From Raillietiella orientalis (taxonomy: Eukaryota), in the NCBI GenBank assembly GCA_036172245.1, contig JAYWIR010000007.1:2232001-2296000 (forward strand): a stretch of 64,000 nt of DNA, written 5' to 3'. Positions within the stretch are counted from its first letter, which is position 1; each line of letters starts with the position of its first letter. Under the pieces are notes generated by a model, which searched no databases, had not been told where the DNA came from, and saw only the letters and a program-made list of their open reading frames with translations. A program made the position numbers and the translations under genes. Positions 1-64,000 of the stretch are shown here, in pieces.

Positions 1-1400
1 TCTGCATCCGCTCGGCGTCCATGGCGACGAACATCCGTGACAGTCCTCGACTCAGTCCACAGCGTCCACGGGAACGAAACACGTTCCCGCGAAATCGACC
101 ACAAAGCCTCCCAGCGAACCCGGGAACAGAGGTTAGCACCCCTGCAGGAATGGGAGCGACGGTGCGCGCATCGGAGAAACCAACAGAGGCGATTTCAGGG
201 ACGAAGGGACTCGCAAAAGATGACGCTGCTGCCAAACGGCGAGGACTTCGCCGAAATCAACCGCCTCGAGAAGCTGCGCCACGCAGCCCGCAATGGCAGA
301 GACGCCTGTCGTCTTGGGATCGCCCCAGGCTCCTCCCTCCTGAGCGCGTTTCTGTCCGTTTCCGGCGGTTTCCCACTCGAGGACGCCAGCACGTTGTCCA
401 TCGCGCCCCCCGTGAGAGGGAAGGAGCCATTCTTCGCTCCCTTCGCTACTCCTGGAAATGCCGGTGCTCCCGGAGGATTTCCGTTCGGTCCTGATGCGGT
501 CGCTTTGCAGATCAGATGCTCCGAGCACCTTCCCGTTCAGACCTCCAAGTGAGCGTCCAGCCAACGTCTGCACAGTGTGGATGGCACTTCCCTGTACACT
601 GCCAGGTGCAGACAGCGCCAGGAGGGTCCACACTTCCTCGGGAACGCAACCCAAAGTCCTCGGGGAGCCCAAACTCTTGCCTGACCTCCAAGAAAAAGTC
701 CCCAAGATTGGATTCTCTTTCCCCCTTCCACCTCGCAGTTTGAGAACCTCGCGCGAAGACCGGGCCTCGTGCCGAATCCAAGATCCAGGAATGCCGAGGC
801 TTCAGTAAGGAGCCCGGAGACTCGGAGGCCACCCTTCCAAACACGGAGGCGGAAATGCGATTTCTCTCACGGCTTTCGCTTCCCGCTTCTCCGCCCTGGT
901 TGCTGGGGTAACCGCCAGCCGAGCGCCACCACACGGTGGACGGGATCCTCTGGGATCGAAGTGTGGCCGAAGCGCTCCGCCTTCCCGTGAAACTTCAGCC
1001 CACGCTGAGAGGCGGAAAAGGCGTGGAGGTATCTCTGGGGATAGGAACCGCAAGTCGCCATCAGGCGCCGCACGGGAACTTCGAAAAGCCCGAAGCTCCC
1101 CATCCCGGCCGAACAGCAGCTCCGATCTGGATCGCCGCCAGCCTTCGCAGCCAACAAAACTTTCCCGTCTCGGTGGGTCCTGTGGGCAGCAACGTTCCGT
1201 ATTCTTCTTGAAGACAATTCTCAGCTGTTCTCTTTTGGGGGGCCGAATTCTCATCCAGAATTATTCTTCACCCATCCCAGGCATCCTCATCGTCGTAAAT
1301 TATTGGAAGTGTGCTTTGTCTTCCTCCTCTTTATCTTCTGACATCTCGAAAGCTCGGCAACTGCGCTTTTCTCTGACTTTTCGGTAGGGTCCCTGGGGCC
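1..1400 (-). mobile_element. Heavily decayed GC-rich non-LTR retrotransposon remnant, possibly L1/Tx1-like RT region; runs off the window edge
   Basis: GC-rich block with fragmented frames. Minus-strand peptides occur in the expected order and loosely resemble the RT N-terminal motifs KSPGPDG / GDP..NWRPISL / DF.KAF: 'KSSGSTGI', 'GDPKTT', 'AAWRSFS', 'VVDFAG'. Motif matches are weak. Confidence 0.3.
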
Positions 1401-1447
1401 GGTGCTTATCAAAATCCAGAAAGATTATAAAAAACAAGTGCTTTTAT

Positions 1448-1536
<89 letters not shown>

Positions 1537-1667
1537 ATATACATATACATATAGTGCATGTTTTTATTATATGTGTATATATATATATATACATATACAT
1601 ATATGTATATATATACATATACACATATAATAAAAACATGCACTTGTTATATATATATATATATATA
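1448..1667. repeat. (TATATG)n / (TA)n microsatellite complex with embedded inverted repeat
   Basis: Directly visible TATATG hexamer run (~1448-1535), followed by TA/CATATA runs. It produces the spurious HI- and YT-repeat ORFs. Confidence 0.95.
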
Positions 1668-2699
1668 CAGATTTATTCTAACATATATATTTATTAATGT
1701 AATTATTGATGTATGCTGATACATTATAAATATATGTATTCAAGCTTATAAAAATATATGTGTGTATGTTTATTATATATATTTATGCATATACTAAATA
1801 TGTATGAAATGAATATTGAAATATCGAATTATAAACACGAATATTTTTGTCAAAGGATCAAAATCCTGAATATGCAATTCGTCATTTCCTGCTGGAAGTT
1901 TCATTTATTGATTGTTGGAAATGACAGAAAAATGAAATACCAGATACCCTTTTGTTTTTTCATTTGTTTGCTTTTTTATGTTTATTTTTTTACCACTATT
2001 GTTAATTGTTACCACTTCATTTTACTCTTCCTAATTCGACATTTATGTGTTCATTTAATATATATGCATCGCATATATAAATGTATATTTATTTTCTATC
2101 ATCTTTAATGTATCTATTAATGACATATTAATGCATATTGTTAATTATATCATGAATAAATGTTAATTAAGTATTAATAAATATGTATGTTAAAGTACAT
2201 TTGTATATTTCTATATATAAAAAACATATGTATTTGTTCTGGGGTGACGGAAATCCTTTTGGGTTCTTCTGTTTTCTCTACTTTTCTTCCAGAGTTTCTT
2301 TCTTTTTCTTTCTTTTCCAAACGAACCGGTCGCGAGGTTACCCGAAAATGACCTCCCAAGGAAGCAACGAAGCAGGGTTCAGTTCTTACGTTTTCCATCG
2401 GTTCCTTGCGTTACTTGCAACAGAGCCTCCAGCCCCAGGCCCCACTCTCAAATCCGCCTTGGGTCGGGTTCCACACTCCCGGGTGTGTTGCTTCCCGATA
2501 CATCTTCCCACCTCGCTGAGTGAATCCTTCCTCCTTGCCTCCACCAATCCAATTTTCGCCTTCGTGGAGGGATGGGGCGGAATCCCTGTTTCGGCTCGAG
2601 GACAAATCTCATTGCAGGCAACAGAAAAATCAGGGGCCACTCTAAACCCTCGAGGAAGCAACGAAGCAGGAGACCACGATACACCCGATGCTCCCAGCG

Positions 2700-3525
2700 T
2701 CATTTGCTTTATTGCATGAATTTACAATTCGACACTGCTTTACGAATGGGGAGGGGGGGAGGAGGGGCTCTTCACATTCTTCCGAGATGCCTCATCTGTC
2801 CATCTGGGGTGCTCGTTGCCCTTCATCCTGTTGCTTCCTCAGCGTTTTGTTTTCCGTCTAGCGATAGAGCTGACCTCTGGGATTTTCCAGCTGCATCAGA
2901 GTTTCGATCCCTTGTGTTGTTCCTCCCGTGATGTGGGCTGTGTAGGTGTCCCTGGAGTGCCGGGTGCCCGAGACCACCATCTGGTTCCTCATCCTCTCCG
3001 AGTGCTTTTTAAAAACTCCAAGGTCATGCAGCACTTCCTCGTTATCTGGAAGTTATCTGGGTTCCAGGCTCCCAGTGAATCAACGACGAGAGCATGCACC
3101 CTGGATTGTTTCCCTTCTCTGCTTAGCTGGAGGGCTACTTCCTGGTATTTTTCCATCTTGTTCCTCCTAGCTGTGCTAGGAGGAACAAGATGGAACGCCT
3201 CTTTCCCAGCCCTCAAACGGGCAGCAGATGTCCATCACTATTATTCGATTTCCTTTCTTCAGCACTAGGTCTGGTCACAAGGGGGAGTCCGCTCTCTGGT
3301 TGGTCGGTCCACTTTGCTTCATCCACCGCGGCCATCCTGAATCGCGTTCTGTCGCGCAGTGGGCAGATGAAAGTACCTCTTGCATATCGGTTTAGGATAC
3401 GAGGCAACGTTTCTTCTTCCGTCCTTCAGCGCCGGCATGCGCGTTCCTCTGGCTTCACCCTCGCCCCGGCCCTGATTGGAAGAAAGTTTGGCCGGGCTGC
3501 GTGGATGAATCCGCCATATTGGAAC
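2700..3525 (-). mobile_element. 5'-truncated, pseudogenised RLE-type non-LTR retrotransposon of the Utopia/NeSL group (zinc knuckle + restriction-like endonuclease + 3' UTR)
   Basis: Minus-strand translation across frameshifts gives FIHAARPNFLPIRAG..ERACRR*RTEEETLPRILN (degenerate CCHC knuckle), ARQNAIQD, *PDLVLKKGNRIIVMDICCPFEG (RLE PD..D motif), ARRNKMEKY..VHALVVDSLGAWNPDN, and MRNQMVVSGTRHSRDTYTAHITG, which matches the recalled Utopia C-terminus MVSDTIRWSRDIY.EHITG. Stop at ~2858; minus-strand AATAAA at 2708-2713. Confidence 0.85.
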
Positions 3526-6500
3526 CCTAAAAGAAAAGGAAAGAAAGGAAATCGCGATCTTCAAATTGGAACCCATAAAGAATCTGCCTTCCATCCGTAA
3601 TGGCGCTTAGTTGATCAATGATCACTGAACCTGGAAGTTGTTTTTGCCACGGGATCTTCGTTTGGCAAACCTGGATCGGCATTTGAAATAGAATGTACGA
3701 CTGCGGCATTTTCCTTCGTGGGGGAAGAAAGAAAAATTCTCGAATGCATTCTCGAATTGTTTGTTGCATTCCGATCCTTGGTTCCGAGCGGAGTTTGTTG
3801 ATGCACATGATCAGAATCCCCAGGCCCTGCTTCCACGCGCAAGAACTTCACGCGGATTCCGATGCAACAGCACAGAATTCCGTTCTGCGGAAAACCTCGA
3901 AAACGTGTTGAGCGATCGAGCGCGGCCACTGAACACCTCGTCTGGGCTTTGGAAACCGTTTTGCCCTGCGCACCTCGGATGTACACTCCCATCCCTGCTG
4001 CATAGCTCCGAAACTATTCTCGCTTCCAAACTTTGGATTTGAGAGAGCACGTTACCGTCAGCCTAGAGAATCCAGATGTCTTCGAAAGTTTGCATCCCGC
4101 TGTTCACAGAGCTATGTGCGGAGTTCCAAACTGCTGATGAATCTCAGCTGTCTGCAAAAGAATGGAAGCTTGTCGCCTCTCTGTGCGTTGCTAGGAGTGT
4201 TGCATTGCTTCCTCCAGGAAATCTTTTTGTGAGCTCGCACGGAGGAAATAAGGAGGCATTCACCTTTTCTCATCAGTCGATTTCTAAAATCCATTCACCT
4301 CAAACCGTGGTAGAGTACACTCGTGTTTTCTTTGCCTCTTTTGCGATGGTTACGTGTTTAGATACTTGAGCTCTTCCGCTGACCTAAGTAACAGCCAAGT
4401 AAAGTGCACTGCAGAAACACTTCTGTGAAAAATCTCCCGAATCAGTTGAAAAAGAAAAAGCTTTCCCTCTGCGGAAAACTTTCCACTCTGTTCAGTTTTT
4501 GGCATTTGACGGAGCAGCGAAATATTTTCCAAGGTCCAGGGTTGCTAGTACTCTTGCGTTACAGGGACTCCGGAACCATTTCTTTCCTTACCCAGCATCC
4601 TTCTTAAAGCGATCTGGGTGGATGATGTGCCTGAAAATCAATGCGCAATCTGGTACAGACTCATTCCAGGAAAACACACAATGAACCGAAATAATTTTGG
4701 GTCAGTTTTCGTCATCCTTCCTTTAGTGGGGAGTAATGCGCGATGGGAAGCAAGGCAAGGATGAGGTCACGCCTTTGCCTTGAGCGCTGTGCACTGACAC
4801 ATTCGCCTTTCGTGTTTCTCTTTATGTGCTTCGATGTTTTGGATGCTGCCCAGCCCGGGGTTCCGCTTTTAACGAATCAAACTGGCAAATCCCTCAAGTG
4901 TGCCTGGCACCTCACTCCTGCACTCGTTCGCCATACGAGATTACGTTCGCTCCCCCATGCTCCCACAGCATGCGAGCCTCGTCACTATCCCCAACTCGTT
5001 CTTTGCAAGACTCAGTCAGTGCCACTCTGCTGCACACACATCCACGAAACCGCCATCCACCTGATTTCCAGCGGAAACCCCAAATTACCGCCGGATCCCC
5101 TCTGATGTCCACAAGGCAGTGCCATTGGTATCCGCCTCACCTAAAAGAAGCAGATGACACTCCTTGCATCATTTTGCTCTGACATATGTACTCGAATCTT
5201 TCCGTTCAAGGAATGGATTTCCATCTTTGCAGCTTTGAAGCTTCAAAGCACTCTATCTGTCAAGTGAGTTGATTTGGCACGTCTATAAAACAACTTCTCC
5301 ATGTGTTTGTGTGATCTCAGACTGTGGTCTGAGATCCTGTCGCTTCACAAAGCTGTCGGATGCTGTGCTTTCGCTGCCTTAGCATCCATCGTAATTCACG
5401 ATCCTCATATTTCGTTCAAGAACTTTGCCGGTTCACGACCGCCTATTTGAGCAGAGGAACTTTGAAGAATACGATAAGTTCGTATACCTTTCTTAGCTGG
5501 TTGACGAGTACAAGAAGTACATTTCAGTGTCCGAGCCGTCTATCATATACCACCCGTGAATATTCCAGACCAAAATTTCCGTGTTACATTGGGAGCACCT
5601 CCAGAATGATAAAGCGGCATCGAGAGATTGTGGTTTCTCCAAGTGTTTGGTAATATGGGAATTTTTTACAATTTTGCTGTTGACAGGAACTAAGAGTTTG
5701 GACAAAAATCCCACCCTCTTCATGATATAGCAAACCTGTGAGATTAGAATATCAGTTTTCTTGGAATATCAGTTGAGATATTCCCACTACACGTAGGGAT
5801 CGTATGATCAGACAAAACTATTTTCTTTGCCTCTTTGGTTTCAGTTTTGGAATTTCACGTTCCCCTCTCTTTGCGGTGCAAAACGAATGGATTGATTTGG
5901 CCATAACTGAATGAGATGATTTTCTTTTTTCTTTTTTTTTGCCTGTCTTATTTCTGTCACGGAAACATTGGAGTGCCGTTATTGCGGAGCAGCAAAAAAC
6001 TTGTCTCGATTAAGAGTTGAGCTTTTCACAAAAGCTCCAGGCTCTGTAATGCTGTAAATGCACGGTATTCTCCTACAAAACCGGTGATTGTTCTGCATAA
6101 GTGCCTCAGTTGGGTGCAAATTACTCCTAAGGGAACAATTCCCCCTGAAGTAAAATGGACGTAGAAACAACGCAAGATTCATTACCACGTAAAATAAATT
6201 GCGCCTCTAGATGGTAGCCGCGGTTGAGTTCCTGCATTCTTCCCTGCTTCCTTTTTGCGAGTTACCCAAGACATTCGTTCGGACTCAGCTTCATCCAGAT
6301 TCCTCCAGACTTAGATTCATCAGAAAGCCAGTGTGGGAGCTGCCATTTCACATCAGGAAACCAAACGTTTTGAGCAGCATGGCAGTGATGATAACCTGGT
6401 AGCGTATGCATCCGTGTATGAGAAATCTAAAAAAATGTCGGTGATAGAGGTTTGGATTTCACTTGAGATCACGAATCATGTGATATCCAAAGTCTCATTT

Positions 6501-8198
6501 GGGAACATAACAGTGTGCATTGAAAGGAAACAAAGGCAAAAAGGAAAGCATTCATTAAAGTTTGCCTTTTATTCTGAGAGTTGTGTGCATGCTTCATATT
6601 TGACTGTCATCAGAAACAAAATATTACTAACTTAGTTTGCATAGCTCGAATTTCACGATTGACCGTAGGAGAAGAAATAAGAAACACAACTACAATTCAA
6701 GAACCCAAAGTTCGTCATGAAAGTGCATTCATAGAATCGTGCATGTAGCGAAGATATGCTGAAGATATGTATAAAATGAAATACTAAGAGCAATACTTAT
6801 AAAATCAAAAATGCTGATGAGACGAAGAGAAAAAGAAAGGGGAATCTAAAATCTGTAATCTGATGATTGCTTACATGCTTTCAATGAATGCTTATAAATG
6901 AGAAATTCTTCAAATATAGGTTTTTGAAGAATGAGTACTACTAAGCATATAGGTAACCATCTTTTCAAAAGAAAAAAAAAACTTGACAAGACATAAAGGA
7001 AGTTACCTTAGGCACTTGAAGAAAAAGAGGCATAGTAGCAATTAAGATGGAATTTATATTCATTGTATGCATAGACTGATGAAGTGTACCTCACTGAGCA
7101 TTTTTAATTCATCTACTAAGGTTACAGATGTGTGTACGTGTGTGTGTGCTTACATGCGCGTATCTCCATATCTCTTCGATGCGTATTGGTTCATGTACAT
7201 GTACTACAATAGAAACAGGAAAAACCATTATTCCAAAAGTTAATCAGTATCGGCAAATACAGTGCTGGTTGTGATCAACTTTGAAAACAGAGTTCCTGCT
7301 GATAGCTAAGCGTATTTAGTCCACTCACCTGAAATTCAACGTGAAGTTCAGTAGAATTACCCATGGAAAATTAACACCTAGGAGATACTTGAGAACTGTT
7401 ATGACATTTGAATACGATGGATGATGCAATAATTGACTTGCACGCAATAAACCTAATGCATTTAAATACAGATGCATGCATTTTGACTGACTGATGAATG
7501 CAGTTTTGAATAATTACCATTACTATACAGTTTATAATAATATTGTCCAATAAACAACTATTCCAAATGAAACCAACAACCAACAAGAAAAGCTGAAATA
7601 CTTAGGATAATGAATTTTAAAATTTTCCCATTGATTGAATTCTCGAAAAAATTATATTACTGGACCTTTTTCTTTTAAGGTTTATGAATTTGAATTTCAT
7701 AGTAGCAAAGGTGTGACCTGCATTTTGAAAGTATATCTTACACTAATACTCGTAAATGACTTTTTAAATATTCATTTATGACTAAAATGTCATTGATATT
7801 AAGGATGGAAAAGACTTAATTTTAATGATGAAAAGTAAATGTGCACTGAAAACTTTTTCAAATTTATGATTACTTTCATCACATGTAGACTAATGACTTA
7901 GTCTCAATTTCCGTTGTGTATCCGTTTTGATTTTCGTGCTTTGTCTTAGTTCTTCCTTTTATGCCAAGAACCTTTTAGAATTTATTTTGTGCTCATTTGT
8001 TTAGCTTATGTGTTCTGTGACTTTGGCTTGAAATTTCGAGTAGATTTTCGATGTATAAAATGAATGTAGATTTTCGATGTTCTCTATCTTATTTCGGGAA
8101 ATACTGAACTGTTTGCATGATCAGTTGGTATTCCTGATAACCAATGAAACGCACTCCGTAAACACCATTTCCTTGTGTAAGGAGTGGGGATGTGATTT

Positions 8199-11100
8199 AT
8201 GGCAAATTCTGTGGTAACAGATAAATTGGACATTAAAAATAACCCAAAATCTATTTATATAATCGTAAATAGTGATACAGGAAATGTCTCTATTGATCAA
8301 GAAACTTTGCAGTCTATTTTATGTAAGTAACAATGCTTTTATTTAATTAATTAGTAGCCAAAAGTTGTTCTCCATGTGCAATGTTACCAAATAGGAGAAC
8401 TTGTGTTGGAAAAATAATAATACAATACTATCTCGTAATAAATGTTAATAAACAATTGTAAAATTTTGTAGCTTCAAATGAGCATCCTTCGAAAATTAGC
8501 ATTGTCCGAATTGGAAGTAGCTGTGCCGGTGAAAGTATAGGATGCTTTCAGTGTTCAAATGACCATAATGGTTTTGTTCAAGAAGAAATATTGTGCTCCG
8601 AACCATCATCTGAGTGGAATGGAGACGGTAATTGTTTCTCTGTTTTTTATCGACTCATTCCAAAGTGGAATAAGAATTATGCATGTGAATAATTTTGAGT
8701 GCTTTATTTTTGTTATAAATATTTCAAAACTTCGAAACCTGAATACATTTGTACTATCGAATGCATTTTATGGGATTTTCGATCAGTGAAGAAATAGCAA
8801 GGAAAGTATGCACATACGTTAGTATATACCTGGATTTTTAACTGAAATTTCAGTTAAAAGTACATAGATTAAGCCAATCACACTTGATCATATTGGCGTA
8901 TGTGCCCACTTTCGAAGAATTTAGTATGTGGTATGATTTCTTTCCATATTTTTTTGTTTTATCGCATAACTATGTTTGCTGATCGGTATTTATATGGTCT
9001 GCGGTATAATTTAACAAGTTTGAAGATGCAAACCCATCACACTGTAAATATTAAAGCACACTTGCAAACCTGATTCAAAATAAGATATATTTTCTTTGTT
9101 TCATTGTAAAAAAATGAGGTAAATATCATTTGTGTCATTTGCATACTGTTTTCTTTTCTTGTATTTTGAAACTGATTTCATTTCCCCCTGAACTTATTTC
9201 TTTAATGATTTATTCTATTGGTGTGCTTATGAAGTGGCATAAGTTAAAGCAAAGTACTCACATGAAAAAAAATTTTTAAACTGATAACTAACTGAAGGTA
9301 ATCACAAATCAACTCAGGAATTATAATTTATGCATCTTCAGTTGCATATTTGAAACTTCAGTTTTTTTAAAGGAAAATACAATTAAGGAGACTTAAGGAA
9401 CTTATTTTCATTTCGTTTTGTAGTTGATTCCTTTGTTTTTATTTCAAAGTTCGAAATTTTTAGTTTTGCAATTTATTAGTTTATTTATGAGTTTAGGAGT
9501 TTTTCTTTATTATTTTTATTTGGTTTTGTCTTCTTTATGTATGATTCGTAATTAATAGAATTTAAATACTTTAGTAAGCTTTTATAACTTTGTCCATAAC
9601 CTCAATGTAGCAAGTAAGGGCATATCCAGAAAAAGAGTTGGTAAGCTCTGCGTTGTGTTGTAATGCAATTCATGAGCAAGAAAGTTTCCTGTTTACATAC
9701 TTTTTTTTTTGCTTGGTGTTGGTGATGTAGTGAGTCACTATAAGATCATCCTATAAGTACAATATCATGAACTCCAGAATACATATAAAAGGATATGTAA
9801 TTTGATGTGAAATCAAGCTTTGGAATTGATTTGAACATATATTAGTGATATTCTAAAGAGAGATGTACATTTTTGATTTTCTCAATTCAAAATACCATAA
9901 AACTGTACATACACAAAATTAAGAGTCAAAAATGAAAGAATTAGAATAAAATCCTCAAGTCTTGAACTTAGTATAACTAACTAGTTGTAAACTGGCATAA
10001 AGTAAGTATCGATTTGCTTATGACCAGAAGTTATAATTGCACTGAATACTCTTTATTCATTGTTAAGATTCCGTTTTTTTGAGTTGCAACAATCAATAGT
10101 CTAACTCCTCCCCACTTCTGACAATAATTATGGGAATTTTTGTTATTCAAATGTGCATAGTTTTTAGTTTCTTGTGGGAATAAAACCAGAATGAATGGTG
10201 GGAAGCAGTGCATTTGCTGACTATCCTTTGTAAGAAACAATAGTGATTTCTTTTGCAAGTTTAGTGTCATCATTGATTTTCGGTTATGCCATGTTATATT
10301 GATTTTAATGAAATTTGGCGATGGTTCAGTGTTGAAAATTTATTTGTTATTATGTTTAAATGATGTAGGAAGTGTAATTTTATTTATCCTTTACTTATTG
10401 TGATTTTCCAGGAGGCTATATACCAATGAGTCAGTGTAGTTCAGAAATCATGACCAAACTTAGCATGTAGAAATAAGGATATTAGGAATACAGAGCAAAT
10501 TTAATTAGATTTTGTATTAATGAAATATGGTCTTAGACTTTAATGTTTTTAGGTTCTATATTCTATTCGAATTAATAGGTGTGAGCAGTAATTAAGACTT
10601 TATCTTTTTGAGTTGTACAGACATTATATTTCAATATAATGTATTAGCAGCAAATAGCATGTTTTAAAATATTTGATCTGAAATCAATATGGATCAATAA
10701 AATATTTGCAGGAATTGAAGAAAATGATCCATTTCTCTCACTGTCTCCAGGACAACTGGAAAAACTTGATGCAGCTTTACAATCAGAACAAGCTAAAGAA
10801 ATTCTTGGTGAAACTTTTGTCGAGATTCTCCATAGTAAGTGTAAACTGGTATTACTGACTTAGTGTGCAAATACAGACTGGCATTGATAAATGTTGGCAT
10901 TCAGTAATGTGATCATACTAGACTATTTTTTTGTAGCTGTACCCTTGAAATCCTACTTTCAATCATTTTATTCCTTTTGGATGAAAATAATGTAAACTTG
11001 CTATGTAAAAATTATTGTAGCTTTTCTTGCTCTCGCTCTTCATCTGAATCATATTATCTAGAAAACACATTTTGTTACCACCTCTTATGTTTCTGAATTT

Positions 11101-14100
11101 CAAAAGATCAACACATTTTGTTTGTTGATAGTCTGTTGAAAGGTCTGTTGTAACTTATGTATATATTACCAAGATTAGCATGGTTTGTTAGTTGCAAGTA
11201 CTTTGAAAGTTTTGGCTTATAAGTGAAAGCCCTTTTTACCAATGATTTTGTGAGACATTTTGATTCACCAGTATTATATAAAAAGCACAACAAACTAAAG
11301 TTAATTAGTATTCATATACTCATATGTTCAGAGTAATTGAATTTATCCAACATAACAGTATTGAAGAGACTTTTTTTTTTATGTATGATGCTGCAATATG
11401 ATACTTGATGAGTCTTATGTCATCCATCAATATTTCTAATCCAAAATCGACTCAGGTAGTTCTTAGGAATGTTTCTGATCTTAAACAGGACATTCCTGAG
11501 TCCTGCTTGCATAGTTCCGCAAGGAAACCTTTTTAGAGTAATGAAGCACTTCAAAAACATTGTACATGTATTTTGAATTGTTTATTTATTGAAATAACAA
11601 GAATGCTTTTGAAATACCAAATGAATTTGCAGGTGATTCTGAGCTTCTGGATGACAAATTGAATATCGCATTAAGTGATATAGGAAGTTCTCAATCATTT
11701 TTGGATGGTTTCGAGCAAAAGGACATTTCACGAGGTAAAAAATAAGTGAAGTCAAACAGTCAAACAAAACTTTGTTTTTATTTAGCTAGTAACCATGCAC
11801 TACTTGATCATTGTTATTCTGCTGGAGATAAAGCAAAAGTTGTTGCCTTAGATAAGGAAAACGTTGAAAATAAAAGCAAGGTGAATGTTTTGGTGTTTCA
11901 TCTTTATGCTTCACGTGTGAATGTATTTTTCAGAAGTCAGCTTGTTCTCCAGTGAGGCGTTTTTATAAACAAAATGATAAAACTGATGCAAGGGAAAATG
12001 AAGTACAGAAAGTGACCCATGACCAGCAGGTTATAAATAACGATGACTCCACATTTGTTCGTTCTCACGATATTAATTCTTCTCAAGGTATTGAATTTTG
12101 ACAAGCTCGATAATTGCAGTGCTAAACTTATGATTTAGAGTTTGTAATTTACAACTAATATTCTTTCTCGTGATAACTAATTCTTCTCAATATATTGAAT
12201 TTTCAGAAGTTTCATAATTGCAGTGTTGAACTAATGATTTAAGGGTGTGTATTTTTACAAATTAATATTTTAGGGTTTACATCTAACCAAGAAAAACAAT
12301 TAGCAACTGCAATAGAGCATAACCGAAATAAATGTAGAAAACGCATTGATAGTGATGTAAATTGCTTATCCTCTAATGAGTCATTAGACAAATCACTAAT
12401 TGCTGAGCAAAATGATGAAAAGGATTTGAGAATGAATAAAGTATTGAAAACTAATTTGAATTTTTTAATTGCAAATGATTTTTAGACAGAAAATGTATTT
12501 AATAATGTTAATGGAAATGCGGATATAATTGTGAATCCACCACCTTCCAAGAGAGGCAGAAAACCAAAGAAAAAAAATCTTCCAGATTTTTCTTTTAGCG
12601 ATGAGGAATCTAAAGATGAAAAAGTCGCGGATGATGATCCTAATAAATTATGGTGCATTTGTCGCAAGCCTCATAACAATAGGTAACAAGGATTTTTACT
12701 TTTCAGTCATGATCATCTGTTGTATTCTTTTGGGTAGGTTCATGATATGTTGTGACAGGTGTGAGGATTGGTTTCATGGCAACTGTGTTGGAGTATCTCG
12801 TTATATGGGTGAGCATTTGATTTTTGTAAAATTCACAGCATAATTGTGTGAAAAGGACAAAAATTAGAAGAAAGTGGTAGAGAATGGCATTGCCCTAATT
12901 GTCGTAAAAATGACAAACCAAACAATGAAAATCAACGTCAGTCCTGGTGCCGTGGTCGTCATAGAAAGTATGAAAATGTCAATAAACATGAGAACGATAA
13001 AAATTCCAGCAAAGCTTTGGTATGTATAAAAGATGAGAAAACTACGAAGATCGAAGAAGAAAATAAAAGTGATTCAAAAATAGTATGTATCACTCAGTTT
13101 TTGGTTAAACATGCATGCAATTGAACAATTAGGTAGCATGTATTCAACCTGGATGTGATATTTCTGCATTAGATGGATCAGTTTACTGTAGCGATAAGTG
13201 TATTGAGAATCATGTTAAGGATGCTATGCTTGCTTTGGGTGTGCAATGTAAAAATCAGAACAAAAATGTATGAACTTATTCTTGAGTATCATTTAATTGT
13301 ATGGTGATCAGAATTCTGGTGAAGGATCTATTCCTAATGTAGTAGTTTTTGAAAGAAAAACTGGACGAGTGTTGACAGGTGCAAATGCACCATCTTGGGA
13401 AACTTTGGAATTATGGATCAAGAAACACCCAACCTATGAGGTTATGAAACCTTCAACGCCTCCGGCTTCCAAATTTTATGGGTGAGAAAATATGTCTGTT
13501 AAATAATAAACGTGTCAAACCATTTGTGTAATAGATCATCTTCACAATTATCAAGAAAAAACAATAAAGCCTCCAAGTTTAAAAGAGTATCTTCAGATCC
13601 TTCTTCAGTAAATATCTTTGATTTCCAAAAGCTGACACCAGTACGTAGTGGTAAAACTAATTTGGACCAATCAAAAGGAAATATTAAAGAATTGACAGAA
13701 GCTGATACAGATGGCAGAAATGTGTTATCACAAGACAATATTATGAAATATTTTCAAGAAAAACCAAAGGAAAAAAAAGATTTAAAAGATGAAATGAAAT
13801 TTGTGAACAATTGTTCATTTGGGGAAGATAAATTCAAAGATCTTGCTTTTACCAATGTTAACAAAAAGACATTCAAGGAAGAGAAAGAGAAACGAAATTC
13901 TGAGCCATCTATTACATCATCAAATCAGGAGTCTTTGCGAGCAAGTGTGCGAAAAATTCTCAGAGATGTTCTCTGGTCACGCTGTAAGGACTGTAAACCT
14001 CCTTTACCCATTAGTGAAGACACTGTAAAAAAGATTGTGCGATGTATTGAGAATGAACTTTATCAGCTGTTTGGAGAAGTTAATAGTCGTTACAAAAGCA

Positions 14101-17100
14101 GATACAGGTATGGATGGGCTTTTAAATAGGTATTGGAATGGGTTATTGAATGGGTCAGGAGTTTGATATTTAATATGAAAGATGCAAAAAATCCTGGTTT
14201 ATTTCGTAAAGTTGTCATGAACGTAGTCACTCCTGATAGACTAGTTCGTATGACTCCAGATGAATTGGCCTCACAAGAATTGGCTGAGTGGAGAGAAAGA
14301 GAAACCAAACATGTAAGTTTAGATTCTGTTAGCTAATAAATTCAAGCAAATTGTTAGCAACTGGAGATGATCAGGAGGATGGAATTAGATAAACAAGAAA
14401 GGAAACATGTTTTCATTACAAAGACATCAAATGAAGAGCGCATTATTGAAGCTGATGATATGGGCACACTTTTAGATCGTGAGTACTGAATGGAACATGA
14501 AATTAGAGTTGGGTATTTTCAATAAGATGCAGAAAATTCAGATGTAGATGGTTTACTCTTGTCTGATACAACTTCACAGCACCTCAATCATTTGTTTGAT
14601 CTTAACTGTCAAGTTTGCACAAAGAAGGTGAAATGTATATTTTATTGCTGTTTGCTTGATGTGGATTGCCTATAGATGAATCTGAGTGAATTTGAAAGCA
14701 AATATGGTAGAAAACCTTTACTTGCTTCTGACAAAGAAAATGAGAATCGGTTTTCTGAAGACTCATTAACAGAAAAAAATCGTCTTGCACTGTTAAAAGA
14801 AGAAGAAGCCAAACTTGAAGCGAAATTGGGCCAGGTCATGAAAGAAATTCGCTTATACAATGGTGATGGTTCCGATGTGACCCCTCCTAATCCTGATGAA
14901 CCTTTAACTTGTTGGGAGGGCTTCATCCACTTGCCTGATGTAGTGAAATTTTCTCTAAAAGCACGAAAAGTGAGAAAGCAGAGTTAGAGATAGGACTGTG
15001 TAGACGGAAAATGTTTCTAGGTATCAGGGCCTTATGAATCAATCGAAAAGGAACTTCCCACTTCACTTGAAATTGTTGGACGGATTAATCCTGACAATGT
15101 GTGGGATTATGTTGCCAAAATGAAAAAAGCAGGAACAAAAGTAATTTACTTTGTGTTTGATAAAGCTAATTTCAATGTCAGCAGAGTTTAGTTGTTGTAC
15201 GCTTTCAACCAGCCCATGAAGAAGACAGACTACCATATATGTCACTTTACTCTCATCTTTCTTCCAAAAATCGTTTTGGTGTCATTGAGGCTTTCTCTGA
15301 TCAAATTAAAGACTTTTATGTATTTCCATTATCTAGTAATAGTCCTATACCAAATATATTGCTACCTTTGGATGGTCCAGCATTTGAAGACTCACGGCCT
15401 CATTTACTGCTTGGATTAATTTTGAAGCATAATAGAAAGAGAAGTAGAGTAGACAGTGAGTATGGCTTCCTTAGTTGTCAACCAGTGCTGTTTTTTAATT
15501 TCAGGTTCTCCAACAAGGAAACATTCAGCTGAACGCTACTCAGTTTCACATTCAGCATCAGTGCACTCTTACACTCCTCCTCTCTTGTTAGATGGAGATC
15601 ACTCACCTTACAGTCCTCCAGAAACTGATATGGGTATTGCATCAGGTAGTATGGAACAATGTCATTTTTTGATTTATAATTGGCTCAATATGTTTTTAGT
15701 ATAATTTTATATATTTCTTTGTGGCAAATGTATATTTCAAAAATCACTTATCAGATTTACTTTACATCACAGAAAAGGTCGTGCATTGACTTAATGTTGT
15801 TCCTGAACTGGCATGCATGCTTTTACTAGTAATATTTTTAATACACTTTTCAAGGTTTTTTTGAAATTGCATGTGTCAGTTAGTTACAAACCAGAGTTAT
15901 TTAAAATAAAAGATTCCTTGACTAATGTAATCAGTTCTTTACAATCAATTCTTTGACCATTTCTTCATTTGGCCTGATTTCTGATGATTTTTGTGCCATA
16001 TGATTTATTCATTTTTTTACACAAATATTATAAAGAATGGCGCTGTAAGTTTGCATAACCTCTCACATTTGTTGAATTCGTGTGATTCAAACCTGTGGTA
16101 ATCATAAACAGTAGTTTTGTTTGCTTGTAAATTTCTTTTAGCAGGGCAGAGTATGAGTAGATTCGTGTCTTTCCTCGATAACTTCTTAAATGTTTTATTA
16201 ATGATAATATCCCACTCATGGAAGTCGAGCCTAAGTAGTTGAAAGCTCCAGAAATCTCGTTGATAAAACATAAAGCACCCTTAATATTTGAAAAAAAAAT
16301 TTTGAAGTCTTATTTGTTGCAGATTATAAAAATTATGATGTTAGTTGGCATCTTGGATTTTGGTTGTGATTGGCAACTTTACATGCTGTGTTTTCCTTAT
16401 CAGCAGCAAGTTTTTCCCATTTAACACTTGATTGAGTATCTCGGAAAATCTATTGTTTGTGTGTACTTGTCATGTGCAATTAATGGCAACAGCCTCCATT
16501 AAGTATCTATTCGCTATCTCGCTTTCCCTCCAATTTCTTTCGCTCTTTTGTTTTTTTGTTTTTGTTTACCTTGTTAATAATTGATAATGTATTCTGTTTA
16601 AAATCATGAAATTAGAATATCATCATAAAGATTTAAGAGTACTTAACAAAAAATCAGTTCAAATCCAAGCAGCGATAAAGGCTGTTTACCCCCTGTCCTA
16701 CACCTTCTGTGACCTAAAATGAGTTGAATTAAGCTTTTTGTGAATACTTAAATTTGGAGCAAAACTTTAGGCTTTGTTTTGTGTTGTTTTTCCTCCATCT
16801 TCCCAAAATCATTGCAAAGTAAAATAATAATACTTAATGCAACTGTTTTGAATGCGACATTTCCACATTTTAGACAGTTGACACTTTTCTATTCTTAACT
16901 AGAAGTGAACTGTACAAGAGTATAGTTCTTGTATAGTCCACTTCTCCTTTCCCATTCACTCATGAATGCATTTCCAGTAATTTCTTTTGCCAGGTCGTGT
17001 ATCTATAGGATTTTCCATTATATTAATAGTATGCTTTTGATTGCATCTTGAATGAAGAAGGGAAGGTACTCCTAAATCGAAATTGCAGTTTCAATTGAAG

Positions 17101-19265
17101 TGTTTGCGCGATGTGAAAATCATTATGAAATACAAAGTTGAATGATGGGGTTTGATCAAAAAACCCACAAAAAAGCATTCTCAATCATGGGAATGCTTTT
17201 TTGTGATTCACTATTTAGAGTACTCTAGATAATGGTAAAAGATGTATTTGAACCAATTAAGCCTGGTTTAAATATCCATTTTTTATATTTAATTTTGTGA
17301 TGTATAAGTGAGAGTTTTTCTCCTAAGCCTATTTCTGATTTTTTTTTTTTTTTCTTCCCCAGTCTTCCCCAAAGACGTCTAAATTTTTTGAAGGTGTGCA
17401 TTTTTTCTATTCATTAAGTTTTGTAATAATTCATAATGATTTTGATCGAGGAGTCATTTTTTTAATCCAAGAAAACGGTAGTTTTCCCAGGTAAAAAAGT
17501 AAAGTACAGAATTTGCATTCCATTTTGCCACTTGCTTTGCATTAAACACTTCTAAGTGATCCCTCCGATAAATTGGCCCCCAATTCAGGTATTTTTTGAT
17601 TCAAAACCTGAGGATTATTCACAAGTGTGGCAACTTTTTCCTACCTGCAATCCGAGTCGTTTAAAAATCTTTGTTTGGTAATTTTCGAATTTTCACAGTA
17701 GGATGCATTGGGGAGATTGACGTAGATTTTCGTGATTTCATCATTCAAAATAAAAGCAGCAGCCCATATAGTATCATTCATTCACCAAAGTTACTTACAG
17801 ATGTAACAGTGCAGGATTCAAAAACTACTCAAGGCAACATCATACACATCTGTGTTTAGTGTGTTTTACTTCGCTTGACAGCTTCCCATTTGTGATGTTT
17901 TTCAAACTACTTATGCAGCAGTTGGAAAGTTTGAAACTCTTTAAAGAGCTTTCATCAAGTTGTACGAATTTTTTTTCTTTTTTTTTTTTTTAGTGGAAAA
18001 TGTTGTTTCTTCATATAAATACAGTGAATCCTGTGAAATATAAGAAAGTAGAAAAGATTTGGGGGACTTCAAGTTGCAAAGGATAGTGTATAAACTATTT
18101 CAAAGAATAGCACTTTTGCTTTGTGATTATCACAAAAGTCAACAGTTTGCCATGTTTACAGTTTCGAGATGCATTCGGAACTTCTTTTACCAAAAGGAGA
18201 ATTGTGCTTTCTGCTTAATAATTAAAGACTCTACATGACTGTAACAGCTGCTTTTCTTGTCATTTGTGTCAAGTCATTTCACTGGAACAAAATGCGGAAT
18301 TTCTGACGTGTAGTATGAAGCTTGTAAACATGGTATATGGAGCTGCACCATAGTTTCTCATTTTGTTTTGCCTAGCAGTATTCGTTCTCATCGGATTGTT
18401 GCCTTATTAAAAGGAAAAAAAAGAAAAAGGAACTTCATTGAAAGGGAACTTGCTAACTGTAATTTGTAACTTTATCTGTGGAACTTGAATTGAGTTATAA
18501 ATATAAGCCTACCCTTTTGTGGCAACTTTCGTCTGTGTACTGTTTTGCACTTTTCTCTCCAGGGAATCTTGCTTCCTTTTTCTTCATTTCCAGCTGAAAG
18601 GGAAATATATTGCTGTGAAACACATTCTTAATTAATAATTCTGTTCATTATTTTTGTATATCTGACATATTAGTTGCATCACATGCAATGTGAAAGAATG
18701 TTTCATTCATGTCTATGCTGTATCCATATATTCACGCAGTGTATTCTGTTTCCTAGAATCACCTTATAGTCCTGGAGAAGACAATAATAATACAGAACAG
18801 TTGCTCCAGGAACTTAATCGCAAAATTGAACAACAAAAGCGTGAGATAGAATCAATTAGTTCAGTGTTTAAAGATCGCCAGACCACTTCAACTACAGAGT
18901 GCTGGGAGCAAACTCGCACAGATCTAGTCAAAGAAGAAAAAGAATTGTTATTATCTAGAGATCCACGAAAAGTGAAATTTTCTTCCAGTCCTTCCCAGTC
19001 ATCATATCAGCCATATACATCCTCCCATGCACCCGTTCAGGGTGCTGAATGGAGTGAACATTATGTGCCTCTCCAATATAGTCCACAGCACAATTTCTCA
19101 AACAGAAGAGATTCATGGAATAGAAGAAAAGTGTGGGATGCAGGATCTGGTTATTGGAAACCAGGACATCTTGAAACACCAAAAGACAATTGGCGATGGT
19201 CAAATATGAAGTACTCAAAACATTCATCAGTTAGCGGTTATGGTCACCCAAAAAGTTACAGTTGA
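8199..19265 (+). CDS. pps: DIDO1/PHF3-family PHD-BRK-TFIIS-M-SPOC protein (Drosophila pps-like), about 19 coding exons
   Basis: Phase-consistent GT-AG exons: 8199-8322, 8472-8627, 10712-10834, 11633-11734, 11786-11880, 11934-12087, 12274-12440, 12486-12682, 12738-12808, 12856-13082, 13133-13267, 13312-13481, 13535-14107, 14159-14312, 14358-14478, 14527-14627, 14676-14969, 15021-15140, 15185-15455, 15505-15645, 18757-19265. Motifs: IIVNSDTGNVSIDQETLQ and DPF..LQSEQAKEILGE (insect DIDO N-terminus); AT-hook-like [155 protein letters not shown]. Confidence 0.95.
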
Positions 19266-22200
19266 CACCACATTTTGGTGCTTCCATTAAAGAACCACAA
19301 TCATGTTGAGAGAAATGATTGATATGCAATCTATCATGTGTAAAATATTCACATACTTGCTTGCATCTAAAACAATGGTTTTTGCTCCTAGATAATGTGT
19401 ATACGTTATCTGTCAGCTGTTATTGTGTTTCATATATTGTGTGTTCTTGCCCAAGTCTGTTTGAAGATTCTAATGCACTTAGAATGTATTGAGTACAAAT
19501 TGTAACTTATAGAATTTTCGTCATTACTTGACATTACGGTTCTTGCCAAGAAAAATATAACAATTTCTATTCACGAATTGTAAAGCAAACTGAATTCAAC
19601 TGCAGTATGCATGGAGCTAATGCAGTAGTGCATTGCAGTTTTAATATAAGGTTTCAGTCAAAGTATTACATGTACAAATATATACATATATGTATACCGG
19701 TTGTGCGTTGGTTGGCCAAGTTTACTTGTGCAGGGAATCAGTTCTGGTGGATTCTTTGAAGTTCTGAAACTTTGCTGGTGGTCTGAAACGTATTTTGCCT
19801 TAGCACCAGCTGTTTCGTTTCCAGCACTGTTATTGTGATTCCAATCATTCACAGCCTTGCCTTTCCTTAAATACACTTTTGGTGATTGATCGACTTTCAT
19901 TAATCACACTCACTCGCAGAATTGAATGTGCTGCTCCTCTAATCATCTATTTCAGTTTGAAGCTGGCCAAGCTACATGGTGCAATTGTGTTTCCTTTTGC
20001 ACGTGTCACTATCGCCGTTCTAAACTGATCGAACTGCATTTCCATCATTTTATGTGCAGAAGTGAAACCCTTTCTCACACGCGCACAGACACATTACCCA
20101 GTGCCGAGCTCATACGTTCGATGCGGGACGTGGGACGAAAAGCATGTGCCACCGAGTCCCCCCCCCCTTCCTGGTCCCCGGTTTGTTGACGTCACGAAGT
20201 ACGTTCACCGTGTTCGCGTGCGGCTTCAACGTACATATCACAGGAGTGGAGTGTGTGTGTACGTCGGGAGCACCTGCGGTTGCCGGAGTGACTGAACCGG
20301 ATCGAGATCCACCTCGTGTTGCAGCGTAGACGAGCAGTTCCCCGATTCATCCCGGAACTTCTCACGAAAGGGACCGTAATGCTAACGCACCAAGTTGCCG
20401 TCGACCCACTTTGCATGAAGAACGCGGCTGCTGCCCGGATCACGTGAGAAGTCCTGATCGGCTCGTACACCTCGAGACCAGCGAATGCGTGCGTGGCTCG
20501 GTGTGGTTCGCCCCAAGCAGCCTGCAGGTCACACGACACGATTGGTGCATGCGAGGGGCTGACGTGTTTCAGCCACCTAAGCAGAGGCGAAGAGTCTGCT
20601 TCGAGGATTGGCGGTTCCGCCTCGTGCCTTGCGTCTTCCACAAACAGAAGCAAAAACGGTGTTTGGGCTCCCGCTGCTGGCTGGGCGTGTTCCCCTGGCC
20701 AGTGACCGGGTGACCTCGCAGTCGGCGACGCACGATGGCTTTGCGGCGGTTCTCTCCGTGAACTCTGGAGCATCCAACAACCTCTGGAAGCCAGTACCGC
20801 CGATTATCGATTCGCACAGAACGGGAGATAAAAACTCTGGGATGTTTTGTTGCTGCTGCTGCGTGCCCTGGTCGGCATTCGCTTTGAGCATGAGTTGGCT
20901 GCTTCGCTTCCCGTTTTTTTTTTTTTTTTTTTTTTTTTTTCCCCTTCTCTTTGCGGTATTGAACTCTGCGAAGAGGGCGCGTCTTGGATTACCTCGGCAT
21001 GCTGTATAAAGTCCAAGTTTCCGAATGCTGCCACGCTACTTTAATAACAGTCCCATGCGGGCGTCCACAAATTAACCAGCCACCCAAACCACCTACTTGC
21101 CGCTACCTTGCCCGCAAGGGGCTTTTAGGATTTGTCCACGAGACGGGGGTTTCTGTGTGAATGTCAGCAGCAGACTGACCGCTAATGACTGACTGAACAT
21201 CAGAAATGTTTCCTCGTTTGCAGGGAATCTCAAACGAAATTCTCATGCGAATCGCTGGTTAATTTTCCCACTTGGAATTGGCCAAATTGTTCCCTTGGAA
21301 GTAAACCAAAACTCGGGATTTTAAAGGAGGAAGGCGAGTGGGAGGAGTTGCAGATGTGAAGTGAATCGTATTCCCCACACTTCGCCAGTCGTCATTGCTA
21401 CGCATAAAGTTCCTCTACGTCTGTTTTCTGATATTTGTTTCTCCGTGTTTCAACTTGGGGTCGAGCTGGAAAATGCTTCGAAGACCATCCAGTGACCAAA
21501 TGAAGACATGCAAACAATAAATGCGCTGTTTGATTTTTTTTTTTTTGGCAAAACCTTAGTTCCTCGACGTTCAACATCCAGTGTCTGTGCGTCTCTGATG
21601 GCACTCTTGAATGCCATTTGGATCAGCGTGCCTCTGTCTGCGTGAGAGACAGCAAGGTGTACCAGATCGCCCCAGAAAGCAGATTCGAAAAGCATCCAAG
21701 AAAGAGAAAAAATCAGCTTGGTTCTTACAGGATACAGTTCTCATACAGCTAGGTTACCATTGGAGCAGCTTTGTTCTGGAAACCAGTGCTCCATTGACTG
21801 TTTCCAGTTATGCCATAAAATTGTGGCACCATTCTCTTATTTTACTTTGGGCATCCTTATTATTATCCCAGCCTGGAAACAAACTGGAAGATTGGAAGAG
21901 TCTCTACAGTTTGTCTTCATGTCAATGAATGAAAAAAAGTGAAACAGACTGTTTTAAAATAATTTGATGCAAATTCTATCTGCATTTCACTTCATGTACG
22001 TATGAAAAGAAAAAAAAAAAACATACGTGAAGTTTGGAGTAAATCGCTGTTGGGAATTCGTAAGGAATACGAATGCTTCAGCGATGCTTCTCGGTAGCTG
22101 CTATGTAAAGTTATCGGATCAACCATAATTCCAACCATCCCTTCCTACCTGGGAGGCAACCAAATGAGATGTCTGCTGTAACGAAAGCGGTGCATTTTTT

Positions 22201-22752
22201 TCACCAGGATCGAAAACAAATTACGAATCGAGGTTGCATTTCACTCGAAATGATGTTTCATTAGCTAGACAGTAAAATAATGCAACTGAAGAGATCACAT
22301 TATCATTCTCCAGCCCGAGAGTGCGCTCATCCTGAAGATGTTCGCGACCGTTGTCGAATCCGCATATAGTTATTAAAATTAAAAAAAAACGCCGGGATAG
22401 CGGACCCTTACCTTGAAATTTGGTTGCAATCAAAGCATTACGTTGCAGCCCCTTCGAAGTTCCGTACATGGATGGGTGTGTGAATCCTGAGAGCAAGAAG
22501 ACAGTGAGTGCCCTTCTATGGACAGGATTTCTACGAAACGCCTTGTATCACAGAGAAACGAATGCTGAATGCCTTCCGAATACCTGATGACAGATTGCAT
22601 CCTATGGAAGAAATTTTCGAGTTTCTCGTTCTGAAAAGCACAGGTAGCAGAGCTTCATCTTCAAGCACTTAATAGCAGAGAGAAGCACGCATTGTAATAA
22701 TACGAAACAGAACTGTCAAAGTTGGATTCGAGTGCTTCCCGTTCCAGAATTT

Positions 22753-23374
22753 CGATTTTCCCCAATCCCACAAGGAGTGGGGTGTGAATTTATTTTCTTT
22801 CATCATTCATTCTACGTACTCATTCATTTAGTTCCTGGGATACAACACGGTTTTCCTTAGAGGTTCACTTCTGGGCATTCACTGCACGGGGGTTCTGCAC
22901 TAAGGTGGGCTTGGCGTTGGGTGGGCCCCGGCGGCGTCCTTGATCCTTCTCAGGATGTACCGGTAAGTCCAGGCTGGCACTCTGCCACTGTTTCTTATTC
23001 CGATCTCTTTCGGATAATCCCTTTCAGGACTTCCATGGGAGATGCGGCCATTCTAGCGGCCTTCATTTTCCACCATCTTACGAGGATGGCGATGATGAAT
23101 AGGGCAATGGTCGTCCTGGGCATCGGGTTGTCGAGGGGGACGTTCCCGTTTCCCTGGAACACCCCGGCCAAGACTTCCATCCTTGAGGTGTTCAACAACC
23201 CTATGACCCTTTTCAAGGTCTGCCAGTCTGGGCGCATTGTGGGACATGTCAAGACGTGAAGTCTCGTATCTACGTCACCACATGCTCTGCAGACCTCATC
23301 TTGCCTTTGGCTCGTGGAGAATTTCATCTTCGACCCGCTTAGGATTCCTCAGTGATAAAACATCAGGAGGTTAT
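22753..23374 (-). mobile_element. 5'-truncated L1/Tx1-like non-LTR retrotransposon (ORF2 C-terminal CCHC region + 3' UTR) with TSD
   Basis: ORF 22995-23327(-) contains CRACGDVDTRLHVLTCP..W (CCHC). Minus-strand AATAAA near 22790. Flanked by the direct repeat CCGTTCCAGAATTT at 22739-22752 and 23375-23388. Confidence 0.8.
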
Positions 23375-24619
23375 CCGTTCCAGAATTTTGAATGTGTGCA
23401 TAATGAAAGGGAAAAATCCCAAAATTCGTTTACATTGCTCGTTCAAATTCATTTGGAGCAGATTTCCTTTTAAATGACTGACTGGTTCTGGACATTCTTC
23501 GATGGCGGCTGTTTTCCGAGACAAGGCGGACTTCCTGGATCCTGGTCATACGATCCCAGCGAACGTATACAGACTGTGAACTCTGCAAAAACTGCTATTC
23601 TGAGTAGCAGACAGAAGGACTTGCACCTGCATGCTTGATCTGCGATGAACACCGGCTACAACAAATGTAAGGACCCGTGGATTACTATAGTCAAAGCGTT
23701 TTCTGTTTCCACTGATATGCGTAAAAGTTCATTCCTCAGCAAAAACAAAAAAAAAAACTGAATTCAAATAGTAGCAGGTTCAACGCCTGCCGCTGCTGTC
23801 TAAAAAGGTAAAAGAACCTACTTTTCAGGATGAAAGAGTAAGCTGTCCTTATTGGGCTCCTCAGCCGACTTTTAAAAAGAGAATCAGCGGATTGTGAGTA
23901 CAAAACTGCCTTTAAAGTACAATTCATCGTACCATTCTGTGTAAGCTTGATTGGTAGAAATTTTTCAATAACTGACAGAAAGCCTAAATGGAACTGGATA
24001 GTTAAAGGGAAATACAAGGTCATCGTATGCTACTGTCTCCTGCTTGCTCTGATGCTGAAGGTCAGACTTGTTCTAAAGAATCGACCGCTTCCTCAGGAGT
24101 CGGGCAGACAACGCCCACGAATCAACGAAGCTACGTCTATAGGAATAACGAAAGTGCATACCACGGAATCAGACCACGTACCCCTCTCCCCTTCCCACTT
24201 TTAATGCGTCACAGCATTTCCACCGACGCATTCAAATCCATATTATAAGAGCCGCGCCATCTCTGTTCCACAGAGCCATCACGGCCGACCACGAGGGGAA
24301 AAGCACGGCAGTAGGAGGAAAGCAATCCGTGGGAGCGCAAGAAAGTGCCTGTCCAAAGCCATGATGGAGTCCGTCGTCCGGTGGACAAGCAGTGGCCCTA
24401 GGATGCGGGGAAACGAGCGTGCGAGCTGTGGGGATCCACACACGAATTCCCTCTGGCACTGGAAGCTGGAGCTCTGAACCGCGATGCACACGAATCACGA
24501 CCAAACAGGAGTGGCCGTGCAGCTGTCACGTGGTGTCAGAAACGCTACACTCCCAATTCCCAGCGCCAGGACAGTGCAAAAGAGACAGGCTGGGGGTATT
24601 GGTCCCACGGAAGTCGCCC

Positions 24620-25000
24620 ATGGTTCTCCCTAGCTCTTGAGGAACGAAAAGCCAAGTTTGGTTACACGCATCGGAACTTTCGGTCCTCAACCTGAAGATT
24701 CAACCAATGAACAGGATGTCTAAGCATCCTCTACAAAGCGATGACTCCTCCTCAGCTGTAAGGATCCTGAAGACTTCAATCCATAGGAGGGGTGAAGATT
24801 GATCGATTCATTGCACGCTACGGCAGAGTTACGGCAGAAACAAGGGACGAATACTGGAAGCATGAAAAAATACGACTGGAAGGATCCAGAATGACAGGCT
24901 TACGTGGAGAGAAACCCACTTAGCTTATAAACAGGGCAAAACTAAAGGAAGGAGAGAACGAAGAAACAGCTTGTACGGAAGAAGTCCGAAAATAGGAACA
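24620..25000 (+). mobile_element. Possible decayed L1/Tx1 ORF1 (gag-like) fragment
   Basis: Plus-strand peptide IDRFIARYGRVTAETRDEYWKHEKIRLEGSRMTGLR resembles the ORF1 pattern L..YG.V....E.W......TG.R. Interrupted by stops. Confidence 0.3.
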
Positions 25001-27534
25001 CATGAAAACAGCACGCGCCTTCTAGTCTGAGCACCAATGGATCTGCTGTGCGTGATCACCGAAGGTAATAGGAATAGGAGCTTTGATGTCTCAATCTTCA
25101 CGCTAAGAAAAACGTAACGCCACTCATCTCCTGCCGAATCTCTGCGTGTTGTAGACAGCCCAGTGGTATTTATCCTGCAGCAATCCACCAATGTACATTC
25201 GCATCTTCATACGGGGGAATAAACATTTCGCATTAGCCGACATCTCGCACAAACAGTAAGACAATCTCCGATTCAAGCAAGGCGAAATGGAAACATTTTC
25301 TAATTCCAGATGTGCGATATGGTCCTGCGCAATTATAGTTTGGAGTTGAAGGCGGGACACCAAAATACAACCAATTTTTTCCCCAGATTTCAACTTGATC
25401 CCTGCAAAAAAAAAAAAAAAGGAAACTCCGACACGTAAATTACCAAGGAAATAAAATACTGATAAGGAACTGGCTATAATTTCAGTATGAAGTATAAGTG
25501 CACCCTGTTGGTACTACAACAGAAAACGGTGCAAAAACAACACATGGACAACCCCCAGTACTAGAATTTTGTATCTTTTAGTCACACTACAAAAATTAGA
25601 ATAAAAAAGTTACACCTGTCAAACTGGAGGGAAAGGTTTTGCATGACAAATCCAAATGAACAGATAGGTGTAGTGTAAAAATGGATAACAGGTTTGCAGT
25701 AGTCATGCAAGACTGTACAGGCATTGCCTGTACAGTCTGCAGTATGGCTAACATACCAATCAACTGTGACTGAATGTTAGCACAAGTATATTTGAATTTC
25801 TCGCCATGCCCTGCCCAAAGTCCTCCTCTGCTATACCTTATTCTATAGTAATTTTATCCATACACTGCATTTTCAGTGCAAAGGTATAAATACTAATAGT
25901 GATATCTTCTAATTACCACAGATTAGATGCATCACACATTACTGGTTTAGCTTGCTTTCAGTTAAGCAAGTTTTATCTCATCTATCTGTTCATTCCTTGT
26001 GAACAAAGGCTTTGGGTTTTATGGACTAAATAAATCTTTGCTATATAAGGTACTTACACATCACTACATGCATCACTAAGTATTACAATCAAATTCTGAA
26101 GGGATGTGGAATGATAGAAAATTTGGATAAATTTGGTATTCTTCCACATTTAGTCTTTCCAAAAGAGCATGAGATGCTAAAACGGGCACTTTATTTTTAT
26201 GATAAAAAAATGCGGGTAAATGCAAGCCAAAACAATAATTCACCAAAGCAGCTGTCCTGCAATGCCAACGTTGTGTTGTGGACTTGCATTTGTTTCAATG
26301 CAACAAACAACTGAAATGTGATCAGACAAAGCTACAAATTGCAAAAATGCAAACTGCTTTTTATGTTCAAAGAATAAGCATTAATAACACATAATAATAC
26401 AACTTACATCAAAACTAGAAGGCTAATACAATGAAGAGCTAATCAACAAAGCATAATTAAAATTTTTGAATTCACGAGAATATTTCGAAGTTTCAATCTT
26501 ATTGAACACTTCATGATCTTATGTCTCTTCTGCTCTCAATGAATCCATGGAAAAAGCTAAGCAGACTTTTTTTCACACCAATCACAAAAAAAAAATAAAA
26601 AATGTGACTGAAGTTTAAAACAGATTATTGTTATGAAAATGAATTTTAAACTGTACGTATCTATGAAAGCATTATAGCTTGTGCAGGATCCTTAGAAAAC
26701 AATTGCAGTTTGCTAAAACAGACATACACAATCGAGATTTCAATCAATGAATTTATGGAATAATAAAAAAAAATTAAAGAAATACGGCTAAAATGCCCTG
26801 AAATAAAGCCAAGTAGCAATCAAGCAGGATAAAAACACACAAAATGAACTAAAAATACCCAGGAATATCATATTGTATAAAAAAAAAACGTGTGATGTCG
26901 CAAATTGGATCAAACGTATGGATTCTTATGCTAGTTCGAGAAAACTATTTGATCATCCAGCAAACAAGGCGGTTAAAAATTATGGAGAAATAGCAACGCA
27001 CCCAATCTTTGACACCATTTTTTATTGACACTAAGAGGGTTAAATTTAGTAGATTAAAATTAATTTGATTTTTTGTTGAAGATTTTCAAATCCATACTTC
27101 TGATTCTTGATGAATTGTTCTCTATTAATTTTGGTCCTAATTTTGGCTTTCAACATCAGATTAACAATTACAACGTGATATACTTGTATGTGCAAAAAAC
27201 TGCGAGATCAAAAATCAAATCCCTTGAATTGGAGATCGGAATTTCATCAGCACTTCTTGTTTTACCATTGAGTTTGTATTTTTACCGGAAATTCATAAGA
27301 AATATATGTAAACGTATTCCTTGATATTCCTCATGCATTAAATTACCAGCACTCAACTTTATTATTGTGACTGATTTTGGCATCTGAACAGAGAATACGT
27401 GAATAAATGCTCTGCTCTTATGTTCTTCCATTAAGTACTACAAATTAAACCTTCTCGAATTCTTCATGTTCGTGGCTGACTACTTGCCATTTTGAAGTTT
27501 TAATGCACCAACCTATTCAAAGGAATCCACAGCA

Positions 27535-28067
27535 TCATAAGTTAGTTAACTCATTTAGGGACAGATCACTCCATTTCTGCTCCTACAAAACAGAAATCAT
27601 CAAATAACAACAGTGTTAAAGACAAATGGGAAGACATTAATGACATGCAAATCAACAAGCATTCAAAGTTGCTTGATGAATGCAAAACATACATAACATA
27701 AAATGAATATACTAGAATAATCATATATCACATATATGGATATTGCTGTTCAAATGGACTTAGTTAAAACATAATGCATACTTGTTCGCTAAAGTTTTCC
27801 TGTGCATTTCCATTTTCGGGTTCTGGGTCGGGCACTTCGAAGGCAGGGACCACTAAATAGAGTTTATTGTTGCTGGTACATACCGAAATGAGCATTTTTC
27901 AATATGGAGATTTTTTTTTTAATTTTATTTATTAAATTTAATTTCTTGCTGCCCAATATTTTCAGCCCGACATTCTTACCGATATCATCATACGTCAGTT
28001 TATCCTCTCTCCATTTTCGATCAGTTTTTGAAAGCAACCGACCATCACATTCATACACGCTATCCAT
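27535..28067 (-). CDS. ANAPC13: Anaphase-promoting complex subunit 13 (3 coding exons, 68 aa)
   Basis: Exons 28067-27980, 27852-27782 and 27582-27535 (GT-AG, phases fit) translate to MDSVYECDGRLLSKTDRKWREDKLTYDDIVVPAFEVPDPEPENGNAQENFSEQEQKWSDLSLNELTNL*. This is colinear with human APC13 MDSEVQRDGRILDLIDDAWREDKLPYEDV..ELPEPEQDNG..EQEMKWTDLAL. An in-frame upstream ATG lies at 28097. Confidence 0.93.
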
Positions 28068-29614
28068 GGGAAACTGCACACGCTTCTGACACACCATGGC
28101 AACAGAGTTTGCTGACCACCCGGGTTCCCACGTCTACATCGTAAGACACCGTCACTGCCGAAGAAAATACAGATGACACAAAGTTAACGTTCATCGAAAA
28201 TAAATCTTACTATCAAAAGAAAAAAAAAAGATTTATGTGACTTTTAGAAAATTAAACGAATAATCCCGAGATGTGCCTATTTCGTTGCTTTAGGGCCGGA
28301 GGTAGTTCAGCAATTGAGTGTCGTGTGGATCTTCGATAAAGCAATGAAATTCCCTTGAAGCAAAGCTCGTAAAAGGATTTGATCGGTAGATTTTAAAAAA
28401 ATAAATATGTTCACAATAGAAAAATCTGTCACAAAACGTGAATGCTTTTAATTTCGCAAATAAAAGTCTTATAAATACTGAGAATAAAACAATAAAAATA
28501 AACGTAAAACAACTACACACATTCAGAATTCCTCGAATTTATAAATTCCTCGATAATTGACACTTCAACTTGCATAATTATGCTTCCAAATCCGCATTTA
28601 TTCGTAACAGACATTTGGAATTCATTTTACATGCAAGAAAAGGGTGCAATGAAAAGGAGACATCTGTAAAACACCCACACATATGTACACAAAACCATAC
28701 TTCAGTGAAGTGCTGATTAAATAAGATCAACACTAAGAGTTAATACTGTTTACCTTATTTAATCAACATTAACTGAACCAATAATAAACCAAAGAAAATT
28801 TAATTAAATGAAGATTTTTGTAATGTCACATGAGAACCACATAATCGCAAAACAAAGATAAAAAACAAAAACACTGACATTCGTATTGCGAGCAAGAATT
28901 AAGTAAATCAGGTTTAATACGTCATTATGAATCTAAGAGTTACAGATTCATATTTTCTGGAACCCGGAAGCACATCGGCTTATACCGAAAATATACGGGA
29001 AAACAACGTCACGCCTTGGGTATTATTCGAAAAATTCTTATAGCACAATGCCATGTTTTTAATCGAAAACATTTACAAGACATTCCGATGCTTCCAAATT
29101 ACATTCTTCAATATGTAAAGCTTCAATTACATAGCTATGACATCCATAATGGATTCACTAAAAGATTGATGAGAAATCATGAAATAATCAAGCTCATTCT
29201 ACATCTTGTTCTTGGATTTATGCCATATACTTGCACTAATGAAACCTGAGGTACTTCATGGCTGCTTTCAAGAATTCCATATCCAATGGAATTCTTGAGC
29301 GTACTTCAAAATCGGGATTACCATGTGTTCGGGAAAAGCTTCACAGCTAGAAATTATTGAGTTTTCTTTATAAAAATTCATTTTCTATTCAATCAATTGA
29401 AAATGACAAACATTTCCTACTACTCATTTAATCTGATGTAATGATATCATATCTACGTTGGTTCAATCCCTTTCATCAAAATAATTTTATTTTGCAAATT
29501 CTGTTTACAGTACAACAAAACAGCTTGCACTGGAATATGTAAACCAAGCATAGCATTATAATTTCTTCGAAATATTGCATTTAATGTATTCATATACATA
29601 AACAATTCCAACTT

Positions 29615-31491
29615 TTACAATGCCGATGCTCCTGAGATGATCTCAATCAATTCTCGTGTGATCACTGCTTGACGTGTTCTATTGAAAGTAAGGGTAAGCT
29701 TGGCAATCATATCTCCTGAAATGTTTTTTTCAGTTACATTGTAAATCTGCATTACATGAAAACCAAATGCAAACCTGCATTTTTGCTAGCACTATCCATT
29801 GCTGTCATGCGAGAGGACTGCTCACTACAGGCTGACTCTTTAAGTACATAAAAGAGGAGAGAAGCCAACAAATATTCTTGATATGATTTCAGGACATCAT
29901 CATCCAGACTATCATAAATAGGAAACTTTTCACAATTTGAGAAAGCATTCATGCTATAGATTGGAAGCTTTTTGGTGTTGTATGAAACTACAGACCTAAA
30001 TGCAGAATAAGTACTCATTTCAACAATGCTGAACTACCTGAATTCATTGTAATACAATTTCCCACTTTCAAATTCATACCCAGAGTTCATAATTTCCTGG
30101 GCTATAGATACGGCATCTTTGAAAGTTGTGGGTTTTTTACCCACATCACTGATGCAAAACAGAATATTTTGAGGGAATAACCTAAAATACACAGGTTATT
30201 ACATACTCGCCATAGTAAAGAAAATACCGAGATAAGATGAGACGTGACTTGTCTCCAATACAAATTAATTTTGTATTTTCTATGTTTGGTGCAATATCCA
30301 CTTTGACAGCCTTTGCTATAGATGAATGTACTCCTCCACATAAACCTCGATCAGATGTAACAGCTACCAATAGTTGATACATTTTGTCAAGTTCTGGTCT
30401 TGAAATCTCAGCTCTTTCATAAAATGCCTAACAACAAAATCCACTCTTTTTAAACACTTGCAAACCAATAATGAAATGTAATATGAAATGAAAGGACCAA
30501 AATAAAATGAAACAGGTTTCTGCATATAGATATATCATTAGGATCACTCAAATTACAAAATATAAATATGATACGCACTTATAAAAATCACAGTGGTCTG
30601 ACCATAACATTGAAACTAATAGTTACAAAGAATGGCAGAGAAACTAATCTGAGAGTTCTTTCAAGACAAATGTTTCTCCTCTCAGCAGAAGCAGAAAACT
30701 GACATTTTTTTTCTTCTTACAGATAAAAACTTTGAATGAAATGTTTTAAAATAACATACAAACCTGGGCACCTACACCATAAGAACGTGCTGGCTTTAAC
30801 TCCTTTTCTGCCCTTGCATATTTGGCTGCTGATACCATTTTCATTGACTGTGTTATTTTCTGAATGTTTTTCACTGACCTAAGTCTCATAGATATATCTT
30901 TTAACGTTGCCATTCCACGATACTGCTGCACAGCTATATGCAAGGTGCTAAATAAATGAAAACACATCATGTAGAAATACATTTACTCATGGCTGTAATG
31001 CAGATCATGAGCATCACATCACAAGTTCATGATTTTATATTGTATGTTCTAATACTGCAGTAGAAGTAAATAATTTGAACCATCATCCTCAATATTGTCT
31101 TTGATTGGGGAATCAAGACTTAGTCTGTATTCTTAGGAATAGTCATTAGAAACAACTGGTTCTTAAAATCAAACTGCCTACAGCCTAGATCTGAATTATT
31201 ATCAAAAAACTCAAGTAGAAAACAGTCTTTTCAAAAGCATGGATGCTGCTTATCCAAGAAATTCAATATAAATGCTATGCTGAACTCCAAACATCAATAA
31301 GATCCTCAAAGAAAAAATTTTGGCTTTAATTTTCAAGTGAGAAATATCAAGACACATGAAAGAAAGAAAAAATTGTGACATAAGGAAACTAATGCTGTTA
31401 ATGAATTGTTGATTTATTTTCACAATTTTATTAAAATGAAGTGGCATGAAACCTTATGGTCTTACAAAACAGTTGTTGGGAATCCTAACAT
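29615..31491 (-). CDS. ATP5F1C: Mitochondrial ATP synthase F1 gamma subunit (6 coding exons; first exon tentative)
   Basis: [99 protein letters not shown]. Stop at 29615-29617. Short introns at 30182-30227 (46 nt) and 29996-30037 (42 nt). Exon 1 (31491-31466, MLGFPTTV) was chosen on phase fit and a GTAAGA donor. Confidence 0.95.
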
Positions 31492-34400
31492 GTCATACAC
31501 CAAATTAATTGGTAGAACTTATCCGAATCTATGTGGGTTTAAGTATCCCAATAGATCTTCCGAGGGTTAGTTTACAAAGCGAATTTTCTAGCTTAGCGAT
31601 TAGTGTGATCGAAACGAGGTCACTAAAATTTACGGGTAAAAATGATACACCAACCATCATTGGCCACTGGGTAAGATGATTGGTAAGAAGACTGGTAAGA
31701 TGTTTAGAAATTTAGGGTGGGTAAGTTTATAGCTTGCAAATGCAAAACCTGTGGAATTTATGTGTAAACGTTTCATACCATCTTCGTCGAAGCAAATCGA
31801 TTGTTTTTCTTGCCATCTTGGGCATTTCACTGAATACCACAGCATGGATTATAACAGCAACCATTTTTGATTGAATACCAGAAATGTTTTGTTTTGTTTT
31901 TTTTTGGCACAAAAAGCTCATATAATCTACAGTCGGCCACACTTCATTCACTATGAAGACGCAGCCAAAAAAAAAAAGTCACGGTGTGTTTCCGCGGCCA
32001 AAATTCATTCAATTCACTACTATTCTTCTCTACAATCCTCCATTGTACGTCTGAGGTAATGCAGATTTTTACACATCGTGTAAACATGCAATGCAGTCAT
32101 GCATTGCACACACTTTGCAAAAGGGAATGATAAATGATTTTTTACCTTGGAGTCATTGCGGTATACAACATTATCGTTAATAATATATCGTGGTGCTCGC
32201 TCACAAATTTCTGCTGCTGCAACACAAAAGGCCGAAATCACACCATCAATCCCAAACTTTCAATTTCGGTACACGGAGAGCAGACGAAGAGGGCCACTTC
32301 TTTGCCTGCGCGCCCGTCCTCCAACCATCGGGGCTGCGCGCCGCTCGTTGCCCAGCGGCCCTCTCTCTACCACAGCTGTCCTGCAAATTCGTGGGTGCAT
32401 TGGACATGATAAATTCTGAATCACGATGATGAATACGATGTCCCGTATTAAATGACATCCGTATTTATTCCTTCTCGACCTGGGTTACTAAAATCCGGTG
32501 AAGCATTTCCTCACTCTCAGACGCTTTCTAGCTCCAACCGTTAGATTGGTACTTATGGCATGAAAAATCTGGAGACAACTTGAGCAGTTGGAAAAGAGTT
32601 GGGAAGAACCTCTATTTGCACTTTTGAAAATTCTGGAAAATCTATCAGTAGCCAAGGAAGAATTCACCTGAAATGAATAGGATAACTGTGAGATGATCTT
32701 CACGAAGAAATTTCAACTTGCTGAAATGGACACACAAAAATTCGTTTATATAGACAATATGCATGGAATCCGTGAATATTGACAAATTTTTGCATTTATC
32801 GTGGCTACATCAAAAAATAACAACATTACCAATGATAGCAATTGGATTATTGGATTCCAGCAACCTCCAAAACAGAGTTAAACACTCTTTAACTGAATTA
32901 ATACGTGCCAATGATGAAGCACATAATTCAATCAATCATCAGTGGAAAGAAATATATGAAAATTGCAAATTGACACAGCATCTTATAATAATTCTATCAA
33001 AAAAGTGATCCAAAAATTGGTATTATTCTTCTAGATGGTTACAAAAGATTGCTTGATACACTTTCATCAAGAAGAAATGAACTTTTGCAACTAAATCTAT
33101 ATGAAATGCAATCCCAAATAGAGACAAGTTCCAATTTTGTTTTACGTCATCTTCAGTCGAAAGCTCATACTGATGATTATCCCAGGCAAAAGTCTCATTG
33201 GTTTCGTACTGACGAAGACGACTGGAATCAAGGCATCAAAGTTGCAACTGCTCGTTTATGCCAAATTGTATCCTGAAGAGAGTAACCTGTTTCTCTATTC
33301 TAAATGAGTGGTCATCCTTGTCTGAGATAGAATTTCATTCTTTTGATCTATTCGCTGTTTCCAGGTTGAGATACCATGGAAACTTAATCTTTTACTTACT
33401 TTTCGAGTGAATGCATTACTTTTATCCTTGTTTGGAATGTGTGCTTGAGAACGTTGGTTTCAATAACTTTTCCTATATAGAATTCGAGATATCTATGGCC
33501 TCCCTTTGACGCTGCTCGCCGGAAGTTTTCGACCCGTTTTGGACCTTTATGATTTGTCTGTTCAGACCTCTTTCTCCCTGTCCAGATACACACCCTTTTG
33601 GCAACTGAGAAGTTCCCACTCGCATGAAGGAAATGAAAGATCGGTTAATGGGAACAGTTTGAAACAAAGCAAACAAGCCCTCATAACGTGGATATTTGGT
33701 ACTGGATGCACATTTTAAATTCAATGTCAACAGCTTGAGTGCTATAACCCTGATTTCCGATTTCATCATAACGTTTTGGTAACGTTTTTACTCCCAACCC
33801 CTCGATAAATAACGGAGAGTGATTTCTACAACCGCGAACCGCGCTCGAAAAGATCGCATGGAAGGTGGAATTTTCGTGTGAAGAAAACCTTAATTCAACT
33901 AATTGCTTGCCCCGAGTCAGCAAAACTCAAAGATAAGGTGGGAGATGAAAATTGCCAGTGTCAAGGTGAATCAGAATGCATTTGTTTCATACGCTTATGC
34001 AGGGCAATGGCGAAGGAAAAACGATGTAGCTGCATTTCTCTTACTTGTGTCTGATGTTTTCTCGATGGCAACTCCTGGCAAGGAATAATTTTCCGATATA
34101 TATATATATATATATATCCCGCAAGGGAAACATCATATTCGCCTTCAGTCCACCAATAATAATAAATACAGTTAGCTCAACAAGCAACGATAATCAGATC
34201 GATAATGTACATTCCACGGAGGAAACAAAATATAAATAATCAAATAAATTGTAAGCGCGTGCCAACACACAAAAGCACCGAGGCATTTGCATTGCTTACT
34301 CGAATCTGCCCAAAGTGCCTTTTCTATCTCCTCTTTTTTGCCTCGACGTCACACATGCAGAACCGAGACGTAAACGACAAACCCCTTTAGTAGCTGTGGC

Positions 34401-35426
34401 ATCCCAATGGTAACTCTCCTTTGCATCACTCCTGGAACCTGGAAGAAACTCTGCAACCCTTGCTGAAGATTTCCGCCCTTGGTTTTTGTACCCATAATGA
34501 ATGCAGTGAGCGCTAAGTGGAAACGAGCAACCAGGAATGAATGTGTGTGAAGTGTCCATGAGACATCCCGGCACTCACGAAGTGCACCGCACTTCTGAAA
34601 AAAGGTTCTGATCCTGGAAACACTTGTGTCTGAGGACAGTTGGACGGCAAATTACACACCAGCACCAAGCACGTCCAGATTTGCCTATTCCGAACCAGCC
34701 CTTTGTGGCCTGTGAGTGCAAAGGAAGGAGAAGTGGGCTTCAGTGCAATAAAGTGTGTAATTATGCACTGTGTTGTATCTAAATGAGTCATTTTTTTTCC
34801 CGAACACATTCATACGAAATATTTCGAGAATTGGCGGAAGAAACGCGAGTTGCAGACGACTGTTTGGGCATACTCATATGGTCCACTCACTGATGGACTC
34901 CGAAGTAATGAATGATTGTTTTTCTGGAAAAAGCAGCAACTACCAAGCAGCTGCTCTCGTTATAAAAGAAGGTTCTCTTGTAAAATACTATTAGTCCAAT
35001 CACAGTTATATGGATATATACAATATCTTGTAAGCTACTCTCTTGAATAATGTCTTCTAAGAAAGAATAATCTATCATGCTATATGTTTGCGTGTTCTGC
35101 GGCACCTGGACTCGGATTAATGTTTTAGAATTTAAACTGACCCTCGAGTATTGTCTAAGCATTAGTAGTTTAAATTTTCACTGCTAAAGTCGAATGCTTC
35201 AGTAATGTACTCTACATGGTGCTCATTATGGGTAGTCCTCTTCCGGTCAAAATTAAGGTATGTGGGCATGATGTAAAAGTGGGATCGGATTTTTTTTCCC
35301 GTTTATGTGGACATATCGGAAATCGAAAGGTCAAGAAACTTGCGTCATAATAATAATAAAGCGGTAACTGGAAGTCGTACAAATCTGAGCGTACCTGTTT
35401 CTCACTCGTCCTGGTACACCGCTGTT

Positions 35427-36977
35427 TCCCACCCGGGTGCGCTGGGGCGTTTATTTCTAAACTATCCGGGAACAGAGTTCCCGGACAAAGGACACAAAAA
35501 AACGAAGGGAGGGCTCCCCGACGCTTAGGTCGGTAAACGAAAGTCCGGAACGGGAGGGAGGGGACCACAGATACACATATAAAAAATATAAATAAAGATA
35601 CGAGGAGGGTAGGGGACAGGGGTCCTTGGCTTCGGCCGTTCCTTTGTTTCAGAACTGGCGTTACATACCAGAGATCTCGTTCTTTGCGTGTTCTGGAAGA
35701 TGAGATCAACCGGCAGCCGACGTCATGTTCTCGTCGGCTATTCCAGTGGCCTGTCGACGAATCGCCTGCGTCTCCAGCTCTCTGTAGGCCTTTTCGATGG
35801 CGCGGGTGCAACAGACAGTTGCGACCACCGCACCTAACGATAGGCCGCCTGGCGTGAAGAAGCGGCGCATCAAATCCCTTGCGGTGTCCCCCTGGAGCAG
35901 AAGAGCTGAGGCCAGCCTCCGCCACAGTCCTTGCAGTCCAAAAGCAGGTGCGGGAGTGTTTCTGCTTCTCCGCACCTTTTGCAGTTTGAGGAGACACCTC
36001 TCTCGGAAACAAGGTTCGTGCGCTGGTTGCAATGGAAACCCCAATGCACCAGCATGATAACGTCTTGTTTCGAAGAAAGGGGGAACACTGCAGTGTTCAT
36101 GCATGAGGGAGGGACCACAAGTTCTTCGGGGAGCACATTCAAGAGTTCGCTCCACCGAAGGAGTCCCTTCGGGATGTCGTTAGGCGTGGAGGCGTCTGCC
36201 AGACTGCTAATCCTCCAGCCGCCCATGGGTCGGGTTGCTTCAGCGATAGTGCAGGCGACCTCCCGCCTTGCCGGTGGGCAACTGTCGTCACTTGCCCTGA
36301 GGGCCGACAGCGCTTCGGCGAGGAGCGTGACGGCCAGGCAAGTCCACTTTTCCTGGTTCTGCATCACCTCCTCCACTGTACAGTAAGGAGAAAGGTTCGC
36401 GCAAAGGAGTTCCAAACGAGACACATCCTGTTGCCTTGCCCAGGCATGCAACGGCTCCTGCCGCTAGACGTTAAAGTTCGTTGGGCGGCAGGAGATCCAT
36501 GCGTGGGTTACCAGGAGCCGGTAAAGAGGTTTCAAGGGGAAACCGAAGCTTCTCGTGGCGCGCTCCGTATGTGGACGGAGCGACAGAAGTCCTTCGCTGC
36601 CGGTGCAGCGCCGCAGTAGCAGGCGCGCGGGAGCACACCACGAGTGGGCCAAAGGTTGGCGCGAAGGGCCAACATCCGAAACTGCACCTGCAGTTCGATC
36701 CTCTCCAACGTCAGGATCCCAAGCCGGCATCCCGACGCGGAGCTGCCAAGTCTTTGAGGCGGATCCTGGACCTCGCGGATCCCCACAAAGCGTTTCTCAA
36801 GAGGCGTCTCTCCTGAAGCTTGGCCTAGTAGGGGGGCGGGCAAACAAAAAACAGGGGGCGGAAGAGGGGGGCAACGAATGTTCCAGACGGAGACCCGCTC
36901 CGGCAGGATGAACCTGCCAAGGTGGAACGGGCTTAGAGCACTCGCAGCCTTCCGAAGGTAGTCCGACCACGCTTCCA
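35427..36977 (-). mobile_element. 5'-truncated L1/Tx1-like non-LTR retrotransposon (RT thumb to CCHC + 3' UTR) with TSD
   Basis: Frameshifted minus peptides WSDYLRKA..LPERVSVWN, RLGILTLE and CKRCGEAETLPHLLLDC (CCHC). Minus-strand AATAAA at 35450-35455. Direct repeat CTGGTACACC(G/A)CTGTT at 35411-35426 and 36978-36993. Confidence 0.88.
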
Positions 36978-37150
36978 CTGGTACACCACTGTTGTGGCTT
37001 AACCCAGACTTCATCAGTCACCGACGTGATTCAAACCCATGAATAGATAAACCAAACTTGGCGAAATACAGACCAGAAAGAAAGGTTGGAGAATGTAAAC
37101 AATCTTTTAATGATGAATTGTTCATCACTAATGACTGCAGAAGTGAAAGA

Positions 37151-37189
37151 ATCGCTTCTCCGCCTTTTGGATAAGATCAAAGTGTGTAT
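37151..37189 (+). pseudogene. U2: U2 snRNA 5' fragment (about nt 1-40), 3'-truncated
   Basis: ATCGCTTCTCCGCCTTTTGGATAAGATCAAAGTGT-GTAT versus invertebrate U2 ATCGCTTCTCGGCCTTTTGGCTAAGATCAAAGTGTAGTAT: 2 substitutions and 1 deletion. It starts at U2 nt 1 and homology stops after the branch-point recognition sequence. Confidence 0.9.
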
Positions 37190-37824
37190 GTGAGAAAAAA
37201 AATTAAAAATCACACTTTTTAAAGAAAAGAAAAAAAATGGAAATCCTTCTTTTCTGTCTTCGCAGTTCTTTGAGACTGTTCCACGCCACCTGAGGGTGGG
37301 TGATTCTTCAAGATAGGGGGTACCCCGGGAGGGATCCGCCCTATGAATCCAGGAAGGACTCGGACTGCTGTTCCTCTCACTCCTGGGGAGGGATCCCCGG
37401 AAATGGAGATCACCTCCACTTTGGTTGTCTCCGAAGGGGAATCCAGAAGGGGACCTCCTTCCTTATTCTCTCCGGAAAGGGGTCCGTTCCATCCTACCTT
37501 CTCTGAAGGGAACCCGGAAAGGGTCCGACCCTGAAATTTATTCTCCGGAGGGATCCTCCGCAAGGGATCCGCCTCCGTTTTTACTCCTCTGAAGAGAACC
37601 CCGAAGGGACGCTTCCGAAATTCAGAAGGGTGCTGCTTCCCCGAAGGGATCGGCTCGCTTCTCTGAACTCTCTCTGGGGAAGTGGTGGCGACACACCTAC
37701 TCCATCAGTCCGATGCGGAGGGTCCTCCCTGGGATGGGGAGTCCGCTCCTTCACAACCGGAAGGGAGCTCCCACTCCGCGGTAGCTGCACGTGAGAAAAA
37801 AAATTAAAAATCATATTTTCTAAA
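37190..37824. repeat. ~600-bp GC-rich insert flanked by 23-bp perfect (about 35-bp imperfect) direct repeats
   Basis: GTGAGAAAAAAAATTAAAAATCA at 37190-37212 and 37791-37813. The interior contains many CCG(A/G)AGGGA-like repeats. Confidence 0.8.
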
Positions 37825-38899
37825 AAAAATAAAAATTTCAAAATGTAAGCCGCACCTATTGTTTGCTGAATTGCGAATACCATAAAAAACAAACAAACTA
37901 TGTGGATGGTACAAACATTTCCAGTGCTAAAGCATCAGAATATGAAGGTGCAAATCGAAAGGAAGGCCATGAAACAGTTGCTAGATGAACTTTACGGAGC
38001 CGTTATCTTCCCTCATTCTGTCGTCTGCAGAGTTGCAGCAGCCAAGAAGAGGAACTGCCTCGACCAACGCATGAGGTCGCACAACGAACGTGGGTCGCTG
38101 GTCTTTTTTTTTTTTTTTTTTTTTTTTTTAGGGTAGAACCCACGCTTTTTGATCAAGCCGTCGGCAGCCTTCCGAAGGCTGCATTTCTGGCGAGCGGTCA
38201 TGGGGAACCCAAATCGAAAGTGAGTGTTCCCTAAAATGGAAGAATGCTTCAAGCAAGTTTCCATTCCGGGAAAGTAAACCCTAGATCCGTAGGGTCCACA
38301 GACAATACGTTGACGACTTCCCCACGACGTTTTCTCGCACTGAGCGGAAAAAAGGATAAGACAAAGGCGTGGAAGGTGTATTCCCACGCCCTAGTCTCGT
38401 GGAAAGTACCGACCTTCCCTAATGACACGGAAAATGCAATTATTCACGTTTCGGTGAACTATGCTCGTCTACGATCACGTCGTCGCCATTATTAGCCATC
38501 GTCTTGAACACCTACGTGTACCCACGCACACGCATAAAAAGCAACCGTCAACATGGCTTGCACGAAATTGCCCTGCGATCCCTCTCCAGCTATATCATCC
38601 GAAGACGTTCCTCTGCCTCTTTGTGCATTAAAAAAATACGCACGAGTTACTGGAAAGTGCCACAAGCACGGATGCGAAGAGCAAAAGTAATCCCAACGAA
38701 TACCCTCTTTGAGGGATTACTGATGGAAACCGTTTTCAAGACGGATCGGCCTCGACATGTTAAAGCTGAATAAACTAATAACCGTTACATCAACTTTCCA
38801 GCTTTGTTCGCCAACGGAGTTTTGCAAGACTCAACATGAACAACATAGAGCAAGAGCCTGCTATCTCGTTTAATCAAAACGTTCAGCGTACTACATTTG

Positions 38900-39013
38900 A
38901 AGGCAGCCAATAAACTTTGACTTTATCGCGGCCAATCAGGGAGCAGGAATTTTAGAAGGAGCCATTCAGTGCTCGAAACCCGGTGACGTAGGAGGGCAGT
39001 GTACCTTGTAAGC
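38900..39013 (+). promoter_or_regulatory. Putative H3.3 promoter and non-coding first exon
   Basis: CCAAT boxes at 38907-38911 and 38932-38936, arthropod Inr-like TCAGT at 38966-38970, CRE-like TGACGTA at 38984-38990. Donor GTAAGC at 39008 and acceptor TGCAG ending 39292, just before the ATG; a 5'-UTR intron is typical of H3.3 genes. Confidence 0.55.
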
Positions 39014-39297
39014 TTCATAGCGTGGCTTGTGTGCATGTAATCATTGTTAGCGTAGTTGGCATCTGTGTGTCTAATGAAAGTGGCGATTTTCTCAAAGGAT
39101 TTGAGTTAAGTTTTAAAAAAAAAAAATCACCGACAATTGAAATTTCTATTCGGTAAGTGTACATCGTAGCGTAATTGTTTGCTTTTTTTGGAATGCAAAT
39201 TGTTTTCTGTTTTTTAAAGTCATTTTTTTTTTTTTTTTCTCTTGAATGCAGTACGTTAGAGATCTTGGGTAGTTTAATCGCCTGTATTGCAGTGTAA

Positions 39298-39760
<463 letters not shown>

Positions 39761-42320
39761 ACATAAGTGCACAGATTTCCCTCCTCCCATTTGATCCACA
39801 ACATGAATGTGTAAATAAATTCGTTTTGCGATAGTGTAATTGAAACCAGCAAAACTTTGTGATGTCAGAAAAGCAAATGTGTACAGCAGTCCATGATCTC
39901 CCATTTTTTAATTGTTTTGGTGTTTTTCGTACGTAGGTTCTGACAAACATTTTTATTTTAAGATGGCATCGGATGCAATTGTGGCAACTATGTTAAATAT
40001 AGTACAAAAGCTTGGAAAATGATTGATGACAGCACTATTCTCATGGAGTAAATGTTGACCAACCGCGCGTTATTGTGTTAATAAATGTTCATTTTTCAAA
40101 CATGGCGTCTGATTTAAAATGGCGGTATTTTCAGACTTCGCCTTGGTGTGCTAAGCACGATGTTAATCGTTGCTAGCAGTGGGCAGCTCCATCGTCGCCG
40201 TTGCCAAGTGTTTTGCAGTCCGTGCGATTCTCTTCCTGGTGGTGCAGTTTCTCCACACGTTCCCCGTTTGCCTTTGTTTCCTTGCATGTGTGCGAGTCTG
40301 AACGGGGGCAGTCCCCCCTGGCAGGGGGGCACGCCGCCCACCTCCATCCATGTTTCCATCCTTTGTCCGTGGCATAGAGTCGCCTTCGTGGTTCGGGCTC
40401 TCCCCCTCGGAAAGTTTGCGGATGTGCACCATTTCCTTCTCGGTAGCCATGGGCGCGCTGTTGCAGTCGGGTCGCCCTTTGTTTTCCGTGTGCTTGGTTT
40501 CCATTTGTAGGTGCTTTGCCTTTTTCTTTTTTTTTTTTTATTTATTATTTTTCCATTCATGCGAATCGTTCGGTTTCTCCCGTGCTGGAGAGGAAAATGC
40601 GATTTCGCAATAGCTGCTGTTGACGCCGTTCCCCGTTTAAGGGGAAAGTCGGTTCGAAAGACAAAGGAACGGGGGAAAGCCTCAGCGGTCTTCGGTTGCC
40701 TGGCGAGGAGGAACCGGGTAGCGGCTTGCGGACCCCCGTGGGCCTGGCAAGGGGGTGGCGGGGTGGGGGTGGTGCGCGCCTGGCTGGCTGGCTGGCTGGG
40801 GATGCGCCCCTGGCGTGCTCGGGGACCGGTGGTGACCCGAGAGTGTCGCACGCCTGGTTCACCTTTTGTTCTTTCGCTGGCAGCCGACTTTCTTTGTGGT
40901 CGGCGTGAATTACACAAGCCGGGGCGATTGAATATCTCTGGAAGCAGCGCCTCGGAAAAAATGTGTGTGTTTTTCTTTTCTTTTGTGTGTGTGTGTCATC
41001 CGAGAAGAAAGCAGTAGGGTGTTTGGTGTGTTGGGGGAGTGGTGCAAGGCGTGCCTTCTGTTGTGGGGAAGTGCGACTTCCCGTCGGCTGCGTGTGCATG
41101 CCGCGGGGAATGGCTGCGGCATCTCGAAGCGCGCGCCCACCCCACAGACCCCCCAGAGATGCAGCTTTCTGCCTGCCGGCGGCGCGTGCGGGTGGTTCGT
41201 GAGTCTCCCTTGAAATCGGTCCTGGAGGAGAGGCACCTCGCCCGTGACGCATAGATAGGCTTCGAGCAGAATTACGGAGTCCGCTCTTGAGCGCCCAGCG
41301 GTTGTGAAACAGCCTCAGAGGTGTTGGGGTTACTGCCAAGCGTGTGGCAAACTTCGATATTCGTCCGAGCACGAGCACCTTGCTGCTGAAGAAGTGTGGT
41401 GCGCGTGACTGTTGGGTGTTCAGCCAGGTGTTCGGAAAAACACCCTGATGCATTGTGTCGGGACCACTGCGGAGCGCCCGGTGTCTCTCCAGCGACCAGG
41501 GCTGGGTGGTCGTGGCGTGGGGCGTCGGAAGTCGTCGTGAAGAGTGCGGAACAAATTTCCGTTTCCGTCTGTGGCATCGGTTTGTCATTGGCCCTTGCGG
41601 TCGCAACCACCGTAAACGCAGCGAGGAGAAAAAAGAAAGATGGCGAATCTTTCCTTGCTGCCTTCGGAGATGCCACGGTCCTCCGAGCCTTGCGTTGATA
41701 ACCGTCCGATTCACAAATGTTTATTATTTTGCAGTTGACGCGCGCCCTCCCCGTACGCGTGGGCGTTCTGGGGCCGGAATTTTGGGTCAGGGATACATCC
41801 TAAAATAATACGTGTACGCCGCGTACGATGCAATGACCGGCTGCTAGCCGAGGCACGTCGTCACAAAGGAAAGCGTCGGTGGCGAGGCGCGCGGTACTGT
41901 CCGCGGAGCGCAGTGGAAGTTGGCCGTGGCGTCGACTCCCCCGCAGGGCCAAGTGACGCTCTCTGCCGAGCATGGGTTGGGCAAGAAGAAGCGTCGGCGA
42001 AGGGGAACTTGGCCGGCCCAGCACGGCAGGGATAACAGGGGGGTCACTCGCCAGAAGGAGCCGCCCTGGGCGGACGCGTGCCGTTGCTGCTGTTTGGCGG
42101 CGGCCGGGCGGGAGGGGAGGGGGAGAGGGCGGCTGCAGGAAACCCTATAAAAGCCAGCGATGTTTGGAACTGTAGAGCTATTTATAACCCCGAATTTCAC
42201 GGGTTTGCAGCCATCCCAGGGGTCACGCCGCTCGCAGCCGTTTTTATTGTACGCGAAGTATATAATATATGTATATGAAGTTTCATCCCAGTAGTGGTGA
42301 GCATATCCTTTCGAGGGGCA

Positions 42321-42355
<35 letters not shown>

Positions 42356-45300
42356 AAAGGTATTTTGCTCGGTAGTCGAGATCCTTTCTGAAATTAAATC
42401 TTCCTAAAGGAAAGCACAGACGGTTTTCTGTTTCAATGCCCATTTACCTTCCTGTGTCTGTAGGACGCTTTCCGTACCACCTATGCATTGGGATCAGAGC
42501 TGTACACTGGGAGACTCGGCCACCGAGCAGGAAGGATTCCGTGCTTAAGCGCGCGCATACGCTGCCGTAATTGTGCTCTGTCCCGTCGTTGGGAGCAGCA
42601 AAAAACGTTCGTTGTCTTTCTAAACCGGCATGCTGTATGGGAGATCGTTGCATTTCTTCTCTTTTCTTTTCTTTTTTGTAAAAAAAAATGCGGTTTTGTG
42701 TTTATGGGCAACGTGTATGTCAATTTTCCGCTGGTAGGTGGTCGGATAAAGGGCTCGGGATGCTTTGGTATCCCTCACGTCCTGCAATGTATGGTGTCAT
42801 CATTCAAGTTAGATGTAAAAAAAACGGAACAATTTCGCGTGGGTCAGTCGCAGTTCCTCGTGTCTTTTACACATGTTGGCATTCAGTGGTTCCGTTTCCT
42901 GTGAGAATTCTGGATGCGCGCCCTCAGGCTTCGTGCTCTGCCAGGTTCCTCGGATGGTTTGCTCCGAAAGGTTTCAGGGTGCCTTTGCCGGAATTCTTCG
43001 TTCCTCCTTTACGTCCAGTGTCCCGTCCGGCTCCAGGTTTTCGCCTATGTTCTTGAACCATCCAAACTTGGGTCTCCGTGACCTGTCGGAAAACGGTGCA
43101 AAATTGACCCTGCAAATCGTGCAGCGCATGCTTTAAGATCTGCGGGCAGCATAAGCATAGATGCTGAGCCAGATCAGCGGGGTGCAGCTGTAGGTTTTGC
43201 ACTGCTGTCGCATGCTGAAAAAGCACGGGGTTTTCAGAAAACGGCCTTGCGCACACACATTGACCGAAATTTTGTCTCCACACGGCGTTTCAGTTACCAG
43301 AGGTCACAAACTGACCCGGTGCCTCGTTGGGCTCCGCGATAAACAAGGATGTAACTGCTGTTAACAAAAGCTGTGTGAGCTTCAGGTCGAAAGCACGACC
43401 TTCCTAAAAGATGGAGACTTACAAAGGTCCTCGAAGTTTATTTCGAAAGGAACTCTGCATTTGGTCCCTGCCTGTGAATATGTCGTGCTTTTCCGGCCAT
43501 CGCTGTATCTTATTTAGAAGAACCCCAGTTGCTCCAGAGTGCCGTGCTTGCATGAAACTGGTTTCTGACACCACAAACTGCGGACTTGCTTGCAGGGTGC
43601 TGGAAGAGGAGTAACCGAAATGCCGCTCGTGCCGTGGCAGTCGATTCATTCTGACGCGATGCGGCGACTAGCAAGCCTGCAAAACGGAGCAAAAAGAGAC
43701 CGTGGAGATGCTGGTTCTTTAATTCTTATGATCACGAGAAAGGATTGACTTGTTCGTAAATGGTGGGGAAACAGTTGTTGACCTCAAGTCTTCGGAATTC
43801 TTTGGAAAGAAAGGGTGAGGCTCGATTTTCCGAAGAGGAGCCGCCGAAATCTTCATTCAGGAAAATCAAGTTTTCCATAAGTATTCTCAGAAGAACATGG
43901 CGTGAGGACTAAGTACAGAGGTCTCTCTGCATCCGAGATCATTCAAATGAGCAGCAACGTCGCTGCTAGATTCAGTGTGTACCCGAAATGAGCGTTGCTC
44001 CTCTGTTCTGTTTCCAAACACTTGATGATTTGTGGAGTAAATTTTGCCTTCGTACGTCTTAACCGTGCCTTTCGAGTTATGTTCCCTGTTTTCCCTTTTC
44101 TTTGTGTGCATGTGTGCTTGATGTGGCGTTCGGCAGCATTTTTTTTTTTTTTTTTTAATTAATTCACTTGAGGTTGCGTGCAGTTTTTAGTTGCAGGAAC
44201 TGTTTCTTTGTTGACTTCACGTGTGACGAAAAAATAACCTATGGCTAGAGTTCCGTGAAAGGCCGTGTTTTTCACGGCAGTCCTCGTTACAAAGTGGCGA
44301 AGACGACGTGTGGAAGGCTTAGGAAACAGGCGAATCATCCCTAATCCAAAAGAACAATTTAGTTAGTAATCACCGTTTTTAATGTCGGCCCAGAGAACAT
44401 TCTCGACCACTGTAGCAATATGTAGCCCTAACTGTTCCTCAAAGTCTTCGCGCTGTGAAGTTGATGGCTTAGCACCATCCCCGCGCGCGCTTCTAACAAG
44501 ACACAAATTCCCATGAAATAAAACCAACGGTTTGTTCACAGTGATGGAAAAAAAACAAAAAAGAATTCCCTGGCAAGAACACGTTTGTGGACAACGAGAT
44601 TCAACAGCCACATGTGCCTCAGGTGCAACGAAAAGTAGTGTTCCAAAGCCCCGGATATATGCTAGGTCGTTTTGCCCAGTCTTGCAATGCAAAGACTTAT
44701 CTGAATCCCGGTAATCAGTTTAGTTTGTGCAGTTTCAGTTTCCTGATCTTGAGAGCGATCCTTCCTCCGGGATGTTTGCCTGTATGCTCTGAAATCTGCG
44801 CATGTCATCCTTCTTCTTCTTGTCATACCGTTATCATTTTGAATGCACCCTTCTCGGTACCGTGTTTTCTTCGCTCCCCGTTGCCCAGCTTTTGTTTTTG
44901 CTTTACGAGCTGTTGCTTCGGGTATCTTGTCTTCCTATGGAGTCTGTCCCAACACGTGGGCAGCAGCACATGTACCGACGACTGATAGTGCTGTAGAAGC
45001 AGTAGGCTGCTACAGTGCTGTCTGCTTGAAGTGTTCCCCGATATGTGTCGTCGTTCCTCGCAGGGCTCTCACCGTCAAAGTGTCGCATTTTCAACTCGCA
45101 TGTGAAACACTTCCGAGTCGCTTCTTTGAAGACTAGAATGATTGAGGAAATGGTTGCACACACACACAAAAAAAAAAACATGCATTAGGATGCACTGGAT
45201 TTCTATCGTACGTGCTTCCCGAATCGGTTGTTCGTTTGATCTTTTGGAGTACTCAAGCCGGGAAACGGTTCCTATGAAAGCCGATGCTCGTGCATGATGT

Positions 45301-46124
45301 TAAGCATTTTTGTTGTAAGCATCCCCGACTATTCGTTTGCGACGGATAAAGCAGAAGATTAATAACTTGAAAAGTTGGCACCTTTCAAAAGTGTGTGTTG
45401 TTTTCGTTTTTTATTTTCTGTGATGCATGAGTTACCGTTTACGTCTGTTACCTTTACTGATGCACACAATAGTATTCAGATTGATCACCACAGGAGCTCA
45501 TGGCTAACAACTGTTCTTGAGACCTGCCATGATGCAATCTTTAGCCCTTTGAGCAGTTCCATAAAAATATTGCATTCAGTTTAGACGCTACCCAAACGTG
45601 CTCCGTATGAAAGCAATCTGCTTAAATGACAAGGAAATAAAATCGCAAATTCGTTTTTCCTTGTGTACAGAGTTTTTTCAATGCTATCACACATAGTCTT
45701 CTAATGTGTCTACCCTTCAGTAGTTCCACAATTATCGAGAACCTTAGAATTGTTTTGTAATGGCATCAAAACTTACAATTTCTAATGCATTAATGTACAC
45801 GTTTCATGAAACTAGAGTTTCGATGGTCCTTACGGCACTGTCATTATTGTTTAAGTAAGGTGAGAACTACAAACATGCTTGGCATGTTTGAAGGATTTAT
45901 TTGACAACTCAGGCAAAAGCAAGAATGATCAATAATGTACTTTACATAAACCTGCCACCATTCAAGGACGTATCTTATGAATATACTATTTCATTGCACA
46001 GCTGAAACTGAAAGTGATACTTTTCAAACATCCTTTGTACATGTAGGTGCTGACAACGCAAACAAATGGGGGAACTAATTTGAGTTAAATATTTATTATT
46101 TGGAAAACCGAAATGCAGCACATT

Positions 46125-49010
46125 TCAGCTGTTGGAATCCAGGACCAATGATTTACACATGTTTTCAGCAAGCTTTTTTGCCAAACGACCTTGTAAAACC
46201 AAAGAATTGGTTAAAATCAAAAGCCAATTCATTAGGTACCTTGTCTAGCACGTTGTTGTTTGAGTCTCTTGAATCGCATTTTCAACTGCCTTGCTGGATT
46301 CTGAACTGCACTCTGATGTTTGGTAGATGGCACAGGTTTCAATGTATCCTGTCCATGTGGTACATCAATCACAGTATTTACAGATAGCTATCAGAAAGAA
46401 TCACATAACACAAGAATAGCTTGTAGCATACTTGTGGTATGCTGCAGTCTGCAACACTCAATTTCTTGGGAATATTAACATGTCCTCCATTTTCCACATG
46501 TGATGAAGATAACTGTTGAAAATCGTGTACTTCTAATGTCTGAATTTGATTTAAATCAAATTCTGCCGACATATGCCGAACTAGTTGACTTTCCAAGTGT
46601 ACAGATTCAGTGCTTTCAGGTGGTTCAGTGTAATACTTGATTTTTCCACTGAAACAAAAAGCCCTACAACAAAAATAATTGTAAATCTTCATACCAGGTC
46701 CATTCATTGAGTAAGTGACGAGCTGCAGCCGTAATGTCAGGAATACCACCTTTTTTCAATTTTCCTAGGCGGCAGGCCAACAACTGTAGGAACTCTTGTG
46801 TGTTGGAATAATTTGATAAGCGATAATGTGCTAACAACTGCAAACTCATTAGCAGCTGCTTATAAACTGATACACTCTCGGTGATATATACCTGATTTTT
46901 ATTCGCTCTTTGTAAAATAGCCTCAACAGGCAAAACAGGATCCTCTATCTGTTCTATTCTGAAGGCATTTTTAAGTGCTGCAACAGCACAAGAAAGACCT
47001 GATGTGTTATTGTCCAAAATCAATCCTGGACAATCCAAAAGGCGAATGTGTTTGTCCAAGTGCACTGTTTGCATACAACTAAATTACGAAAAATAAAACA
47101 AAAAATATGAAGCATTACAAACCTGGTTGCTCCAGGATTGGAACTGATTTTGCAAACTCGCTCACGCTTCAAGCTGTTTATGAGACTACTTTTTCCCACA
47201 TTTGGATATCCTGGTATGAGTCTTACAATAACCAGAAAATCATACCTAGAGACAACTTACCAACTACGCCAACACTAACAAATGTTTTCAGGTTGTGTGT
47301 ACGGCAGTAATTGCTCAGCAGATTCATTAATGCTTCAGCACCCAAACAGCGGGAACTAGATAAAAGGCCTTCTGAGCTCTGTAAAACATCCTTTGCTCCT
47401 GCATGAGTGATCTTTTGATGTGTTGACGCAGTGCAACTCTTGAAAATAACTGTAGGGAATTCCAGCCTGAGGTATTTCAACCATTTTTCCAAAATATGTT
47501 TTGGTACTAAATCTGCTCTTACAGGATATGAATGTAGCATTCAATCATTCACATAAAATACGAACCTGCTTTATTTAATACCAGGATCAGTTTTTTGCAG
47601 CCACTTGTTTCCAAGATAGTTTTTTCCAATACCGAAGATCGTGAACCTAATGGGTCACGAGCATCCAACACTTCCAAAATAATATCTGCCTCATCAACTA
47701 CCTACAGTGCATGTGTGTGCATGTTTTTTTTTTAAAAAATCACATCAAGAGAAAAAACTCACTTTCTGAAACTCCTGATAAAACCTCTTAGCTGATTTAT
47801 CATTCAGTTGTGAGGAAGCCTTCAAATTCAAAGGACTTTGTTCTTTTTCATTCTTTTCGTACTCTTGAGCTCTACGATCAGCATCCTGTGTAAGACTCTA
47901 GAACAACAATCAATACTGTTAATAATAATCTCCATAGTTTTTTTATGCCCTTTTTTTTACCTCAAGTGTTCTTCTGGATGCAATCTCATTCTGCCGCTTG
48001 CTTTTTTGAATTTCCCTTAATTCTTTTTTTCTTAGTTCCTTTTTCCTTTCTTCTTCCTGTCTTCTGGTTCCTGCTTCTTGGAGAATTTCATTTTTGAATG
48101 GGCAAGAATTAGGTACTTTGAAGTGCAGTTTTTTTGATGCTAAACATATAAAACTTATTTTATACACTTTAACAAACAGCAATTTCTCAGATATACCCAC
48201 ATGCTCTAATCGACATTTCCACTGAATTCAATTTAAAACAAAAACAAAACACATGAATAATTGATTTATGAAAATAGTTCTAGTTATGAAGACTGAATTG
48301 ATTCCAATGTATTATTTCTTTTAAAAAACAAAAAAATGGCTTTCAAGAAATAACATTCTGAAATCAATCCAATTCCAAACTCATTGAAAATATATGTAGA
48401 CCTAAGTACATACCATTCATAAATGTGGAGACTAAATGTGATACACAATCTTTGGGGTTAACTGTTAACAAACACGGGAATCAAATAACTGATAATTGCT
48501 TGCACCACAAAGATGCAATTTCCAAATATTCTCAATTCATCTTATAATTTTATACACAAAACATTACAAATACTACCAAACAGCAATTGACATGCATTTA
48601 TAAACGTTAAAAAAAAGTAAAATGTATAAATTAACACCCACAATCATTTCCTATATTGATTACTGATACTGAAGCACTAAGCAGTACTTCAAACAGAGAT
48701 CAGCAGATAGGTTTGAAGTTTCATATGTTGAAATTTGTTAACCATAGCAGCCATTCGTTCAAAGGTATGCATTTGCTGTAACTTTTACCACTAAACTTAC
48801 GTTTATTTGCACGTTTTTTTGCTTCCTTACGAAGTTTTCTTCTGTGCTCCTTCACTTTTTTTTCAATTTTATATCTTTTCCCGGCAGGTAGTCTCTTGCT
48901 TTTCTTTTCTAAAATTAAGTTATTTCGATATGTACTTTCACTTGATGTTTCTGATCAATAACAAAATCCAAATTGCCATAACAAGGTGGCAACGTCACAT
49001 ACCGCTTCAT
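46125..49010 (-). CDS. GNL3: Nucleostemin / GNL3-like circularly permuted GTPase (start exon unresolved)
   Basis: [73 protein letters not shown] (G4), [20 protein letters not shown] (G1), LLDCPG (G3), [23 protein letters not shown]. Stop TGA at 46125-46127; AATAAA at 46092-46097. Confidence 0.94.
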
Positions 49011-52000
49011 ATTTTATTTACAACCAACTTTAAGTTATGGCCACAGTGCATTACTATAAAAAGGAATCGAACAAAAAGCATCTTTTGAATTTCAAGATGA
49101 GTGCAAATGATGACTGTAAAATCTTAATATTAAAATGAAAACCGAAACCGAACTCCATTGAAGTGCTGCGACTAATTCACAGGCTAATCTTCATCAAAGT
49201 CTGATGACATTCACACACAAAGTTTCTAACACTACTTGAACTTTTCGTGAGTGAACTCAGAATATCAGCATAAAACTGATATGCAAACTGATGTGACCAG
49301 ATTGGTTAAATCTGACAGTCTCCCTACGTTTTTAAACCTCAATTTCAATGGCCGTACAAATATTGGTGTGAGAGCACGGTCCAAATATACGTGGGAAATT
49401 CAATCGGCAATCGATGACCTGGATTATCAATATGCATTACAGCTATGGAAATATTCGTTAACAAACACCGAACAGCATGCCATATTACCGATATGAAGCA
49501 CTATTCGTGAAAATGGAATAAACAATACGTACTGAAAAACTTTTTTGTCATTTTTGTGAACCACGTTTGCTTTCAGGATACTGCAACACAGCACGATTCT
49601 CAAACACGTGCTATCAGAAATTCGAAAATTAATGCTTCACTGCTATTTCACAGGATACAAATCTGGTACTAGCTTTGAAAGTAAAAACCAAGATTCAATA
49701 TAAATTGAATAAAGGACTCAATTACTGCATTTACTTTCAGCTTTCCTGATCATATTGTATTTCTATTTTCTATCAAAATTCTAAATTGCTGAAAAATAAA
49801 ATGTCTCGGCCACATTTATTTATTACCTACATCCACATCAGTAATCGCATTTATATTGAAGATGACTTCTCTAACAAATATTCGTATGTTACATGAAGTA
49901 CTTTAATGCATTTTCTATAACTTCCACAGAAGAACAGGTAGCTTTTAAAATTAACTCTTGAATTTGATATAAATGCCACATAAACGGCAATGTGCCCACA
50001 TAGTAAACAAAACTTCCTTCCAAGCTGATTCGACGTATTTTTAGATCCAAACCGATATCAAACGATCTGTGAGAACCATCTTTTATTTGTATTGAAAACG
50101 ATCAGACAGAACTATATGACAGAACAACTTTAGAACAACATTTGTCACCTTCAACAGCAACTGTAAATAGTCATTTGCATTTCGTGTAATGCCTCTATTA
50201 TAAAGAAGTAAAGAAAATAATAATTAATCCAGAATGTTAGCAAAGTCTTTTAATTAAAGTATTATTTTCAAATATTCTAAAACATCAATGTGAATTTTTC
50301 TTTCAATATGAATCTCTCAAAAACCCATACATGAATGTTTTTCATGAGCTTTTCGATCTCTGTTTGGATCAAAGGATTATGAAGTCTTTATTTTAGTGAT
50401 TTCTCAATGAAAAAAAAACATTCTCAAACAAGACTAGGCGAAAAATAATTTCGAATACTGATTTTTACAGTGTGAGACAATATTTTGGAAATACTTTGAA
50501 GCACAACTACTGAATGACTTCTCGAGAGCCTACTCTTGAGCCTTACTCTATAGACATTTTAGATGCATATTTGTCAAATGGTACAGATAAAATACTGGTT
50601 TGATTCGTAGCTATTCTTCAACTGCATGGGAACTTTTGTCTATTATTTTCCCAGACTTAAAGTAGTTGCCAACTCTAGAAAACATTTAGTACGATTATTT
50701 GACTACCCAATTCACGCACACTGATTGGTATATTTTCTTTACTGCTAACGTCATCTTTGGCATCTGTACGGTTACTGTTATTGGGCTTAAAGTACACAGA
50801 AATTTAACGTTGCGCGATAATGGGAAACTATCGATAATTGCTTTCCAATACAAGATACACTTGTGTATACGTGTCTTTACATTTCCCTCTTCGTTTACCT
50901 AGTCAGAAAGCATAAATGCAGATTTTTCCTGACTCCAGGTATTGGTTTGAGACAAAAACTTTGTTTACAATGGCTATAATTAATTTTTGTGTATATTTAC
51001 TTCACTTCTTGCTTTATAAACTGAATGTAACTTCTGTATAATACGAATCACTGTGTTTACCAGTTCTCCACAGAGCGAATTCCCATATCATAGATAATGA
51101 AACAGTACATGGGAATACAAAAAGGCTTCAGTAGCGAATTATTCAACTCAAAATTGCCAAGAGCAATCTTTTAGTCACCTAAGTACCTAAGTACCTTGAA
51201 TGACGAGAAGACTGAGTACTACACACTTTTTTAATACGGATGATCTGGGCAACAAAATTGTTCATCGCCATATACACTCTCTGACAGCAAAATGAGCTCC
51301 CAGACTGTGGTTATCTGAACATGCCTAACACCACATGACAGAAAGCACATTCTGGAAAACAGGCTCTCTCTATTGACAGTGGTGCTAATTCTCGATTATG
51401 CGGTATAGAAAATGAAGAATACATGATGGCAAAAGCATTTGGCTGATATCCGTATGGTGTACTAAAAATATTTGACAGATTGCTTGCATTGATCACAGTA
51501 TTTACAAAATGCCATCACCAGGACTATGATATATTTTTTATACATGATCACTTGAGCCAATCTTCAAGGAGGATTTCGTTTTCCGCTTATGAGTAAAATT
51601 TCGGCATGCTATATTTGCAAGTTTGATTCGTTTCCTTGGATAGGGTCTCCAATGATATAATTTCAAGACCAAGCACAATGCTTTCCAAACTAAACTGAAA
51701 TGTAGTAAAAAAAATTCTGCTCGTTTTCTCTAATTCTGTTCATTTTAGTAGGAAACTAAAAGCTTTTGTTTCGAGTAGCTAAAGTTATAGTTTTTCACTG
51801 TTTCTTCTAAATGGAACAGTATAATTTTCTGGAAACTAGATACTTTTTCGATTTTCGTTGGAATGGAACAGTAGCCAGAACATTCTCCATCGTCGAAGTT
51901 ATAACTTTCTATTTCCTTCGAGAGTGTTCCCAAGAAGGATGGAAATCATGGGATATGATTTTCTATCTCCCATGATTTCTATGCAGAATACGAGTATTTC

Positions 52001-53770
52001 TAATAAAACACCGAAGACATCCAGGATACCTAAAATACAGATTTTTTATGACAGTTTTATCTATTTTCGATGATTCCCCTTCTTATGTACATGAACGCAA
52101 TGAAACTACAGTATTAATCGCATCTTTGATTGCTTCAAACTTCTTCTGAAGACTTATAAATACTATTGTCGGTCTTTGGTTTTCCCGTGATGGAGGATCA
52201 TTTGTTTGAAGAATATGTTCTAACAGCATATGAGTACACTGAAGCATTTCCTCAATTTAATTCATTAAATATACTTGGAACGCAAGTCGCTGTAACCGAA
52301 TCCCACATTTACCACAGGTATCACCTGGTGAATATCTGCTCTTGTTGCTTTTCCATTAGAACAGCGAACATGGTCTCTCACGCTTTTTGAAGTTTATGGC
52401 AATGTTTTCTGGAAATGGTGCGACCAATAGATATTTCTGATAATATTTACTAAGTTTAACAAGTTCAGTAATTTTGAAATTCTTGGTACTTATAAGCTAC
52501 GGAGATCAGGAATTTTTGCGTATGAAGTTCTTAGTCCATTATTCTGACTTCTATGGATTTGAGATCGAAACCTCAAACTTCATCCATTAAAAAAACAACC
52601 GTGAAAGTCATATCCTGTTTTTGATTCTTTGTGAAAGCAGACTATCTAATCTTACTGTCTTCATTGCAAGTGATTAGATCCAGTTATGGGTAGATTCGAT
52701 AATGCTTTACAAAGATATTATCAGAAGATTGATTATGCCTCCTACTTTATCTTAATCTTTAATTTTTACTTCTCATTCTGTTAGAATTTTTCTAGTTCAT
52801 CCACTTTGTGTAGCTATTTGAAGTGACTAATGAATAAGTCATTATGATTAAGCAGGTTTTTCAAATGGCAGTATATGCCATTGAATCCCCCCTTGTTGTG
52901 TAAATTTTGGAGTACACAGTTTTCAGATTTAACTTATTGCTTATCCAATAATATATTATAATTCATCAGTAGCCATTTTGTTCTCGGTCTTTGTTCTCTG
53001 TTGCGTTGTAGGATATTCTTTGCAGTCTGTTATGGATGTGAACTAACCAGTCTATTGCAATGTAATTGTGTGATTTTGGTATATTATAGATAGATGTTAT
53101 TTCACATTATGCATAGATGAAGTATGCTCGTTTGGCTTTTTCTACTCGGTAACTCAGTATTGGCATCTGTTTTTTCCATGTTCATCATTTTCGATATTCA
53201 TCTTTCGAGCCTTATGCTATGTTTGCCAGACTTTTTATCGAGTTTGAGGATCTTTTGTTTGAGAGAATGCTTTGTCTATGATTAGTACACTTCTCTGTAA
53301 TACTTATAAGATAACAAATACTTTTTTCTTCTGTCGAGTTATTTGGTAGCCTCTTAAGAAATTATGCTGATGTTCTGTTGCGTTCCTGCAATTCTCATTA
53401 ATGGACTAACAGTTGTCAAACGGAAAGATTTTTTACTCTTTGGTAGTGTCAAAATATGGTGTTGACATTGCAAAGGATTCTTATTGGGATTTGCACTTTT
53501 CAAATGTTAACTCGCTTCTAGTTTCATTTCACCACTTTCTCGAATTAGGTATTTGCACAGTTATCTTTTTGTTTTCCGTTTTCAAACCCAAGTGTCTTCG
53601 AACTTCTCCAAGGAACAGTGCCATCTCCGATCCTTAAGAAAGGTTTGCTCTTCACCGCGTTTGATGCCTGTAACCCATCTTCCTTCCAAGAGGGATGAAG
53701 GCGAGCAACTGAAAGTAGCCGTGGCGGTGTAGTTCTGGGACTCTAGTCTCATGGCTTATTAAATAATCAT

Positions 53771-54445
53771 CTATAAGCTGATTAATACTCGTTTAGAAAA
53801 AAAAAGGGGGGGGGGAGAAAAGGAATGCCCCTCTCCCATCATGCATGCAATTACCAAAAAAATGCGCGTGTTTCGTATTTTCCGGTTCTCCTGTACATAT
53901 TGCAACTGGACGGCAGAAAAAATTTAAAAATTCCACGTATTTGACCTTTTTCGAGTCCTTCTGGGAAGAATCGATTCGAACACGTTCAGTTTGAATACAA
54001 CAGCCGTAAACGAAAATACCATATATGGTAATCACATTTTCTGTATAATTTTTTGTATAGTCTCGTGCATGGATGCCAATGATTTCATATTTAAGCGGCC
54101 CCGACTCGTATTGCGGGCACGGCTTGCAATGAAAAATGCTTTCCTATTCGTTATTCTATATTGTAATGTTTTTTTTTTTTTTGTTCTGTAAGGAACCGAG
54201 TATTATCCCATCTCATATTGCTAAGCATCCTTGTCTTCCTCTTCAAACGTTAAACTAATTTTCAAGCCAAGTTTCATATTATTGATCTGATGATTAGCCG
54301 TCCAGTTGCAATATGTACAGGAGATCGGGAAAATACGAAACGCGTGCATTTTTTTTTTGTACTTGCTTGCATGACGGGGGGGGGGGGGGGATTCCTTTTC
54401 CTCCCCCCCTTCCCCCTTTTCAAACGAGTGTTAATTAGCTTATAG
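53771..54445. mobile_element. MITE / non-autonomous DNA transposon with ~145-bp terminal inverted repeats
   Basis: Left arm 53771-53914 (CTATAAGCTGATTAATACTCGTTT...CTCCTGTACATATTGCAACTGGACGGC) is the reverse complement, with scattered mismatches, of right arm 54297-54445 (GCCGTCCAGTTGCAATATGTACAGGAG...AAACGAGTGTTAATTAGCTTATAG). The ~380-bp interior is non-coding. Confidence 0.9.
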
Positions 54446-55255
54446 TAAAGAAAAAGGAAAGAAAGAAAGATGGAGCGTGTTGCTGTTCTTGAGCGCCCGC
54501 GTGGACAGTTCGAGGGCACGAGATGTGGTCCACCCGGATCTTCCCCCCCTCCCCCCCCCGTTGCCAGTGTGCGCGCAGACGTCACGGATGCCGAGTTCGC
54601 TGCGGCTGGAGGAGCAGCGGAGGGCAGCAACGTAAATACGGAAATCGCCTTCCTGGTGTTGCTGCGTGTCCTTCCTGTCACGGTGTCGTCGTTTTCTCCT
54701 CCTCCTCCTCCCCCCGGTGTGTCCGGAGACGCAAGGCACCACCAGGTGTACGTGTTCCGTGCTCGAGGTCGGTCACCCGCAGACTCACCATGTGGTGCAA
54801 AGGACCGAACGTAATGTTAAACGAGTGCTTTCGTGGCCAACAATGCCCACCGAAAGGAAAAAAAAGGACAGAGTGCACTCAGTCGGTTTGAGGCCCGGCC
54901 TTAAATGTCGTTTTCGGGAGAGAGAGAGGAAAAAAAAAAAAAAAATGGCAGGAAAAAGTTGTTTATATGTACGTCCATGAATGCAAGGGAATGATTCATT
55001 TGCTGTATCTGTTCCACGGTTAGCCCCCCAAAAGATTAACTCTATGAAATCTCTGAACCTCGAAATGTGATGTGTTTTAAAAATGTATTTCTCTTAACTT
55101 TCAATCAATTTTTGAAAAAAAGAAAAAGAAACTTTGAAATTCAATACGATTTTTTTAAAAAAAAATGTTCGTATGATGTTTATTTTGCAACAGATAATTT
55201 TTTAAACCCAAGTTTCGCTATCAGCCATCATAGTTCATTATGACAGTACATAGCA

Positions 55256-56335
55256 ATGGAAGGAATTGGGGATGAAATCTGGATAGGTATTTTATCAGTC
55301 CTTGTAATATGTGTAGTTATAATCCTTCTTTATAAGAGGTATTTTAACGTTTATTTGAATGTTTTAAAGTGTTTTAATTGTGTCATTTTAGCTCCATTTC
55401 TTACTTTACTGGGAACTTTTTTACAGCAAACTCAAACCAACATTTTTTTCTTGGTGATGTATACAAAATACTAAGTTTTTGTGTGAATGTCTCAAACATG
55501 TCGATACATAATTAGTATTATATGAGATAATTTAGGATCCCAAATTAACTTTTTCATAGAGTAGTACTAGCATATTAGGAGTTATTTATTAACTTAATTT
55601 CAACTAACATGCAAAAAATATACTTATGCAGGACAACCTAGAATCATTCTACAAACAGATACTTGTCCCATATGCATTTCAACCCCCACACAAGCTGTAC
55701 AAACAAACTGTGGCCATCAGTTTTGTGGTAAAAAATATATGAGTACATTAAGCAGTATTTATCTAGAATGTGCCTGACAGGCCCATGTATGCTGTCATAC
55801 TGGAGTCACAGAAACTCAATGAACACTGTCACTTGTCCAGTTTGCAGACAGTCTGTAAGTTGAAAGACAGTAGGGATTGTAAGGACTAACAGTTTGATTA
55901 GATATCTTCTATACTTCCATGCTACAGTAGTGAAAATAACCGAAATGAGCATTCCATGGAATTATTGAGAAATATCCATGCTTACAACATATTGTTCTCT
56001 GGAACATTGCAACCTGTAAGATTAAATCATCTGTTTGTCTACATGATAGATTTTAACTTCATTCATAGGTGATATCATATTTGAGAGATGCACCTATTTT
56101 ACTAAGACATCTTTTTCATTCATTTTTTTCAATTGGAGGATTGGAATTTGTTTTCCGATTGAAAGTAATAGTGAATATGATTTTGGCAGTTTTGTATATT
56201 GTGATCCCACAAGATTTATTGCCAGAAGCTGTATTTGGCATTATTGGATTCATTGATGATGTTATTATTTTGCTTTTATTATTTATTTCAATGAGCATAA
56301 TGTATAGGCATTATTTAGCTTCCTCTCGTGCATGA
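55256..56335 (+). CDS. RNF170: E3 ubiquitin ligase RNF170 (6 coding exons)
   Basis: N-terminal EGIGDE + TM helix; RING CPIC..TNCGHQFCGPCMLSYW..CPVCRQ; YNILFSG; C-terminal DUF1232 YLRDAPILLRH..YIVIPQDLLPEAVFGIIGFIDD. Exons 55256-55338, 55392-55453, 55632-55727, ~55781-55854, ~55902-56015, 56069-56335. Confidence 0.93.
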
Positions 56336-58880
56336 TTTTAGAATGGAATTTTTGTGCTTCTGAAATTTCAGGATAATAAATAACCTTTTATCATATTTCA
56401 TTGTGGACATTGTGTATATTTTTGTGGAAATCCTGAAGACTATTACATGTAGCTTTTATCATTATAACATTATTTTAAGTGAAATGTAGCATGTAATGAG
56501 TGAAACATAATGAATTTTGTAATGTGTTTAGTTCAATATAACAGTAGATAAAAGTAATTTTAGTTTGAAAGTCATTTTATATGCTTTAGTATCTCAGAAA
56601 TTTACAGTATTGTTAAATATTATCATCGAGAAGTGAAATTACTGTCAAAGGTGCCACTTTCATTTTTTGCCAAATTTTGCATGCATACAAATTACGAGAT
56701 TTTAAATCCTTTATGATTCAAATAAAAAGCTTTTCAAACCTTTTTTCTGGAAATTCAGTTGGTTCTGCATTTGATCTTTGATCAATCCATTCCAGCTAAA
56801 AGCACATTATTCCTTGAAAATTTTCATCAGTACATTGTAATATGGCTAGAGCCAGTGTTGATGACCTCATTAAGACTAATCACTTTATACAGGCAGTACA
56901 TTGCAAGGTGCTTTCTAGATGTTTAAGCTTCCTGTCACTTTTGTTGAAATTCTTCGCTCATAGTAACTCATAGTGTACCAGAGGTTAAGCCTGGTTGCAA
57001 GCTGCAGGTAATGTAAAGTGAGTTGTAATATTTGTGGCTTGTTCAATGGGAAAACACAGGTCAGTTGTGAGGGACCAAAGAATGACATATGTTTCAGCTA
57101 TTGAACTGCGGTTTTGATATATGCAACAAAGTTTATACAATATCAGAGAAATGAATGCTTGGTATGTCACATCAGTGTATGTGATTTTCTGAAAGCAAGC
57201 AATCATGGTCTTTGGAAAAGGCTGAAATGCTTTTCTATTCCCTCACTATCCTGCAGCCTCCATAATTATGGAAAAACTATTTGAAGGAGATAAAGTTCGT
57301 AGATCTCTGTTCAACTCACTATTTCAAGATATTATTCATCCTAATTTATACAGAATGAATGAGAAGTGCCAGTTAATAAAAGTAAGTGAGGTGGAAATCA
57401 TTGCAACCATTCCAAGATAATAGTTAGTTTAGTTAACATGTCCTCTTCTGTTTATGTTATACAGTAATGAGATACTTTCAAAAATATATCCTGTTCTTTC
57501 TTTTTGCTTAAAGTGAAATATAGGTCAGATTTTATTGTATGCATTATCAATTACTAACTGTTCCCATTATTACTGTTAAAAGTTGCTACAACTAGTAGGT
57601 CTTTTGGTTGTGTAAACCAACGTTTCGGGTAAGCAAATTTAACAGCAGTTCAACATGTTCAACTTTGTATACTAGAAATGCTCATAAAAAAAACTACAGC
57701 TACTAGAAATACTCGCACTCGCATTGCTCGTCCGAAGATGTTTCACAAAGGCAACAAATAAAGGCAAATCGTCAAGCTAGCTACAATCAAATATTAATTT
57801 TCTTTTAATGAATTGCCACTGTGCGTCGCCTCCTTTCAAAAAAAGAAAAGAAGCGTAACGAAGTCGCTTCCGTTTATCACGACCTAGACTTGAGTTTCGT
57901 TAACCAGCTTCCACAACATGGCCACCAAACAGTAGCAATAGATATAATGGACATTGATTAGCCATAAATGACATGAAGCTGTCCAGATTGGTTTGGAACG
58001 TACAAGTCTGCACACTGAGAAATTAAAGGGCATTGACAGGGCTGCGAGTGCTCACGATGTTCAATTATTGTCATTTTGAAATTTCCTGTCATTGTTTTTT
58101 TTTTCCTTTTTGAAGTACACTACAGTTGCTCCCAGTTCATTCAGTACATTTCTTTTCTTGTTCTTAAGCGCTTACTAATCATTGTATTCACTGAATTCCA
58201 CGCTAGCATAAGATTCTTTGAAATTAGTTCTTATGAACAAGGATGAAATTCAGAGCGCTTCTCAAGTGTAAATTTTGATTCTATGCTTTCATGAATTTCA
58301 TATGTTTGGAATGTGTTCCTAGGTTTTCAGCCCTTTCTCACTTCTAACCGATAAGCTTGTTTGTGGGACTCCTTCTAATGCCTATATTATTTGACTGCAC
58401 CTTGATTTGAACAACGGTTTGGCTTATTTTTTGCTTCTAGAAAGCCCAATGCATGGCACCTTCATAATTTTACGAGGTCTTTATCATTATTATTGGAACA
58501 AAATTATTCGCGTATTTGCCTTTGAAAGTGCTTTCTGATACATGCTTTGAAATGGACAGTTACTTCATTATGACGAACTTTATGGACCTCAGTCGTAGTA
58601 ATCACTTTTTGGAAGACCATTCCGGTTTCGAAAACTCTTTTTGAAGCTGAAATTCTTATGCACGTTGTGCAGCTAGACATCGGTCAAGACGGCCCTGTTC
58701 GATTAATTTGCAGCGCAAGATTTTAAAGGGAAAAATGTTTTAAGTTGCTATTCGAAGCCCACTTTTGTGAAATGTAACCATGCATTCATCAGTGGATTTG
58801 CTTTGCTTCCATGTACTTATTAAGCACTAGAATGTTGATTATTAGTGAAAATAGGATGTCAAAGTATTAAGGATTTAGCC

Positions 58881-58912
<32 letters not shown>

Positions 58913-60395
58913 TGCACGTTCACCTATGCATGAATTTAGATCAGCAGATTTTATGTATCCGTTTTTTCTGTGGTTAGTGTTCTTTTATTTCTAAGAATTA
59001 CGGATGAAACTTGTAATATTCTCTTTACCTTAATGAAAATCTAAGTAACTTTTCCTTCTTAAATATGAAATGTCTGCAAATCTAATCTTCTAATCTGATT
59101 ATCATAAATGCCATGCATATATATCCAGAAGAATGCAGTAAAGTCACTGAAACCTAAAAATCTGTCTTCGTTGCATGCGGAAAAACAATTTTCAAAAGGA
59201 CTAAGAACAAATTTCGAGACAGTTTTGAATATCTACGATATTGGCTAGAGATTTCTAATCATATCCTGGAGAAGAAAGAAAGAATGTTTGTGGGCTCATA
59301 AAGAAAAAAAGAGTTGTAGACTCATTTGGATCCCACACAAGCTGATCCCACATACTCTTCGTGAGGCAGCGATTTATTGACTCTGGAGAGCTCAGGTCAT
59401 GTTGGGTTCGTCCTCGAACCGAAGATGCAAAAATTGTCTTATAGAAGCTAAGGAAGTAAGTACGTTATGAGAATTTCCCTTTGTAAGACGTCTTAAATTA
59501 GCTTGAGTGCTTAGAGATTCCAGGAGGAATTATCTTGATGGAAGCATCGGAGAATGTGCTTCAAAGAGTTATGGCCAACACTGCCTATTTGGCGGTCTGA
59601 AGTTGAAGTCGGTAGTCGCGAGCTTTTTTCCCGTACGCGTTCAGTCGAAGGGTCATCGTGTGCTAAGGAAAAGGTTTTTGTGGGAAAAAGTGCATCGTGG
59701 TTTTATGCAAAGAAAACCACGAAATCCAGAAATGTTTCCCCAAGTACTCATTTTTGTAATTCTTAGCTTTGGATTCAGTAAAGTTATTAGCAAAAGTTTT
59801 TTTGTAAGGTGAAAATTCCGTGCCTGCTTTTCCCATCAAAGATGTAGTGTTTGTATATAATATCCGAGTACTCGAACTTAACAAAACATCTTAAATGAAA
59901 ATAATCTGAGCATTTCTTAAACTTAGCAGAAAACCCTCTACTCACGAATGAGTACAACTCCATAAATAGAAGTATGATATAAATATTGGTTTTATCACTT
60001 ATAATTATGTTACTGGCAAGAATTATTTTGGATGAAAATTGTGGGTTGTCGATCACGTTTGACACAATTGTAGCCACGTATTTTCCGATGAGTTGTTTGA
60101 TGCCAAGTTCTGAGTTATTTGCTTTCTTGTTTTTTTTCATTTTTTCACCCCATTTTGAGTTCGTTATATTAGGCTCATTTGCTGATTTGTGTAGTGTCTC
60201 ACGCGTATTTGATATCATCGACACTTAGATGATCATTAACTGTTGCTTTATGAATATGCTAAAACAATTGAGATCTAAGCAATACAATCCAATGTACTGT
60301 TGATAAAGTGACTTGAAACAATAGACACAACTTTCGAATGGCTATTCAAAATAACTAAAAATAGTTTATCTAAGGAACACTGACAAATTTCAAGA

Positions 60396-63300
60396 ATGCA
60401 AATGAAGAATAAAGTGAAGACATTTAACGGAATAGAAAAATATTTTTTTAAAAGTAGTGAAACTGAAAGTTTTGAAGCAGGTACGTGCTTTTCAAAGCAT
60501 GCAAAGTCATCAAGCTTGCAGGTAATTTAAAAATTTGCACTATCCATGAGCAAACGTTATTTCAGCAGAATAATTTTGAAGACTTCATCTCAGTACAGCG
60601 TTTACATAGAACTAGCCTATCAGATATTGCTATAGAGAAATCAGTTAATTCTGATGATAGTCCAGGTGAAGTTTGCAGTGAGAATTTCTCTAAAAGTAGC
60701 ATAACTGATAGAGAAAATGGAGTGGAATCCATCAAATTTCAGAAGCTGCTACTAAAGAGTAAGGAGATGAGTTCTTCCAATTTTTTATTCTTTTCAAGAG
60801 AAGAATGCTGTTGTAAGGAGAAAGTCATCAGATGGTCAGAATGTTTACCAGAATCCGTTGACCAGCAATGAAGGCGAGTTCACTTTATTTGTTCCAATTT
60901 TTTTTTTACATTTATCAATAAAATGATGAATATTCACCTGGAAGAAATAAATAATTTCTTATGATATCATGATACACTTTGATCGCTGAAAATAAGTTAG
61001 TATTCAGAAAAAAGTTAATGTAGTGTAACAAGTAAAATGTAACACTTGAGTTTTAAACTTAGAACATGTTGATGCAACCCACATGGATACTGGTTTGAAG
61101 GGAACAAGAGCAGTAGGGAAACGTCATGCAGCTGTTTGTGCCCTGAAGAAAATACAAGCATGTCATAAAAGAACAAAATTTCAAGAAACCAAAAACGTTA
61201 AAAGTTTTATACCTGTGAGGCTAAATCAGTCATCTGTTAAAACTTGTCCTGGTCCATCTTCACAGTGTAAGATGTGGAGGGTACATTTTGATTCCCTCCA
61301 TGACATGCAGCAGTCTTGACCAAACAACAGAACCATGTATTGGCATATAATTGTGATCAACAGGAAAAACAGAAGTTTTTATTTAGTGGGCTTCCTGAAT
61401 CAATACTGAAATATCAGAATAAGTTTAGCATGTAAGTAATTCTGAATTTGAAATTCATGCTTGTGAAGGTCTCAACTTAAATTGGTAGAAAACTTTCCTG
61501 CCATCAGTCATATTCAACAAAGAGATGATAATCCTTTTTGGCATCTTCAAAGTGTATCACTTCCTTTATTAAATGATTTGACTTTTGTAATAACCCAAAT
61601 CCCAGAGTGGAAGTGCATGAATTTGGATAGTGGAGAGGTGTTTTCCCTAATAATAACTGATTTTGTAAAACAAGAGACAAAGTATGAATCTGTAAAGCAG
61701 ATTGTAGCCTCTGCGTGTCCTCAGTTCCCTTGGCAACACTGGTGGAATGTGCTAGCTTGTCAGAAACAGAAGTTTGAATGTAGACAAACTAAACAGTCTT
61801 TAAATGCTGTTGACATATCGCATGAATTTCCAAATGAGGCAGTTACAAAGCCAGTAGCATGTGCTACATCAAAGTCACTTACTGGGTTTTCTCCTATGAA
61901 CTGTACCACTCTAGATGAGAGTAAAGTTACTTCACTTCGGTTATGGGTAGATAAGTACCATCCACATACAACTGATGAATTCTTGGGAAATGAAAAAGAA
62001 TGGCAGCAGTTTTCATCTTGGTTGCAGGAATGGCAGGGTGTGCACACATTTGCAAGTAGGTCCATCAGATCATAGAAGCAATCTTGAGACTTCTGTCAGG
62101 TAATAATGAAGACTCATCTGATAGTGCAGAGGGAATATGTACTGTTGCACAGTTAGTAGGGCCTCATGGAATAGGAAAGACTGCTATTGTGCATGCTATA
62201 GCTGAACTGCACGGGTATCATGTAAGTAGAAATTTTCTGTTTGCCATTTTAGGATTACTGGTTCCCTTTTAGGTATTGGAAATGAATGCTGGAATGTGCC
62301 GTTCAGGAAAATCTATTCAGCAGCACTTTAGAGAAATTACGCGAGTATGTGGATTGCATACAGACCTTAAGACATTTTTGTCACAGGCAGCAACTGAGGA
62401 TAAGATGCAAACAAATGTATCTACTCGTCTCTTGGTTTTGTTTGATGAGGTGAGTGTGCTTATTTGCCACATTACTTACCTGTTCATAGGCGGATATCAT
62501 TTTCGATCATTATGATGAGGGATTCTGGCATGCAGTCAATGTTATGGCTTCTACTTCTCATTGTCCTATTGTCCTCACCAGCAACCATTATTGTCAACTA
62601 AAGCAGCCTCAGCATGTGATCCAGCTGCAACCATTAGACATCAATTTTACTGGTAGGTCCTGCAGCAAGCCTTTAAATGTTTAGCTTAAGTTGCTTAGCT
62701 TGTTATTTGCTCGTAATTGCATCTTTGGAGGGTGTGAGCTTATCTTGGCAAGAAGCTTGCATATTAGTATCAGTGTGTCAGTGTGACTTGCGTCATGCTA
62801 TTTTGATGCTTCAGCTGTGGATGAAAGGATGTCCCCAAGAGGTACATTATGAACAGAAAGTTTAGTGGGTTTTATTCTCTTTATTAAGGGCAGTGATGCA
62901 TCCTTGATAGAATTTTTGCTTCTGGCTGAAGGATTCCTTTGCTCAAAAGCTTCCAAGGTAGAATCAAGTGTTCAAGATAAATTTTTATTCATTTGTAGGC
63001 AGTTATTCAGAGCAATAATGTTGCACTACCTTCTTCAAAGGATCTGCATTTTGTTGCGTTATTGCATGCTAATCTGGAAAGACTCTCCTTACCTACACTG
63101 CATGTGCCTTCTAGTCCTCAGTCACAAACTAAGAATGATAAACATCAATTAAAAGCAATTGCTGGAGAAAGAAATTCACTTCAAGGCGAATTATGCTGCA
63201 TGGCTTTAATGTTGGATTCATTTTCGATTTCTGATTTGAATTCCAATAGTTATCGAACATGCAGCTGGGACTTTTCTGAATATTATGCCATCTTAGGCTG

Positions 63301-63646
63301 CAGTGTTGGGCTGCACAAGTTTGGCATAACTTCATTCTGTCATAAAACTGGTTTTCACCATGCTAGTCCAGCTGCAAATTGGTAAGTCTGTAGTGTTACC
63401 AGTATTAACTTATGTAAATCTTTTAGTGCACAGTCTTGGTTGGCCTCTTTGAAGGAAGGCCAAGATGTCATTCATTGTGATTACATGCCTTACATACGGC
63501 AAATGCATCGAGCAGAAGTCCATCGTGCTTTATTGAATGATAGACATACTAAGCGCTTTTGTCATTATCTTTATGACAAAGGCATAGTCTTGGATGCTGA
63601 AAAAGCTGGATTGCTTTATTCTACTTTTTCATCCAAAGAGAGTTAA
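60396..63646 (+). CDS. ATAD5: ATAD5/Elg1 alternative clamp-unloader large subunit (compact orthologue)
   Basis: IEKYFF N-terminal motif, FLFSGLPE, FPAISHIQQ, LWVDKYHP..EFLGN, Walker A GPHGIGKT, EMNA..RSGK, Walker B LVLFDE|ADIIFD..DEGFW, CDLRHAILMLQLW, DYMPYIRQM..RFCHYL. Stop TAA at 63644-63646. Confidence 0.92.
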
Positions 63647-64000
63647 TGTTGAGTGCTGTTGTTAAACAAAAGAACACTGAATTGATGTAATCACAAAGAT
63701 ACTCCAAAGCCTGGGAATCTTCCTAAAATAAAATCTGGTTCTATCCATGTGAAGCTGAATACAAGCCAGTTATTATGCAATTATGTAATTGTCACAGACA
63801 TATGAACTGTGGAATCAAGAATAAAAAGAAGATAGTAAAGCAACAGTTTTTTGGAAATTTCACAGCGTATTTAAAAATCTGCTTCGATATTTATCTAACA
63901 TCTGGTAATAAAAATGCCAGTGCATATGGATTCATTTCTCATGAAAACCATATTTTATGAGGACAATTTTTATGCTCAGTGTAATTAAGTTCCAGCTGGC

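Follow-up and report, generated by a model that had tools for sequence, protein, structure and literature searches.

A decayed U2 snRNA 5' fragment followed by a GC-rich, non-coding segment between two copies of a 45-nt direct repeat

Results

A decayed 5' fragment of U2 snRNA is directly recognisable in the window, i.e. the whole 64-kb stretch of DNA that was analysed, and it is followed by a non-coding, internally repetitive core between two copies of a direct repeat. Our tentative interpretation, which we rate a little below an even chance, is that of an old and dead U2 snRNA pseudogene fragment (nt 1 to about 39) that was joined by a later duplicative insertion in AT-rich intergenic DNA. 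In a first step a 3'-truncated U2 copy would have been deposited; this would be either a tailless retrocopy made by a LINE or what is left of a U2 gene that was disrupted. In a second step a 556-bp GC-rich, non-coding and internally repetitive segment would have inserted just 3' of the U2 piece and duplicated about 45 bp of the A-rich target; it could be a piece of a mobile element that lacks a poly(A) tail, or filler DNA that was added when a break was repaired. We infer the order of the two events, the status of the repeat as a target duplication and the route by which the U2 piece arrived. No part of the locus is functional now. It is composed of the following features:

37151-37189 (+): decayed U2 snRNA 5' fragment, from cmscan with RF00004 and a pattern match
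37190-37234: direct repeat, copy 1, A-rich, 18% GC, starting with GTGAG
37235-37790 (+): GC-rich core, 556 bp, a non-coding motif array, from composition, motif and stop codons
37791-37835: direct repeat, copy 2, 12% GC, 40 of 45 nt identical to copy 1

Decayed U2 snRNA 5' fragment

The match of cmscan to RF00004 covered 37151-37309(+) with 33.4 bits and thus fell short of the gathering score, which is 46; its E-value was 1e-4 over a 1.2-kb stretch and 0.0055 over the whole 64-kb window. No RNA family reached its gathering score anywhere in the window. The alignment starts at nt 1 of U2, so that the claim of an earlier note on this DNA, a U2 homology from nt 1 to the branch-point region, was borne out. 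Model nt 1-34, the sole part aligned at high posterior probability, are certain. By eye, 37186-37189 match model nt 36-39, given that nt 35 is deleted, and 37190-37192 match nt 40-42 with one mismatch. The end of the homology lies in the range of nt 34-42; an end at nt 39 is plausible, and it can be no further than nt 42 (37192). A 31-nt pattern of the U2 head matched once in the window, with three mismatches, while none of 100 shuffles contained any match. The cmscan alignment has non-canonical stem-I pairs at 11-22 and 12-21, one insertion after nt 30 and one deletion (nt 35). Because two stem-I pairs are broken and two indels are present, we regard the fragment as dead.

An internally deleted full-length U2, as drawn from the end-to-end cmscan alignment, was rejected. 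The U2 head alone scored 20.4 bits in truncated mode, and 37191-37330 alone had no U2 match at E≤10. As the 3' part is without a match of its own, the end-to-end alignment is no evidence for an Sm site or 3' stem-loops. Other parts of U2 were detected neither in 36900-38100 (cmscan, E≤10) nor in the whole window (cmscan, E≤5), the head at 37151 being the only one.

Tailless, 3'-truncated snRNA retropseudogenes are a described class, known from human U1, U2 and U3 and flanked by target-site duplications (Van Arsdell et al. 1981, in the excerpted account of PMC4494074). The existence of this class, as excerpted there, counts for a pseudogene. Yet, no target-site duplication was recognisable around the U2 head, which counts against it: the best flank score was 4, while 30% of 5000 random sites scored at least 5, in a test where a short target duplication could vanish at roughly 10% decay.

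Genomic setting and a LINE relic

The window is gene-dense. The U2 fragment lies in AT-rich intergenic DNA with a LINE relic on one side and an H3.3 gene on the other:

12535-15529 (+): exons of a PHF3/DIDO-like gene (PHD, BRK, TFIIS_M, SPOC)
29755-30982 (-): exons of mitochondrial ATP synthase gamma
35427-36977 (-): LINE relic of the zf-RVT type, GC-rich, 1.55 kb, with ORF 35873-36463(-) and its CCHC/zf-RVT C-terminal domain
39304-39585 and 39632-39760 (+): histone H3.3, intact, two coding exons with a 46-nt GT...AG intron
47023-48954 (-): exons of a GNL3-like GTPase

The best identities of proteins from the window were to arthropod proteins (55% and 66-73%) in a database from which a protein of the same species was absent, and the genome appears arthropod-like from these sequences. 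The H3.3 start is 1.5 kb from the core. About 50 nt 5' of the H3.3 ATG, on the same strand, is an acceptor-like site (T-run ... TGCAG), which suggests that the gene may have a 5'-UTR intron.

The Pfam families of reverse transcriptases, endonucleases, RNases H and transposases were absent from all 411 stop-free ORFs scanned. These comprised 77 ORFs of at least 110 aa and, among the shorter ones, 61 between 45 and 109 aa at 34-39 kb and 273 between 60 and 109 aa in the rest of the window; Pfam may be short of a good RLE model, and the lower length limit of 45-60 aa passes over smaller decayed frames. The zf-RVT match in 35873-36463(-) was weak with E=0.0068 and not significant after multiple testing. 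Atlas neighbours of this ORF were found at 0.97, 0.96 and 0.96, and in clusters 1 and 3 zf-RVT was present on 29% and 65% of the members. No homologues of the LINE relic were found among longer proteins and no relatives in the PDB. The relic is enclosed by 16-nt direct repeats (35411-35426 and 36978-36993, 15 of 16 nt identical), which probably are its target-site duplication. An AATAAA precedes its 3' end by about 25 nt, and a poly(A) tail is missing. Relative to the U2 piece it is on the opposite strand, and neither flank is U2. Of the Utopia-like and Tx1-like remnants that the earlier note had placed in the window there remained this one zf-RVT-type relic, on the opposite strand and within its own repeat; an RLE-type remnant was not detected. 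As a GC-rich, repeat-bounded insertion without poly(A) in the neighbourhood, the relic counts for a pseudogene fragment with a later insertion.

Several other sequence features were seen in the window. Pure T runs of about 26 nt are present at 38104-38129, 20914-20940 and 42323-42349, the first being located between short inverted 7-mers; they may stem from the poly(A) tails of retrocopies on the minus strand, or may be no more than simple microsatellites. An exact 15-nt near-palindrome, GCAGCCTTCCGAAGG, occurs at 36944-36958 and 38164-38178, 1220 nt apart and one on each side of the U2 locus; one copy is inside the LINE relic and the other just right of the T run. Low-complexity, palindromic sequence at 1489-1644 gave sub-threshold microRNA matches on both strands (mir-297, mir-466, mir-5014 and others), far below gathering scores and almost certainly a simple-repeat artefact. 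Further islands with 55-61% GC compared to a background of about 33% are at 1-1000, 20000-21000, 40100-42300 and 54000-55000. The observed/expected ratio of CpG was about 1.0 at 1-1000, 20000-21000 and 40000-42400 versus 0.5-0.65 in the background. These islands had no Pfam matches and no mutual similarity, and are possibly decayed GC-rich mobile elements.

Direct repeat and GC-rich core

A gapped local alignment of the two repeat copies had 40 of 45 nt identical with a score of 65, while 300 block shuffles that preserved composition reached 32 at most. blastn reported 45 nt at 88.9% with E=2.4e-10. Without gaps the alignment extended to 50 nt at 86%, the extra 5 nt being on the left with an identity of 3/5. 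The initial 23 nt, opening with GTGAG in both copies, are exact. The earlier note had described flanking direct repeats of 23-35 bp, and this was confirmed with a repeat of 45 nt. A larger diverged duplication around the repeat was rejected as the gapped alignment ends at 45 nt. The left edge of copy 1 is within 0-5 nt of the end of U2 homology. The sequence of the repeat is not U2-derived, and its A-richness is that of neither a homopolymer nor a poly(A) tail. Copy 2 grades into AT-rich DNA with no compositional break, in the way that a duplicated piece of host DNA would. The copies differ at five positions (11%), and like the decayed state of the U2 head this indicates old age.

The GC content of 37241-37790 was 57.3%, compared to 18% in copy 1 of the repeat and 12% in copy 2, with an observed/expected ratio of 0.62 for CpG and 0.40 for GpC. 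The initial 45 nt or so of the core are AT-rich and close with a pyrimidine tract and CAG (37247-37265). The three + frames contain 4, 4 and 2 stops, and no Pfam family matched the core in any frame. A 156-aa open frame on the minus strand was equalled or exceeded in 165 of 1000 dinucleotide shuffles. The core is non-coding. Thus the GC-rich, repeat-bracketed segment of the earlier note stood, while the ORF1-like peptide that it was said to encode did not, given the stops in all + frames.

The core contains nine sites of a degenerate motif of about 10 nt, CCGGAAAGGG-like, on the + strand and none on the - strand, while the other 63 kb of the window have seven (+) and six (-). None of 1000 dinucleotide shuffles of the core reached nine sites, a count which is generous in that the motif was picked post hoc from the sequence. 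The core as a structured RNA was rejected with z-scores of -0.16 on the + strand and -1.50 on the - strand against dinucleotide shuffles. The core resembles neither the neighbouring LINE nor any other GC-rich island of the window, so that an origin as a copy of one of these was likewise rejected, and no second copy of the core was present within the window.

HMMER with the core peptide against 1.84 billion representatives produced one match (E=1e-5). It was to a bacterial protein with five near-identical repeats, each of which aligned at 28-32% identity, and was judged spurious. A metagenome scan found the peptide pattern in 255 stretches, of which one passed tblastn; this locus is part of a bacterial contig of high GC, where it overlaps unrelated genes or lies between them, and was judged spurious as well. 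Hence the window, the 1.84 billion representatives and the metagenome scan yielded no accepted relative of the core. That the core is unrelated to the rest of the window and shows no coding signal counts for a pseudogene with a later insertion, and the lack of an accepted source for it in these searches counts against.

In a different view the core would be a + strand upstream exon without coding sequence, or a region near a promoter, e.g. a 5'-UTR exon of H3.3, with the repeat as a duplicated exon/intron boundary and the U2 fragment as an unrelated neighbour. The GTGAG at the start of both repeat copies and the pyrimidine tract to CAG at 37247-37265 would fit this, as would the acceptor-like site on this strand, about 50 nt 5' of the H3.3 start codon, and a GC-richness like that of exons in a gene-dense window. 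However, splice-like strings as short as these will turn up by chance in A/T-rich DNA, comparable ones are present on the minus strand, and the 45-nt duplication is left unexplained. We consider an upstream exon very improbable.

Relation to U2-targeting retroelements

Utopia (NeSL clade, with an RLE) and Keno (Tx1 clade, with an APE) are elements that insert in U2 genes. In the excerpted text of PMC4640811, U2 downstream of Utopia insertions begins at nt 39, and the site 38|39 is common to Keno; the 3' boundaries are precise and the 5' ones variable, and U2 is at the 3' flank in 44 of 65 families. In the same excerpts arthropods are listed among the groups with Utopia, and arthropod families are stated to produce no target duplication. 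Tandem insertions are reported there as well. The earlier note had placed the cut in U2 at the Utopia/Keno position. This held up, in that with a homology end at nt 34-42 the U2 piece stops about 4 nt or less from 38|39.

The locus might be the relic of a U2 gene that was hit by a site-specific non-LTR element of the Utopia/Keno kind. U2 nt 1-38 would be the 5' half of the target and the 45-nt sequence the 3' tail of the element; copy 1 would represent an extremely 5'-truncated insertion and the core with copy 2 a second, tandem one, and the 3' half of U2 would have been lost later. The range of the homology end spans 38|39, and the repeat starts at the end of U2, as a junction of target and element would look. 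U2 nt 1-38 directly 5' of the insert, the arrangement of the arthropod type without target duplication, was found with an end blurred by one deletion and one mismatch. In addition, the proteins of the window are nearest to those of arthropods, a group listed with Utopia in the excerpted PMC4640811. An element of this kind accounts for both coincidences, the repeat edge at the U2 end and the U2 end near nt 38.

On the other hand, U2 from nt 39 onward at the 3' flank, which is what such insertions show most constantly, is missing directly after copy 2 and throughout the window (cmscan, 36900-38100 and window). A co-oriented element ORF (zinc fingers, RT, CCHC and RLE for Utopia; APE and RT for Keno) was not found on the + strand before H3.3, and none of the 411 ORFs is a + strand RT, RLE, APE or zinc-finger ORF. 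The LINE relic, the only one in the window, has the opposite orientation and its own repeat around it, and its 3' flank is not U2. Neither the window nor HMMER nor the metagenome scan revealed a further copy of the presumed element. The model thus requires an extra deletion of just the most constant feature and has no element to show, and we consider it rather unlikely. The proposal of the earlier note that the locus is the 5' junction of a U2-targeting element was upheld in part: the start at U2 nt 1, the end near the site and the repeat-bracketed block were found, but a U2 3' half in the window and a + strand ORF for RT, endonuclease or zinc fingers were not, the core is non-coding and the repeat is not U2.

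A bolder version, which we take to be quite unlikely, is that an undescribed retroelement specific for the U2 site, or a non-autonomous partner of it, left its footprint, now decayed, in an arthropod-like genome. The 3' end of this element would consist of the GC-rich CCGGAAAGGG-like array and the 45-nt A-rich tail, two 5'-truncated copies would have inserted in tandem at nt 38|39, and the downstream U2 half would have been lost later. If the core and the 45-nt tail form a genomic family that is regularly joined to U2 nt 38, it would be of modest importance as a new U2-targeting element or non-autonomous rider and an arthropod addition to Utopia and Keno. The present locus would then be an example of how a decayed 5' junction looks.

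Chimeric retrocopies and U2-headed SINEs

Chimeric retrocopies of snRNAs with LINEs or mRNAs arise by template switching (Buzdin 2002, Garcia-Perez 2007, as excerpted in PMC4494074), and in the chimeras described in those excerpts the snRNA is joined directly to a LINE, Alu or mRNA fragment. SINEs with a U1 or U2 head, SINEU, are reported there from crocodilians only. SINEU-3, which is present in thousands of copies with target duplications, has a 32-bp U2 head, a further (middle) U2 part of 83 bp and a poly(A) tail (excerpted PMC4494074).

By analogy the locus could be a chimeric retrocopy or a U2-headed, SINE-like member: a LINE RT would have copied an RNA ending in the core and the A-rich tail, jumped to the tail of a second copy and then to U2 snRNA, and copied this to nt 1. 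This would explain why the U2 part begins exactly at nt 1 and why all pieces are on one strand with an A-rich stretch at the 3' end, and there are precedents on record in the snRNA-headed chimeras and the SINEU families including SINEU-3 (excerpted PMC4494074). However, the composite has no visible target-site duplication, the comparison of 37150 with 37832-37840 around head and core giving a score of 4, which is chance level. There is no poly(A) tail at the locus, and the A-rich stretch is not one. U2 stops here at about nt 39, whereas the chimeras in the excerpts join the snRNA directly to LINE, Alu or mRNA. The sequence past the head is without a U2 match of its own, so that an internally deleted form like SINEU-3 is unsupported, and the window and the metagenome scan contained no second copy. 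We hold a retrocopy of this type to be decidedly improbable.

Weighing of the models

No model accounts for every feature. We rank a dead pseudogene fragment with a later insertion first, followed by a site-specific element, a chimeric or SINE-like retrocopy and finally an upstream non-coding exon. The first of these explains the missing U2 3' half in the window, the host-like composition of the repeat and the lack of element genes. A truncated U2 retropseudogene that was later hit at its end had been the other suggestion of the earlier note; it fits better than the 5' junction of an element, but a recognisable target-site duplication is lacking.

Further points count against the pseudogene with insertion. 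The left edge of the repeat at the end of U2 homology has to be a coincidence, and so has the end of U2 near the Utopia/Keno site; if truncation points were placed uniformly, about 5% of them would by our own estimate come within about 4 nt of that site. A target duplication of 45 bp is long for most LINEs. Yet, long target duplications occur in some elements, namely the RLE elements SLACS and CZAR in the spliced-leader genes of trypanosomes and Penelope-like elements. Thus a duplication of 45 bp is unusual, not unprecedented. As it stands, the locus is of little importance, being one more dead, intergenic snRNA fragment of a known kind.

Comparison with known systems

The locus shares with Utopia and Keno insertions a U2 5' part that ends about 4 nt from 38|39 and is followed at once by foreign sequence. 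It differs from them in that a U2 3' half, an RT or endonuclease ORF on that strand and copies in the window are absent, and in that the repeat is not U2-derived.

Like tailless snRNA retropseudogenes, it starts at nt 1, is truncated at the 3' end, dead and away from any snRNA gene. In contrast, these retropseudogenes carry target-site duplications in the excerpted literature, while none is recognisable here, and the endpoint at this locus falls at a known retroelement target site.

The further 83 bp of U2, the poly(A), the target duplications and the many copies of SINEU-3 were not seen here, within the scope of the window. What the two have in common is a short U2 5' head with unrelated sequence and an A-rich end. 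Template-switch chimeras differ from the locus with its U2 part of about 39 nt, a 3' partner that is no recognisable LINE or mRNA, and neither poly(A) nor target duplication; they share with it an snRNA at the 5' end of a composite on one strand.
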